The notes under the pieces: model-generated
The model's input: the letters and a program-made list of their open reading frames with translations, nothing else
What the model was told of the DNA's origin: nothing
Database searches by the model: none
Part shown: positions 1-38,394 of the stretch, piece after piece
How the letters are laid out: each line of letters starts with the position of its first letter
How positions within the stretch are numbered: the first letter of the stretch is position 1
Assembly (NCBI GenBank): GCA_045654005.1
Contig: JAZOMN010000067.1
Coordinates: 1 to 38,394 of the forward strand
Direction: 5' to 3'
Source: Clostridia bacterium
GTDB taxonomy: Bacteria; Bacillota; Clostridia; UMGS1840; HGM11507
DNA: 38,394 nucleotides
Translations under genes and position numbers: made by a program

Positions 1-15
1 TGATTATAATAAATT

Positions 16-51
16 AAAAACGGACAATCGGTAACCCGATTGAGCGTTTTT
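16..51. terminator. bidirectional hairpin terminator after the cytidylate-kinase-like gene
   Basis: Stem caatcgg (25-31) / ccgattg (36-42) with loop taac, extended by cg/cg. Flanked by an A5 run (16-20) and a T-run (47-51). Confidence 0.6.
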
Positions 52-52
52 A

Positions 53-652
53 TTAATTAAGTTCCATTCTTTCTTTTATGTAACTTTCTAAAAAGTCAAT
101 AGTTTTTTTAAGTCCTAACACACTTGAGTTAATACAAAGATGATAGTTTCTTGAGTCGCCCCATTTACCTTTACAATGGTTGTTGTGATAGGATTTTCTT
201 AAAAAGTCTTTTTTCTTTCTTAGGGCTTCGGCATCTTTTTCGTTTAAGTTATATATTTCCATAATTCTTTTAACTTTTTCTTCGGTGTTACCCAAAACGA
301 AAATTGTTACCATATTTTTATTATGTGAAAGATGATGTTCTGCGCATCTTCCAACGATAACAAACGATTCGCCGTTATCGGCTTTTCCTTGTAAGAATTT
401 AAACTGCATTCTTACTAAATGTTCAGCCATAGATGTCGAGTGACCGTTATGCCTTCTTGTAAATAAAGAAAATCTTGGTTTTTCATCAAATTTGTGAAAT
501 TCGTGTTCGTCAATCCCGAATTCTTCTGCCATACTGTCAAGTAAATTATGATCAAAAAGCGGAATATTAAATCTTTTTGAAAGTTCCTCCGCAATAGCAT
601 GCCCCGCGCTTCCGAATTCTCTGCCTATTGAAATTATAAGTTGTTTACTCAT
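53..652 (-). CDS. cytidylate kinase-like family protein (P-loop NTPase)
   Basis: 199-aa ORF. The N-terminal GREFGSAGH nucleotide-binding-like motif and overall length fit the clostridial cytidylate-kinase-like family. AAGGAG RBS (minus strand) at 661-666, 8 nt from the ATG. Hairpin terminator just downstream (21-46). Confidence 0.75.
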   Translation of the reverse strand: MSKQLIISIGREFGSAGHAIAEELSKRFNIPLFDHNLLDSMAEEFGIDEHEFHKFDEKPRFSLFTRRHNGHSTSMAEHLVRMQFKFLQGKADNGESFVIVGRCAEHHLSHNKNMVTIFVLGNTEEKVKRIMEIYNLNEKDAEALRKKKDFLRKSYHNNHCKGKWGDSRNYHLCINSSVLGLKKTIDFLESYIKERMELN

Positions 653-667
653 AAATTAAACTCCTTT

Positions 668-2020
668 TTATATATATCTTATACAAATAAATACTGTTGA
701 TATAACAAGTACAATTACTGTAGCAGGTACTGAGTATTTGCAGAATTTACCCCAGCCAATCAAGTGACCTTCCTGCGCTGCAGCCGATATGCCGACAACA
801 TTTGCAGAAGCACCGATTGGTGTTGCACATCCACCGATATCTGTACCCATAGAAAGTGACCATGCAAGTGTATCTAAATGAATACCCGATGATATTGAAA
901 GTGTGCGTATAACAGGAATCATTGTTGCTGCAAACGGTATATTATCAACAAATGCACTTGCTATACCTGAAACCCATATAATAATTATAATAAGAAGATA
1001 TTTGCTGTTTCCGCTCAAAACGGCTATATATTCTGCTATAAGTTCCAATATGTGAGTCTGCTCTAAACCACCTACTACTATAAATAATCCTATGAAGAAA
1101 AGTAAAGTTTTATAATCAACTTTCTTTAAAATAATTTTTGTATTCTTACCCGCAAAAACTAATGTGGCAATAGTAACAAAAACACCGATTGATGAAACTG
1201 TAAGTCCTGTCATAGAATGTGTTACAAGCATAACAACTGCTGTTAAGAATATAATTACGCTTATTGTGAAATCTTTTTTGTTCTTTATAGCATCTTTTGC
1301 GTTTAATTTTTCAGAATTTGTATCATTTGCCTTATTTTTCATATCTTTTTTAAACACAAGGCAGAAATATAAAATAATAAAAGGTACGCATATCAATACG
1401 ATAAGCCCTGTATTTACAATAAAATCAAAGAAACTGTAACCCAAAGATGTTCCGATAATAATATTCGGAGGGTCACCACACATTGTTGCACTTCCGCCAA
1501 GATTTGCGCAGAATATTTCTGCAATAATAAGCGGAGCAGGTTTGAATTTTAATATTTTAGCAAGTTCCAGAGTTGCTGATGCTAAGAATAAAATAACTGT
1601 GATACTGTCAATAAACATTGCAAGAACAGTTGACATTATCATAAATGTTATAAATAAAGGTAAGGTTTTGTATTTTACGATTTTAGCAAGGCCTAAACAC
1701 AGCCAACGGAAAAATCCTGATTCTCCCATTCCCTCTACCATAACCATCATACCGGCAATAAACACTATTGTTTCCCAGTTTATTCCCGATGTTACTCCGG
1801 CACTTTCACCATTTGAGTACCAGAAATGAGAAGTTAAAAAACTTTTTAAATTAAGTGTGTCCCATATTGCAGTTAAACTTCCCATACATATTCCGAATAC
1901 CAGAACCAGCATAAGTAAACCGCAGGCTAATGTAACAATATGCCTTTCAATCTTATCTGTAACAATGGCAAGGAACATGAAAATAAAGATTAAAACTGCA
2001 AAAATTTGTGCAATTTCCAT
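668..2020 (-). CDS. ArsB/NhaD (CitMHS/SLC13-like) family ion permease
   Basis: 450-aa polytopic membrane ORF with two hydrophobic halves split by a charged loop (KKDMKNKANDTNSEK). The ANLGGSATMCGDPPN motif is typical of ArsB/NhaD-type anion permeases. Confidence 0.75.
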   Translation of the reverse strand: MEIAQIFAVLIFIFMFLAIVTDKIERHIVTLACGLLMLVLVFGICMGSLTAIWDTLNLKSFLTSHFWYSNGESAGVTSGINWETIVFIAGMMVMVEGMGESGFFRWLCLGLAKIVKYKTLPLFITFMIMSTVLAMFIDSITVILFLASATLELAKILKFKPAPLIIAEIFCANLGGSATMCGDPPNIIIGTSLGYSFFDFIVNTGLIVLICVPFIILYFCLVFKKDMKNKANDTNSEKLNAKDAIKNKKDFTISVIIFLTAVVMLVTHSMTGLTVSSIGVFVTIATLVFAGKNTKIILKKVDYKTLLFFIGLFIVVGGLEQTHILELIAEYIAVLSGNSKYLLIIIIIWVSGIASAFVDNIPFAATMIPVIRTLSISSGIHLDTLAWSLSMGTDIGGCATPIGASANVVGISAAAQEGHLIGWGKFCKYSVPATVIVLVISTVFICIRYI

Positions 2021-2137
2021 TTAAATCCCCTTCTTTCTCAATTATATTGTATTACAACATAAGAGAAAAGTCAATTTTTAAAATAGATAAAAAAATAGTT
2101 TTTTTAAAGCTTTTCTTGTTGAAATTGCAATAAGTTA

Positions 2138-2166
2138 TTGTAAGATTAAAAAAAGTATTATATAAT
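2138..2166 (+). promoter_or_regulatory. candidate sigma-A promoter (TTGTAA-17-TATAAT) firing into the GCGATAT array
   Basis: -35 ttgtaa at 2138-2143, 17-nt spacer, -10 tataat at 2161-2166. The predicted TSS near 2173 coincides with the first hairpin of the array. Confidence 0.45.
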
Positions 2167-2170
2167 GATT

Positions 2171-2372
2171 TCAAGCCGAGCTTGAAATCAGCGATATAAA
2201 TTCCTGACGGAATTTGCGATATGTACTTCGTACGCGATATATCTTTGATGCGATATGTTGCCTTGCGGTAACGAGAAAGGAATTTATATTATATCGCAAC
2301 GGAGTAAAACAGAGTTATATCGCATTTGAGTATGATGAAAATATATCGCACGAGCGTGAGCGAGTATATCAC
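2171..2372. repeat. array of GCGATAT heptamers (4 forward, 4 reverse) interleaved with short unique palindromes
   Basis: Forward GCGATAT at 2191, 2216, 2234 and 2250. Reverse ATATCGC at 2291, 2317 and 2343, and ATATCAC at 2366. Forward spacers are palindromes: aaattcc-tgac-ggaattt, gtac-ttc-gtac, atc-ttt-gat, gttgcc-ttgc-ggtaac. The array is preceded by tcaagc-cga-gcttga. Confidence 0.9.
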
Positions 2373-2451
2373 TAAAATTAGCACCATCTGAATTGTTTAT
2401 TGGTTTTATAATAAAATATAATAAATTAAAAAAGAAAAAGGAGATTTAATT

Positions 2452-3183
2452 ATGCTTGATTTTACAAAAACCGCAGATGATATAGTAAACGCGGCATCTC
2501 AACTTGCTATACTTCCTATAGGTTCAACTGAACAGCACGGTCCGCATCTTCCGATGTGTACCGATTATACGGTTGCAACCGAAATATCAAAACTAATTGC
2601 CGAAAAAACGGGAGCATATCTTCTTCCTACCTTGCCTATAAGTACCTGCTATGAACATAAAGGGAAAAAAGGCAGCGTGTGGATGAAACCTGATACTTTT
2701 TATAAAGTTATCCAGGATATAGTTCTTTGTTTAAAAGACCAGGGATTTACAAAAGTAGCCGTTGTACTTGGGCATGGGGGGATATTTGTTGCAACACCTG
2801 CTATCAGAGAACTTAATGCAATGTATGACGGGCTTAAAGTTGCCAAAATAGATTTTCTTCAGTTCTTTGGAACTAAGGAAATGCTTGAAGTTTTAGAATG
2901 TTCTGACAATCTTCATGCCTGTGAATATGAAACTTCTTTAATGCTTTATTTAAAAGAAGAATGTGTTAAAAAGGAAAAAATCAAGGATGCAGACTTTATT
3001 CCTCCATATCCGAGAGACTTTTTGAACTATGTTTCGCTTGTTAAATTAAGTGATACGGGCGTTTGGGGTAAACCGTCACTTGGCACTAAAGAAAAAGGGG
3101 AAAAGATTGTTAAAATACTTGTTGAAAAAAGCATAGAGTATATGGACAAAGTATTTAATACTATGGATGATAAAGCGTGGTAA
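2452..3183 (+). CDS. creatininase-family amidohydrolase
   Basis: 243-aa ORF with the creatininase-family signature LPIGSTEQHGPHLP plus downstream GHGG and CEYETS motifs. AAAGGAG RBS at 2437-2443. Confidence 0.85.
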   Translation: MLDFTKTADDIVNAASQLAILPIGSTEQHGPHLPMCTDYTVATEISKLIAEKTGAYLLPTLPISTCYEHKGKKGSVWMKPDTFYKVIQDIVLCLKDQGFTKVAVVLGHGGIFVATPAIRELNAMYDGLKVAKIDFLQFFGTKEMLEVLECSDNLHACEYETSLMLYLKEECVKKEKIKDADFIPPYPRDFLNYVSLVKLSDTGVWGKPSLGTKEKGEKIVKILVEKSIEYMDKVFNTMDDKAW

Positions 3184-3472
3184 TATTTCCAAGTCTTTTT
3201 AACGAAATTTTTCATTTTATATTCCAGAAATTACTGCAAAAATACGAAAGTATTATTGTACTATAATTTAATAATAATATTTGACTTTTTGTTTGCGTTG
3301 TGATATATTAAAAGTAGAATTTATTAAAAACGGCTAAAAAATTGAAAAAAATAATAAAAAATATCCACAGATTTAAAAAAATCCACAATGTCGAAAAAAC
3401 CATAAGCAAAGGGGTTTTGAACGGTTTTTTTATCAAATGAAGATTTTTTTGTGTATCAATGAAAATATTTTG

Positions 3473-3501
3473 TTTACAAGTGGAATGTTTTTAATTATAA
3501 T
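3473..3501 (+). promoter_or_regulatory. candidate sigma-A promoter of the ABC permease operon
   Basis: TTTACA (3473-3478), 17-nt spacer, TATAAT (3496-3501). Confidence 0.5.
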
Positions 3502-3556
3502 GATATCATCAAAATAAAACGATTTTTCAGTCGACTAAAATAAGGGGGACAAAAAA

Positions 3557-4501
3557 ATGGCAAAAACTTCTACAACTGTTGTCATGAAGAAGAAAAGCTT
3601 TGCAAGAAGAATTCTTGACGATTGGCAGCTTATATTATTGGCTTTGCCCGGTTTCATTTTCTACATTATCTTCAGATACGGACCAATGTACGGGGTGTCA
3701 ATTGCATTTAAAGATTACGGTATATTCTTAGGTATCTTCGGAAGCCCATGGGAAGATCCATGGTACTATAACTTCCAGATGTTCTTCTCGTCAGGGGACT
3801 TCTGGCCGCTACTTAGAAATACTTTTGCACTTGGATGTTACACTCTTTTATTCTCATTCCCTATGCCGATTATATTTGCATTGTTCTTAAATGAGATAAA
3901 GAATATTAAATTTAAAAAACTTACACAAACTATTACATATTTACCATCACTATTATCAATGGTTGTTGTATGTTCAATGGCTATCGATATGTTATCTCCA
4001 AGTTCAGGTATTATTAACAAACTTATTGTTGCTCTTGGCGGAGAATCGATTTACTTTATGATTAAACCTGAATGGTTCAGAACCATTTATATTTTAATAA
4101 GTATATGGCACGGATTTGGTTCAGGTGCGGTTATCTACATTGCTGCACTCGGCGGTGTTGACCCTCAACTTTACGAAGCAGCAAGAATTGACGGTTGTTC
4201 AAGAATGAAACAAATCTGGCATGTATCAATTCCTTCTATTTTACCAACTGTTGTTCTTATGTTTATCATGAGATCAGGTGCTATTATCAACATTGGTTAT
4301 GAACAGGTATTGTTACTATACAATGCTGCTACTTATGAAGTTGCCGATATATTCGGAACATTCGTTTACAGAAAAGGTATTTTGGAAACTAACTACAGTT
4401 ATTCAACTGCAGTAAGTTTATTCCAATCAATAGTTGCGTTATTCTTCGTTATTTGTTCTAACACACTTAGCAAGAAAGTTAACGAAACAAGTTTATGGTA
4501 A
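3557..4501 (+). CDS. carbohydrate ABC transporter permease (LplB/MalF-like, CUT1)
   Basis: 314-aa six-TM ORF with an EAA-type loop (YEAARIDGCSRMKQIWHVSIPSI). GGGGGA RBS at 3544-3549. Confidence 0.85.
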   Translation: MAKTSTTVVMKKKSFARRILDDWQLILLALPGFIFYIIFRYGPMYGVSIAFKDYGIFLGIFGSPWEDPWYYNFQMFFSSGDFWPLLRNTFALGCYTLLFSFPMPIIFALFLNEIKNIKFKKLTQTITYLPSLLSMVVVCSMAIDMLSPSSGIINKLIVALGGESIYFMIKPEWFRTIYILISIWHGFGSGAVIYIAALGGVDPQLYEAARIDGCSRMKQIWHVSIPSILPTVVLMFIMRSGAIINIGYEQVLLLYNAATYEVADIFGTFVYRKGILETNYSYSTAVSLFQSIVALFFVICSNTLSKKVNETSLW

Positions 4502-4516
4502 TAGGAGGTAGAAACA

Positions 4517-5431
4517 GTGAGTATATTTACTAAAAAGAACGCAGAAGAAAAAGAATTTCATAACAAGAAGAACAGACTTGACAGATGGACTCTTTTTGAC
4601 TATATAAACGCGTTTATAATGATTCTTCTTATATTTATAACACTTTATCCAGTTTGGTACGTACTTTGTATTTCACTAAGTTCTACCGCAGCAATCAACC
4701 AGGGTGCAGTAACATTCTGGCCGGTTGGATTTAACTTTGATGCTTATTTTGAAATTCTTGATACACCGAAAATTCCAAGAGCATACCTTAACACCCTTGT
4801 TTATACAGGTGTTGGTACTTTCTGTAGTGTGCTTATGACAATTCTTTTCGCGTATCCTTTATCAAGAAGAAATTTCGTATTCAGAAAACCTCTTATGATT
4901 ATGGTTACAATCACAATGTTCTTCTCAGGTGGTATGATTCCTTCATTCCTTCTTGTTAAAGAACTTGGTTTGTTAGATACAATGTGGTCACTTGTTATTC
5001 CTGCTTTAATTGCAACTTATGACCTTATCGTTATGAGAAGTTTCTTTGAAACAATACCAAATGAAGTTTACGAAGCTGCAGTTGTTGACGGTGCAAATGA
5101 ATTTAAGATTTTAACTACAATCTTTGTTCCTCTTGCAAAACCTGCTATCGCATCTATTTCTCTTTTCTATATAAGAGGTCAGTGGAACAGCTTCCTTACA
5201 CCATCTATTTACTTAACAACTGCTGAAAAATATCCTCTACAGGTTATTTTAAGAGATATGTTAATTAATATGACAGGTCAGAACGCGAACGACCTTGAAG
5301 AAAGTAGATTTACACCTGAAGCACTTAAGAATGCGACAATCTTCGTATCAGTATTGCCATTCTTACTAATCTATCCTTTCATACAAAAATACTTTGTAAA
5401 AGGTTTAACACTTGGTGCTGTTAAAGGATAA
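4517..5431 (+). CDS. carbohydrate ABC transporter permease (LplC/MalG-like, CUT1)
   Basis: 304-aa ORF with a GTG start 8 nt after AGGAGG (4503-4508). EAA loop YEAAVVDGANEFKILTTIFVPLAKP. Rho-independent terminator at 5448-5474. Confidence 0.85.
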   Translation: MSIFTKKNAEEKEFHNKKNRLDRWTLFDYINAFIMILLIFITLYPVWYVLCISLSSTAAINQGAVTFWPVGFNFDAYFEILDTPKIPRAYLNTLVYTGVGTFCSVLMTILFAYPLSRRNFVFRKPLMIMVTITMFFSGGMIPSFLLVKELGLLDTMWSLVIPALIATYDLIVMRSFFETIPNEVYEAAVVDGANEFKILTTIFVPLAKPAIASISLFYIRGQWNSFLTPSIYLTTAEKYPLQVILRDMLINMTGQNANDLEESRFTPEALKNATIFVSVLPFLLIYPFIQKYFVKGLTLGAVKG

Positions 5432-5447
5432 AATAAAAAATTTTACG

Positions 5448-5474
5448 GACCCGACATCAGTCGGGTCTTTTTTT
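5448..5474 (+). terminator. rho-independent terminator of the ABC permease operon
   Basis: Stem gacccgac (5448-5455) / gtcgggtc (5460-5467), loop atca, followed by T7. Confidence 0.8.
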
Positions 5475-5584
5475 ATAGTTATTTTCGAGAAAATAGATGC
5501 GGGAATTTCTTTCAAGTTGACATAATGGGGATAATTTGGTATGATAAAAGAAGACGAAAATTTAAAAATAAAGGAATATTTAAT

Positions 5585-7093
5585 ATGAAAAAGTCATTTT
5601 TTATATTTTTAATAATAAGTTTATTCTTTGCTCTTACCTTTAGTGTCAGTGCTGACTATGATGTGTCAGAAAGGGCAAGGATTGGAATTAAATACGCAAG
5701 CAGTGCAGTATCTTCTCCGTCAGTTTCTTCAACTACAGGAAGTTTTGATTTTTCTTTTGTAGGTGAGGGAATAACTCAATTTGCAACTTTTAGCACAAAG
5801 AGTATAACGGTAAGTTCTTATTCTTCTTATCTTGTAGCTGAACAGTCATATTTTGAGAATTTTGATACGGCTCTTTCATACTGTGCACAAAGAGAAAATA
5901 TGATACCTTTTATAAAAGATAATGTAATTTACGCTGTTTATCACGGGTTGAACACTATAGACGAGGCAAATGTATGTTTAGAGAATGCAAAACTTTATAA
6001 TGAAACTTCCTATGTAATTTCGCCTGATGCAAATTTAATTAAAGTTTCTGATAAAAGCGGAAAAGCGATTTTTATATTTTCTCAAAGCGAAAGTATAAAA
6101 CTTGGGATAAGTGCATCAGATAATGGGCTTATGGATTTTGGAAATCAGGATACGTACAGGGATATAATAGAATTTATAAGAGTTGGGAACTCTTTTAATC
6201 TTATAAGCAATCTTACAATGCAGCATTATCTTTACTCTGTTGTACCTGCAGAAATCGGTGCATCAGCACCGCTTGAAGCACAAAAAGCACAGGCGGTATG
6301 TGCAAGAACATACTATGAAGAAAATATAGGAAGGCATAAAAATGACGGATTTTCTCTTTGTGGTACTACTCATTGCCAGATGTATATCGGTACTAAATGG
6401 GAAAGAGAACAATCAAACAGGGCAGTTGATGAGACTGAAAATATGATTTTAACATATAATGGGAAACCGATAAGCGCAGTATATTTTGCTCATTCAGGCG
6501 GAGTTACTGCAAATGTAGAAGATGTGTGGGGAAACCCTTATCCTTATTTAAAATCTGCAGACGATAAATATTGCACAGACTATACATGGGAAGTAACAAT
6601 AGATTATGATAACCTTACTGAAAAAATGAAAAATAATGGTTATAATATCGGCGAGGTAACAAATGTTAAAATTACTAAAACATCCGATTACGGACTTGTT
6701 ACTGAACTTTTAATTTCAGGAACAAAGGGCGAACAGAAATTTTTAAGGGAAAAGGCAAGGACAATTTTATCTTTAAAGAGCCAGAATTTTACCATTCCGT
6801 CTGAAAATATAACAAAATTTGCGAAGACTAAAAAAGGAACTGAAACTGTTACAGTATCAAAAATACTTACTAAAGACGGGGTTAAGGAAATAACGGATGA
6901 GGTCAGTGTTATAAACGGAAATAAAAACATTTCAACTCTTACAAAAAAAGCGGGAAATATTATTTACGGAAAAGGGTACGGGCATCATGTAGGATTTTCC
7001 CAGCACGGAGCAATGGAATATGCAAAAGAGGGTTGGGACTATATAAAAATATTAAAACATTACTATCAGGGTGTTGAAATAGAGGGAGAATAA
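5585..7093 (+). CDS. SpoIID/LytB domain-containing protein (secreted)
   Basis: The ORF track starts at 5525. The internal ATG at 5585 ([23 protein letters not shown] signal peptide) is the more likely start. SpoIID/LytB motifs are present: [38 protein letters not shown]. Confidence 0.8.
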
Positions 7094-7095
7094 TT

Positions 7096-8130
7096 TTGGC
7101 AGATTTTACTTTAAGCGATTTTTATTATGATTTACCTGAGGAACTTATTGCACAAACTCCACTTAAGGACAGGGCAAGTTCCAGACTTCTTATTTTAAAT
7201 AAAGAGTCAGGGGATATCACACACAGAACTTTTAAGGATATAAAAGAATATTTAAATCCAGGGGATTTACTTGTAATGAATAACACAAGGGTTATTCCTG
7301 CAAGGCTTTACGGCATAAAAAAGGGTACAGGCTCTAAAATAGAATTTTTGCTTTTAAAAAGAATTGACCTTACAAAATGGGAAGTTATATTAAAACCCGG
7401 CAAAAAGGCAAGAGAGGGTGCAGAATTCGAGTTTGGAGAGGGCCTTTTATTTGCTAAGGTAATTAAGGTTAAACAAGATGGCAACAGAATAGTTGAATTT
7501 TCTTTTAACGGAGTTTTTGAGGATATTTTGGATAAGTTAGGGCAGATGCCCCTACCTCCTTATATAAAAGAAAAACTTGACGATAAGGAAAGGTATCAGA
7601 CTGTTTATTCAAAATTTGAAGGTTCGGCGGCAGCACCTACTGCAGGACTTCATTTTACAAATGAACTTTTAGAGGAAATAAAAGCACTTGGTGTCAATCT
7701 TGCTTTTGTAACTTTGCATGTGGGTCTTGGCACATTCAGACCGGTTAAATGTGATAACATAAAAGAACATAAGATGCACAGCGAACATTTTTTTATAGAT
7801 AAAAAAACCTGTGATTTAATAAACGAAACTAAAGAAAGAGGCAATAAGGTTATTGCAGTCGGTACTACATCGGTAAGAGTTTTAGAATCGGTTGCAGATG
7901 AGTCGGGACATTTAGAGCCGACAGAATCGGATACTGAAATATTTATATATCCAGGATATAAATTCAAGGTTGTAGATAAACTTATTACTAATTTTCATCT
8001 GCCTGAATCGACTTTAATTATGCTTGTAAGCGCACTTTCGGACAAAGAGAAGATATTTAAAGCGTATAATGAAGCGGTAAATGAAAGATACAGATTTTTT
8101 AGTTTCGGCGATGCAATGTTTATTCAATGA
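7096..8130 (+). CDS. queA: S-adenosylmethionine:tRNA ribosyltransferase-isomerase
   Basis: 344-aa ORF with a TTG start 7 nt after GGGAG. Conserved QueA blocks: [12 protein letters not shown]-type N-terminus, [34 protein letters not shown]. Confidence 0.95.
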
Positions 8131-8150
8131 TAAAATCATTGAATAAACAA

Positions 8151-8185
8151 GTGAAGAGGTAATAGTGAAGAGTGAAGAGGTAAGG
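8151..8185 (+). repeat. five tandem heptads (GTGAAGA GGTAATA GTGAAGA GTGAAGA GGTAAGG) between queA and tgt
   Basis: Read directly. The 12-mer GTGAAGAGGTAA occurs at 8151 and 8172. Confidence 0.8.
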
Positions 8186-8229
8186 TGTCGGCTTTGCCGA
8201 CCAATTTACATTAAAAAGGATAATAGATT

Positions 8230-9360
8230 ATGTTTAAACTTATAAAAACTAACAATAAAGCAAGACTTGGAGAATTCCATACACCGCATGGGGTTATTAA
8301 AACTCCTGTGTTTATGAATGTAGGGACTTGTGCCGCAATTAAGGGCGGTGTTTCTACTCTTGATTTAAAAAATATAGGAACACAGGTGCAACTTTCAAAC
8401 ACTTATCATCTGCATGTAAGACCGGGTGATGAAGTGGTTAAAAAACTCGGCGGACTTCACAAATTTATGAACTGGGATAAACCTATTCTTACTGACAGTG
8501 GAGGCTTTCAGGTTTTTTCTTTAGCAAAACTTCGAAAAATAAAAGAAGAAGGCGTTTATTTTAATTCCCATATTGACGGTAAAAAAATCTTTATGGGTCC
8601 AAAAGAAAGTATGCAAATTCAATCCAACTTGGCATCTACTATTGCAATGGCTTTTGACGAGTGTATTGAAAATCCGTCTCCTTATAAATATGTTAAAAAT
8701 TCGATTGACCGTACTACAAGATGGCTTAAAATCTGCCGTGAAGAGATGGACAGATTAAATTCACTTGATGATACTATAAATAAAAAACAGATGCTTTTTG
8801 GTATAAACCAAGGCTCTACCTATGCAGACTTAAGAATTGAGCATATGAAAGAGATAAGAGAAATAGACTGCGAGGGGTTTGCAATAGGCGGACTTGCTGT
8901 GGGCGAGACGAGTGAAGAAATGTATCACATAATTGAAAATGTTGAGCCGTATATGCCGATTGATAAACCGAGATACCTTATGGGAGTTGGTACACCTGTT
9001 AACATTATTGAAGCGGTGAGCAGAGGGGTAGATTTCTTTGACTGTGTTATGCCGTCTAGAAATGCAAGGCACAGCCATTTATTCACATCAAAAGGGATTA
9101 TAAATCTTATGAACGCAAAATATGAACTTGACGATAGCCCGATTGATGAAAACTGCGATTGCGAAACCTGTAGAAACTATTCCAAAGCATATATAAGGCA
9201 TTTATTCAAAGCAAAAGAGGCACTTGCTCTTAAGTTAAGCGTTACTCATAATTTAAGATTTTATAATAAACTTATGGAAGATATAAGAGCTTCGATTGAA
9301 AATGATACTTTTGATTTATTTAAAAAATATGTAATAGAAAATTATGGGAGAAGACTGTAA
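8230..9360 (+). CDS. tgt: queuine tRNA-ribosyltransferase
   Basis: 376-aa ORF. Tgt motifs: LTDSGGFQV, GFAIGGLAVGE, YLMGVGTP and the zinc site CDCETC...H. Follows queA as in many Firmicutes. Terminator at 9395-9424. Confidence 0.95.
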   Translation: MFKLIKTNNKARLGEFHTPHGVIKTPVFMNVGTCAAIKGGVSTLDLKNIGTQVQLSNTYHLHVRPGDEVVKKLGGLHKFMNWDKPILTDSGGFQVFSLAKLRKIKEEGVYFNSHIDGKKIFMGPKESMQIQSNLASTIAMAFDECIENPSPYKYVKNSIDRTTRWLKICREEMDRLNSLDDTINKKQMLFGINQGSTYADLRIEHMKEIREIDCEGFAIGGLAVGETSEEMYHIIENVEPYMPIDKPRYLMGVGTPVNIIEAVSRGVDFFDCVMPSRNARHSHLFTSKGIINLMNAKYELDDSPIDENCDCETCRNYSKAYIRHLFKAKEALALKLSVTHNLRFYNKLMEDIRASIENDTFDLFKKYVIENYGRRL

Positions 9361-9365
9361 TTAAA

Positions 9366-9386
9366 TGCAAAGTGCAGAATGCAGAA
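9366..9386 (+). repeat. three tandem heptamers TGCAAAG TGCAGAA TGCAGAA after the tgt stop
   Basis: Read directly at 9366-9372, 9373-9379 and 9380-9386. Confidence 0.8.
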
Positions 9387-9389
9387 TTC

Positions 9390-9424
9390 AAAAAGGTGAA
9401 ATCATTATATGATTTCACCTTTTT
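9390..9424. terminator. bidirectional terminator between tgt (+) and the csaB operon (-)
   Basis: 11-bp stem ggtgaaatcat (9395-9405) / atgatttcacc (9409-9419) flanked by A5 and T5. Confidence 0.8.
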
Positions 9425-9431
9425 AGTTATT

Positions 9432-9484
9432 GTAGGGAACGCATTTATGCGTTCCGTTACGGAAGGGATAAATCCCTTCCCTAC
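9432..9484. repeat. REP-like inverted doublet: GTAG + hairpin ... hairpin + CTAC
   Basis: GTAG (9432-9435), then ggaacgca-ttta-tgcgttcc (9436-9455), linker gttac, ggaaggga-taaa-tcccttcc (9461-9480), then CTAC (9481-9484). An alternative outer pairing is gtagggaa/ttccctac. Confidence 0.7.
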
Positions 9485-9504
9485 ATATTGATTGAAAAAA
9501 GTTC

Positions 9505-11730
9505 CTAACTTTGTTCCAAAAGATTTATAGTCATTTCGGCATTTGATAATGCTTTTTTTGAAAGTTCTTCTTTATAGGTAACAAGATTTTGCTTTATTTC
9601 GTCCTTATTATTTAAAATTTTCTCTATCATTTCTCTTATATATATAGAGTCGATATTTTCTGCTTCGGTTAACATATCCTGTTTGATATAGTCTAAAAAT
9701 CCCTTTATTTTAGGGTCATAGATAATACCGATAAGAGGAACACACATTGTAGTCGCATATATCAAAGAGTGAAGACGCATACCTATAACAAGTTCGCATT
9801 TTGAGATTATTCCCATAAGTTTTTCGGCTGATTGTTCAGTTTTTATAATATAACCTTTATGGGACATTCTCTCTAAAATATTTTGTGAAATTGCCAAATC
9901 TTCACTTGGTCGCATTGTAATAAATATTGTTTCTATATTATACTTTTCGTAAACATAGTCACAGATTTTAGCAATTTTTGCTTCAAAGAGTTTGTCATTT
10001 TTATTCCATCCTCTTACTGATACTGCCATATATTTTCCGTCTTCTTTAATATTGTGTTCTTCCATAAGTTTTATAGTTTCTTCATCACAACACGCATTAA
10101 GAGTTATTGCAGGGTCGGCAGTAACAAACACTTCTTCGTTATTAACCCCTATTCTTCTTAATTCTTTTTCCGATAGTTCGTCTCTTAAAGTTATAAGGTC
10201 TGCTTTTTTTGTAACAAGAGCAGATATTTTTTCATTCTTTTCTTTAAAAGGACCTATACCGTTTGCATAAACTACAAGTTTAAGTTTAAGTTTTTTTGCA
10301 AGATTCATAAGATACAGGTAATAATAAAGGGAATGACTGCTTGTTGCATCGTGAATCAAAGTTCCTCCGCCGTTTAAAAACAGTTTTGATTTTTTAAGAC
10401 TTTTATATATTGTTATTGGGTTAAATCTGTTTACGGCATCAACTTTAAATAGCCTTGTAGTTTGTTTAGGATTTTTTGACAAGGTAAGAATTCTTACATC
10501 TTCTTTATACTTTCTTAAATTATCTATAATGGCAGTAAGAAGTGCATCGTCACCACTGTTATTAAATCCGTAATATCCTGACATAACAATGTCATATTTT
10601 TTCTTATCATAAAAGTCTTTTAAAATTCTTTCGTATATTTTTATATGAGATTTCGCAAGATTATCATTTGAGAACTTGGTTGTTGCCTTACTATATAAGT
10701 TTTCCCCAAATTTTAACCTAAGAACTTTGCTTTCTGCAAGTTGTAACACTTTGCTGGCAAAATCCACACTATTTTCATTTTCAAATAAAAATCCGTTTTC
10801 TCCGCTTTCTATAAGGTCGGAAATACCCCCGACATCTGAACTTATTGTCGGTTTTTTAAGTTTCGCACCCTCTAAAAGTACATAAGGAAAACTTTCGCTT
10901 AGCGAGGTAAGTGTATTTATATCAATAGCGTTGATAAAATCATAAATGTTATTAAGAAAGCCTACAAAATGAACTCTGTCTGAAATTCCGTATTCTTCTG
11001 CCTGTTTTTTAAGGTCTAAAAGAAGCGGACCTTCACCTGCGAGTAAAAATCTTAAATTGCTGTTTTTTTCCAGTGCATATTTAGCACCCTCTATAAAGAT
11101 TTTATGGCCTTTAACCAAATCAAATCTGCCTATAATTCCCACATAAGTTGTGTTTTCTTCGTAAGGAATATTATATTTTTCTAAAAATTCTTCTTTTGAT
11201 ATAAACGAATGAGGTTTTGTAAAGTCCATACCGTTATAAACGGTAAAGATTTTATTTGGTTTAAAGCCTCTTTCAATAAGCATATTCTTAAAGTTATTTG
11301 ATACACCGATATAGTAGTCCATATCTTTTAAGGCTATCTGATTTAAAAGAGTAAACACATATTTTTTATAAAAACCTTCAGTAAAATCAAGTTTATAGTC
11401 ACTGTGAACGGTTGAAACTACAGGGATTTTAATTTTCCTTTTAAGTAAAGAGGATACGAAATTAGCCCTTGCACCGTGAATGTGAAGAACATCAAAACCC
11501 TCTTTTTCAATTATATCGGCAATTTTTGAAATAATAGATAAATCGCCCCTGTTTTTTTGCTCGATTAAAACAGTATCAATATCTTTCTTTAATATTTCCT
11601 GATAGAAAACGCCCGGTGTAAGACAGATGATTTTCACATCTGCATATTTTTTTAATGCATCTAAAAGTGCAAAAACATGAGTTTTTGCACCTCCACTGTC
11701 TCCACCGCTTATCATGTGAAGAATTTTCAT
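9505..11730 (-). CDS. csaB: fusion protein: N-terminal GT4 glycosyltransferase, C-terminal polysaccharide pyruvyl transferase (CsaB-type)
   Basis: 741-aa ORF. Residues about 1-370 look like a GT4 (MKILHMISGGDSGGAKTH start, EGFPYVLLEGAKLKKP-type E-x7-E region). Residues about 375-741 start with the CsaB-like GYYGFNNSGDDALL motif. The start overlaps the upstream gene stop by 4 nt. Confidence 0.8.
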   Translation of the reverse strand: MKILHMISGGDSGGAKTHVFALLDALKKYADVKIICLTPGVFYQEILKKDIDTVLIEQKNRGDLSIISKIADIIEKEGFDVLHIHGARANFVSSLLKRKIKIPVVSTVHSDYKLDFTEGFYKKYVFTLLNQIALKDMDYYIGVSNNFKNMLIERGFKPNKIFTVYNGMDFTKPHSFISKEEFLEKYNIPYEENTTYVGIIGRFDLVKGHKIFIEGAKYALEKNSNLRFLLAGEGPLLLDLKKQAEEYGISDRVHFVGFLNNIYDFINAIDINTLTSLSESFPYVLLEGAKLKKPTISSDVGGISDLIESGENGFLFENENSVDFASKVLQLAESKVLRLKFGENLYSKATTKFSNDNLAKSHIKIYERILKDFYDKKKYDIVMSGYYGFNNSGDDALLTAIIDNLRKYKEDVRILTLSKNPKQTTRLFKVDAVNRFNPITIYKSLKKSKLFLNGGGTLIHDATSSHSLYYYLYLMNLAKKLKLKLVVYANGIGPFKEKNEKISALVTKKADLITLRDELSEKELRRIGVNNEEVFVTADPAITLNACCDEETIKLMEEHNIKEDGKYMAVSVRGWNKNDKLFEAKIAKICDYVYEKYNIETIFITMRPSEDLAISQNILERMSHKGYIIKTEQSAEKLMGIISKCELVIGMRLHSLIYATTMCVPLIGIIYDPKIKGFLDYIKQDMLTEAENIDSIYIREMIEKILNNKDEIKQNLVTYKEELSKKALSNAEMTINLLEQS

Positions 11731-13262
11731 TTGTTTTTAACCTTTCTTGATATATTAAGCGTTGCTAAAATAATACCTATCATAATAAAGAACATAAACA
11801 TTGTTCTTGGATAGAACCATATATATTCAACACCGCTTACAAAAATAATTCCCGTAAATGATGCTAAAGATGCGCATACATAATTTTTCTGGTCGCAAGA
11901 CAGAGCGTGTCTTATTTTAACAGTTATAAGTCTTTTTAAGGTAATTACCCAGAAAACCATAAGTGATACAAAGCCTAATAGCCCCATTTCAACCAAGACT
12001 TCCATAAATAGCATATGTGAATGCGGTGCTAAAACTGCACTTGCGTGTGCAAAACTCGGGTAGAGCAGGGAATAGGCTTCAGGACCAAGTCCTATACCTG
12101 TTATAAAATTATTTTTAAGCATTTTTAATGCGCCTTCCCAGATAAGAATTCTGTACTGATTTGAAGTATCTTTCATACTTCCTATAGTAAGAATCCTGTT
12201 AAGGATTGATTCAGGCAAAAACGGTATTGCTAAAAATCCTAAAAGTGCAATAAGCGGAATAAGTTTATAGTTATAAAACGCTATAAATACTGCTACAGAT
12301 ATTGCAAAAGATACCCAGCAAGAACGCGAATAGGTATATAAAAGTGCCATGAAAGGAACAAGTAGAAGGAAAAGCCAGATAAACTTTTTCTTTTTGTCTT
12401 TCTGATTTAAGGCAAATGCTGCCATAAAAGGCATAAACATAACAAGATATTCTGCATAGTTGTTAGGATTTTCAAATGTTGAATATGCACGCCCTGGCAT
12501 TCCCTGATTTGCGCTAAGGTCGGTAAGCCTTACATCAATTTCAACACCCATAATACCCTGATATATACAGTAAAGTGATGTAAGTATAAGGCCGATTGAA
12601 ATAATTCCAACAAATTTATTTAAGTCTTCCTCTTTTTTGATGCTTCCCCAGATAACAAACATAAATATAAATGAGGTAAAAAAGAACATAAATATTCTTA
12701 TACTGTCGCCCACTGCATTTGATATAATGACAGCAACAAGGGATGCTATCATAAATATAATCATTATAAAGTCAAATTTTGCAATTCTTAAAGAAAAGTT
12801 TTTTCCTGACATAAGTGTAACAAAATAAAGGAATAAAACAAACATGGCAATAAGGAGCCCATACAAGTTATTCCATTTATGCCCCGGAACACAAACCATA
12901 ATTACAATTAAAACTGCAAGAATATTCTGAAATCTTAAATATGAATTTCTATTTAAAAAATTATAAATTGAGTTATTTATACTGCCTCTATTAATCTTTC
13001 TTAAACTTTTATATACATCAGATGCAAAAGAAATTACTGAAATTATAATCTTATCAATGAATTTAAAAACAGATGATTTTTCGCACATATACTGAATTTT
13101 ATCTTCATGATAGAAGAATTTATAAATAACGCTCCCATAAAATATATCACGAAATTTATTTTTAAAAGAAGAAAGGAAAGTATAAATAAAACTGTATTTA
13201 AATGTACCAAGTAGTGATATAAAGGCATAAAAAAGTTTGCCTATAATACTTTCTTTAAACAT
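11727..13262 (-). CDS. O-antigen ligase / Wzy-like polymerase family membrane protein
   Basis: 511-aa ORF with about 12 TM segments and a periplasmic-loop region (YSRSCWVSFAISV...) typical of the Wzy_C/O-antigen ligase family. Translationally coupled to the GT4-CsaB gene. Confidence 0.7.
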   Translation of the reverse strand: MFKESIIGKLFYAFISLLGTFKYSFIYTFLSSFKNKFRDIFYGSVIYKFFYHEDKIQYMCEKSSVFKFIDKIIISVISFASDVYKSLRKINRGSINNSIYNFLNRNSYLRFQNILAVLIVIMVCVPGHKWNNLYGLLIAMFVLFLYFVTLMSGKNFSLRIAKFDFIMIIFMIASLVAVIISNAVGDSIRIFMFFFTSFIFMFVIWGSIKKEEDLNKFVGIISIGLILTSLYCIYQGIMGVEIDVRLTDLSANQGMPGRAYSTFENPNNYAEYLVMFMPFMAAFALNQKDKKKKFIWLFLLLVPFMALLYTYSRSCWVSFAISVAVFIAFYNYKLIPLIALLGFLAIPFLPESILNRILTIGSMKDTSNQYRILIWEGALKMLKNNFITGIGLGPEAYSLLYPSFAHASAVLAPHSHMLFMEVLVEMGLLGFVSLMVFWVITLKRLITVKIRHALSCDQKNYVCASLASFTGIIFVSGVEYIWFYPRTMFMFFIMIGIILATLNISRKVKNK

Positions 13263-13270
13263 AATATCTC

Positions 13271-13756
13271 CTATTTAAAATTTATATCGTAAACTCTTAG
13301 ATATAACTTTGCTTCTCCTGCGAGTAAAACAAAAGTATGGCCAACATAATATTTTGATGCGCCTACAATCATACCGTGGTCAAATTTAGTTGCATTTACT
13401 TCACTTGTTATTATCATTGATTTGTAGTCAGGTTTAGACGATTTAACCCATTTGCCCTCTGCGTCAGTTCCGTAAGATACTGCATCAAAAAGTTCTACAT
13501 TTGTGATAACACCAAGGCTGACATTTTTTGCTTCGTCCATAAGTTTGTCACCAACATCTACTTTTTCTGAGACGAAATCGGATACTTCTTCGATATAATA
13601 TTTAACTTCGCAAATACCCTGAGCATCTCCTCCGCTTTGTGTCGGTGCTAAAAATTTAAATCCTAAAATTCCGATAACCGCAACAATAACAACGATTATC
13701 GCAAGGCCAATAATGTTGATTTTTCCGAATAATTTTCCTTTTTGGTCAATAAGCAT
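13271..13756 (-). CDS. DUF4330-like single-pass membrane protein
   Basis: 161-aa ORF. The N-terminal KGKLFGKINIIGLAIIVVIVAVIGILGF anchor followed by a soluble beta-rich domain matches the pattern of the DUF4330 family, which commonly sits beside csaB-type clusters. Confidence 0.65.
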   Translation of the reverse strand: MLIDQKGKLFGKINIIGLAIIVVIVAVIGILGFKFLAPTQSGGDAQGICEVKYYIEEVSDFVSEKVDVGDKLMDEAKNVSLGVITNVELFDAVSYGTDAEGKWVKSSKPDYKSMIITSEVNATKFDHGMIVGASKYYVGHTFVLLAGEAKLYLRVYDINFK

Positions 13757-13758
13757 AA

Positions 13759-15270
13759 TTAATTACCTCTCTTTAAAAAATTGGTTATTTCTTTTGTTCT
13801 TAAAACGAGAAGCGAAAGAGCATAAACGATTACACCGCATATTCCCGATGCTCCAAGTTTTAAAATTAAATTTATTTTACCTTCCCCAAAGCCGATATTT
13901 TTGATAAAATTAACCGCAAGTGCCATTATTGCACACGAAACAAGCGATTTTATAAATGCTATAATAAGAGGCTTTATGGAAAGTTTTTTTGTTTTTACTT
14001 TAAACAGAATAAGAATATTAAGTCCGCCAATTATTGATGCGATAGAGTAGGCGACTGCAATTCCCGAAACCCCCATATATTTTACTAAGATTATACTAAG
14101 TAAAATATTTGAAACCATTATTACAACGCCGTTGTAAGCGCTGGTTTTAGTGTTCTTCACAGCATAGAACGCACGGTCAGTAATTTCTTTAAAACCTATC
14201 CCCAAAAATGCAAAAGAATACATTTTAAAGACATCTGAGCCAAGTATTAAAAATTCTTCTGTAAATTTTCCGTATCCGTAAATCAAGTCCATTATTTCAT
14301 AAGAGAAAATATAAAACGCAAAGGACAAAGGAACAAGAAGAAGAATCATGCCGTTTAGTGTAGTTACAAGATTGTTCTCAAAAGATTTATTATCATCTTT
14401 TGCCGCATCTAAAGAAAGTTTGGGATAAACTACCGAAGCGATTGCAAGAACAATGGTCATAACAATCTGAATACCTAAATTTTGAGCATTATTTAAGACT
14501 ATGTATCTTTCAGAGTCGTATGAAAATGCAATAGAGTTGTTTGTAAGCATATTTATCTGGTACGCACAAACCCCTACAATAACAGGTGCAACAACTTTGA
14601 AGATTTTTAACATATCTTCATTTTTAAAGTCAAAACTTATCCTGAATTTAAACCCTGTCTTCTTAAGTGCAGGAACTAAAAAGGCTGCCTGTATAAAAAA
14701 CCCGAAAAGTGTTGAAAAAGTAAGCCCGTATGCTCCGTAATTATCCGATATTGTAATAAGATATAAAATGCTTACAATACTGCTTGGCAGACTTACAGCC
14801 GCCGCAAGATAAAATTTGCCGTTAGCCTGCAGAAGACTGCTGAAAATATAATACATCGAGATAAATATAACCGATATAATTAAAACCCTTATTGCAAAAT
14901 TTCCAAAACTTAAATCTCCGCTTTGGGATATTCCCGATATAATGGGTGCAAGAAACTGCCCCAAAATTATAAGTAAAAGCGAAACGAGAGCAGTAAACGA
15001 AATTGTGTTGTTTATAAAATAGTTTGCTCGGTTTATAGTGTGATTTTCTCTTAAATCAGTATAAATAGGTATAACCGATGTTGTAAGAGTTGTGCCTATT
15101 ATGGTTGTTATTATATTGCTTAAAGAAAGTGCGTAAGAATAAGCACTGCTTAAATCGTTTACACCTATTTTCGAGGTTATAAGGCTGTTGGCAATAAGCG
15201 CCAGACCTCTCGATAACACATTGATTATAAGAACAATAGTTGCCGTTTTGGCAAGTTTGTTTTCGTTCAT
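13759..15270 (-). CDS. MurJ/MviN (CsaA-like) MOP-superfamily flippase
   Basis: 503-aa ORF with about 14 TM segments and a MOP/MviN-like N-terminus. Sits in an operon with csaB-type and Wzy-like genes. Confidence 0.75.
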   Translation of the reverse strand: MNENKLAKTATIVLIINVLSRGLALIANSLITSKIGVNDLSSAYSYALSLSNIITTIIGTTLTTSVIPIYTDLRENHTINRANYFINNTISFTALVSLLLIILGQFLAPIISGISQSGDLSFGNFAIRVLIISVIFISMYYIFSSLLQANGKFYLAAAVSLPSSIVSILYLITISDNYGAYGLTFSTLFGFFIQAAFLVPALKKTGFKFRISFDFKNEDMLKIFKVVAPVIVGVCAYQINMLTNNSIAFSYDSERYIVLNNAQNLGIQIVMTIVLAIASVVYPKLSLDAAKDDNKSFENNLVTTLNGMILLLVPLSFAFYIFSYEIMDLIYGYGKFTEEFLILGSDVFKMYSFAFLGIGFKEITDRAFYAVKNTKTSAYNGVVIMVSNILLSIILVKYMGVSGIAVAYSIASIIGGLNILILFKVKTKKLSIKPLIIAFIKSLVSCAIMALAVNFIKNIGFGEGKINLILKLGASGICGVIVYALSLLVLRTKEITNFLKRGN

Positions 15271-15321
15271 AATTTTTTCCTTTTTATTTACTTTAATTAT
15301 ATATTATATAATAATCCATAT

Positions 15322-17577
15322 TTAGTCAAGCACAATGATAGGAGCAAATTCAAAATATACTTCATCATCTGCAATTGTGAATTTTGCATATTTTAATTTT
15401 TCCAAAGTACCTTCAGGGTCTTCATAGGAAAACTCAGGAATATCGCATACTGTTATATATCTTATTCCTTCGCTTACCGTATAGGTATTATCATCTGCGT
15501 ATGTGATAATAAATATGTTTTTATCTTTAAGATTTTCTTTTAAAATTGAAGTTAAAATTTTAAGTTCTTCTTTGTCTTTGTGTTTTGAAATGTCAAGAGG
15601 CATATTTATAAACACGTTTTTCTGGCTTACCCCTTTTTCAAATACGTTAAGGAGCCAGTCCCATTGTTCTCCTTTAGTAGAAACAATGCTTCCTTTGGAG
15701 TTATCAAGTTTTAAAAATAAAGAATGTTCGGTGTCTTCTCTTCCGTAATTTGAAACTCTTATAACAGGCGAGGTAATCTCTTCGGGAATAACTTTAAATG
15801 CCGAAAAATCATATCCGTTTGCCAATATGTTTCTCTTTTTTGTTATATAGTTTGAAAATAAAGTATCACCGTGATTATTTATGCCGAATGTCGCATAGGT
15901 AAATCCCTCTTTATCGGTTGTTCTTTCAAATATATCTTTTTCTTTTTGTTCTGACGGTTCTTTTCCAACAGGTATAGTAAGGGAAAGGCCATTGTATGTT
16001 GCCGTAATATCTCCCTCGGTAAGTTTTGTTAAAATAAGAGAATCGTCTTTAAAATATCCCTTAGTGCCCTCAAAAGAAAATTCTATATTTTCGCTTGAAA
16101 GGTAAGTGGAATACCCCTCGCTGTCAGCAAGATAAAAAGTTGCACTCTGCGGTTTATCGGTAATTTCAAAAGAAGAAACTGAACATTTGATTTTTTCAGG
16201 TTTTTCGTAAACCGTAATGGTTTTACCTTTTTTTACACCTTTATATGATGCGTACAAAGTAACTTTCCCTGATTCTTCAGGATAGAAAATGTTACCTGTA
16301 AACTTTCCTTTTTTATCTGACGAGAACTTAACATTTTTTAAATCGACAGAATAATGGTTTCCGTACTCGTCGTATGCTTTGTCAATATATATTTCAATTG
16401 GTTCTCCTTTAAATGCTTTATCGGAGGATAAGGAAATTTCCATTCCCAAAAAGTCTGAATTTTTGCGCTCGGCAGTAATTCCTACCGCGTTTATAACTTT
16501 TCTGAACGAGGATTGAAGATTGATATTTTTAATTTCTTCTCCATCCATTGACGCGACCATTGTGGTAGAACCGCCGCCGTCAAAACTCATTGCATTTTCG
16601 TACCCTAAATCTTTTAGGAAAGTTGCAATTTCTTTAAAGGTCATTCCACGGCTATATGTCTGCCTTCCGTCAACAGTAAATAAAATAAGTTTTTTGCCTG
16701 TCTTATCTGTTCCTATTGCAGTCATAGGTGCCAAAGAATCAGATAATGTAAAATCGGCTATTTCGCCGTCTTTTAAAAGAATAGTTCCTCCGCCTACGGC
16801 TTCTTTTATATTTTCTATGTCAGGGGATACTGAAAACGAAAGTTCAACTTCGTCACCCACATAAAAGTTTTCTGATAAGAACAAAGAGTGCCTTAAAGAA
16901 TTATGAAGAACATAACCGTTTTTGGGAATTTCAACCCCTTCTTTATTGGAAAGAACCTGGGTAACGACACCGTCTTCAACGACAACCTCATATCCGTCAT
17001 TCATAGACCCCGGAGTTTTTTCCCCGAAAGAAGAGTCATAAAGTTTTAAATACATAGGGTCAGCATTTTTGTTATAAAATAATATTTTACTTGAATCGTT
17101 AGTTCTTTTTGATGTTACCATTATATCAAAAGTAAAATGGGAAAAGTTAACAACCGCCTCATTATCTAAAGTAAAAGTTGCATACGAAGGGTCGTTTGAC
17201 GGAGTGGTAACAAGAACACCGTCTTTAATCATCATTCCCTCGGAAGATGCAGTAGATGTGTAAGTGGTAAAAAAGTCCGCATTTATAGCAGCCACAACAT
17301 CTTTATCCTGTTTCGCAAAATCTAAAACGGTTGATTTTACTTTAGGATCAGCATCCGATAAGATTTTAAGACCCACACCCTCTTCGTTTAAGTCAACTGT
17401 AATATAGTTAATGTTAAGCCAGCCTGAAGAGGTAAGTTTTTTAATATTTGTTCGTAAAATGCCCTTTGATATATATGAATTAACAGTATCTTCATAAACG
17501 GTTTTGGAAAATCCGACAACTGAAAGGGTAAGATTTAAAATGAGTGTTAAAATAAGTATAAATGATGTCTTTTTCAT
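15322..17577 (-). CDS. secreted phosphodiester glycosidase (NAGPA/DUF2233) domain protein with a long C-terminal extension
   Basis: 751-aa ORF with a signal peptide (MKKTSFILILTLILNLTLSVVGFS). The N-terminal half carries the characteristic AMSFDGGGSTTMVA motif. I do not recognise the C-terminal roughly 370 aa (beta-rich). Confidence 0.7.
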   Translation of the reverse strand: MKKTSFILILTLILNLTLSVVGFSKTVYEDTVNSYISKGILRTNIKKLTSSGWLNINYITVDLNEEGVGLKILSDADPKVKSTVLDFAKQDKDVVAAINADFFTTYTSTASSEGMMIKDGVLVTTPSNDPSYATFTLDNEAVVNFSHFTFDIMVTSKRTNDSSKILFYNKNADPMYLKLYDSSFGEKTPGSMNDGYEVVVEDGVVTQVLSNKEGVEIPKNGYVLHNSLRHSLFLSENFYVGDEVELSFSVSPDIENIKEAVGGGTILLKDGEIADFTLSDSLAPMTAIGTDKTGKKLILFTVDGRQTYSRGMTFKEIATFLKDLGYENAMSFDGGGSTTMVASMDGEEIKNINLQSSFRKVINAVGITAERKNSDFLGMEISLSSDKAFKGEPIEIYIDKAYDEYGNHYSVDLKNVKFSSDKKGKFTGNIFYPEESGKVTLYASYKGVKKGKTITVYEKPEKIKCSVSSFEITDKPQSATFYLADSEGYSTYLSSENIEFSFEGTKGYFKDDSLILTKLTEGDITATYNGLSLTIPVGKEPSEQKEKDIFERTTDKEGFTYATFGINNHGDTLFSNYITKKRNILANGYDFSAFKVIPEEITSPVIRVSNYGREDTEHSLFLKLDNSKGSIVSTKGEQWDWLLNVFEKGVSQKNVFINMPLDISKHKDKEELKILTSILKENLKDKNIFIITYADDNTYTVSEGIRYITVCDIPEFSYEDPEGTLEKLKYAKFTIADDEVYFEFAPIIVLD

Positions 17578-17596
17578 AAAATGTCACCTCGGATAA

Positions 17597-17625
17597 ATTA
17601 TAACATAAAAAATCAGTTTTGTGAA
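17597..17625 (-). promoter_or_regulatory. candidate promoter of the minus-strand cell-wall glycan operon
   Basis: Read on the minus strand: TTCACA, 17 nt, TGtTATAAT (extended -10), followed by a GAGGTGA RBS. Confidence 0.5.
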
Positions 17626-17631
17626 TACTAC

Positions 17632-17660
17632 TTGAAAAATATTTATGAATTTGTTAAAAT
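17632..17660 (+). promoter_or_regulatory. candidate promoter of the divergent GT4 gene
   Basis: TTGAAA (17632-17637), 17 nt, TGtTAAAAT (17652-17660). Confidence 0.5.
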
Positions 17661-17687
17661 ATATTTAATATGGAAAGGAATGGTAGA

Positions 17688-18764
17688 ATGAAAGTTTTAT
17701 ATCTTATAAATCACGCCGGAAAAGCGGGAACTGAAAAATATGTATATAATTTAGTTAAAGCATATAAAGATAAAAAATGCGAATGTTATTTTGCTTATAA
17801 TGAAGAAGGGCTTTTGCTTAATCAGATGAAAGAGGAAAATGTTCCTTGCTTTCAGTTTGAAATGAAGCATCCTTTTGATATTTCTGCCGCAAAAAAATTT
17901 GCAGGTTACTTAAAAGAAAATGAGATTGATGTTGTTCACGCTCAATATCCAAGAGAGAATTATATCGCTCTTTTATCAAAACTTTTTTATAAAAAAACTA
18001 AAGTTGTTTTCACATCTCATCTTACTATAAAAACTAACCTTTTATGGAAGATAACAAATAAATTTATGACTCCTTTTAACCATAAGATAATTTCAGTATG
18101 CAATCACGGAAAAGAACTTCTTATAGGAAACGGCGTTAAGAAAGATAAAATTGAAGTTATTTTTAATGCAATGACTATTGATAAAGAAGAAACAAATTCT
18201 ACAATAAGAGAAGAACTTTCACTTAAAGATGAATTTTTAATAGTAACTTTGGCAAGATACCATTTTGCAAAAGGTCTTCCATTCTTGGTTGATTCTGTGA
18301 AAAAACTAAAAGAGATTGCAACCCGTCCGTTTAAAGTTTTAATAGTGGGCGATGGGGAACTGTGGGACGAAATAACCGCAAAAATTAAAAATGAGGGGCT
18401 TTCGGATACTATTTTGCAGTTAGGTTTCAGAAAAGATACTGATAATATTTTATCAGGATGCGACCTTTTTGTTAACTCTGCAAGTTGTTTAGAAGCATTG
18501 TCTTTTGCTATGCTTGAAGCATTATCCAAAAAACTTCCTTTGGTTGCTACAAATGTGGGCGGAAATTCAGATATAGTAAACCCTGATACCGACTGCGGAA
18601 TAATTGTTGATTATCCTGATTGTGATGAGATGGCAAACGCAATAAATACTTTAATGAACGATAAAGAAATGTATGAAAGAATGTCACAAAATGCAATAAA
18701 AGCGATAGAGGGAAGATTTAACTACGACAAGATGCTGGACAAAACGTTTGATATGTATATTTGA
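17688..18764 (+). CDS. GT4-family glycosyltransferase
   Basis: The ORF track starts at 17670, but the ATG at 17688 (MKVLYLINHAGKAGTEKY) fits the usual GT4 N-terminus. C-terminal EALSFAMLEALSKKLPLVATNVGGNSDIV motif. Confidence 0.85.
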   Translation: MKVLYLINHAGKAGTEKYVYNLVKAYKDKKCECYFAYNEEGLLLNQMKEENVPCFQFEMKHPFDISAAKKFAGYLKENEIDVVHAQYPRENYIALLSKLFYKKTKVVFTSHLTIKTNLLWKITNKFMTPFNHKIISVCNHGKELLIGNGVKKDKIEVIFNAMTIDKEETNSTIREELSLKDEFLIVTLARYHFAKGLPFLVDSVKKLKEIATRPFKVLIVGDGELWDEITAKIKNEGLSDTILQLGFRKDTDNILSGCDLFVNSASCLEALSFAMLEALSKKLPLVATNVGGNSDIVNPDTDCGIIVDYPDCDEMANAINTLMNDKEMYERMSQNAIKAIEGRFNYDKMLDKTFDMYI

Positions 18765-18891
18765 CCTTAAGGTCAAATGTGATATGTTGTCATACGACAA
18801 CTCGATATATTTACGGCGTAAATTCGATATGTTTTCGGGCAATTCGTGAACTGCCCCTATAAAACGCGATATGTTTGTTCTTTGAACAAAC
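18748..18891 (+). repeat. second YGATAT heptamer array with perfect palindromic spacers (3' end and 3' UTR of the GT4 gene)
   Basis: TTGATAT 18748, GTGATAT 18779, TCGATAT 18802, TCGATAT 18824, GCGATAT 18866. Palindromes: atttgacc-ttaa-ggtcaaat, gttgtc-atac-gacaac, atttac-ggc-gtaaat, gtttt..gggca..tgccc..aaaac, gtttgttc-ttt-gaacaaac. Confidence 0.9.
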
Positions 18892-18898
18892 GTTAAGG

Positions 18899-18933
18899 AC
18901 GCAAAAGATACCATTCGGTCTTTTGCGTTTTTG
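18899..18933 (+). terminator. terminator of the GT4 gene transcript
   Basis: 10-bp stem acgcaaaaga (18899-18908) / tcttttgcgt (18919-18928) followed by a T-run. Confidence 0.7.
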
Positions 18934-18944
18934 TATGATTGCTC

Positions 18945-18982
18945 AAAATGGACGCAAAAGGGACAGACCCCATTGCGTCCAT
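18945..18982 (-). terminator. terminator of the minus-strand three-gene envelope operon
   Basis: 10-bp stem atggacgcaa (18948-18957) / ttgcgtccat (18973-18982), loop aagggacagacccca. An A4 run on the plus strand gives a T-run on the minus strand. Confidence 0.6.
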
Positions 18983-19018
18983 ATTTATAGTTTTAACATA
19001 ATGTTAAATATTATATTT

Positions 19019-19912
19019 TCAGTTTATCATAAGATTTTTCTTTTTAGATATATTAATATCAATGTCCGGTGTTCCTATATAGATGTCTTTATTTCCATCC
19101 AATGTATTATACTTTACAATGGTATAATCGTCATATTTATATACTCTGCTTCCGCCGTCTTTATATAGAATGTCGGGAATAATGCCTTTTTCAACATCCC
19201 TGTCGCACTTTTCAATTATATCCTCCATTGTAATTAAATTATCTCTGAGTGCCATCGAAAGAGGTGTTAATCCTGTACCTAAATTAATATATACCTGGTC
19301 TAAACCGTAACTATATACCATGTACTCGTAACTTAGCATACTTGTAGCGTACTCTTTTTCGGGAAGTTTTATTTTCCCGAAAAGTGCAGTAAGTGACGGC
19401 GTTTTTGAAGGCTCTACCACTATTTCTCCAAATTCTTTTATAACTTTAAAACTATAGATTACCATATTTCTTATAGGATAAATCGGTTTTTGTGGATAAC
19501 TTACTCTTATCTCAAGATAGTATGTTCCTGGTGCATCAGGTAAAATTTTAAAAGAATCTTTTTTAAAATCAATGCTTTGAGAAAAAGGTTTTCTTTGTAA
19601 GGTAATCTCTTCTATTTTCCCGGAAAGATTTTTAATATGGAATAAAACATCGTCTGTCCCATTTATGACGATAGTGTTTTCCTTTGAATATATACGTTCC
19701 TCTGCGCTTGGATAACTTGATTGTGAACCATTCCAGTTAACAGGCAGGGTTAACCCCTTATAACTTACATTTTCATTTTCATAAATAACAAGGTCGGGTG
19801 GATTTTTTATGTGCTCATATCCGGGATTTAAAAAAATGTAAGATACTCCCGCAAGAAGTGTAATAAGTAAAACAGCAAATAATATAATTAAAAATTTTCT
19901 TCTTTTAAGCAT
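19019..19912 (-). CDS. hypothetical N-terminally anchored extracytoplasmic protein
   Basis: 297-aa ORF with a single N-terminal TM (FLIILFAVLLITLLAGVSYIF). I recognise no family. Lies 14 nt downstream of the lipoprotein gene on the same strand. Confidence 0.6.
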   Translation of the reverse strand: MLKRRKFLIILFAVLLITLLAGVSYIFLNPGYEHIKNPPDLVIYENENVSYKGLTLPVNWNGSQSSYPSAEERIYSKENTIVINGTDDVLFHIKNLSGKIEEITLQRKPFSQSIDFKKDSFKILPDAPGTYYLEIRVSYPQKPIYPIRNMVIYSFKVIKEFGEIVVEPSKTPSLTALFGKIKLPEKEYATSMLSYEYMVYSYGLDQVYINLGTGLTPLSMALRDNLITMEDIIEKCDRDVEKGIIPDILYKDGGSRVYKYDDYTIVKYNTLDGNKDIYIGTPDIDINISKKKNLMIN

Positions 19913-19926
19913 ACTTATTTTCCTTT

Positions 19927-20868
19927 CTATTCTATTGTAAATTCGGCATAATAAGTTTTTGTATCAAAAATTCCGGTTTCAATAAAATCCATTATTTCTT
20001 TTCCTACTCGGTATCTTCCTTTTTTTAAAGGATTGTATCCAAAAGAAAAGTCTAATTTCCAATTTGTTACTTCGTTTACGGACAACTTGTAAGCAACCTG
20101 ATTCCAAACGAGAGGAGAACCGTCTTTTGTTTTAACCTCGCTCCATTTATCATTTTCAAAAATCTCAAGCGTGTATTGAGGGCCTGTTGAAAGTTCTCCC
20201 TTGAAATTTCCGCCAAACTGTTCTATAAAAAGTGTAATTCCGTTTGGAGTAATATCGTCTGCCCACATCATAATACCCCATTCGTCAAAAATTTCTATAT
20301 GGCGAACTGCTATATCAACCTGATGGTCTTTTAACTGTGAAGAAAAGAAATATTTTGTTATAGTTTCAAAAGTAATATCCTTAGTGTTTGCAAAAATAAG
20401 ATATTCTGAGTCTTTTACTGCATTTGGATGCCTTCCTTTAATTATGTAAGCATATTTATATTTAAGTAAATCTATGCCATAATCTTCAACTTTTTTGTAA
20501 ATTTCCCAACCGTTCTCTGTGGGAATTTCTTTTGTAATACTCGATACACTTTGATACCCGAAATAATTTTCTGATATTTTAAAATTGGTTTTTCCGTCTT
20601 TTTTTGGTACTTCATATTCGTCTGCCCCTTGTTTTAAATGACCGTCTAAAGTTCCGCATCTTCCCGTTACTTTGCTTAAAAGCCCACTGTTATAATATAA
20701 AGTTCCATCTACATTTATGATTTTAACAGGGGATATATTATATCCTTCTTTTTCATTGCTTACAAAAACGCTTGTCGGTCCGTCCGAGCCACCGATAATT
20801 CCTATTGTTTCGTTAGCACAACCGCAAAGTAAACATAATAATAAAATAAGTAATAACAATTTTTTCAT
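19927..20868 (-). CDS. hypothetical lipoprotein with a C-terminal Ig-like (Big_14-like pattern) domain
   Basis: The ORF track starts at 20919. The ATG at 20868 has a GGAGG RBS (20876-20880) and yields MKKLLLLILLLCLLCGC with a lipobox. The C-terminal region (ITPNGITLFIEQ...YTLEIFENDKWSEV...WKLDFSFGYNPLKKGRYRV) resembles clostridial Ig-like domains. Confidence 0.65.
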   Translation of the reverse strand: MKKLLLLILLLCLLCGCANETIGIIGGSDGPTSVFVSNEKEGYNISPVKIINVDGTLYYNSGLLSKVTGRCGTLDGHLKQGADEYEVPKKDGKTNFKISENYFGYQSVSSITKEIPTENGWEIYKKVEDYGIDLLKYKYAYIIKGRHPNAVKDSEYLIFANTKDITFETITKYFFSSQLKDHQVDIAVRHIEIFDEWGIMMWADDITPNGITLFIEQFGGNFKGELSTGPQYTLEIFENDKWSEVKTKDGSPLVWNQVAYKLSVNEVTNWKLDFSFGYNPLKKGRYRVGKEIMDFIETGIFDTKTYYAEFTIE

Positions 20869-20918
20869 AAAAAAACCTCCTTTTATTATATAGATAAAAG
20901 TATAGGAAAAAAGTTCCA

Positions 20919-21161
20919 TTATTTTTCGAAAAACAGATAGATAGAAATAATAAGAGTCCTTATAGCGTAAAATGGTAAGAGTAATATATCCATAAAGTCT
21001 TCAATCCTTCCGTAAAGACCACCACTGCGATAACATATTACAACTTCCTTATATTCTTTGCAACCTTCGCATAACTCTAATTCGTCTGATAAAATATAAT
21101 TTTCCTTTTTACAATTTCCACCGCTTAATTTATTATAACACTCAAAACAAAATTCTGCCAT
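20919..21161 (-). CDS. small CxxC...CxxC zinc-ribbon-like protein with a C-terminal TM helix
   Basis: 80-aa ORF with C5-x2-C8 and C31-x2-C34 pairs and a hydrophobic tail (ILLLPFYAIRTLIISIYLFF). GGGAGA RBS 7 nt upstream. First gene of the three-gene minus-strand operon. Confidence 0.55.
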   Translation of the reverse strand: MAEFCFECYNKLSGGNCKKENYILSDELELCEGCKEYKEVVICYRSGGLYGRIEDFMDILLLPFYAIRTLIISIYLFFEK

Positions 21162-21196
21162 AATTTTTTCTCCCTACTTCAACAAATTTTAAAAAA

Positions 21197-21225
21197 ATTA
21201 TAGCATATACAAACTATAAAATCAA
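21197..21225 (-). promoter_or_regulatory. candidate promoter of the three-gene envelope operon
   Basis: Read on the minus strand: TTGATT, 17 nt, TATAAT. The -35 overlaps one copy of the AACTCAAAAGA direct repeat. Confidence 0.5.
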
Positions 21226-21258
21226 CTCAAAAGAGGTAATTATTTTAACTCAAAAAGA
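21224..21258 (+). repeat. direct repeat AACTCAAAAGA / AACTCAAAAAGA in the divergent XRE/envelope-operon promoter region
   Basis: Copies at 21224-21234 and 21247-21258. The first overlaps the -35 of the minus-strand promoter. Confidence 0.6.
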
Positions 21259-21274
21259 TTAGAATAATTTTGAG

Positions 21275-21526
21275 GTGATAAATTTGAATATAGGTGAAGC
21301 TACAAAATTAAGGATACTTGAACTTTGTAACGAAAATGCGATGACAGTTAATAAACTTGCAACTATAAGCGGAATAACACAATCCACATTGAGTAATATT
21401 GTAGGTGGAAGAAATAACAGTGCGACAATTTCTACAATAAAAAAATTATGTGACGGATTAAATGTTTCAATCAGATATTTTTTTGAATCCTCATTATTTG
21501 ATGATTTGGAACAAGAAATAAAATAG
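21275..21526 (+). CDS. XRE-family helix-turn-helix transcriptional regulator
   Basis: 83-aa ORF with a typical HTH_3 core (MTVNKLATISGITQSTLSNIVGGRNNSATISTIKKLCDGLNVSIRYFF). The start is ambiguous: GTG at 21275, or TTG at 21284, which lies 7 nt after GAGGTG. Confidence 0.8.
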   Translation: MINLNIGEATKLRILELCNENAMTVNKLATISGITQSTLSNIVGGRNNSATISTIKKLCDGLNVSIRYFFESSLFDDLEQEIK

Positions 21527-21560
21527 AGTAAAATATGATATTATTTATTTGGTGATTGTA

Positions 21561-21761
21561 ATGATTTCGTATAAACCATTTTATGATACGCTTTTTAAAA
21601 AAGGCATAACTGAATATAATTTAATATTCAAGCAAGGTTTTTCAGCAAATACTCTTCATCGTATAAAAAGAGGAGAGGCTATTAGTACCAAAACGCTTGA
21701 TTCTCTTTGTTATGCTCTGGATTGCGAAGTTTATGATATAATAAAATTTGAAAAAGAATAA
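21561..21761 (+). CDS. small Cro/CI-type helix-turn-helix protein
   Basis: 66 aa from the ATG at 21561 (the track starts at TTG 21549). The pattern FSANTLHRIKRGEAISTKTLDSLCYALDCEVYDII is typical of short HTH_26/Cro-like regulators. Confidence 0.7.
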   Translation: MISYKPFYDTLFKKGITEYNLIFKQGFSANTLHRIKRGEAISTKTLDSLCYALDCEVYDIIKFEKE

Positions 21762-21821
21762 CACTTGTTTCGTTATGAAGCAGGTGTTTTTATGATTAAA
21801 TATTAAAAATTTAAAAACATG

Positions 21822-21850
21822 TTGACTTTTGCAAAAAAAATGCATATAAT
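21822..21850 (+). promoter_or_regulatory. promoter of the AbrB/RelE toxin-antitoxin operon
   Basis: TTGACT (21822-21827), 17 nt, TATAAT (21845-21850). Confidence 0.6.
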
Positions 21851-21865
21851 AATAGTGTAAGAAAA

Positions 21866-21881
21866 TCAGAATTTCAGAATT
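21866..21881 (+). repeat. perfect tandem octamer TCAGAATT x2 between the TA promoter -10 and the RBS
   Basis: Copies at 21866-21873 and 21874-21881. A candidate autoregulatory operator. Confidence 0.6.
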
Positions 21882-21899
21882 TGCGAGAGGTGATTGAAT

Positions 21900-22166
21900 A
21901 TGTTAGCAGAAATCAGAGGGCGTTCTCAAATTACCATACCTGCAGAAATTATAAAAAAATTAGGAATTTCGGAAGGCGATAAATTTGACATTGTTGAAAA
22001 AGACGGAGGAATATTTCTTTGTCCTGTTATAGTATATCCCAAAGATAAACTATTAAAAATTGCAAAATTGATAAAGGATTCTGAAATTGAACTTTCTGCA
22101 CAGGAAAGTTTTGATACAGTTGAGGATATGTTTGCGGATATGGGGATAAATATAGACAATGTATAA
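21900..22166 (+). CDS. AbrB/MazE/SpoVT-family antitoxin
   Basis: SpoVT/AbrB swapped-hairpin motif (RGRSQITIPAEIIKKLGISEGDKFDIVEKDGGIFLCPV). The ATG at 21900 is better spaced from the GAGAGG RBS than the track's TTG at 21894. Overlaps the toxin gene by 8 nt. Confidence 0.8.
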   Translation: MLAEIRGRSQITIPAEIIKKLGISEGDKFDIVEKDGGIFLCPVIVYPKDKLLKIAKLIKDSEIELSAQESFDTVEDMFADMGINIDNV

Positions 22167-22422
22167 ACTAAAATATACCAAGGAATTTGAGAAAAATCTA
22201 AAATTATTGACAAGTCGGGAACAAAAATTAGTTGCAAATAAATTAAAACTATTTGTTCAAAATCCATTTTATCCGTCTTTGCGTACAAAAAAGGTACAAG
22301 GGCTTGATAATGTTTTTGAAATGAGTGTCAATATGGATATTCGTATCCTGTGGAAATATGAAAACGGAATTATTGTTTTACTTCTTGATGTTGGACATCA
22401 TAAAAATATATTAGGACTGTAA
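22159..22422 (+). CDS. RelE/ParE-superfamily type II toxin (mRNA interferase-like)
   Basis: 87-aa ORF with the YafQ/RelE-like pattern (YKLKYTKEFEKNLKLL...LRTKKVQGLDNVFEMSVNMDIRILWKYENGIIVLLLDVGHH). Translationally coupled to the antitoxin. Confidence 0.8.
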   Translation: MYKLKYTKEFEKNLKLLTSREQKLVANKLKLFVQNPFYPSLRTKKVQGLDNVFEMSVNMDIRILWKYENGIIVLLLDVGHHKNILGL

Positions 22423-22472
22423 AAGTAAGAGAGTATGCCACTTACCAAAAGTGATATACTCTCTTTTTTTTT
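22421..22472. terminator. bidirectional terminator between the TA operon (+) and clpE (-)
   Basis: 10-bp stem aagagagtat (22427-22436) / atactctctt (22456-22465) with a 19-nt loop, followed by a T9 run. A4 run upstream. Confidence 0.65.
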
Positions 22473-24672
22473 ACATATTAAAAATCAATTTTTCATTATC
22501 TGCATCAATTACAACAGAACTTCCATATTTTAATTCTTCATTTATATACATATCCGCAAGATGAGATTCAATTTCTTTCTGAATAAGTCTTTTAAGTGGT
22601 CTTGCACCAAACTTATCGTCATACCCTTTATTTGCAAGATATTCTTTTGCGTTATCGGTAAGAGAAATTTTAATTTCCTTATCGTTTAAATCTTTTTGCA
22701 AATCACTTATTAAAATATCAACAATTCCTTTTATATTTTCTTTTGACAAGTGATTGAATATAACGATTTCATCAACCCTGTTTAAAAATTCAGGGCGGAA
22801 AAATTCTTTGAGTGCGGAAGAAACTTTTTCTTTTCTTGATGTGGTTTGGTTTTCTATAAAGCCGAAAGATGCGTTGCGATAATCTGATCCTGCGTTTGAT
22901 GTCATAATTATAATTGTATTTTCAAAATGAACGCATTTTCCGTGGCTGTCGGTTAATTTACCGTCATCCAAAACCTGTAAAAGAAGATTGAACACATCAG
23001 CATGCGCTTTTTCAATCTCGTCAAGAAGAATAATTGAATAAGGATTTCTTCTTACTTTTTCTGTTAAAAGCCCTGCATCGTCATAACCCACATATCCCGG
23101 AGGAGAACCTATAAGTTTTGATACAGTGTGCTTTTCCATATATTCAGACATATCAAATCTTATGATGTTGTCTTCGCTTCCTAAAATTTCTTTCGATAAG
23201 GTTTTAACAAGTTCGGTTTTACCAACGCCTGTAGGTCCGACAAATATAAAGGAAGAAGGTTTTTTCTTCTTTATAAGACCTGCTCTGTTTCTTCTTATAA
23301 CCGAAGATACAGTTTCAACAGCCTCATTCTGACCGACAATTCTTAAGGTAAGTCTGTCTTTTAAATTCTTTAATTTTTCAATATCTTTTTCTTTAAGTTC
23401 GGTAATAGGTACTCCTGAAAGTTTTTCCACTGCGAGAACTATGTCCTCAACTGTAACAGGAAGAGCAACACCGCCCTCTTCAAGTTCTTTGATTTTGTCA
23501 TTTAATTTTAATTCTTCGATTTTTAAATTAGAAATTTTTTCGTAATCAGGCTCTGCATTTTCAGTTCCTTTTTCCGCCTCTTCTCTTTCTTCTATGACTG
23601 ATAAAAGTTTTTTGTTAAGACGGTTTATTTCTGCAAGTTTTTTATTTTCCAAGTTTTTCTTTGACCCGCATTCGTCAATCAAATCTATCGCCTTATCGGG
23701 AAGAAATCTTTCAGGAATGTATCTTTTGGATAAAGACACGGCAGTTTTTAAAACCTCGTCAGATAATGTTATCTTGTGATAACTTTCATAAAAAGGTCTT
23801 AAACCTTTTAAAATTTCAAAAGAGTCTTCTTCGCTTGGCTCGTCAATAGTAACAGGCGCAAATCTTCTCTCTAAAGCAGAATCTTTTTCAATATGCTTTC
23901 TGTACTCATTAAATGTTGTTGCACCGATAACCCTTATTTCGCCTCTTGAAAGGGCAGGTTTTAAAATATTTGCTGCATTCATTGCCCCTTCGGCATCTCC
24001 TGCAGATACAATGTTGTGAAGTTCGTCAATAACTAAAATAACATTTTTTCTTTGCTTTACTTCGTCTATTAATTTTTTTAATCTTCCTTCAAACTGACCG
24101 CGAAACTGTGTTCCCGCAAGAAGTGCAGTAAAGTCGATAAGATAAACCTCAAAATCAAGAAGTTTGTCAGGCACAGTCCCGTTAACAATACTTATTGCAA
24201 CGCCTTCGGCAACTGCTGTTTTACCAACCCCGGGTTCGCCTAAAAGAACAGGGTTGTTTTTAGTTTTTCTGTTTAATATATGAAGAACTCTCTCAATTTC
24301 TTTTTCTCTACCTACTACAACTTCAAGTTCGCCATTTCTTGCGCGTCTTGTAAGATTGGTTCCGTAATTTTCTAAGATACTTTTTTTGTTTATTTCTTCT
24401 TTAGTTGATTTTTTATCATTTTTATTATCAAAATTAGGAGGCAGAGTCATACTGTCTGATACTCCCATATCTGTAAGGAAATCTCCCATTTCAGAGTTTA
24501 AATCCTCTAAATCGGCATCAGATATTCCAAGTTGATTCATCATTTGTTCAAGCGGTTTTATACCCATAGTTTTAGCACAGGCAAGACAATATCCTTCACT
24601 TACCTGCTGACCGTTTTCAAACTTATTGATAAATACAACTGCCATATTTTTTTTGCATTTACAACATAACAT
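22471..24672 (-). CDS. clpE: ClpE-type Clp/Hsp100 AAA+ ATPase (N-terminal zinc ribbon, two NBDs)
   Basis: 733-aa ORF. The N-terminal CCKCKKN...CLACAK zinc-ribbon replaces the Clp_N repeats, as in ClpE. Walker A motifs GEPGVGKT and GPTGVGKT are present. A candidate ClpP-docking loop is SFGF. Confidence 0.85.
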
Positions 24673-24822
24673 ATATATATAATCTTCCTTTCAAATACTT
24701 ACACTTTTTATATTTTATAATAAAAATCACTTTATTGCAATATCTTTTATAATAATTTACATACTATTCATATTTTAAAAGATAATATAATATGAGCATT
24801 ATCATATTACCGCACTAAACAA

Positions 24823-24970
24823 AAAATCTACAAGATAAAATATCCTGTAGATTTTGAGCTTATTCTTTTGGGGATAAGAATAAATCCGATTTGCACCGCA
24901 ATCAGGTAGGTGCAAATCAATTAAAGGAGTAAGTCAAATAAATTCAATGTGGCATTATAATTGAATTTAT
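24823..24970. repeat. four consecutive unrelated stem-loops in the clpE / ABC-ATPase intergenic region
   Basis: Stems: aaaatctaca/tgtagatttt (24823-24855), ttattctt/aagaataa (24860-24883), gatttgcacc/ggtgcaaatc (24888-24918), ataaattcaat/attgaatttat (24938-24970). Loops are 8-13 nt. Confidence 0.8.
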
Positions 24971-24977
24971 AGAGATT

Positions 24978-25029
24978 GTTATTTTTTTAACAAACTCTAC
25001 AGTATATTATAAGTTATTTTTTTAACAAA
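24978..25029 (+). repeat. perfect 17-nt direct repeat GTTATTTTTTTAACAAA x2 just upstream of the ABC ATPase gene
   Basis: Copies at 24978-24994 and 25013-25029, 35 nt start to start. Confidence 0.85.
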
Positions 25030-25058
25030 GTCAAGAAAAAAATCAAAAAAGGTGAAAA

Positions 25059-25718
25059 ATGATAAAATTAGATAACATTAATAAAATTTATAATATAGGA
25101 AAAACTACTGTCAAGGCACTTAATGATATAAATTTAGAAATAAAAAAAGGCGAGTTCGTAGGGATAGTAGGGCAGTCGGGGAGTGGGAAAACCACTCTTT
25201 CAAATATTATTGCAGGGCTTCTTGCACCAAGTACGGGGAAGGTAACAATTGAGGGAGATGATATCTGGAATTTTGATGATAAGAAAATGAGCCTTTTTCG
25301 CAACAGAACTTTAGGATTTGTTTTTCAGTCATTTAATTTAATTCCTGAAATGACGGCTTTAGAAAATGTTATGTTGCCACTTGCTTATTCAAAGATAAAA
25401 TATAAAAAAAGAGTGGAACTTGCAAAGGAAGAACTTGCAAAAGTCGGACTTTACGAAAGAATGTATCACAAACCGACTGAAATGTCAGGCGGACAAATGC
25501 AAAGAGTTTCAATAGCAAGAGCAATGATAAACAAACCAAAAATTATAATAGCAGACGAGCCGACAGGAAATCTTGATTCAGTGTCTTCTGAAACTGTAAT
25601 GCAACTTATTAAGGAAATAAATAAAAAAGGCGTTACCGTTTTAATGGTTACGCATAATTTAGAATATGAAAAAAATTTTACCAAGCTTATAACATTGAAA
25701 GACGGTAAAATAATATAA
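25059..25718 (+). CDS. ABC transporter ATP-binding protein (MacB/LolD/FtsE-like subfamily), orphan
   Basis: 219-aa ORF with Walker A GQSGSGKTT, signature MSGGQMQRVSIARA and Walker B IIIADEPT. No permease gene follows. Confidence 0.9.
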   Translation: MIKLDNINKIYNIGKTTVKALNDINLEIKKGEFVGIVGQSGSGKTTLSNIIAGLLAPSTGKVTIEGDDIWNFDDKKMSLFRNRTLGFVFQSFNLIPEMTALENVMLPLAYSKIKYKKRVELAKEELAKVGLYERMYHKPTEMSGGQMQRVSIARAMINKPKIIIADEPTGNLDSVSSETVMQLIKEINKKGVTVLMVTHNLEYEKNFTKLITLKDGKII

Positions 25719-25796
25719 TAATTCCATTGTGAAGCTTTTTTCCTATCCCTTAGTACTATGCCAAGAAAAAAACTGAGAAAAAATTTAAAATTTTTC

Positions 25797-25825
25797 TTGA
25801 CAAATCAAATTGAGAGATGTATAAT
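25797..25825 (+). promoter_or_regulatory. perfect-consensus sigma-A promoter for tRNA-Pro
   Basis: TTGACA (25797-25802), exactly 17 nt, TATAAT (25820-25825). About 28 nt upstream of the mature tRNA 5' end. Confidence 0.75.
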
Positions 25826-25853
25826 ATATTTTGCGTTGACTAAAACGACTTAT

Positions 25854-25930
25854 CGAGGCGTAGCTCAGTTTGGTAGAGTGCTTGGTTTGGGACCAAGATG
25901 CCGCAGGTTCAAGTCCTGTCGCCTCGACCA
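25854..25930 (+). tRNA. tRNA-Pro (anticodon UGG)
   Basis: Hand-folded cloverleaf. Acceptor cgaggcg/cgcctcg, anticodon stem cttgg/ccaag with loop ttTGGga, T-loop ttcaagt, encoded CCA. Confidence 0.9.
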
Positions 25931-25949
25931 TCTTTTTTAAAAAAAGGTG

Positions 25950-25978
25950 TTGACAAATCGGTGATAATATTTTATAAT
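25950..25978 (+). promoter_or_regulatory. perfect-consensus sigma-A promoter for tRNA-Thr/Tyr
   Basis: TTGACA (25950-25955), 17 nt, TATAAT (25973-25978). Begins 20 nt after tRNA-Pro. Confidence 0.75.
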
Positions 25979-26003
25979 TAGAATGTTGTTACCAAAATAT
26001 TTT

Positions 26004-26079
26004 GCTGGTGTAGCTCAATTGGTAGAGCAGCTGATTTGTAATCAGCAGGTCGCGGGTTCGAGTCCCATCACCAGCTCCA
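26004..26079 (+). tRNA. tRNA-Thr (anticodon UGU)
   Basis: Hand-folded cloverleaf. Acceptor gctggtg/caccagc, anticodon stem gctga/tcagc with loop ttTGTaa, T-loop ttcgagt (one C-A mismatch in the T stem), encoded CCA. Confidence 0.9.
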
Positions 26080-26164
26080 GGGAGAGTTCCCGAGTGGCCA
26101 AAGGGGGCAGACTGTAAATCTGTTGGCTCCGCCTTCGGTGGTTCGAATCCACCCTCTCCCACCA
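26080..26164 (+). tRNA. tRNA-Tyr (anticodon GUA), class II long variable arm
   Basis: Acceptor gggagag/ctctccc, anticodon loop ctGTAaa, long variable arm (ggctccgccttcggtgg region), T-loop ttcgaat, encoded CCA. Starts immediately after the CCA of tRNA-Thr. Confidence 0.9.
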
Positions 26165-26170
26165 GAAAAA

Positions 26171-26195
26171 AGCACTTCTTTGGAAGTGCTTTTTT
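26171..26195 (+). terminator. terminator of the tRNA Thr-Tyr transcript
   Basis: Stem agcacttc (26171-26178) / gaagtgct (26183-26190), loop tttg, T6. Preceded by A6. Confidence 0.8.
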
Positions 26196-26196
26196 C

Positions 26197-26322
26197 AGTT
26201 ATATTTGCCTTACGGCAAGTTATGAGTTCAGATTGCTTCGCCAGTTATGAATTGACTTCGTCAATGTTTGTTTTTTTGAGGGCAAATATATCATAACTGC
26301 AAACGAAGTTTGCATCATAACT
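26197..26322. repeat. AGTTATGA / TCATAACT motif array with palindromic spacers, between two terminators downstream of the tRNA cluster
   Basis: AGTTAT 26197, AGTTATGA 26218 and 26243, TCATAACT 26291 and 26315. Palindromes: ttgcc-ttac-ggcaa, attgac-ttc-gtcaat, gcaaac-gaa-gtttgc. Outer complementarity atttgcc (26203-26209) / ggcaaat (26281-26287). Confidence 0.85.
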
Positions 26323-26368
26323 CTAAACTTTCAACTTGCATCTAAACCATTCGGCTCTTCCAGAAAAA

Positions 26369-26395
26369 AGACTATTCTTATGAATAGTCTTTTTT
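26369..26395 (+). terminator. second terminator hairpin, about 170 nt after the first
   Basis: Stem agactattc (26369-26377) / gaatagtct (26382-26390), loop ttat, T6. A6 upstream, so it could be bidirectional. Confidence 0.7.
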
Positions 26396-26455
26396 CAATG
26401 AAATTTGCCTGCAGGTAGCGAGATATTTCATTAAACCCACATCCATATATTACAT

Positions 26456-26485
26456 TTGAGAATATGCACATATAAATGTTATAAT
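26456..26485 (+). promoter_or_regulatory. candidate extended -10 promoter of the LysM-CAP gene
   Basis: TGtTATAAT at 26477-26485 with a weak -35 ttgaga at 26456-26461. Confidence 0.4.
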
Positions 26486-26529
26486 ATATAAGGCAACCAT
26501 AAAATTATACTAACTCAGGAGGTCTTATA

Positions 26530-27135
26530 ATGAAAAAGATTTTAATTTTAATGATACTTGCAATTCAAATTATAACAATATTTCCCGCTTCCGCCGCATC
26601 AACAGTAACACATACTGTTGTATCGGGTGACAGCATGTGGAAAATTGCAGTTAAACACGAAGTAGGATTAGGAGAGATAAAAAGTGCAAATCCTCATATT
26701 GTAAATCCCGATCTTATTTACCCGGGGCAGATTCTTAATATTCCAAAGGTTAATTCGACTGTTATAGAATATGAAAATGAGGTTGTAAGACTTGTGAACG
26801 AAATAAGAGTAAAAAACGGATTGAATCCTCTTACAGCCGATTGGGAATTGAGCCGTGTGGCAAGATATAAGTCCCAGGATATGAAGGATAACAACTATTT
26901 TTCACACACCAGTCCTGTCTATGGGTCACCTTTTAATATGATTAAAAATTTTGGTATATCATATAAAAGCGCAGCAGAGAATATAGCCAAAGGGCAGAGA
27001 ACGCCTCAGGCAGTTGTGAATGCATGGATGAACTCGTCAGGGCACCGTGCAAATATATTAAATTCTTCATATAAGAAAATAGGTGTTGGATATGTTGCAA
27101 ACGGAAATTACTGGACCCAAATGTTTATAAATTAG
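26530..27135 (+). CDS. secreted LysM domain plus CAP/SCP (YkwD-like) domain protein
   Basis: 201-aa ORF with a signal peptide, a LysM motif (HTVVSGDSMWKIAVKHEVGLGEIKSANPHIVNPDLIYPGQILNIP) and a CAP domain (NYFSHTSP...AWMNSSGHRANIL). AGGAGG RBS at 26517-26522. Confidence 0.85.
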   Translation: MKKILILMILAIQIITIFPASAASTVTHTVVSGDSMWKIAVKHEVGLGEIKSANPHIVNPDLIYPGQILNIPKVNSTVIEYENEVVRLVNEIRVKNGLNPLTADWELSRVARYKSQDMKDNNYFSHTSPVYGSPFNMIKNFGISYKSAAENIAKGQRTPQAVVNAWMNSSGHRANILNSSYKKIGVGYVANGNYWTQMFIN

Positions 27136-27173
27136 TAGTAATCCCACTTGCGAAAAAATCATAATGTTAAAAA

Positions 27174-27216
27174 ATTGCCATTTTAGGGACAGTCCCCAAA
27201 ATGGCAATATTTTTTA
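27174..27216 (+). terminator. terminator of the LysM-CAP gene
   Basis: 11-bp stem attgccatttt (27174-27184) / aaaatggcaat (27198-27208), loop agggacagtcccc, followed by a T-run. Confidence 0.7.
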
Positions 27217-27295
27217 GGGAATAGGAAAAAAGCTTCAGAACGGACAAACTTAGCTCATTCTCTACTTTTTGCGGTCTTAAGTTTTTTCCATTCCC
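27217..27295. repeat. GGGAATAGGAAAAAAGCTT-type repeat: an inverted pair here plus a third copy at 25721-25750
   Basis: gggaataggaaaaaagcttcagaacgga (27217 onward, +). The reverse complement of 27279-27295 is gggaatggaaaaaactt. The reverse complement of 25721-25750 is gggataggaaaaaagcttcacaatggaatt. Confidence 0.75.
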
Positions 27296-27817
27296 TTAAT
27301 ATTCAATTCCGTATCTTGCATTTAGTCCCTTATCAAAAGGGTGTTTTACTTTTTTCATTTCGGTAGCATAATCGCAGATTTCTAAAAGTTCATGAGAAGG
27401 GTTTCTTCCTGTCAGCACTACTTCAAGATTTTCGGGCTTGTTTTTTAAAAATGAAATAACTTCGTTATCAGAAATTATACCAAGATTTATAACGTCAAGA
27501 AGTTCATCAAGAACAAGAAGGTCAAAATCCTCTGAAACTGCTTTTTTTGTTACTTGTAAAAACAGGTCTCTGATTTCTTTTGTTGTTTCTTCCTTTTCTT
27601 TTTCAGACATAGTATAGAAAAAGCCGCGTTTTTTTTCACACACTAAAACATCAACGAACTTACTTTCTTTTAAGCATTTTATTTCGCCTGAATTTCCGCA
27701 TTTTAAAAATTGTGATAAAAGAACTTTTTTTTCACATCCTGCCATACGGGCACATAGACCCATTGCGGCAGTTGTTTTCCCTTTTCCGTCACCGAAATAT
27801 ATATGTATAAGTCCCAT
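27296..27817 (-). CDS. cobO: cob(I)yrinic acid a,c-diamide adenosyltransferase (CobA/CobO/BtuR family)
   Basis: P-loop GDGKGKTTAAMG with a conserved C-terminus (MKKVKHPFDKGLNARYGIEY). The ATG at 27817 (MGLIHIY) is preferred over the track start at 27850, because a terminator hairpin (27841-27870) and a GGAGAG RBS precede it. Confidence 0.85.
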   Translation of the reverse strand: MGLIHIYFGDGKGKTTAAMGLCARMAGCEKKVLLSQFLKCGNSGEIKCLKESKFVDVLVCEKKRGFFYTMSEKEKEETTKEIRDLFLQVTKKAVSEDFDLLVLDELLDVINLGIISDNEVISFLKNKPENLEVVLTGRNPSHELLEICDYATEMKKVKHPFDKGLNARYGIEY

Positions 27818-27840
27818 ACTACTCTCCGTTTTTAAGATAT

Positions 27841-27870
27841 AAAAAGGCAATGTTTAAAACATCGCCTTTT
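27841..27870 (-). terminator. terminator between eda and cobO
   Basis: Hairpin aaggcaatgttt / aaacatcgcctt with one mismatch. Flanked by A5 and T5. Confidence 0.55.
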
Positions 27871-27886
27871 TAACATTTAATAATTC

Positions 27887-28531
27887 TTATAGTCCACGTG
27901 CTTCTTTAACTTTAGCAACTAACTGTCTTGCCATTTCTGTGATTGATTTAAAGTCGCCTGTTTTAGCACCTGCTGTTAAAGCACCGCCTACGCCTACTGC
28001 TGCAGCACCTGCTTGAATCCACTGGTCAACATTTGTAATATCAACACCGCCTGTTGGCATAACTTTTGCGTGAGGAAGAGGACCTTTTATTGATTTTATG
28101 ATTTTAGGACCAAAAAGTTCGCCAGGGAACACTTTGATAATATCAGCCCCTGCTTCCATAGCATTAACAACTTCTTTAATAGTTGTACAGCCAGGCATAC
28201 CTGCAACTCTGTATCTGTTACAAAGTTTAATTGTTTCAGGGTCAAAATATGGGCTTACAACGTATTGTGCACCTGATAAAATCGCAATTCTTGCAGTTTC
28301 AGGATCTAAAACTGTTCCTGCGCCAAGTAACATTTCTCCGTTTTTATAGTGGTTAGCAAGTTGTTCGATAACTTTGTGAGCGCCAGGAACTGTAAATGTA
28401 AGTTCGATAGCGTCAACTCCGCCTTCTAAACATGCTTCAGAAATTCTGATTGCTTCTTCACCTGATGTTGCTCTTACAACCCCAACAACACCGGTATCGG
28501 TTAATCTGGTAAGTACTTTTTCTTTTTCCAT
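27887..28531 (-). CDS. eda: 2-dehydro-3-deoxyphosphogluconate / 4-hydroxy-2-oxoglutarate aldolase
   Basis: KDPG/KHG aldolase pattern (VVGVVRA, AIELTF, GAGTVLD, VSPYFD, MPGCTT, IKVFPG, MPTGGV). The ATG at 28531 has an AGGAG RBS 8 nt upstream; the track start at 28573 is unlikely. Confidence 0.85.
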   Translation of the reverse strand: MEKEKVLTRLTDTGVVGVVRATSGEEAIRISEACLEGGVDAIELTFTVPGAHKVIEQLANHYKNGEMLLGAGTVLDPETARIAILSGAQYVVSPYFDPETIKLCNRYRVAGMPGCTTIKEVVNAMEAGADIIKVFPGELFGPKIIKSIKGPLPHAKVMPTGGVDITNVDQWIQAGAAAVGVGGALTAGAKTGDFKSITEMARQLVAKVKEARGL

Positions 28532-28633
28532 TTTGATTTCTCCTTTTTTTGTATGTATAGATAGTTTGTACACTATATTAACATATACATTCTATACCTA
28601 TTTTAATATAAAGTCAAACATTTTCTTTTTTAA

Positions 28634-28662
28634 TTGACTTTATTTAAATCTTTTGTTATAAT
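28634..28662 (+). promoter_or_regulatory. promoter of gdpP-rplI-dnaB
   Basis: TTGACT (28634-28639), 17 nt, TGtTATAAT (28654-28662). Confidence 0.6.
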
Positions 28663-28746
28663 ATAGTTTACCTTATTATGATGGGAAAGGAATACCCCTT
28701 TAAAAATTACATAAAAATTACGGGGGATTGGATATAAAAGAATATT

Positions 28747-30729
28747 ATGAATAAAGGAAATATATTTAATTTATTTAAAACGAACAGTAAGTCGTCATTT
28801 TTTGCACTTTTGCTGTTTTCGGTTGTTACTTTGTATTTTAATGTATGGTTGGGACTTGCAGAACTTTTTTGTGTTCTTGTGCTTTTTATGGTGCATTGGT
28901 TTTCAACATATAAGAAAAACAGGAAACTTAATGAATATCTGGAGGATTTGTTTTTATCTTCCGATTCCATATCGAAAGATTTTGTTGTAAACAGTATATT
29001 GCCTCTTGCAATTTTAAAAGACGAGGATACTATTATATGGTATAACAATAAATTTGCAGATATTTTTTATGATGACGGACCTGCAGAATCTTCAATAAAA
29101 GCACTTATAAATGGTTTTCCACAGTTAAAATCAGGGGAAACGGCAGAACAAATCAATGAAACAGTTGCATTTGAAGGTAAAACTTATAATATTCTCGGCA
29201 CTAAATTAAAAATCTCTCAAAACGAAGAGAAATTTTATTCAATGATATATTTCATAGATATAACGGACGAGGTTTACTATAAGAAAACGCTTGAAGAAAA
29301 AGAACTTGTTATTGGTAAAATTGTTATAGATAACTACGATGAATCCATTAACGGTCTTAATGAATCTGAGCGTGCAGTGTTAATCGCAGATACTGATAAG
29401 CATATATACAGTTGGGCGCAAAACACCAATGCTGTTATTAAAAAACAGGAAAAGGATAAATATAATATATATTTTGAAAAGAAACATCTTGAAAGTTATT
29501 TAAAACGCGATTTTGGAAAACTAAGAGATTTTGCTCTTAATGTTAACGTTGCGGAAATTCACTTAACATTCAGTATAGGAATAGGTCACGGAGGCGCAAG
29601 TCCTTTAGAGAATGAAGAGTTTTCTGCAAATTCAATAGATATGGCTTTAGGACGTGGGGGCGACCAGGTTGTTATAAAGGATAAAAAAGGCTTTTCCTTC
29701 CACGGCGGAGCATCCAAAGAGGTTGAAAAGAGAAGCAAAGTTCGTTCAAGAGTTGTAGCACTTGCCTTAAAAGAACTTATGGAAAGCAAAGAAAACATTG
29801 TGGTTATGGGGCATCTGGATTGCGATATGGACGCATTCGGAAGTGCTTTAGGGATAGTAAGAGCTGCAAAAAGCGTTAAAAGAAACGCATATATTCTGCT
29901 TGATGAGGTAACACCGTCTTTAAAAGATATTGTGGATGAAATGGCAGAATACGAAGAATATAAAGATGTTATTATAAATAAGTATCAGGCAGAATCATAT
30001 CTTGATAGTTCGGGAATGCTTGTTCTTGTGGATGCTCACAAAAAAGCACTTTTCCCTTATGAAGAAATAATTGAAAGCACGGAAACTGTGGTTTTAATCG
30101 ACCATCACAGAAAGAGCCCTGATTTTATTGATACTGCCACTCTTACTTATCACGAGCCTTACGCATCGTCAACAAGTGAACTTGTTGTTGAAATTCTGCA
30201 GTATATGGGTGAAAAAATAAAATTAAACCCTGTAGAATGTCAGGCTTTATATGCAGGAATGCTTATTGATACCAAAAACTTTACCTTTAAAACAGGGGTA
30301 AGAACATTTGAAGCGGCATCTTTCCTAAGGCGTTCGGGTCTTGATACTGCCGAAGCAAAAGAACTTGTTAAGTGTGACCTTAAAACATACAAAATAAGAA
30401 GCGAAATTATAAACGATGCAATTATTTACAAAGATACCATTGCAATAAGTAAATATGTCAGTGAAGAAATTGACGATACGACAGTTATCGCACAAGCCGC
30501 TGACGAACTTATAAATATAAAAGGTATTACAACAACATTTGTTATCTATTCTGACGGCGAGGTTTGCAGAATATCTGCAAGAAGTATAGGGAATATAAAT
30601 GTGCAGGTTGTTATGGAAAAAATGGGCGGAGGCGGTCATCAGTTATCTGCAGGCGCTCAGGTTGATAATGCCAATGTTAATGAAGTTTTAGAAGAACTTA
30701 TAAAAAATATAGACGAAGTTATAGGTTAA
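28747..30729 (+). CDS. gdpP: cyclic-di-AMP phosphodiesterase GdpP (YybT-type: 2 TM, PAS-like, degenerate GGDEF, DHH/DHHA1)
   Basis: 660-aa ORF with two N-terminal TM helices, a DHH motif (MGHLDCDMDAFGS, VLVDAHK, LIDHHR) and DHHA1 GGGH (MGGGGHQLSAGAQ). Conserved synteny with rplI and dnaB. Confidence 0.85.
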   Translation: MNKGNIFNLFKTNSKSSFFALLLFSVVTLYFNVWLGLAELFCVLVLFMVHWFSTYKKNRKLNEYLEDLFLSSDSISKDFVVNSILPLAILKDEDTIIWYNNKFADIFYDDGPAESSIKALINGFPQLKSGETAEQINETVAFEGKTYNILGTKLKISQNEEKFYSMIYFIDITDEVYYKKTLEEKELVIGKIVIDNYDESINGLNESERAVLIADTDKHIYSWAQNTNAVIKKQEKDKYNIYFEKKHLESYLKRDFGKLRDFALNVNVAEIHLTFSIGIGHGGASPLENEEFSANSIDMALGRGGDQVVIKDKKGFSFHGGASKEVEKRSKVRSRVVALALKELMESKENIVVMGHLDCDMDAFGSALGIVRAAKSVKRNAYILLDEVTPSLKDIVDEMAEYEEYKDVIINKYQAESYLDSSGMLVLVDAHKKALFPYEEIIESTETVVLIDHHRKSPDFIDTATLTYHEPYASSTSELVVEILQYMGEKIKLNPVECQALYAGMLIDTKNFTFKTGVRTFEAASFLRRSGLDTAEAKELVKCDLKTYKIRSEIINDAIIYKDTIAISKYVSEEIDDTTVIAQAADELINIKGITTTFVIYSDGEVCRISARSIGNINVQVVMEKMGGGGHQLSAGAQVDNANVNEVLEELIKNIDEVIG

Positions 30730-30763
30730 ATAGGGGATGTAAAAAAACTCCAGATCGCAAAAA

Positions 30764-30789
30764 GTAGGGAACGACCTATGTGTCGTTCC
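30764..30789 (+). repeat. REP-like single unit: GTAG + hairpin sharing GTAGGGAACG with the 9432 element
   Basis: GTAG (30764-30767), then ggaacgac-ctatgt-gtcgttcc (30768-30789). Confidence 0.65.
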
Positions 30790-30823
30790 GATAAAAATAA
30801 CATAGATAGGGAATGATCATAAA

Positions 30824-31270
30824 ATGAAAGTAATATTAACAGCAGATGTTAAAGGACAAGGGAAAAAAGGAGACGTTAAAAACGTTTCTGACGGATATGC
30901 AAATAACTTTTTATTAAAAAAAGGTCTTGCAGTTCCTGCTACTAATGACAATATGAATATTCTTAAGAATAAAAATGCGTCAGAAGAACATAAAAGGCAG
31001 GTTGAACTTGACAATGCAAAAGCATTAAAAGACCAGATTGAAGGCAAACAAGTTGTTATTTCAACCAAAGGCGGAGAAGGCGGAAAACTTTTCGGCTCTG
31101 TTACTTCAATGGATATTGCCGATGCAGTGAAAAAAGATTTAAAAGTTGAAATTGATAAAAGAAAAATCCTTTTAAAAGATAATATAAAACTTGCAGGTAT
31201 TTATGAGGTGGAAGTAAAACTTCATAAAGATGTTACTGCAAAAATAAAAGTTAAAACAGAGGTTTTATAG
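30824..31270 (+). CDS. rplI: 50S ribosomal protein L9
   Basis: 148-aa ORF with the classic [37 protein letters not shown]-terminus. Confidence 0.95.
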
Positions 31271-31274
31271 TAAT

Positions 31275-32600
31275 ATGGATATAATTAAAGAATTGCCTTT
31301 TTCAAGCGAGGCTGAACAAGCGGTTATCGGCTCAGTACTTCTTGAACCTCATCGAATTTCCGAAGTTCTGGATATAACTAATTCACAACATTTTTATATT
31401 GAAAAGAATAAACATATATTTCAGGCAATGGTTGATTTGTTCAATACAAATCAGCCTATTGATGTTGTTACACTTGGCAATCTTTTAAAATCTCAGGGTG
31501 TTTTCGAGTCTATAGGCGGTAACGACTATATAAAAGAAATCATAAACAATATGCCGCTATCTTTAAATGTTGCGGCGTATAGTGAAATCATAAAGAACAA
31601 GGCAATTCAAAGAAACCTTATTAAAGCGAGTGAAGAAATCACTAAAATCTGTTATGATGACGGCGTAGTTTCCAATATGCTTGACGTTGCTATTGACAAG
31701 GTTTTTTCAGTTGCACAGCAAAATCAAAACAGGGAAGTATCGCACATAAGAACAATTCTTTACGATAATTATACTAAACTTTCCGATATTATGAATAACG
31801 GCCTTGATATAAGCGGTCTGCCTACAGGATTTAAATATCTTGATTCAAAAATTCTTGGTATGCAACCGGGAAATCTTATACTTATTGCAGCAAGACCTGG
31901 TATGGGTAAATCAAGTTTTGCCGCAAACATTGCCCAGAATGTTGCAATCAGACAAAATATTCCTACCGCTATTTTCACACTTGAAATGTCAAAAGAAGAA
32001 CTTGCCAACAGAATTATATGTTCAGAGGCAAAGATTGATAATAAGAAAATAAAAAGCGGAAGCCTTACCGAACAGGATATTGTAAAATATATTGAAGCGA
32101 TGGAGCCTGTCGCATCATCTCCTTTATATATTGACGATACACCGTCTATTTCATATACCGAACTTCGAGCAAAATGCAAAAGGCTTAAACTTGAAAAAAA
32201 TATAGGACTTATTGTGGTTGACTATCTTCAACTTATGAGTGGAACAAGTAAGGAATCAAGGCAACAGGAAATTTCCGAAATAAGCCGAAACCTTAAACTT
32301 ATTGCAAAAGAACTTGGTATTCCGCTTATTGCACTTTCGCAACTTTCAAGAGCAGTTGAGCAAAGAAAAGACGACCACAGACCGATGCTTTCAGATTTAA
32401 GAGAATCGGGAGCGATTGAGCAGGACGCCGACATTGTTATGTTTTTATATAGAGACGAAGCATATAATGAAGAAACTGAAGAAAAAAATGTATGCGAATG
32501 TATTATTGCTAAAAACAGGTCGGGGGAAACAGGAACGGTAAAACTTACCTGGATTGGCGAATATACTACATTCTATACTATGGAAAACACTTATGAATAG
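31275..32600 (+). CDS. dnaB: replicative DNA helicase DnaB (DnaC in B. subtilis nomenclature)
   Basis: 441-aa ORF with the N-terminal PFSSEAEQAVIGSVL motif, Walker A ARPGMGKSSFA, and the VVDYLQLM and SQLSRAVEQR motifs. Confidence 0.95.
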   Translation: MDIIKELPFSSEAEQAVIGSVLLEPHRISEVLDITNSQHFYIEKNKHIFQAMVDLFNTNQPIDVVTLGNLLKSQGVFESIGGNDYIKEIINNMPLSLNVAAYSEIIKNKAIQRNLIKASEEITKICYDDGVVSNMLDVAIDKVFSVAQQNQNREVSHIRTILYDNYTKLSDIMNNGLDISGLPTGFKYLDSKILGMQPGNLILIAARPGMGKSSFAANIAQNVAIRQNIPTAIFTLEMSKEELANRIICSEAKIDNKKIKSGSLTEQDIVKYIEAMEPVASSPLYIDDTPSISYTELRAKCKRLKLEKNIGLIVVDYLQLMSGTSKESRQQEISEISRNLKLIAKELGIPLIALSQLSRAVEQRKDDHRPMLSDLRESGAIEQDADIVMFLYRDEAYNEETEEKNVCECIIAKNRSGETGTVKLTWIGEYTTFYTMENTYE

Positions 32601-33927
32601 TTTTTTAAGAAATGTTTATAAAACAGTTAAAAAATATAATCTTATAAACCCCGACGATACCGTTTTAGTCGGTGTATCGGGCGGTGCAGATTCAGTTGCG
32701 CTTTTAAAATCGCTTATAAGTCTTAAAGAAATACTTAAAATAAAAAAAATTGCAGTATGCCATATCAACCATAATTTAAGGGAAACTGCAAAAAGAGACG
32801 AAGATTTTGTAAGAGCTTTATGCAAAAAAGAGAACATAGATTTCTTTTTAAAAAGCGCAGACATCAAGGAAGAAAAAAAACGGCTTAAAGTTTCGGAAGA
32901 GGAAGCGGGAAGAATTGTAAGATACGATTTTTTCCATAAAATAAAAGAAGAAATCGGCGCAACAAAAATTGCAACCGCACATAATCTTAACGACCAGATT
33001 GAAACATTTTTTATAAGGCTTATACGGGGTGCATCTTCTGACGGTCTTGTTTCAGTTAAGCCTATAAGAGAAGATAATGTTATAAGACCTTTAATCGAAA
33101 CAAAAAGGGAAGATATTGAAACTTATCTTAACTTAATAAGTGAGGAGTATGTAACAGACGAAACTAATTTTGAAACAGAGTATTTAAGAAATAAAGTAAG
33201 ACTTATGCTTATTCCTTATTTGAAAGAAAATTTTTCTTTTTCGGAACAAGTGGTTTTAAATACAATAGACCTTTTAAAGAAAGACAGTGAATATATATCT
33301 TTTGATGTAGAAAATATACTGAATCTGGGAATAATTAAAAATAAAGGTGTAGAGTTTCCGATTGATGAACTTAAAAAAACTCACGATGCGGTACTCTCAA
33401 GAGCCATTAAAACAGTTCTTAAAAACCTTTTTAATGTATCAGTTTCAAAATCAAAACTTGACAGTCTTATTAAACTTATAAGGGATGCAAAAACAGGCAA
33501 AGAAATAAAACTGTCTTCCAATTTATTTGGGTATATTCAGTATGATAAATTTATTATAAAAAATAAGGAAATAAAAGAAGAATACTGCTTTGATTTATTA
33601 CCTGGAGATAATATAATAAAAGAGGCAGGACTTGTAATAAACATATCTGAAAACATAAAAAAAGGTAAAGATTTTATAATGGTTTCCGATATATCTTCCC
33701 TTAAGGTAAGATGCAAAAAAGAGGGAGATAAGGTATATATAAAAAATGTGGGTCATAAAAAAGTAAAGGAACTTTTTATTGATAAAAAAGTGCCAAGAGA
33801 GATAAGAAAAACGTATCCTTTAATTTTAAAAGGTGATGAAATTATATGGATACCGGGGTTATATAAAAAAGAGGGAAAAGAAGACGGTTACTGTCTTCAT
33901 ATAAGGAGAATGGAAAATGAAAACTAA
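32593..33927 (+). CDS. tilS: tRNA(Ile)-lysidine synthetase
   Basis: PP-loop motif VGVSGGADSVAL. The ATG at 32593 (MNSFLRN) overlaps the dnaB stop by 8 nt, and the track start at 32554 lies inside dnaB. Followed by hpt and ftsH as in Firmicutes. Confidence 0.9.
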   Translation: MNSFLRNVYKTVKKYNLINPDDTVLVGVSGGADSVALLKSLISLKEILKIKKIAVCHINHNLRETAKRDEDFVRALCKKENIDFFLKSADIKEEKKRLKVSEEEAGRIVRYDFFHKIKEEIGATKIATAHNLNDQIETFFIRLIRGASSDGLVSVKPIREDNVIRPLIETKREDIETYLNLISEEYVTDETNFETEYLRNKVRLMLIPYLKENFSFSEQVVLNTIDLLKKDSEYISFDVENILNLGIIKNKGVEFPIDELKKTHDAVLSRAIKTVLKNLFNVSVSKSKLDSLIKLIRDAKTGKEIKLSSNLFGYIQYDKFIIKNKEIKEEYCFDLLPGDNIIKEAGLVINISENIKKGKDFIMVSDISSLKVRCKKEGDKVYIKNVGHKKVKELFIDKKVPREIRKTYPLILKGDEIIWIPGLYKKEGKEDGYCLHIRRMENEN

Positions 33928-34456
33928 AGATGTAGAAAAAATTCTTATAACAAAGGAACAACTTGCAAAAAGAATTGAGGAATTAGGAAAGAAAATATCT
34001 GAAGACTATAGCGGAAAAAAAATTCTTGCTGTAGGTATTTTAAAAGGTTCGGTTGTATTTCTTTCTGACCTTATAAGAAGTATTGAATCTGAGGTTTCGA
34101 TTGATTTTATGACTGTTTCAAGTTACGGAAATTCGAGCCAGTCATCGGGAACATTAACAATAAAGAAAGATCTGGATACCGATATATCAGGAAAAGATGT
34201 TCTTATTGTTGAAGATATTATTGATTCAGGGGTTACATTATCAAAACTTAAAGAAGAACTTGAAAAAAGAAACCCGGCGTCACTTAAAATCTGTACTCTT
34301 CTTAATAAGCCTGAAAGAAGAACAGTTGAAGTTGACGTTGATTACATAGGCTTTGATATACCTAACGAATTTATTATAGGTTACGGTCTTGACTATGCTG
34401 AAAAATACCGCGACCTTCCGTTTGTCGGCGTTCTTAAAAGGGAAATCTATGAATAA
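33917..34456 (+). CDS. hpt: hypoxanthine phosphoribosyltransferase
   Basis: 179-aa ORF with the PRPP-binding motif VLIVEDIIDSGVTL and the GYGLDYAEKYRDLPFVGVL tail. Confidence 0.95.
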   Translation: MKTKDVEKILITKEQLAKRIEELGKKISEDYSGKKILAVGILKGSVVFLSDLIRSIESEVSIDFMTVSSYGNSSQSSGTLTIKKDLDTDISGKDVLIVEDIIDSGVTLSKLKEELEKRNPASLKICTLLNKPERRTVEVDVDYIGFDIPNEFIIGYGLDYAEKYRDLPFVGVLKREIYE

Positions 34457-34518
34457 TTACCTTGCGAGTATGCCAAATTAAAATAATTATCAAATTAAGG
34501 CTAACTGGAGGAAAGACA

Positions 34519-36429
34519 TTGAAAAAACACATTAAAGAGATTGCATTTTACTTATTACTTGTGGCTGTTTTTATTGGTATAGTTGCACTTACTATGCCTG
34601 AAAAAACAGATGTAAAAATTTATTCTGAACTTGTCGCAGATATAAGAGCAGGACTTGTTAAAGAATTGGTTATAGTGGAAAATAATGCTATCGTTACTTA
34701 TAATGACGATAAAGTAGCGGAAGTTTCCATTCCCAATTATTTAACTTTAAGACAGGATATTGACCCTGTTATTTTAGAGCAGATTACAGCAGGCACAATA
34801 AAAGTTGATACAAGAAAACCTGCGGAAATTCCGTGGTGGATTTCATTTTTACCAACTCTTCTTATAGTTGGCGCCATTGTTATATTCTGGTCCATCTTCC
34901 TTCGCCAGTCGCAAGGTGGAGGAAAAATAATGAACTTTGGCAAAAGCAGAGCCAAAGCGGTAAATGGCGAAAATGTTTCTGTTACATTTAAAGATGTTGC
35001 AGGGGTTGACGAGGAAAAAGAAGATTTAGCCGAAATAGTTGAATTTTTAAAAGAGCCTCAGAAATTTACCGATATCGGTGCAAGAGTTCCGAAAGGTGTG
35101 CTTCTTGTAGGACCTCCGGGAACGGGTAAAACACTTCTTGCCAAAGCGGTTGCAGGTGAAGCAGGTGTTACATTCTTCTCTATAAGTGGTTCTGACTTTG
35201 TTGAAATGTATGTCGGTGTCGGCGCATCAAGAGTGAGAGATTTGTTTGAACAGGCTAAAAAAAGTTCTCCTTGTATTATTTTCATTGACGAAATTGATGC
35301 AGTGGGAAGGCATCGTGGCGCAGGTCTTGGAGGCGGTCACGACGAAAGAGAACAAACCCTTAATCAACTTTTGGTTGAAATGGATGGTTTTACATCAAAT
35401 ACAAATATAATTGTTATTGCAGCAACTAACAGACCTGACATTTTAGACCCCGCTCTTTTAAGACCGGGAAGATTTGACAGGCAGATTTTAGTGGGCTATC
35501 CTGATATTTTAGGAAGAGAAGCAATACTTCGTGTTCATGCAAGAAACAAAAAGTTTGAAGACGATATAGATTTATCTGTTATTGCCAAAACTACTCAAGG
35601 ATTTACAGGAGCAGATTTGGAAAATCTGCTTAATGAATCTGCACTTTTAGCGGCAAGAGATAATCGTGTAAAAATCAGTAATAAAGATATGCAGGATGCT
35701 ATGATTAAAGTTATAGCAGGTCCTGAAAAGAAAACGAGAAAAAGAACTAAAAAAGATAAAGAACTTACCGCATATCACGAAGCAGGCCATGCTATTATTA
35801 CAGCACTTATGCCTACACTCGATAAAGTTCATCAGATTTCTATTATTCCAAGAGGAAGAGCAGGCGGATATACTCTATCCTTACCATCAAGCGATAAATC
35901 ATATTCTTCAAAAACAGAAATGTTAGAAGAAATCAATTCGTTGCTTGGCGGAAGAGTTGCTGAAAAACTTGTTTTAAATGATATAAGCACAGGTGCGTCA
36001 AACGATATTGAAAGAGCAACCAAGATTGCAAAAGATATGGTTACCAAGTACGGTATGAGCGAAAAATTAGGGCCTATGGTTTTCGGCGCAAGTAACGACG
36101 AGGTATTCTTGGGAAAAGATTTCGGGCGTACAAGAGATTATTCCGAACATATTGCCTCAATAATTGATGAAGAAATTTCAAGTATCATTGATAATGCCTA
36201 TAATATATGTATAAAACTTCTTAACGAAAATATGGATAAACTTCACGAAGTTGCCAAAGTATTACTTGAAAAAGAAAAAATTGAAGCAGACGAATTTATT
36301 GAAATTTTCCCTTATAAAAAGGAAGAGGTTGTTTTTGAAGACGATGTTTTTTCTGTAACTTCTTGTGAAGAAGAAGTGGATGAGGAAAAACCTCAAGAAA
36401 CAACTGTAAGTGAAGAAACTAAAGAATAA
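34519..36429 (+). CDS. ftsH: ATP-dependent zinc metalloprotease FtsH
   Basis: TTG at 34519, 8 nt after GGAGG, is preferred to the track start at 34462. Walker [12 protein letters not shown] region, and zinc site HEAGHAI. Acidic C-terminal tail. Confidence 0.95.
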
Positions 36430-36439
36430 TTGGTGTGTT

Positions 36440-37111
36440 ATGTTAGAGATTAATTTAGGATATGAGTTTTGTGATAAACTTCTTCTTAACAATGCTCTTA
36501 CCCATAAATCATATTTAAGAAAAAATGAATTTCAGGGGAACAACGAAAGGCTTGAATTTTTAGGAGATTCAGTTTTGGGATTTACCGTTGCCGAATATCT
36601 TTATAAAAATTATAAAGATTTACCCGAAGGGGAACTTACAAAAATCCGTGCTAATGTTGTTTGCGAGGAATGTCTTTATAAAATTGCATTAAAAATCGGG
36701 CTTGGCGAAAAAATTTATCTTGGAAAAGGCGAAGAACATTCAGAGGGCAGAAAAAGGCCGTCTATTTTATCCGATGCTTTAGAAGCAGTTTTTGCAGCAA
36801 TATTTTTAGATGGCGGAATTGACTCTGCAAAAAAGGTTATTTTAAATCTTTTAAAAGAAGAAATTGAATCTGCCGTTAAAAGAAGAAACATCAAAGATTA
36901 TAAAACAGTTCTGCAAGAGTATGTGCAAAAAGACAATGCTTTTGCACCAACCTATGAAATCATTAAAGAAGAAGGGCCTGACCATAATAAAGTCTTTACA
37001 TCCCAGGTTTCCTTAAACGGAAAAGTTATAGGTCAGGGTGTGGGCAAAACTAAAAAAGATGCAGAAAAAGAAGCCGCAAAAACAGCACTTTTAAAATTAG
37101 GAATAATTTAG
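36440..37111 (+). CDS. rnc: ribonuclease III
   Basis: The ATG at 36440 (MLEINLGYEF) is preferred over the track start, which overlaps ftsH. RNase III signature NERLEFLGDSVLG and a C-terminal dsRBD (KDYKTVLQEY...GKTKKDAEKEAAKTALLKL). Confidence 0.9.
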   Translation: MLEINLGYEFCDKLLLNNALTHKSYLRKNEFQGNNERLEFLGDSVLGFTVAEYLYKNYKDLPEGELTKIRANVVCEECLYKIALKIGLGEKIYLGKGEEHSEGRKRPSILSDALEAVFAAIFLDGGIDSAKKVILNLLKEEIESAVKRRNIKDYKTVLQEYVQKDNAFAPTYEIIKEEGPDHNKVFTSQVSLNGKVIGQGVGKTKKDAEKEAAKTALLKLGII

Positions 37112-37149
37112 TGAAATTGTCCATATAATGTTAGTAGCAATAAAAAAAC

Positions 37150-37178
37150 TTGACAAATTAAGTTTTTTTGTGTATAAT
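37150..37178 (+). promoter_or_regulatory. perfect-consensus sigma-A promoter of the YabE-like gene
   Basis: TTGACA (37150-37155), 17 nt, TATAAT (37173-37178). Shares the TTGACAAAT -35 context with the two tRNA promoters. Confidence 0.65.
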
Positions 37179-37265
37179 ATAAAATCGTTGCCGTAAAAGT
37201 TGACATTTTAACCCAAATTTTTCTGTATTTCGGCAACTGAAATTTTTACTTTTTTTGGAGGGACT

Positions 37266-38273
37266 ATGAAAAAGATAATAGGATATGTAAAATCCTGTTT
37301 TTCTTTGAAATCCTTAATTATCTGCAGTCTGGCACTTATAATGTCAGTATCTGCAATCACGCTTATGCTTAATCTAACTAGATATGAAATTACAGTAAGT
37401 GACGACGGAGTGGTCAAACAAGCATTTGTATATTCAAAAACTGTTGAGGATGCATTAAAGGAAGCAGGAATCAAGGTTAGCGAATTCGATGAATTGTCTT
37501 TAGACTTAAACGCTGACTTAAGGGAAATTAAACATATTGAAATTAAAAGAGCAAAAGAGATAACACTTAGTGTTAACGGAAATGACGAAACTATATTTAC
37601 AACTTTAGCCACCGTTTCAGATGTTCTTGAAAAAACGGGAGTAACAATTGATGGGGATAGTTTGCTTGTTACACCTAAAGATACCGCTGTTTCAGACGGT
37701 ATGAAAATTGAAATTATAAAAAAGGTGTACGAGGAAATAACCGAAGTTGAGGCTGTTCCGTTTGAAACAACCAAGAAAGCAAACTATAATCTTGCTTCGG
37801 GGAACTCGAGAGTATCTAAAGAAGGGGTTAACGGCGAAAAAACCGTTACTTACCGTGTTGTTAAACATAACGGCGAAATTTTAGAAAAAGAATTAGTAGC
37901 AGAAAAGGTTACAAAAAAACCTGTTAATAAAGTTGTTGAGTATGGAGTTATTGCATCGGTGCAAACTTCAAGAAGCGGAGAAATCAGGTCTTCAAGAGTT
38001 ATTGAGTGCCGTGCTACTGCATATTGCTTAAAAGGAAGAACTGCGTCAGGTATGCAGTCTCAAAGAGGGGTTGTTGCGGTTGACCCGTCAGTTATTCCTC
38101 TTGGAACAAAACTGTATATAGAATCTGCAAGCGGTAATTATACCTACGGGTATGCCGTAGCAGGAGATACAGGCGGTGCGATAAAAGGCAACCGTATTGA
38201 TTTATATATGGATACTAAAAGCGAATGTTTACAGTTCGGCGTACGAAATGTAAAGGTTTATATATTAGAATAG
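37266..38273 (+). CDS. YabE-like cell-wall protein (N-terminal anchor, DUF348 repeats, G5 domain, C-terminal 3D/RlpA-like domain)
   Basis: 335-aa ORF with a TM anchor, ubiquitin-like DUF348 segments (TVEDALKEAGIKV, TVSDVLEKTGVTI), G5 (VSKEGVNGEKTVTYRVV) and a 3D domain (ATAYC...GVVAVDPSVIPLGTKLYIE...DTGGAIKGNRIDLYM). Consensus promoter at 37150-37178 and terminator at 38286-38312. Confidence 0.85.
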   Translation: MKKIIGYVKSCFSLKSLIICSLALIMSVSAITLMLNLTRYEITVSDDGVVKQAFVYSKTVEDALKEAGIKVSEFDELSLDLNADLREIKHIEIKRAKEITLSVNGNDETIFTTLATVSDVLEKTGVTIDGDSLLVTPKDTAVSDGMKIEIIKKVYEEITEVEAVPFETTKKANYNLASGNSRVSKEGVNGEKTVTYRVVKHNGEILEKELVAEKVTKKPVNKVVEYGVIASVQTSRSGEIRSSRVIECRATAYCLKGRTASGMQSQRGVVAVDPSVIPLGTKLYIESASGNYTYGYAVAGDTGGAIKGNRIDLYMDTKSECLQFGVRNVKVYILE

Positions 38274-38285
38274 GTATATTTTTTG

Positions 38286-38312
38286 GAGGATGTGAAAACA
38301 TCCTCTTTTTTT
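38286..38312 (+). terminator. terminator of the YabE-like gene
   Basis: Stem gaggatgt (38286-38293) / acatcctc (38298-38305), GAAA loop, T7. Confidence 0.8.
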
Positions 38313-38394
38313 GTTTGTTTTGAATTTTTAAAACAAGCGTTCTAATATTAAAAAATATCCAAAAAAACTACTATAAATATGCTTATCTTACTTG

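Follow-up and report, generated by a model that had tools for sequence, protein, structure and literature searches.

A divergent Gut-1-like heptamer and hairpin array upstream of a creatininase-family gene in a Clostridia bacterium

Gut-1 RNA and other systems that combine short motifs with hairpins

The Gut-1 motif (Rfam RF01706) was described as a non-cis-regulatory small RNA found only in the human gut, and no function was given (Weinberg et al. 2010, Genome Biol 11:R31; PMC2864571). A literature search on Gut-1 and RF01706 found nothing beyond this paper. The Rfam model is 77 nt long and covers the 5′ half only. We analyzed an array of heptamers and hairpins at positions 2171-2372 of a 38,394-nt contig from a Clostridia bacterium (JAZOMN010000067.1, assembly GCA_045654005.1), which is referred to in full as the window. 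The array resembles Gut-1 RNA in that hairpins are parted by G-Y-G-A-W-A-U copies of the same polarity, a conserved fourth hairpin (UUGCC..GGCA) is present, and the hosts are gut Clostridia. It differs in that its heptamer is GCGAUAU, not GUGAAAU or GUGAUAU.

Several other systems are comparable in part. The CsrB and RsmZ sponge sRNAs and the TRAP-binding trp leader likewise carry many short motif copies between or on variable hairpins. Here, however, the 7-nt motif lies in linkers rather than loops, complementary copies are present in cis in equal number, and the partner protein is only putative. REP/BIME, pneumococcal BOX and Neisseria Correia elements and the RNase III sites of phage T7 are also structured and intergenic or located after stop codons. 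Like them, the elements described here are sporadic, occur several per genome and are also found in phage late operons, and by analogy they could stabilize or process mRNA. REP/BIME, BOX and Correia elements are conserved in sequence within a genome, whereas here the heptamers and the pairing alone are conserved and the hairpins differ from unit to unit. Integron attC sites share complementary 7-nt cores flanking variable palindromes that are conserved in structure only, strand-specific features and a position right after a stop codon. In contrast to attC, the present array has four core pairs instead of two boxes, a different core sequence and no cassette array or integrase, and its tandem G·A and GNRA features point to RNA. 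The 23S rRNA intervening sequences are also sporadic and have a PF05635 ORF in or near a self-complementary RNA element; the elements studied here differ from them in lying outside rRNA, with both complementary halves upstream of the ORF.

Anatomy of the array and its match to Gut-1 RNA

The array lies on the + strand and starts with a hairpin designated P0 (2166-2190), whose 11-bp stem (2166-2176/2180-2190) is 100% complementary, encloses a 3-nt loop and abuts the first heptamer. The forward half (2191-2256) contains four exact GCGATAT copies starting at 2191, 2216, 2234 and 2250, and consists of F1 (2191-2197), hp1 (2198-2215, aaattcc-tgac-ggaattt), F2 (2216-2222), hp2 (2223-2233, gtac-ttc-gtac), F3 (2234-2240), hp3 (2241-2249, atc-ttt-gat) and F4 (2250-2256). 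This half is the counterpart of the Rfam Gut-1 model, and its hairpins covary. The fourth hairpin, hp4 (gttgcc-ttgc-ggtaac), and the conserved linker GAGAA occupy 2257-2277, and hp4 is conserved in sequence. The centre segment AGGAATTTATAT(T) at 2278-2290 is complementary (12/12) to 2194-2205, which comprises the last 4 nt of F1 and the 5′ arm of hp1.

The reverse half (2291-2372) contains the inverted heptamers, ATATCGC at 2291, 2317 and 2343 and ATATCAC at 2366, all as exact matches. It is composed of R1 (2291-2297), hpR1 (2298-2316), R2 (2317-2323), hpR2 (2324-2342), R3 (2343-2349), hpR3 (2350-2365) and R4 (2366-2372). These results confirm the four plus four heptamers, each adjoining a hairpin, the forward spacers and the upstream hairpin that had been noticed in a first-pass annotation of the letters alone. 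The 3′ spacers, regarded there as weakly palindromic, are instead hairpins, and hpR2 and hpR3 contain internal tandem G·A/A·G pairs. For example, hpR3 (acgagc-GTGA-gcgagt) forms C-G, G·A, A·G, G-C and C-G pairs closed by a GNRA loop. hpR1 is degenerate in the window copy.

The array is not a chance arrangement. The window contains 11 exact heptamer matches, 7 of them inside 160 nt, while 3.3 were expected for the whole window and none of 100 shuffles reached 11. The window has five instances of a heptamer, an abutting Watson-Crick hairpin and a further heptamer in succession, three of them at 2191-2250 and two at 18779-18824; 200 first-order Markov simulations averaged 0.005 instances and never gave more than 1. 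The first-pass annotation had suggested a count against a control, for the whole genome and related genomes. Three other explanations were rejected. CRISPR arrays have direct repeats of about 23-50 nt and non-palindromic spacers of similar length; here the repeats are 7 nt, the spacers are hairpins of 9-19 nt, and half of the repeats are inverted. The anatomy also excludes a simple tandem repeat. An ORF at 2214-2375 (53 aa, TTG start) was rejected as coding, as the length differences among spacers of homologous elements are not multiples of 3 and their sequence changes come as compensatory pairs.

The first-pass annotation had not recognized the array as any described repeat or riboswitch class, but our comparison indicates that it is a divergent member of the Gut-1 motif. 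At gathering thresholds, the Rfam scan of the window detected three tRNAs only and no Gut-1 match. Below the cut-off, the Gut-1 covariance model aligned over its full length (positions 1-77 of 77) with 2189-2261 of the + strand, at 29.2 bits (E about 6e-4) against a gathering cut-off of 50 bits. In this alignment hp1, hp2 and hp3 fall on the three hairpins of the model, flanked by heptamers in the model orientation, and the four GCGAUAU copies fall on its four (G)UGAAAU positions. The low score is attributable to the heptamer "dialect", which is GCGAUAU here and GUGAWAU in the model.

The relationship was also detected from the opposite direction. Six loci (L296, L337, L254, L327, L365 and L273) exceed the Gut-1 cut-off with 59-75 bits, and all six are also matched by a full-length model built from window-type elements. 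The scores of this model, R1, were 103 bits for L296, 84.5 for L337, 73.7 for L327, 61.4 for L273 and 58.3 for L254; its seed has 13 rows, of which one, L091b, is from a Gut-1 locus that passes the cut-off. The window copy scored 132.8 bits (E=1.8e-40) with a leave-one-out HMM. It is thus homologous with loci that pass the Gut-1 cut-off, and these have the same full 4+4 mirror architecture. L296, L337, L254 and L273 also have the mirrored 3′ half, the centre complement and the tandem G·A hairpins. The Gut-1 seed member BAAZ01000095, when extended into its flanks, likewise has the mirrored half and a complement of the centre, together with the UGAC loop and the hp4 sequence. The published Gut-1 description includes neither the 4+4 ladder nor the alternative centre helix, and it does not mention the location of P0 at stop codons, a link to PF05635 or copies in phages.

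About 35-45 elements with this common anatomy were collected from Oscillospirales genomes, metagenomes and phage contigs. The related loci are mostly from MAGs of the Ruminococcaceae, Oscillospiraceae and Acutalibacteraceae, consistent with gut or rumen Clostridia, and one orthologue of the creatininase gene is annotated as from a Ruminococcaceae bacterium. Most matches of the pattern scans in non-Clostridia genomes and viruses were unrelated tandem repeats, for example with periods of 7, 12, 20 or 21 nt, and several matches in metagenomes were likewise regular tandem repeats. The existence of several heptamer dialects implies that the Rfam model misses most copies.

Strand specificity and predicted folds

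We assign the element to RNA of the window + strand, since all hairpins covary and tandem G·A pairs are present on one strand only. In the element alignment all spacers are hairpins kept by compensatory change. Paired cells account for 93.5% of the alignment, and the covariation score was 0.311, compared with 0.109 in shuffles and at most 0.061 in slid controls. The covariance model gave 165 bits on the + strand and 61 bits on the − strand. Tandem G·A/A·G pairs were found in 28 of 70 reverse-half hairpins and 0 of 59 forward-half hairpins, and reverse-strand equivalents numbered 0. The strand was decided by this asymmetry and the model scores; counts of G·U (7) against A·C (9) were uninformative for forward-half and forward-only hairpins. 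The structured RNA suspected on this strand is therefore supported.

RNAalifold predicted a consensus in which the heptamers pair as a nested ladder (F1:R4, F2:R3, F3:R2 and F4:R1), in agreement with the earlier suggestion that forward and reverse heptamers are long-range partners. This ladder is modelled as a rod of three stacked four-way junctions, with one variable hairpin per side at each junction, and would join both ends of a roughly 185-nt insert. Because the heptamer helices are almost invariant, the evidence for F:R pairing comes from complementarity, from equal counts and from concordant dialects. The forward and reverse counts agree (4+4 in most elements, 3+3 in L004 and L084), and GCG occurs with CGC, whereas GUG occurs with CAC or, through a wobble, with CGC. 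Changes within the heptamer helices were too few to reveal independent compensation (position 2 has 8 U·G, 4 U·A and 3 C·A). Lone deviant heptamers are often uncompensated; in the window, R4 (ATATCAC) and F1 (GCGATAT) form a C·A mismatch. Forward-only arrays without a reverse half are common (L043, L047 and a second array in the window), so pairing in cis cannot be the whole story.

The centre segment offers a second fold. The alternative helix between 2194-2205 and 2278-2289 is paired in 94.2%, 7 of its 11 pairs covary, and a G-C compensation is present in L063. This helix of 11-12 bp is predicted to be mutually exclusive with hp1 and with the full F1:R4 helix. Inspection by eye for anti-Shine-Dalgarno pairing or an internal promoter within the element revealed nothing convincing.

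Genomic contexts and association with PF05635 genes

A sigma-70-type promoter, TTGTAA-17-TATAAT (2138-2166, +), had been proposed directly 5′ of the array. The promoter scan recovered it with 10/12 matches, and we assign it to the element. Four sister copies (L383, L031, L004 and L040) have an equivalent −10 box directly before P0. Since the −10 box abuts P0 in these promoter-bearing copies, much of the P0 5′ arm may be untranscribed. A possible native promoter of the creatininase gene, TTGTTT-18-TATAAT (2393-2422, +), was recognized by eye below the scan threshold; its distance to the ATG is similar to that of the TTGAAT-17-TATAAT conserved in the orthologous L120 and L125. The creatininase-family gene (PF02633; 2452-3183, +) follows the element, and no terminator was found between the two.

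By position, the array is indeed a leader of this gene, as first supposed, but it is not a conserved partner. The element is missing from the five orthologous creatininase contexts with a readable upstream region (L120, L125, L127, L128 and L121-L124; 78-87% protein identity), two of which have the synteny of the window. Genes downstream of related elements are unrelated to one another. A metabolite riboswitch or dedicated creatininase regulator was rejected for these two reasons. Judged from these sequence comparisons, the element is not a conserved creatininase regulator, and the array should not be labelled a creatininase riboswitch in the window annotation.

The same contexts bear on the suggestion of a multi-operator DNA region, in which a transcription factor would bind eight duplex heptamers and control the divergent CitMHS transporter and creatininase genes. 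The element does lie between divergent genes and has heptamers in both orientations. However, the orthologous intergenic regions between the same two genes in L120 and L125 have no heptamers, and the same element also follows the stop codons of genes unrelated to these and lies within the late operons of phages. The heptamers of different elements are spaced 14-28 nt apart and show no helical phasing, and neither hairpin covariation nor the strand asymmetry (165 vs 61 bits) has a role in duplex binding. This reading is largely refuted, and we consider it extremely improbable.

In most other loci an upstream gene in the same direction has its stop codon within P0 or directly next to it, and P0 lies at the end of a co-directional gene in 18 of 24 elements. 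The second array of the window (18759-18891, +) is forward-only and Gut-1-like. Its P0′ (18759-18778) includes the TGA stop codon (18762-18764) of a GT4 glycosyltransferase gene inside the 5′ arm, followed by GTGATAT at 18779, TCGATAT at 18802 and 18824, GCGATAT at 18866 and hp4′ (18873-18891). An intrinsic-terminator-like hairpin is located 3′ of it (about 18897-18933). Some Gut-1 elements sit after tRNA or 5S genes.

A mobile or recombinogenic DNA element of MITE or attC type was also considered. In such an element, the 4+4 inverted heptamers would bind a transposase or recombinase, hairpins would form in single-stranded DNA, and the unit would spread between genes, sometimes together with a PF05635 gene. 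It would account for presence and absence at syntenic creatininase loci (the intergenic region is 431 nt here and 240-281 nt there), for tandem and multiple copies per genome in many unrelated contexts (L043, L055 and L117), for three near-identical copies in the phage contig L215, and for a unit of PF05635 gene plus element in 5 contexts. Between genomes, on the other hand, conservation is limited to the heptamers and to pairing maintained by compensatory changes, a sign that selection acts on a single strand that folds rather than on duplex ends bound by protein. The tandem G·A pairs are strand-specific, the orientation relative to flanking genes is fixed, and forward-only arrays lack a second end. 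We saw no target-site duplication, transposase or recombinase, or cargo between the halves; the window intergenic region was too divergent from L120 and L125 for insertion ends to be defined or a target-site duplication to be called. Mobility would explain spread rather than function and is compatible with an RNA element; as the explanation of the feature it is improbable.

One recurrent neighbour is a PF05635 gene. In all 14 loci sampled for one PF05635 subfamily, which represent 5 genomic contexts, R4 closes the element 12-14 nt 5′ of the start codon, always in the same orientation relative to the gene. In L011, L031, L040, L057 and L062, too, the element stops a few nucleotides short of the Shine-Dalgarno sequence and start codon of a PF05635 gene. 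GUG-dialect elements in L273 and L307 are followed by a divergent PF05635 gene, with 56% protein identity in L273. PF05635 (23S_rRNA_IVP) comprises Avd-like four-helix bundles; the DGR protein Avd belongs to it, as do the products of ORFs found within 23S rRNA intervening sequences. The literature search on PF05635 function found nothing useful. PF05635 genes adjoin only about one fifth of the elements, and none was found in the window. L383, the closest sister of the window copy, agrees with it in promoter, P0 and hairpins and has a PF05635 gene in addition. With its own promoter and no PF05635 gene in the window, the window copy is therefore regarded as a solo relative of L383.

These observations could also fit a protein-binding platform or sponge RNA, in which single-stranded GYGAUAU copies would be sites for an RNA-binding protein. 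The best candidate is a PF05635 oligomer; the AUAUCRC half would mask the sites and allow autoregulation of the PF05635 gene, and solo or forward-only copies would be decoys. The heptamer is kept across genomes of 35-61% GC while its surroundings drift, which argues for a trans factor. The existence of forward-only arrays, the constant position upstream of one PF05635 subfamily and the shift of the heptamer dialect together with the divergent protein of L273 agree with this idea. The sole solved homologue, 2rld, has five chains, in line with what is expected for Avd-like oligomers. Against it, about 80% of the elements have no adjacent PF05635 gene, four sites have no obvious fit to a pentamer, and the tandem G·A hairpins of the reverse half would be needless in a mere masking strand. 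We consider this explanation rather unlikely but not negligible.

On balance, we favour with modest confidence that the feature is a solo, divergent copy of a portable structured-RNA Gut-1 module acting in cis. Such an RNA would act as a self-closing intergenic or 5′-leader domain that may insulate, stabilize or gate the adjacent ORF, canonically a PF05635 gene; a switch from the closed ladder to the alternative helix, or back, may provide the gating. The zipper would be formed by the invariant heptamers, which are probably recognized by a trans factor as well. In the window, the promoter at 2138-2166 would read through into the creatininase gene and add a structured 5′ extension. The arrays of L043, which immediately precede housekeeping genes in the opposite sense, count against this explanation.

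More speculatively, Gut-1-type ladder RNAs and Avd-like PF05635 proteins may form a portable RNA-protein module, with putative recognition of GYGAUAU and co-evolution of the dialect with the protein. A switch made up of the centre helix and the complementary half would then gate synthesis of the protein itself or the spread of the module. Solo and forward-only copies, both arrays of the window among them, would act as decoys or be relics, with an added effect on the 3′ and 5′ ends of mRNAs in hosts and phages. We regard this extension as unlikely and offer it only tentatively.

Since its description in 2010, Gut-1 has remained an orphan motif: it has no assigned function and no cultivated host, and its model represents half of the molecule. 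Our comparisons indicate that this is the 5′ half, within a self-complementary RNA of roughly 185 nt that has two competing folds. They place its elements at stop codons and between phage late genes. One abundant subfamily of PF05635, a family with no assigned role outside DGRs, constantly has the element on its 5′ side. Two orphans, one RNA and one protein family, would thus gain a concrete and testable link.

The heptamer array and its relatives

The array in the window consists of four forward GCGATAT heptamers (F1 to F4, at 2191, 2216, 2234 and 2250) and four inverted ones (R1 to R4; ATATCGC at 2291, 2317 and 2343, and ATATCAC at 2366), as listed in the first-pass annotation. Seven of the 11 exact heptamer matches in the 38-kb window fall inside 160 nt, with 3.3 expected window-wide. 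The forward spacers are the perfect hairpins previously described, and a further 11-bp hairpin (P0, 2166–2190) abuts the first heptamer. The unit of heptamer, abutting hairpin and heptamer occurred five times in the window, compared with 0.005 expected from first-order Markov simulations. The reverse spacers had been called weakly palindromic; they are hairpins as well, and gave this impression because tandem G.A/A.G pairs occur in them (in the window, in 2350–2365 and 2324–2342). The suggested promoter, TTGTAA-17-TATAAT at 2138–2166, is the best promoter-like site of the region. In copies of the element that have a promoter, the −10 box lies directly against P0.

We scanned genomes for GCGATAT present three times at spacings of 8–22 nt, which matched at least 119 loci. 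Among the matches listed, most belonged to gut and rumen MAGs of Ruminococcaceae, Oscillospiraceae or Acutalibacteraceae (35–61% GC), and many had four forward and four reverse heptamers whose asymmetric spacing equals that of the window array. We oriented 28 elements and split them into units. The anatomy common to them is P0, F1 to F4 each followed by a hairpin (hp1 to hp4), a linker (CGAGA..), a centre, and a reverse half in the order R1, hpR1, R2, hpR2, R3, hpR3 and R4. Trained on 11 other elements, a leave-one-out HMM detected the window copy with 132.8 bits (E=1.8e-40) on the + strand and 19.5 bits on the − strand. A covariance model built from window-type elements (model R1) gave 165 and 61 bits on the + and − strands, respectively. 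Thirty-five elements exceeded 80 bits with this model, and one strand was always far better.

Rfam returned nothing for the array at gathering thresholds, and the first pass had not recognised the array as any described repeat or riboswitch class. It does fall within a family already described. In E-value mode, the Rfam Gut-1 model (RF01706; cut-off, 50 bits) aligned end to end with 2189–2261 (29.2 bits, E about 6e-4). The Gut-1 consensus, CAaUGAAAU-hairpin-GUGAAAU-hairpin-GUGAAAU-hairpin-GUGAAAU, has the same grammar in another heptamer variant, or dialect. Gut-1 was described from 43 sequences as a covariation-supported RNA, found only in human gut, not cis-regulatory and with no function given (Weinberg et al. 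2010, PMC2864571); the searchable library contained nothing else on it. In the seed member BAAZ01000095 examined with its flanks, the centre beyond the modelled 77 nt complements the first hairpin arm, and four AUAUCAC heptamers with hairpins between them follow. Thus, the mirrored half was already present in the published data, though not modelled. The Gut-1 cut-off was passed by L254 (75 bits), L337 (73), L296 (64), L327 (62 and 59), L365 (61) and L273 (59), all full-length matches of model R1; L296 is a window-type element with GUGAUAU forward heptamers. These shared loci, together with the model R1 matches, indicate that the window element is a divergent Gut-1 member, missed by Rfam mainly through the C at heptamer position 2. 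The array is therefore not categorically new.

RNA strand and alternative folds

Nearly all spacers are unique in sequence, and 77–97% of their positions are paired end to end, compared with 25–30% after shuffling. In a model-based alignment of 35 elements, 93.5% of cells were paired and both sides changed at 34 of 56 pairs. The covariation score was 0.311; shuffles gave 0.109 (0/500 reached 0.311) and slid controls no more than 0.061. Tandem G.A/A.G pairs occurred in 28 of 70 reverse-half hairpins and in 0 of 59 forward-half hairpins, and their reverse-strand equivalent never occurred; they were flanked by covarying Watson-Crick pairs, often with a GNRA or GAA loop on top. A co-directional gene end lay 0–30 nt before F1 in 18 of 24 elements. 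These gene ends and the fixed orientation to PF05635 genes described below point to the same strand as the tandem G.A signal; counts of G.U versus A.C were uninformative as a strand indicator. A duplex operator array, the reading that places function in the DNA, is very improbable beside these strand-specific signals.

RNAalifold with 13 elements nested F1:R4, F2:R3, F3:R2 and F4:R1 around the local hairpins. The predicted structure is a ladder with three four-way junctions, the ends of which would come together at P0. Folded as a single sequence, the window element likewise paired forward with reverse heptamers (z = −3.9). Across the 35 elements the heptamer helices were 96–97% paired and nearly invariant, so support for this pairing is indirect. 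Forward and reverse heptamers are equal in number, usually 4+4 and 3+3 in L004 and L084. Their dialects also agree: GCG accompanied CGC in more than 20 elements and GUG accompanied CAC in 10 metagenome loci and L091b, while L296 combined GUG with CGC, which is wobble-compatible. Position 2 showed eight U.G and four U.A versus three C.A combinations; window R4 (ATATCAC) is one of the uncompensated deviations. The eight heptamers of an element share one dialect.

Positions 2194–2205, covering the end of F1 and the 5′ arm of hp1, are complementary (12/12) to 2278–2289 in the centre (2278–2290). This centre helix was 94.2% paired in the 35 elements, with both sides changing at 7 of 11 pairs, and scored 0.275; shuffles gave 0.119 and slid controls did not exceed 0.152. 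L063 carries a G-C compensation in it that the ladder partner lacks. Judged from these alignments, the predicted centre helix is an independently supported second helix. The hp1 5′ arm and part of F1 are taken up by the centre helix, which is therefore incompatible with hp1 and with the full F1:R4 helix. The RNA thus has two alternative states, both conserved, or else forms a pseudoknot that includes F4:R1.

Genomic context of the elements

The window array lies between a CitMHS transporter gene (− strand) and a PF02633 creatininase-family gene (+ strand), and a scan of the region found no terminator between the array and the latter. The first pass took it for the probable 5′ leader of the creatininase gene, but orthologous loci show that it is no conserved regulator of that gene. 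The element is absent from L120 and L125 (creatininase 86% and 78% identical, with the same CitMHS/creatininase synteny), from L127 (87%) and L128 (85%), and from L121, L122, L123 and L124, which have another upstream gene. The syntenic intergenic region spans 240 and 281 nt in L120 and L125, whereas that of the window is 431 nt long. About 40 nt before the ATG, both L120 and L125 have the promoter TTGAAT-17-TATAAT; a similar TTGTTT-18-TATAAT, read by eye, lies at 2393–2422 in the window, downstream of the element. The intergenic sequence tatatattATATCACc in L120 (2860–2876) resembles the centre/R junction or window R4 and could be a relic or chance.

Genes downstream of related elements are mutually unrelated (lipoprotein, Bcp, sigma factor and membrane proteins), and some elements end in terminators or a second tandem element. 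The genes upstream vary too (RlmD, PrmA, aldo-keto reductases, LepA and thioredoxin), and their stop codon lies within P0 or at its edge. Three orthologous RlmD loci differ in the sequence of the P0 stem yet retain its pairing with the coding 5′ arm. The P0 5′ arm is the final 12–18 nt of the RlmD coding sequence in L011, L057, L067 and L375–L382, and at some loci the RlmD stop is a TAA formed by F1 and hp1 (GCGATATAA).

In L011, L031, L040, L057 and L062, a gene of 113–119 aa starts within about 12 nt of R4, and remnants of it follow R4 in L067 and L082. It belongs to PF05635, or 23S_rRNA_IVP (E=7.7e-22), a family whose name is "four helix bundle protein", and the sole solved homologue of its product is 2rld, with five chains. 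With more than 7,900 homologues, the best 120 of them all at least 78% identical, this is a very abundant subfamily. Starting from four of these proteins, we scanned 14 loci on contigs from five genomic contexts: phosphodiesterase-like gene upstream and AAA_14 gene downstream; RlmD and ASCH; a divergent DivIVA-like gene and Mur ligase; and two variants of methyltransferase and DUF7225. A full element ended 12–14 nt before the PF05635 ATG in all 14 (83–161 bits, model R1), showing that the element has a strict 5′ relation to one PF05635 subfamily. Avd-like PF05635 genes with a full Gut-1-type element upstream were seen in L367–L385, L011, L031, L040, L057, L062 and L273; some gene callers start the ORF within the element and so predict products of 150–167 aa. 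Among GUG-dialect loci, the element in L273 precedes a PF05635 gene of 56% identity, and the one in L307 precedes a 40% fragment.

The closest sister of the window copy, L383, has the same promoter type (TGnTATAAT), which again abuts P0; this P0 is similar, and the reverse-half hairpins are near-identical. In L383, R4 reads ATATCGC, and ggaaagaggttcctATG of the PF05635 gene comes next. No PF05635 gene was found in the window, so the window element is a solo copy of a module comprising a promoter or upstream gene end, the RNA and PF05635. Conversely, PF05635 follows only about one fifth of elements. A possible but doubtful alternative is that the heptamers are binding sites for a trans-factor; the PF05635 oligomer would be the most plausible candidate, and the reverse half would compete with it in cis.

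Elements also occur within phage structural operons, 22–29 nt past stop codons. The phage contig L215 has three near-identical copies (5008, 7057 and 10041), which follow the terminase, portal and capsid genes at 27–29 nt from the stop codons, and L144 has one (4352) after an unannotated ORF and before a capsid gene. Several Gut-1 elements come after tRNA or 5S genes and appear to lie at the 3′ end of stable-RNA operons: L337 (48–934, also with a 5S rRNA gene), L327 (3783–4725), L273 (425–697) and L296 (1404–1693) have them directly downstream of tRNA genes. A three-tRNA gene cluster in the window (25854–26161, +) and a ZMP/ZTP riboswitch in L007 (2376–2458, 61 bits) are unrelated to the array.

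Forward-only arrays, which have no reverse half, are common. L043 carries four half-arrays in 8 kb of housekeeping genes (1732–1789, 4534–4594, 6666–6733 and 7891–7960), with ATATCGC in the sense direction directly upstream of pyrF, rph and yhbY, opposite to the gene-relative orientation of most other arrays, and with hairpin units partly common between copies. L384 (2122–2316) and L385 (867–1054) have forward-only arrays of a third dialect (UCGAUAU; TCGATAT ×4) after the PF05635-DUF7225 gene pair, keeping the centre complement (gagatttat) and ending in an intrinsic terminator. A second, degenerate, Gut-1-like forward-only array lies on the + strand of the window at 18759–18891, followed by a terminator-like hairpin to 18933. 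Its P0′ (18759–18778) contains the TGA stop of a GT4 glycosyltransferase ORF (17670–18764), and GTGATAT (18779), TCGATAT (18802 and 18824), GCGATAT (18866) and hp4′ (18873–18891) follow. Its fold z-score was −5.7, and it did not reach E<=1 with Rfam Gut-1.

L091 has two convergent full elements about 160 nt apart, 2374–2553 (+) and 2714–2888 (−), with different dialects (GCGATAT/ATATCGC and GTGATAT/ATATCAC). Between the two is a terminator-like hairpin that is bidirectional and shared. The Rfam cut-off was passed by the GTG copy alone (57.2 bits). A GTAG-headed REP-type repeat (for example, tGTAGGGGCGAcc...ggTCGCCCc) lies beside Gut-1 arrays in L043, L017, L065, L215 and L015, and in L065 and the first L215 copy it is inserted in the element centre or replaces the reverse half.

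The distribution of the element is sporadic and portable. A mobile DNA element, with the heptamers as recombinase or transposase sites, is unlikely to be what the array is, and as an account of its spread this reading fits with an RNA.

Proposed role of the RNA

The window array is a real and conserved solo copy; within a known orphan RNA family it is a variant, set apart by its dialect and by an extended architecture. It is a structured RNA of the Gut-1 family: its polarity is defined, its hairpins covary, its heptamers make up a self-complementary zipper, and an alternative helix covaries as well. We lean slightly towards a cis-acting, self-closing intergenic or leader domain that may gate or stabilise the neighbouring ORF via a two-fold switch, in which the ladder and the centre helix would interchange. 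In the window, the element would merely give the creatininase transcript a promoter and a structured 5′ extension.

Follow-up and report, generated by a model that had tools for sequence, protein, structure and literature searches.

The Gut-1 motif (RF01706) has been in Rfam since 2010 as an orphan motif, labelled "human gut only" and with no function given. It was rated "RNA = Y" by Weinberg et al. (2010, Genome Biol 11:R31; PMC2864571), and Rfam and that paper contain nothing on function, mobility, phage association or full architecture. A search for literature on Gut-1 after 2010, and on GCGATAT or GUGAAAU arrays, found nothing. The motif comes from gut Clostridia-type metagenomes and is built from a conserved heptamer (consensus GUGAAAU; the seed also contains GUGAUAU and GCGAUAU) alternating with at least three covarying hairpins. 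In this work we analyzed a window of 38,394 nt from a Clostridia bacterium (contig JAZOMN010000067.1), in which an array of this kind, termed locus 2, follows a glycosyltransferase (GT) gene. The heptamer-hairpin grammar, reported in a first-pass annotation of the window with no reference to Gut-1, is already known as this Rfam motif, and the family of locus 2 is Gut-1 in the wider sense. Locus 2 contains at least three hairpins, with a conserved RYGAWAU heptamer flanking every one of them on one strand, and there are Gut-1 seed sequences with GYGAUAU units whose downstream inverted half and centre are those of the complete elements described below. The two differ in that the Rfam model spans three left-half hairpins only, whereas in locus 2 the heptamers are mixed, the hairpins are longer and irregular, and the inverted half is missing. 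At E ≤ 10 no Gut-1 match was obtained within 18600-19100, i.e., locus 2 fails the Rfam model; over the whole window Rfam at the gathering score (50 bits for Gut-1) gave tRNAs only, with no CRISPR family among the matches. New with respect to the Rfam entry are that its model catches only part of a larger modular element, that the heptamer exists in several interchangeable versions, and that copies of the element are dispersed and vary between strains in Oscillospiraceae/Ruminococcaceae (rumen and gut), and also lie between phage structural genes.

Among the other described systems, the REP/BIME/REPIN repeats of Enterobacteria and Pseudomonas also have short hairpin units with a conserved flanking oligonucleotide, clusters of alternating orientation, and doublet as well as solo forms; these multicopy repeats lie in intergenic DNA, for the most part at the 3' ends of genes or between convergent ones, are read as part of the upstream transcript and differ from strain to strain. 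The REP palindrome sequence is conserved within a genome, whereas here the heptamer and the pairing alone are conserved. In addition, the units here occur in tandem (up to 13) and all point the same way within a half, the elements are those of Clostridia and of the phages of Clostridia, and a search of 764 kb of flanks showed no RAYT-like gene; literature on RAYTs or REPINs in Clostridia was not found. The pneumococcal BOX element (boxA-boxB(n)-boxC) is likewise modular and intergenic: its end modules are fixed and its internal ones vary in number, it forms stable secondary structure, and it is transcribed and has no transposase of its own. No relation to BOX in sequence is expected, and its modules are 45-59 bp in length and conserved in sequence, whereas the units here are 16-25 bp and the hairpin sequence is free. 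As in integron attC sites, recognition would rest on shape and a short 7-nt core and not on the palindrome sequence, and the units form arrays. The attC cores R'' and R' are complementary and form the base of the stem, whereas the heptamers are direct repeats outside the stems; cassettes and a nearby integrase are also missing, and the units are much shorter. CRISPR arrays share the alternation of short conserved repeats with variable intervals, but the logic is reversed: here an unstructured repeat of 7 nt is what stays constant, and it is the palindrome that varies. The array intervals cannot be guides because they are self-complementary, and the set of repeats of 23-55 nt, unique non-palindromic spacers and cas genes that marks a CRISPR locus is not found here; there are no cas genes.

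Array and terminators downstream of the glycosyltransferase gene

The GT gene (17688-18764, + strand; GT4/Glycos_transf_1 by Pfam; 358-aa product P0130) ends in a TGA stop codon (18762-18764) that lies inside the opening hairpin of the array, P0 (ATTTGACCTT/AAGGTCAAAT; 18759-18778), a perfect 20-nt palindrome. The array proper consists of P0, four heptamers and four further hairpins, all on the + strand. P0 is directly 5' of the first heptamer, H1 (GTGATAT, 18779-18785), and in nearly all family members P0 abuts the first heptamer. Then follow P1 (GTTGTC-atac-GACAAC, 18786-18801), H2 (TCGATAT, 18802-18808), P2 (ATTTACG-g-CGTAAAT, 18809-18823), H3 (TCGATAT, 18824-18830), P3 (outer stem GTTTT/AAAAC, inner stem GGGCA/TGCCC, 18831-18865), H4 (GCGATAT, 18866-18872) and P4 (GTTTGTTC-ttt-GAACAAAC, 18873-18891). 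The heptamers were located by pattern match; H1 aligns to heptamer 1 of the covariance model described below, which also supports H2 to H4, P1 and P2. An inverted-repeat scan detected P0, P1, P2 and P4, and P3 was defined from sequence and fold. P3 is unusually long (35 nt), and 28 nt of its loop are handled as an insertion by the covariance model. The heptamers (18779-18872) thus lie between the GT stop codon and the terminator and alternate with five perfect hairpins, the scan being in agreement with the earlier description of the intervals as perfect palindromes. P4 is followed by GTTA in place of the GWGA that is usual in the family.

The first-pass annotation had listed five heptamers on the + strand, and all five were located (18748, 18779, 18802, 18824 and 18866). 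Four of them stand as array heptamers. The fifth, the heptamer-like TTGATAT at 18748-18754 (+), lies in the last codons of the GT gene (F-D-M) and is separated by 4 nt from its hairpin. The codons at this position in relatives without the array read TTTGATA (L001/L002), TTAATAT (sister strains) and TCGATAT (L270); because the stretch is conserved coding sequence in the relatives, TTGATAT is probably coincidental or ancestral coding sequence outside the array proper. Downstream of 18891 there is no ATATCRC, i.e., locus 2 has no centre and no inverted second half, and it is therefore a solo left half like those found elsewhere (L134 5007-5077 and L158 3786-3855).

The intrinsic terminator of the GT transcript (ACGCAAAAGA-loop-TCTTTTGCGT followed by TTTTT; 18899-18933, +) was identified by inverted-repeat scan and fold; its hairpin stem spans 18899-18928 and the T-run follows. 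It has GGACGCAAAAG / CTTTTGCGT in common with the next hairpin (18945-18985), a bidirectional terminator that is ancestral and common with the sister strains by sequence comparison, and that forms the right edge of the region differing from the empty allele. Locus 2 is not a cluster of intrinsic terminators: a T-run is present only at 18899-18933, and the array hairpins precede heptamers. The array is on the transcribed side of the terminator and is therefore 3' UTR, as had been proposed. This is the usual layout of the family: a + strand terminator follows the element in 18 loci and precedes it in 3.

Family membership, distribution and strain specificity

A custom covariance model (R1) was built from 24 metagenomic left halves with the window excluded. 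R1 matched locus 2 at 18753-18887 (+) with 29.7 bits (E=1.9e-7) and a second array in the window, locus 1, with 89.8 bits (E=9e-25); the background of R1 in the window was at most 5.4 bits, and other real half arrays get 18-42 bits. Locus 2 thus matches the model of the GCGAUAU-type hairpin-array element, as defined here from metagenomic copies, and is not a complete doublet. Compensatory changes were found in 16 of 16 hairpin pairs, with 92.9% of cells paired and 0 of 500 shuffles equal, in the 24 GCGATAT-type relatives, locus 2 itself having no orthologues.

Locus 1 is a complete doublet (2168-2398, +). Its left half consists of P0 (2168-2188) and four GCGATAT with hairpins (2191-2272); the centre GGAATTTATATT is followed by three ATATCGC and one ATATCAC to 2372, and the tail extends to ∼2398. 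The right-half hairpins are decayed. Locus 1 lies in a divergent promoter region, directly after the -10 box of the creatininase promoter, and scores 29.2 bits against Rfam Gut-1, below 50. Neither between loci 1 and 2 nor within either array are the hairpins related in sequence. Locus 2 shares the architecture of locus 1 and is not its duplicate, as first suggested, given the unrelated hairpins and the independent covariance model that matches both. A third array (26197-26321, +) with heptamer (A)GTTATGA / TCATAAC and the same architecture follows a tRNA cluster and terminator; it reaches only 15.9 bits against Rfam Gut-1, and at its positional counterpart the related genome L002 carries a bona fide Gut-1 copy of 51.3 bits, above the gathering score. 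Locus 4, a minimal copy recognized by eye only (AATGAAAT, a hairpin-like spacer and ATTTCAT; 26397-26431, +), follows another terminator. Loci 3 and 4 and the L002 copies begin right after a strong intrinsic terminator. The heptamers differ among the arrays of the window (GCGATAT, GTTATGA and ATGAAAT) and are therefore uniform per element, not per genome. A single genome-wide factor that reads the heptamer is doubtful, since the window also has the GTTATGA/TCATAAC array and the AATGAAAT/ATTTCAT copy.

At least 120 metagenomic copies have one common architecture. A complete element runs from the opening hairpin through four heptamer-hairpin units to a centre, which repeats the 3' arm of the first hairpin, and then through four inverted units. 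This 4+4 form is the most frequent (43 of 86 complete doublets), and unit number ranges from 1 to 13 across copies (13 in L154). The direct heptamer consensus is NYGAWAT at an irregular spacing of 16-42 bp; the hairpin sequence is free and the pairing is kept. Loop polarity is mirrored between the halves (TNC left, GNA right), and G·T exceeds A·C on the ATATCGC-reading strand in both halves, in counts that are not independent observations. Two L138 copies have P1, P4, the centre and P5 in common and differ in P2 and P3, and a near-identical subfamily is present in ∼20 different flanks, often at contig ends. Units are gained or lost and hairpins replaced among copies, as the first-pass annotation had raised, and locus 2 is absent from sister strains.

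Copies were found in Oscillospiraceae chromosomes and in phage structural operons; the host range covers Oscillospiraceae/Ruminococcaceae genomes from rumen and gut, with further copies between phage structural genes. Most copies are located between stop codon and terminator or just upstream of a ribosome-binding site, several adjoin an SD sequence, and copies in divergent promoter regions are the least common (5 of 44 loci). The opening hairpin faces the upstream gene in family copies; in 60 loci this gene and the element share a strand, and in 23 they lie on opposite strands. In viral contigs, a pattern of three GCGATAT gave >120 matches, nearly all of them coding tandem repeats, with L048 (32.4 bits against Rfam Gut-1) as the one real element. 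The exact 32-mer of locus 1 matched L048 alone. Viral contig L135 carries GTGATATA six times direct and five times inverted, without hairpins. No similar DNA was found in the INPHARED phages, and the nearest capsid relatives have no arrays.

Locus 2 is half a copy of a dispersed modular repeat and is specific to this strain. Both loci 1 and 2 are absent from sister strains in which GT is 94% identical, and the orthologous loci at 64-82% identity (L001-L003) have no array. A strain-specific insertion with no other genomic copies had been named as one outcome that would refute the observation; strain specificity holds, but other copies are abundant. The inverted second half of complete elements and the dispersal of the repeat, which is probably mobile, had not been recognized. 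A search of the flanks (764 kb) revealed neither a transposase or integrase nor any other recurrent enzyme gene, and no IS200/IS608 TnpA-like ORF; clustering of 2068 flank ORFs gave no recurrent enzyme, the largest "cluster" having arisen artificially from the translated repeat. The IS200/IS605-derived PATEs have subterminal hairpins and neither TIR nor TSD, and insert 3' of a fixed tetra- or pentanucleotide. At the element ends here (AATTGGAATTT... and ...AAACTGAAATT, with a possible AATT/TTAA target) a clear TIR or TSD was not seen, and comparison of filled and empty sites left the boundaries ambiguous, with possible TTAA/AATT or TTTATAAT duplications. With no enzyme gene and no clear TIR or TSD, we therefore infer mobility from the distribution alone.

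Three further ideas were set aside. A DGR or retron was considered for the 23S_rRNA_IVP genes downstream of 7-9 copies, with no reverse transcriptase nearby. An origin bubble, in which the wobble-tolerant strand of each half points away from the centre, conflicts with the opposite arrangement of the L048 doublet. The resemblance of RUGAU to a K-turn or box C-D motif came without a partner GA strand on inspection.

Transcript, transposition and array-building readings

We hold with moderate confidence that locus 2 is the solo left half of a Gut-1-like hairpin-array repeat of the REP/BOX type, co-transcribed as a 3' UTR block. The half-element (∼130 nt) would be transcribed together with GT from its position between stop codon and terminator, and in the mRNA locus 2 is predicted to fold into five hairpins in a row with single-stranded YGAUAU linkers. 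The repeat itself would be non-autonomous and behave like REP/BIME or pneumococcal BOX, with the heptamer and hairpin as the unit needed by a mobilizing or copying machinery. By analogy, the effect on the host is likely exerted at the RNA level, by a nuclease-resistant structured block acting on the stability or processing of mRNA 3' ends rather than by a dedicated regulator of the GT gene. Against this reading, the flanks yielded no recurrent enzyme gene, some copies behind strong terminators would be poorly transcribed, and locus 2 fails the Rfam Gut-1 model and has no GWGA tail. The mirrored loop polarity and the G·T/A·C asymmetry are also easier to reconcile with a strand-specific process on DNA, or with independent units, than with one sense RNA. 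Experimental handles are provided by strains that do or do not carry a copy at one and the same gene, by solo and complete forms, and by phage copies near ribosome-binding sites. The arrays also matter for annotation because they break metagenomic assemblies and may pass for small RNA genes or CRISPR-like arrays.

It is possible, though we consider it unlikely, that the array is a structured RNA module whose single-stranded YGAUAU segments between hairpins are read by a protein or nuclease, either as a sponge or platform like the CsrA-binding RsmZ or as endonuclease entry sites (e.g., for RNase Y) that define stable mRNA ends. This follows the first-pass view of a factor that recognizes the heptamer and the hairpin shape. 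RNase Y prefers G then A/U close to a hairpin on the downstream side. In favor of such a module are the biased orientation relative to genes and terminators, the covariation of the hairpins, and the copies that immediately precede SD sequences in phage late operons or stand in front of 23S_rRNA_IVP genes, as is the "RNA = Y" rating of Gut-1 (Weinberg et al., 2010; PMC2864571). One sequence-specific factor, however, would not fit the GCGATAT, GTTATGA and ATGAAAT arrays of one genome, a single sense RNA leaves the mirror-image second half unexplained, and some copies behind strong terminators have no room for a promoter. Presence and absence between strains with 94% identical neighbours also argue against a needed regulator.

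To a similarly low degree we would credit a folded single-stranded DNA element, whose hairpin and ATATCGC unit would be recognized by an HUH/Y1-type or other structure-specific enzyme, in the manner of REP/REPIN by RAYTs or IS200/IS605 ends by TnpA; doublets would be mobile, and solo halves such as locus 2 immobile remnants. The doublet/singlet dichotomy resembles that of REPIN and REP, the copies are dispersed and near-identical, and neither inverted terminal repeats nor a target duplication were seen beyond the conserved ends. Unit polarity is strict, and the triloops of the ATATCGC strand (GAA/GCA/AAA) are closed by C-G, often as GCGAAGC, which is a hyperstable DNA mini-hairpin. YG/ATAT resembles CTTG/ATA, the nick site of the phiX174/pC194 Rep family. 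The excess of G·T over A·C on the ATATCGC strand of both halves points the same way, but the counts are not independent observations. The hairpin sequences vary within one array, unlike those of REP families, and the orientation relative to terminators is not predicted, unless indirectly through replication direction. The lack of an IS200/IS605-like TnpA ORF in the 764 kb of flanks is a weak counterargument.

More speculative, and in our estimate improbable, is that each heptamer-hairpin unit is a miniature cassette, with site-specific, structure-guided gain, loss or swap of units at the heptamer, probably on folded single-stranded DNA. The heptamer would then behave like a duplicated target or crossover site. 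This would explain why heptamers are identical per element yet differ between elements (GCGATAT, GTTATGA, ATGAAAT), the common flanks with different internal hairpins of the L138 copies, and the 13 units of L154. As a variant, the four direct and four inverted heptamers of a complete element might zip into a ladder of four-way junctions, in RNA or single-stranded DNA, with a function of its own. If true, the cassettes would represent an undescribed array-building system with a logic inverse to CRISPR and on a scale much smaller than integrons, and either unit exchange or the ladder would amount to a structure-guided repeat system of a new type.

Sites on double-stranded DNA (iterons, operators or centromere-like sites) at which a protein reads the heptamer, the hairpins being incidental, are very improbable and already disfavored: the hairpin-free GTGATATA repeats of viral contig L135 and the divergent promoter location of locus 1 would suit them, but that location is the rarest in the family, the heptamer spacing is irregular (16-42 bp), the heptamer varies among arrays of one genome, and compensatory changes keep every spacer palindromic, which binding to double-stranded DNA does not need. 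Chance clustering or low-complexity AT-rich sequence can be dismissed, since coding sequence accounts for the first heptamer but none of 1000 dinucleotide-preserving shuffles of the window gave an array of at least four units, the independent model match has E=1.9e-7, and the fold of both strands is much stronger than in shuffles (z = -5.9 and -6.8). The objection that such palindromes might occur at chance frequency thus fails. Chains of at least three heptamer-hairpin units appeared in 0.4% of the shuffles; the actual window has two 4-unit chains and one 3-unit chain.

The array at the 3' end of the glycosyltransferase gene

The GT4 glycosyltransferase (GT) gene (17670/17688-18764) lies in an exopolysaccharide (EPS) block of the window (33% G+C), with genes for a 741-aa glycosyltransferase / PS_pyruv_trans, Wzy_C, DUF4330, MurJ and NAGPA; named relatives are Ruminococcaceae/Oscillospiraceae MAGs. 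The first-pass annotation had described five YGATAT-type heptamers at 18748-18872 separated by palindromes. All five were found in place, and the palindromic intervals were confirmed as perfect inverted repeats. On the + strand they are the opening hairpin P0 (a 20-nt palindrome at 18759-18778 that covers the TGA stop codon at 18762-18764), the perfect inverted repeats P1 (18786-18801), P2 (18809-18823) and P4 (18873-18891), and a nested hairpin P3 within 18831-18865. The heptamer at 18748 probably does not belong to the array: it falls in codons F-D-M, a coding stretch conserved in array-less relatives, and its counterpart is TTTGATA in the comparison contigs L001 and L002, TTAATAT in sister strains and TCGATAT in contig L270. 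The array proper (locus 2) therefore comprises the opening hairpin P0, four heptamers and the hairpins P1-P4. L270 (1385-1449) carries the closest GT allele (KTFDIYI), with TTCGATAT within its last codons, followed by the hairpin AAATCGC-ataaa-GCGATTT, ATATA and the contig end; it may represent another array in this position.

The array grammar ([GT][CT]GA[AT]AT, a spacer with ends pairing over at least 3 bp, the next heptamer) was compared with 1000 dinucleotide-preserving shuffles of the entire window. Chains of at least three units appeared in 0.4% of the shuffles and chains of at least four units in 0/1000; the window holds two four-unit chains on the + strand (2191-2257; 18779-18872) and a single three-unit chain on the - strand (2297-2355). 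The four-unit arrays thus exceed the chance frequency that the earlier annotation had proposed to check. The locus 2 region is also far more stably folded than shuffles on both strands (z = -5.9 and -6.8).

An inverted-repeat search placed the GT terminator on the + strand (hairpin 18899-18928 plus a T-run to 18933), and this hairpin has sequence in common with a second one at 18945-18985. The arms of an ancestral bidirectional terminator (GGACGCAAAAG / CTTTTGCGT) are present twice, at 18897-18933 and 18945-18985; the upstream copy is the GT terminator, and the 3' arm of the downstream copy is degraded relative to sister strain L259. With P0 taken as the front of each family element, 60 loci have a same-strand upstream gene and 23 an opposite-strand one; the setting is convergent in 20, tandem in 19 and divergent in 5, and a + strand terminator follows the element in 18 loci and precedes it in 3. 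Given these counts, the common layout is gene, element, terminator, which agrees with the 3' UTR placement first proposed for locus 2. Judged from its sequence context, locus 2 is inside the GT transcript. Several family copies finish 0-8 nt 5' of an SD sequence.

Family architecture, membership and relation to Gut-1

A metagenome search with the pattern CGATAT-N(9-20)-GCGATAT-N(18-40)-ATATNATATCGC matched at least 120 stretches in metagenome contigs, nearly all of them real among the matches listed. Matches in the metagenome contigs L140, L150, L176 and L177 were rejected as another kind of repeat, a dense GCGATAT/ATATCGC mosaic with motifs 3-9 nt apart and no hairpins, itself repeated in longer units. 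The family has a fixed order: P0 (7-14 bp), H1-P1, H2-P2, H3-P3, H4-P4 (each heptamer followed by its hairpin), G(A/T)GA, a centre and four inverted units. P1 is xxATTCC/GGAATxx or TTGCC/GGCAA, and the centre duplicates the P1 3' arm and adds ATATC, followed by four "ATATCGC + hairpin" units. The centre is a perfect complement of GATAT plus the P1 5' arm, with covariation of the pairing across copies. When 24 diverse left halves (direct units) were aligned, compensatory changes were present in 16/16 tested pairs and 92.9% of cells were paired, a level reached by 0/500 shuffles (slid controls, 16-52%). Four plus four heptamers is the mode (43/86 complete distinct doublets), the remaining copies having 1-5 per side. 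Solo left halves ending after P4 occur in L134 (5007-5077) and L158 (3786-3855, directly 5' of a ribosome-binding site). Two copies in L138 have P1, P4, centre and P5 in common and unrelated P2 and P3. L154 (1397-1664) carries 13 consecutive GCGATAT + hairpin units, many GCTTCGC-type, adjoining a compact core hairpin (GATATGAATTCC-ggca-GGAATTCATATC); left-half units of canonical elements resemble an insertion into the loop of such a core.

A covariance model built from the 24 left halves, window excluded, matched the left half (2165-2280, + strand, 89.8 bits, E=9e-25) of the complete doublet at locus 1, locus 2 (18753-18887, + strand, 29.7 bits, E=1.9e-7) and the locus 1 right half (2280-2398, - strand, 25.4 bits). 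The next best score in the window was 5 bits, and other genuine half arrays scored 18-42 bits. From these scores locus 2, which has neither the GWGA tail nor an inverted half, is a solo left half of the same family; that loci 1 and 2 are the same kind of array, as first noticed from the sequence, is thus upheld by a window-independent model.

A pattern search of viral contigs yielded L048, a phage-like contig of ~60% G+C whose element is co-linear with locus 1 (identical 32-mer, GCGATATAAATTCCTGACGGAATTTGCGATAT; later hairpins different). At a relaxed threshold, Rfam Gut-1 (RF01706, gathering score 50 bits) matched L048 at 32.4 bits and locus 1 at 29.2 bits; locus 2 did not pass. The Gut-1 consensus is a heptamer (GUGAAAU) and hairpin, three times, then a closing heptamer. 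Its seed alignment includes members with GUGAUAU/GCGAUAU heptamers, which lead into a centre (GGCGAAUAUAAUAUCAC) and then four AUAUCAC units, the exact architecture of locus 1. We concluded from these sequence matches that the locus 2 family is related to Gut-1, though locus 2 itself is below the threshold. Tandem seed members have a period of 240 nt; the four in BAAZ01000130.1 start 240 nt apart (PMC2864571, supplementary file 95), so entire elements can occur in tandem. Two element copies in L154 are 254 nt apart.

Insertion sites, hosts and phages

Strains with a 94% identical GT have no array 3' of it: between their stop codon and the bidirectional terminator, which the window shares, there are 50 nt. 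An element is likewise missing between their CitMHS and creatininase genes, and the covariance model gave zero matches in ~100 kb of sister-strain loci. In the window, locus 1 is a ~270-bp sense-orientation insertion directly past the -10 box of the creatininase promoter. The first-pass annotation had named a strain-specific insertion without other copies as grounds for refutation; strain specificity was found, and the absence of other copies was contradicted by the metagenomic stretches. On this comparison, locus 2 is specific to its strain and represents a solo half of a hairpin-array repeat that is modular and dispersed. The EPS block position differs between sister strains and window. In sister strain L267 the block (741-aa glycosyltransferase / PS_pyruv_trans ... 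NAGPA, GT) directly precedes Cytidylate_kin2-CitMHS-creatininase; in the window (1-2020 and 9505-18985 vs L267) these three genes are 16 kb upstream and other genes follow the block. Both arrays lie within ~200 nt of the gene-order junctions.

Host contigs have G+C contents of 35-60%, and flanking genes are ordinary chromosomal ones (GroEL, RumA, ABC and MFS transporters, ECF sigma factor, dockerin proteins). Elements also occur within phage structural operons: L048 has copies in the large terminase/portal gap and between phrog_13908 (function unassigned) and the major head gene, and L134 has three copies at comparable sites. At the large terminase/portal site the arrays of these related phages differ in type: L048 (1408-1606) has a TCGATAT doublet whose halves are in reversed order, and L134 (4982-5095) a GCGATAT solo half. 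Similar DNA was not found among INPHARED phages.

Sense RNA, single-stranded DNA or dispersed repeat

Loops are TGC/TTC/TGAC in left halves and, read on the same strand, GAA/GCA/AAA in right halves, where GCGAAGC is a frequent form; since the loops are polar, the two halves are one unit in opposite orientations. In both halves G.T is more frequent than A.C on the strand that reads ATATCGC (top strand, left 4 vs 12, right 34 vs 7; counts not independent). One L048 doublet has its halves in the opposite arrangement. A genuine Gut-1 copy (51.3 bits, heptamer RTGAAAT/ATTTCAY) lies in L002 (8812-8900), directly 3' of a cluster of three tRNA genes with a strong terminator, and some Gut-1 seed members likewise lie directly 3' of a tRNA gene and terminator. 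The positional counterpart of the L002 copy in the window is a third array (26197-26321) with heptamer (A)GTTATGA/TCATAAC, followed further on by a minimal copy (26397-26431; AATGAAAT...ATTTCAT); each begins right past an intrinsic terminator, downstream of a tRNA cluster. As the window arrays differ in heptamer, the heptamer is uniform per element and complementary between halves, not uniform per genome. In 82/86 doublets the minimum-free-energy fold joins direct heptamers to inverted ones, which yields a ladder of junctions. Taken as sequence features, loop polarity, G.T bias, the reversed doublet, post-terminator copies, heptamer variety and ladder folds do not fit a simple sense RNA.

We consider it most likely, with modest confidence, that the element is a REP/BOX-like non-autonomous repeat, which is co-transcribed and whose action, if it has any, is that of a structured block in the 3' UTR. 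An RNA platform that binds a protein or nuclease seems unlikely. Weinberg et al. (2010) found Gut-1 in metagenomes of human gut only and regarded it as a real RNA, not cis-regulatory, giving no function (PMC2864571); we found no Gut-1 literature after 2010. A folded-ssDNA element processed by an HUH-type or other structure-specific enzyme is similarly doubtful. A near-identical ~255-bp subfamily occurs in ~20 different flanks, often at contig ends, with conserved ends (A)AATTGGAATTT... and ...AAACTGAAATT; terminal inverted repeats are absent, as is any duplication beyond these ends, and neither an IS200/IS605-like transposase nor a recurrent enzyme gene was found in 764 kb of flanks. That units are exchanged or added at the heptamer, or that the heptamer ladder is functional, appears improbable; the bases flanking the heptamers are most or second most complementary in the nested order, which is weak evidence.

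Genes for 23S_rRNA_IVP lie downstream of 7-9 copies. At these loci (L149 289-636, L156, L158, L184, L213, L227, L229 and L253) the 115-aa four-helix-bundle gene starts 10-20 nt past the last inverted heptamer, with no reverse transcriptase found nearby; some (L158, L213) have a RumA methyltransferase gene upstream. The viral contig L135 (IMGVR_UViG_3300010354_015816, 4004-4361) carries iteron-like GTGATATA, 6 direct and 5 inverted, at ~14-15-bp spacing without hairpins, that is, the same heptamer as the arrays in a different grammar.

Follow-up and report, generated by a model that had tools for sequence, protein, structure and literature searches.

A word-hairpin array behind a clostridial tRNA-Tyr gene as a probable diverged, ORF-less copy of a Gut-1-like module

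The closest described relative of the element analysed here is the Gut-1 RNA motif, described in 2010 from gut metagenomes; its authors regard it, on account of covariation, as probably a non-coding RNA rather than a cis-regulatory one (Weinberg et al. 2010, PMC2864571). It has stood in Rfam since 2010 (RF01706, labelled ‘Gene; sRNA’) as a gut-only motif without known organism, partner or function. Its consensus consists of CA followed by four words, (G)UGAAAU or GUGAUAU, with three variable hairpins between them.

Other known systems share parts of this design. REP/BIME and REPIN elements of enterobacteria and pseudomonads are, like the arrays considered below, extragenic and multi-copy, lie at gene ends with hairpins in direct and inverted orientation and are perhaps mobilised in trans. 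REP units are built on one palindrome genome-wide, which has a GTAG foot, and they go together with RAYT transposases. In our arrays the palindromes are all different, a short linear word is constant within an array but varies between arrays of one genome, and the protein that accompanies them is a four-helix bundle. In the TRAP-binding (G/U)AG repeats and the GGA arrays of CsrB/RsmZ, short single-stranded words between hairpins are presented to an oligomeric protein. Our arrays would resemble these RNAs and the Avd-binding DGR RNA in presenting words or structure to a protein, but they also carry reverse-complement words able to pair with the forward words, which known sponges lack. The 23S rRNA IVS are likewise small selfish-looking insertions in unrelated host contexts, with a hairpin non-coding part and a four-helix-bundle gene; those bearing a PF05635/S23p ORF, known for instance from Leptospira and Coxiella, occupy helix 25 or 45 of 23S rRNA, carry the ORF in the stem-loop and are removed by RNase III (PMC4990558). 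Our arrays differ from them in being intergenic, in having the ORF 3′ of the whole array and in their word-hairpin grammar, array 3 itself carrying no ORF.

The array in question (array 3) spans, with its flanking hairpins, positions 26165-26396 on the plus strand of the stretch of 38,394 bases that was analysed (the window; Table 1). The original prediction, made from the letters alone, had placed forward copies of a constant word at 26197, 26218 and 26243 and inverted copies at 26291 and 26315. All five are present: the copy at 26197, AGTTAT(AT), is degenerate with respect to the exact AGTTATGA of the other two forward sites, and both inverted copies are exact TCATAACT. Counted on both strands, the 8-mer AGTTATGA/TCATAACT has exactly 4 copies in the window, 1.86 being expected, and all of them fall within the 105 nt of 26218-26322 in the order F,F,R,R; at least 4 copies anywhere in the window are reached in 8 of 100 shuffles. 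The three perfect palindromes listed there were also recovered, ttgcc-ttac-ggcaa at 26205-26218, attgac-ttc-gtcaat at 26251-26265 and gcaaac-gaa-gtttgc at 26299-26313, while the complementarity of atttgcc with ggcaaat proved longer than claimed, extending over 9 bp between atatttgcc (26201-26209) and ggcaaatat (26281-26289). Word spacing is irregular (21, 25, 48 and 24 nt). As had been stated, the segment holds no ORF: two mechanical ORFs only, of 57 and 46 aa, overlap it and show no sign of coding.

Table 1. Coordinates of array 3, its flanks and the two further arrays in the window.
Feature	Positions	Strand	Basis or remark
Array 1	2172..2372	+	P0, GCGATAT four times with hairpins, centre GGAATTTAT, ATATCGC three times plus ATATCAC
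Array 2	18750..18935	+	GATATGT five times, forward only, small hairpin after each; terminator at end, its loop with ACCATTCGG
tRNA-Pro, tRNA-Thr and tRNA-Tyr, directly upstream of array 3	25854-26164
P0 / T1, hairpin of A-tract, 14-bp stem and T-tract directly after tRNA-Tyr	26165..26196	+	terminator scan and fold
W1, first forward word AGTTATAT	26197..26204	+	ancestral word form; last two bases shared with segment ‘a’
a + H1, hairpin ttgcc-ttac-ggcaa	26201..26218	+	ATAT plus 5′ arm (26201-26209) complementary to centre C
W2, forward word AGTTATGA	26218..26225	+	exact 8-mer count
Spacer 2, gttcagat + tgcttcgc + c, decayed H2	26226..26242	+	comparison with L209 by eye
W3, forward word AGTTATGA	26243..26250	+	exact 8-mer count
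H3, attgac-ttc-gtcaat, TTC loop	26251..26265	+	TTC is the commonest left-block loop of the family
T-rich linker, forward block to centre	26266..26280	+	sequence
C, centre ggcaaatat	26281..26289	+	reverse complement of 26201-26209
W′1, reverse word TCATAACT	26291..26298	+	exact 8-mer count
H5, gcaaac-gaa-gtttgc, GAA loop	26299..26313	+	GAA is the commonest right-block loop of the family
W′2, reverse word TCATAACT	26315..26322	+	exact 8-mer count
Tail, 3′ end ATCTAAACCATTCGGCTCTTCCA	26323..26362	+	nearly identical in L045 and L012
T2, second hairpin of A-tract, stem (15 bp) and T-tract	26363..26396	+	fold and alignment with L007

The hairpin T1 sits where the P0 hairpin of the family stands, ahead of the first word. 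T2 repeats the T1 frame CCAGAAAAAAG...CTTTTTTCAA and is missing from the terminator-scan list because its T-run lies within the stem; in the alignment with the array-free locus L007, its counterpart is a single terminator directly abutting AATAAAATTTGC. The gene downstream encodes a LysM-CAP (SafA/YkwD-like) protein. Exact-protein look-ups with the LysM-CAP and ABC ATPase proteins of the window led to no other contig, and since the closest LysM-CAP homologue is 88% identical, a close-strain alignment of array 3 was not possible.

More than 113 non-redundant relatives were retrieved, their sources being metagenomes of rumen, camel and human gut as well as two phage contigs (L098 and L187). They share one grammar. 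A leading hairpin P0 is followed by 3-5 forward units, in each of which a 7-nt word precedes a variable hairpin; then come a centre whose sequence is complementary to unit one, 2-5 reverse units in which the reverse-complement word is joined to a GNA-loop hairpin, and a tail. All family counts are grammar-based and were made in Python. The most frequent word number in metagenomic arrays is 4 forward and 4 reverse. A family with interchangeable signature words had been suggested, and it exists: GCGATAT, GTTATAT/GTTATGA, GTGATGT, AATGATG, AGCTAAAT and GUGAAAU all serve as words, and loci L029, L014 and L038 show the identical grammar with other words. Forward and reverse words match in each subfamily (GCGATAT/ATATCGC, GTTATAT/ATATAAC, GTGATGT/ACATCAC, AGCTAAA/TTTAGCT), as they do in array 3 (AGTTATGA twice, TCATAACT twice), where 26201-26209 pairs with 26281-26289 at 9 of 9 positions. 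In array 3 and in all complete members the centre directly precedes the first reverse word. Several word types coexist within one genome, and units resemble one another within an array. P0 ends at most 6 nt before the first word in 80 of 109 members; in 69 of the 80 arrays having it P0 is not terminator-like, which points to co-transcription of the array with the upstream gene.

By its words and shared segments, array 3 is a member of the GTTATAT subfamily. It has AGTTATATTTGCC and GGCAAATAT in common with loci L209, L243, L246 and L259, and its word has changed in both blocks together, from GTTATAT to GTTATGA in the inner forward copies and from ATATAAC to TCATAAC in both reverse copies. Compared by eye, TGCTTCGC in its second spacer matches the H2 hairpin TGCTTTCGCA of L209 plus an 8-nt insertion. 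Its tail resembles a degenerate tRNA T-arm/acceptor 3′ end.

The Gut-1 consensus corresponds exactly to the forward block of this family, and the Rfam model of 77 nt represents the forward block of one word subfamily only. This model aligns full-length to our forward blocks, with 31.3 bits for the canonical GCGATAT array of L217, 29.2 bits (E = 5e-4) for array 1 and 15.9 bits (E = 0.65, model positions 1-77) for array 3, all below the gathering score of 50, the match of array 3 alone not being significant; at the gathering threshold, Rfam gives no match in the window and none among 10 family loci. Set against the Gut-1 layout (CA, RUGAnAU four times, three hairpins), array 3 reads CA, GUUAUAU, hairpin, GUUAUGA, decayed spacer, GUUAUGA, hairpin. 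The grammar is alike, but there are 3 words and not 4, two clean hairpins and a different word sequence. The Gut-1 seed member BAAZ01025322 runs tRNA-CCA, terminator, AGUUAUAUUCGCC..., GCGAAUAUA, AUAUCAC three times, ...ACAUUCGGCUUU; in parallel, array 3 runs tRNA-CCA, terminator, AGUUAUAUUUGCC..., GGCAAAUAU, reverse words, ...ACCAUUCGGCUCUU. The two begin alike and their tails are similar; L209-type arrays bridge them and provide sequence continuity with accepted Gut-1 members. In the published seed alignment, the flanks include the leading hairpin, the centre and reverse words. The reverse block, the complement between segment a and centre C (a:C), the occurrence in phages and the linkage to PF05635 go beyond the Gut-1 description in the part of the published text available to us, and the literature on the words, on S23p/IVS proteins and on PF05635 yielded no description of such arrays beyond Gut-1. 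Judged from its sequence, array 3 is a diverged, Gut-1-like copy of a widespread gut-bacterial non-coding module.

The 134-nt core of array 3 folds better than shuffled sequences, and the two strands do so alike (z = -4.3 on the plus and -4.2 on the minus strand). Across the family, symmetric hairpins make up 155 of 174 distinct left spacers and 105 of 131 distinct right ones. The TTC loop noticed in the motif-forward orientation holds family-wide, left-block loops being T-N-C and right-block loops G-N-A. In right-block stems, G.A (51) and G.T (15) mismatches far outnumber A.C (3) and C.T (1), while those of left-block stems slightly favour the opposite strand (A.C 11 and C.T 8 versus G.T 7 and G.A 3), and the loops of the left block correspond to stable GNA loops on the other strand; RNA of the plus strand alone therefore does not account for this block. 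The 9-bp a:C complement is perfect in 37 of 75 arrays, compared with 60 of 1946 controls; it covaries and is also present in arrays of other sequence. Hairpin stems of homologues are wholly different in sequence with pairing kept, and in orthologous arrays the words are invariant while stems change by compensation. Moreover, the first base of the forward word covaries with the last base of the reverse word (GGAA with xTTC), largely in one lineage. These comparisons show hairpins and long-range complement kept by compensatory change across the family. The idea of a structured element gains from them, stem compensation, a:C covariation and right-block G.A/G.T mismatches all supporting a folding constraint on a single strand, and it gains as well from the alignment of the Gut-1 covariance model to the forward block.

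The family is large and multi-copy within genomes and phages, and it occupies varied intergenic contexts: 5′ leaders running into a ribosome-binding site, 3′ ends, phage late operons and tandem copies. Three arrays occur in the 38-kb window, three in the 10.6-kb contig L187 and three in L204. Near-identical copies are found within contigs (L187, L204, L209/L246/L259), and in the phages L098 and L187, which are related to each other, the late operons contain 2-3 copies at differing positions. The upstream gene is co-directional with the array in 75 cases and opposed in 15. L007 is an orthologous site without array, as are most orthologous loci upstream of the LysM-CAP gene. A MITE or transposon remnant would be expected to have terminal inverted repeats, a target-site duplication of fixed length and near-identical copies. 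Flanking direct repeats of at least 10 nt, variable in length, accompany 8 of 59 arrays and 7 of 400 controls; beyond these repeats in a minority of cases, no transposase, mobility enzyme or mechanism was found for the arrays. Among viral sequences, no GenBank phage matched a canonical array by blastn, a scan for AGTTATGA..AGTTATGA..TCATAACT returned two unrelated loci only, and one for three GCGATAT was swamped by coding tandem repeats, except for L098 and L187.

PF05635 proteins, which comprise the 23S rRNA IVS proteins and relatives of Avd, number many thousands, and we know of none characterised outside DGRs. Complete arrays lie immediately 5′ of PF05635/TIGR02436 (Avd/IVS-family) genes, which start ~15 nt after the last reverse word and encode four-helix-bundle products of ~115-120 aa. 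All 14 PF05635 genes in the 2.2 Mb of fetched DNA adjoin an array; only ~11% of the arrays have the gene, ~89% being orphan. A clade A protein is found behind GCGATAT arrays and a clade B protein (45% identical) behind GTGATGT arrays, the latter at three independent loci. Protein clade tracks array word type, a covariation which could reflect co-descent of a composite element and not recognition. The flanks of these loci hold unrelated housekeeping genes, with no reverse transcriptase and no TR/VR pair. Avd, a PF05635-like pentameric barrel, binds structured RNA in the DGR ribonucleoprotein (10.1101/2023.10.23.563531), and its homology with PF05635 has been noted (PMC10053308). We tentatively raise the possibility, to which we give clearly less than an even chance, that Gut-1-like arrays are cognate ligands of stand-alone PF05635 pentamers, each clade reading its own 7-nt word, which an array offers 4-5 times between hairpins. 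If so, array and gene would form a self-propagating cassette, orphan arrays, including the three in the window, would be trans-acting targets, and through forward-only arrays that abut ribosome-binding sites the protein would control adjacent genes; an RNA motif orphan since 2010 and a very large protein family would thereby acquire a function. A tblastn search of the window with the four-helix-bundle protein gave no match, and the gene downstream encodes the LysM-CAP protein, which makes array 3 an orphan copy.

Taken as a whole, the explanation to which we give somewhat better than an even chance is that array 3 is a diverged, shortened, ORF-less copy of a Gut-1-like word-hairpin array. It would have been inserted behind the tRNA-Tyr terminator and have partly decayed there, and would not constitute an independent sRNA gene. 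We suppose that such an array acts as nucleic acid in single-stranded form, in the simplest case as RNA made by read-through from the gene upstream. Pairing of forward with reverse words would then give a ladder whose rungs are short helices and from which hairpins project sideways; as a single-stranded platform, the word repeats may be the ligand of a pentameric four-helix-bundle protein, and the module would spread or persist selfishly, inserted beside hairpins where genes end. Against this explanation, T1 should stop most read-through into array 3, and both strands fold equally well. Gene-less, behind a strong terminator and partly decayed, array 3 is itself most likely a remnant or orphan copy that does little or nothing by itself. 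Of the original prediction, the observation of the array and of a motif family stands; its locus-specific reading as a read-through trailer or as a stand-alone sRNA boxed by its own terminators is not supported, because no two-hexamer sigma-70-like promoter was found inside, T1 is strong, contexts are varied and orthologous sites are mostly array-free, the element behaving as an inserted module in many copies.

Could the segment nevertheless encode a stand-alone trans-acting sRNA of ~130-200 nt, with its own promoter between T1 and T2 and the words as seeds or protein sites? T2 could end such a transcript, Weinberg et al. (PMC2864571) place Gut-1 among likely non-coding and not cis-regulatory RNAs, and plus-strand reverse-block hairpins show the GNA/GNRA loops and tandem G.A pairs typical of RNA. 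We consider it rather improbable: a two-hexamer sigma-70-like promoter was not found in or just before the array on either strand, relatives occur in leaders running into a ribosome-binding site, in phage operons and as tandem copies, P0 is mostly not terminator-like (69 of 80, above), and array 3, besides being partly decayed, falls short of its relatives in length. We give as little credit to a generic extragenic hairpin cluster in the manner of REP/BIME, serving as terminator back-up, insulator or barrier to 3′ exonucleases after the tRNA operon, with the words as by-products of duplication. Nothing in such a cluster would call for words that stay invariant and are matched in reverse, for an a:C complement that covaries or for fixed unit numbers; this reading leaves the tight, word-specific linkage to PF05635 unexplained, and two good terminators flank array 3 already. 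It would account for the excess of co-directional upstream genes (75 versus 15), the frequent adjacency to terminators, the many stable small hairpins and the likeness of units within an array, which local duplication predicts.

A double-stranded DNA site, either iterons or arm-type sites or an attL/attR remnant of an integrative element in the tRNA 3′ end, with the words as oriented binding sites flanking a core, appears very doubtful. Its appeal lies in the adjoining tRNA gene, in the frame CCAGAAAAAAG...CTTTTTTC present on both sides, in a weak match of the tail to tRNA 3′ ends (~12 of 23 positions, counted by eye) and in the succession of forward then reverse sites, which resembles the P and P′ arms of a lambda-type attP. 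This is countered by the irregular spacing and by spacers filled with hairpins conserved as structure, by asymmetric G.A/G.T mismatches pointing to single strands, by the coexistence of several word types in one genome and by phages with 2-3 copies inside late operons, and no integrase gene was found near array 3 among the window ORFs. As for the possibility that AT-rich words and palindromes came together by chance in an intergenic region of low GC content, the genome has 33% G+C, and short palindromes and 8-mers do recur by chance, as the 8 shuffles in 100 illustrate. But the F,F,R,R order of all four copies inside 105 nt, with palindromic spacers, a relaxed array detector that finds 8 regions in the real sequences (every array described here included) versus 1-3 in shuffles, and above all a homologous architecture at more than 100 loci effectively refute chance, whose probability we regard as negligible.

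Several known elements were considered and set aside. An IVS element is discarded for an intergenic array without ORF in a window without rRNA, and REP/BIME for differing palindromes and a constant part that is a linear 7-8-mer, no RAYT gene being present among the window ORFs scanned (part of the set). CRISPR arrays require direct repeats of 23-50 nt, unique non-palindromic spacers of similar length and one orientation, none of which applies to array 3, with repeats of 7-8 nt, palindromes of 9-17 nt as spacers and both orientations present. For LytTR/VirR-box direct repeats, one unit only resembles CCAGTTAT, spacing is irregular and other arrays have other words. A C/D-box or K-turn, evoked by the L014 word AUGAUGA...CUGA, is absent from other arrays, and array 3 has U at the required sheared G. 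No consensus match by eye was seen for integron attC, XerCD dif, DnaA boxes or parS. Transposon excision footprints (target duplication plus P-nucleotide palindrome) would explain private words only and leave unexplained the reverse words, the a:C complement, the conserved hairpin types and the protein linkage. In the array centre, a divergent promoter is evoked by extended -10-like strings on the minus strand, with no two-hexamer site.

Returning to Gut-1, these results recast it as one of the word variants within a far larger superfamily, present in Clostridia as well as in phages of Clostridia, and they extend the motif by a reverse block and by a long-range complement that covaries. Leaders of PF05635 genes are what complete arrays constitute, with word type tracking protein clade, which offers a first functional lead; superfamily, reverse block, PF05635 leaders and clade tracking together make function directly testable. 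For the array 3 locus itself little follows, since this copy is probably an orphan in decay. Annotators of genomes should mask arrays of this kind as repeat modules and avoid calling them locus-specific sRNAs or CRISPR-like arrays.

Two other arrays lie in the window. The parallel that had been drawn with 2171-2372 is correct, array 1 having the same architecture; it lies in the leader of a creatininase-family gene and has L260 as orthologue. The second array, which had only been implied, was located at 18750-18900 with its five GATATGT words, and the 9-mer ACCATTCGG of the array 3 tail is found again in the loop of the terminator that follows it.

The repeat cluster behind the tRNA genes (array 3, see the table) reads as originally described, with the same short constant motifs, or words, and the same palindromes; the complement between atttgcc and ggcaaat is present and even longer than noted, 9 bp. 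The 8-mer of array 3 has four copies in the whole window, both strands counted, all of them inside the array. While the core folds better than its shuffled versions, it does so to the same degree on either strand (z = -4.3 and -4.2), so that folding energy alone shows only DNA rich in inverted repeats.

Features of the three window arrays and of arrays and modules at comparison loci (L-handles), with window coordinates unless a locus is named
Feature	Position	Remarks
tRNA-Pro, tRNA-Thr, tRNA-Tyr	25854-26164	upstream of T1
T1, strong intrinsic terminator	26165-26196	terminator scan
First forward word AGTTATAT	26197	directly after T1
Hairpin ttgcc-ttac-ggcaa		between AGTTATAT (26197) and AGTTATGA (26218)
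Second forward word AGTTATGA	26218	then 17-nt spacer
Third forward word AGTTATGA	26243	
Hairpin attgac-ttc-gtcaat, then T-rich linker		between 26243 word and 26281 centre
Centre ggcaaatat	26281-26289	
First reverse word TCATAACT	26291	
Hairpin gcaaac-gaa-gtttgc		between reverse words at 26291 and 26315
Second reverse word TCATAACT	26315	then 40-nt tail
T2, second hairpin	26363-26396	fold
Array 1	2172-2372	GCGATAT x4, small hairpin after each, then ATATCGC x3 and ATATCAC
Array 2	18750-18900	GATATGT x5, forward only, terminator at end
L014, AATGATG/ACATCAT		after tRNA-Cys and terminator; ends in ttccagaaaaaag and terminator, as array 3
L029, AGCTAAA/TTTAGCT		after tRNA-Asn and terminator
L038, GCGATAT array		upstream of LysM-CAP homologue
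Heptamer module	L045 1395-1500; L012 (-) 3700-3630; L029 470-505; L187 10240-10360; L201 (-) 3800-3720	

Four rumen contigs (L209, L243, L246 and L259) carry GTTATAT/ATATAAC arrays whose start AGTTATATTTGCC and centre GGCAAATAT recur without change in array 3, which places array 3 in this subfamily. Compared to the L209 type, its inner pair of forward words has GA for AT and, in concert, both of its reverse words have TC for AT; it counts 3+2 units versus 4+3 in these relatives, and one of its hairpins is broken by an 8-nt insertion. The array-free state is provided by the aligned contig L007, where only one terminator comes after a tRNA, abutting AATAAAATTTGC directly, and the sequence 3' of this terminator is the one that follows T2 in the window. 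According to this alignment, T1, the array and its tail together make up an inserted segment, with one copy of the frame CCAGAAAAAAG...CTTTTTTCAA at either border. An independent small RNA boxed by terminators, as had also been proposed, is unsupported. Partly decayed, preceded by a strong terminator and lacking a partner gene within the window, array 3 most likely represents an orphan remnant. The locus itself is therefore of modest interest.

The tail of array 3, ATCTAAACCATTCGGCTCTTCCA, is almost identical at loci L045 and L012, and array 2 is followed by a terminator whose loop again contains the tail 9-mer ACCATTCGG. The stretch ATCTAAACCATTCGG(C/T)TCTTCCA (window 26340-26362; L045 1360-1385; L012 minus strand, 3755-3733) is nearly identical in these three genomes; one frame reads SKPFGSS, in which the sole difference (GGC/GGT) is synonymous, and there is a loose likeness to the tRNA T-arm/acceptor 3' end. 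The tail may be the start of a tiny ORF, an att-like core or part of an RNA.

The idea of a family of elements with interchangeable signature words is borne out by arrays with other words and the same grammar in the window, where a k-mer scan singled out arrays 1 and 2, and in relatives, phages and metagenomes. A viral-contig scan for three GCGATAT copies returned mostly noise, together with two phage contigs whose arrays are collinear to array 1, with identical first unit. Within the head-morphogenesis operon, these arrays occupy different spacers between the terminase, portal, Prp protease, scaffold and major head protein genes. Using the first unit as pattern, at least 113 non-redundant arrays could be parsed from rumen, camel and human gut metagenomes, and further word types are present in the same rumen contigs. 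Among the matches listed, the modal composition is four forward and four reverse words (26 arrays), followed by 4+5 (15), 4+3 (11) and forward-only forms (about one third); symmetric hairpins occupy 155 of 174 distinct left spacers and 105 of 131 right ones, with T-N-C loops in the left block (TTC, TGC, TAC, TGAC, TTAC, TTGC), which are the complement of stable loops, and G-N-A or A-rich loops in the right one (GAA, AAA, GCAA, GTCA, GCA, GTA). In the same matches, a hairpin (P0) ends within 6 nt of the first word in 80 of 109 arrays (terminator-like in 11 of these 80). Genes upstream run in the direction of the array in 75 of these matches and against it in 15, while genes downstream show no preference. 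Array 3 is a real member of this large, conserved, multi-copy family of modular arrays.

Array blocks can be rearranged, as in phage contig L098 (1400-1600), where the order is reversed: ATATCGA x4 with GNA-loop hairpins, TCGATAT x4, GAGA and the portal-gene ribosome-binding site. Right after several array tails stands a second module, a long hairpin built of repeated words, in which tandem heptamers (AATAGTG, AGTTGAT or GTTATGA) are followed 40-60 nt on by inverted copies.

In every two-block array of the window and these relatives, the end of the first word and the 5' arm of the first hairpin form a perfect 9-bp complement of the segment preceding the first reverse word. These pairs differ per array (atatttgcc/ggcaaatat, ataaattcc/ggaatttat, taaattcgc/gcgaattta, gtgtttgcc/ggcaaacac) and in the GCGATAT subfamily the centre follows the first hairpin arm (ATAAATTCC with GGAATTTAT; ATAAATCCC with GGGATTTAT; ATAAATCCT with AGGATTTAT). 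The complement is perfect (9/9) in 37 of 75 arrays versus 60 of 1946 random pairings of arrays with a different arm. Whatever the subfamily, the reverse word always complements its forward word exactly. Variants at the first base of forward words also go along with variants at the last base of reverse ones (GGAA with xTTC, GGGG with CCCC); the register that fits best is W4:W'2, W3:W'3 and W2:W'4 (forward:reverse word), with a signal mostly from one lineage. Two species have orthologous arrays 3' of an HI0933-like gene, with unchanged words but with hairpins that differ by compensation (e.g. acGc...gCgt vs acAc...gTgt). Family hairpins and the long-range complement are maintained by compensatory change.

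Stem mismatches bear on which strand folds. Among the matches listed, those of the right block are G.A (51) and G.T (15) rather than A.C (3) and C.T (1), and a hairpin with tandem G.A pairs, ACGAGC...GCGAGT, is recurrent; this excess is evidence for single-strand folding, with the plus strand as the one that folds in the right block. In the left block the tendency is weakly opposite (A.C 11 and C.T 8 versus G.T 7 and G.A 3 among the matches listed), for which a simple plus-strand RNA model gives no explanation.

At gathering thresholds, no Rfam family was found in the window or at ten loci of the array family. At relaxed thresholds, the Gut-1 model (RF01706) aligned end-to-end with forward blocks, namely that of locus L217 (31.3 bits, E = 1.4e-4), array 1 (29.2 bits, E = 5e-4) and array 3 (15.9 bits, E = 0.65). 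Weinberg et al. (2010, PMC2864571) reported the motif from human-gut metagenomes only and considered it a likely non-coding RNA with no known function. The Gut-1 consensus, CA-UGAAAU-hairpin-GUGAAAU-hairpin-GUGAAAU-hairpin-GUGAAAU, follows the array grammar, yet with another word. With flanks added, the seed alignment contains leading hairpins, centres and reverse words, and one member (tRNA-CCA, terminator, AGUUAUAUUCGCC..., GCGAAUAUA, AUAUCAC x3, ...ACAUUCGGCUUU) parallels the layout of array 3. Array 3 can thus be classed as a divergent element of Gut-1 type; scoring below the curated threshold, it is no formal Rfam member. Another seed contig, BAAZ01000130.1 (2104-3060), holds four Gut-1 copies at 240-nt intervals; whole arrays can therefore be tandemly repeated.

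The valuable lead is at family level, in the link of Gut-1-like arrays with PF05635 proteins. In 12 parsed arrays among the matches listed, an ORF of 114-120 aa starts about 15 nt past the last reverse word and encodes a PF05635/TIGR02436 four-helix-bundle protein ('23S rRNA intervening sequence protein' family), whose closest solved structure, 2RLD, is a five-chain entry. In 2.2 Mb of retrieved DNA, tblastn identified 14 PF05635 genes, all 14 adjoining an array. Clade A proteins (more than 7,700 database relatives) lie behind GCGATAT arrays and clade B proteins, 45% identical to clade A, behind GTGATGT/ACATCAC arrays in three independent cases (L206, L333-340 and L341). In its complete form, the array is coupled with a PF05635 gene that matches its word. 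Genes flanking these cassettes are unrelated housekeeping ones (threonine synthase, HI0933-like flavoprotein, RNA methyltransferase, metallophosphoesterase), with no reverse transcriptase found among them. A homologue of PF05635 proteins is Avd of diversity-generating retroelements (PMC10053308), a barrel contacting structured RNA in the DGR ribonucleoprotein (10.1101/2023.10.23.563531). PF05635 genes are also known from selfish 23S rRNA intervening sequences, which carry them as cargo (PMC4990558), and from cas operons, into which they are inserted (PMC3936711). At L335 and L336 (1-521), one clade B cassette has a gene for a large serine recombinase (Resolvase, Recombinase, Zn_ribbon_recom) directly upstream, which may be coincidence or hint at residence in a mobile element.

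We suppose that the array acts as a single-stranded nucleic acid, most simply an RNA co-transcribed with the upstream gene. Pairing of forward with reverse words would give 7-bp helices arranged like a ladder, with hairpins at the sides; in the alternative fold, the first unit would pair with the centre. A pentameric PF05635 protein could read the repeated words, and array and gene would persist as a selfish cassette inserted beside hairpins at gene ends. Some forward-only arrays run straight into the ribosome-binding sites of diverse genes, an arrangement suggesting possible regulation in trans.

The host lineage consists of uncultured low-GC Clostridia of gut and rumen. Relatives of the LysM-CAP gene (SafA/YkwD-like, spore-coat) downstream of array 3 are at best only 88% identical, and an array is absent upstream of it at most of 80 related loci and present at three, each with its own word. 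Outside the array, the upstream motif CCATATATTACATTTGA...TATGTTATA(G/A)T (window 26420-26529; L001-L045) is strongly conserved across relatives of 70-88% protein identity and looks like a promoter, possibly of sporulation-sigma type. Upstream of another homologue (L070, 220-1960) lies a CRISPR-like array with a period of about 66-80 nt, its repeat containing GGGCGACC and showing internal dyad symmetry. Elsewhere in the window, two successive hairpins 3' of array 2 (18898-18990) share the stem GACGCAAAAG/CTTTTGCGTC with different loops, another repeated stem with variable interior. By eye, two small HTH ORFs (21275-21761 and 21894-22422) are XRE-like, and an AbrB/MazE-like and RelE/ParE-like ORF pair upstream of a ClpB-like gene is a putative type II toxin-antitoxin system.
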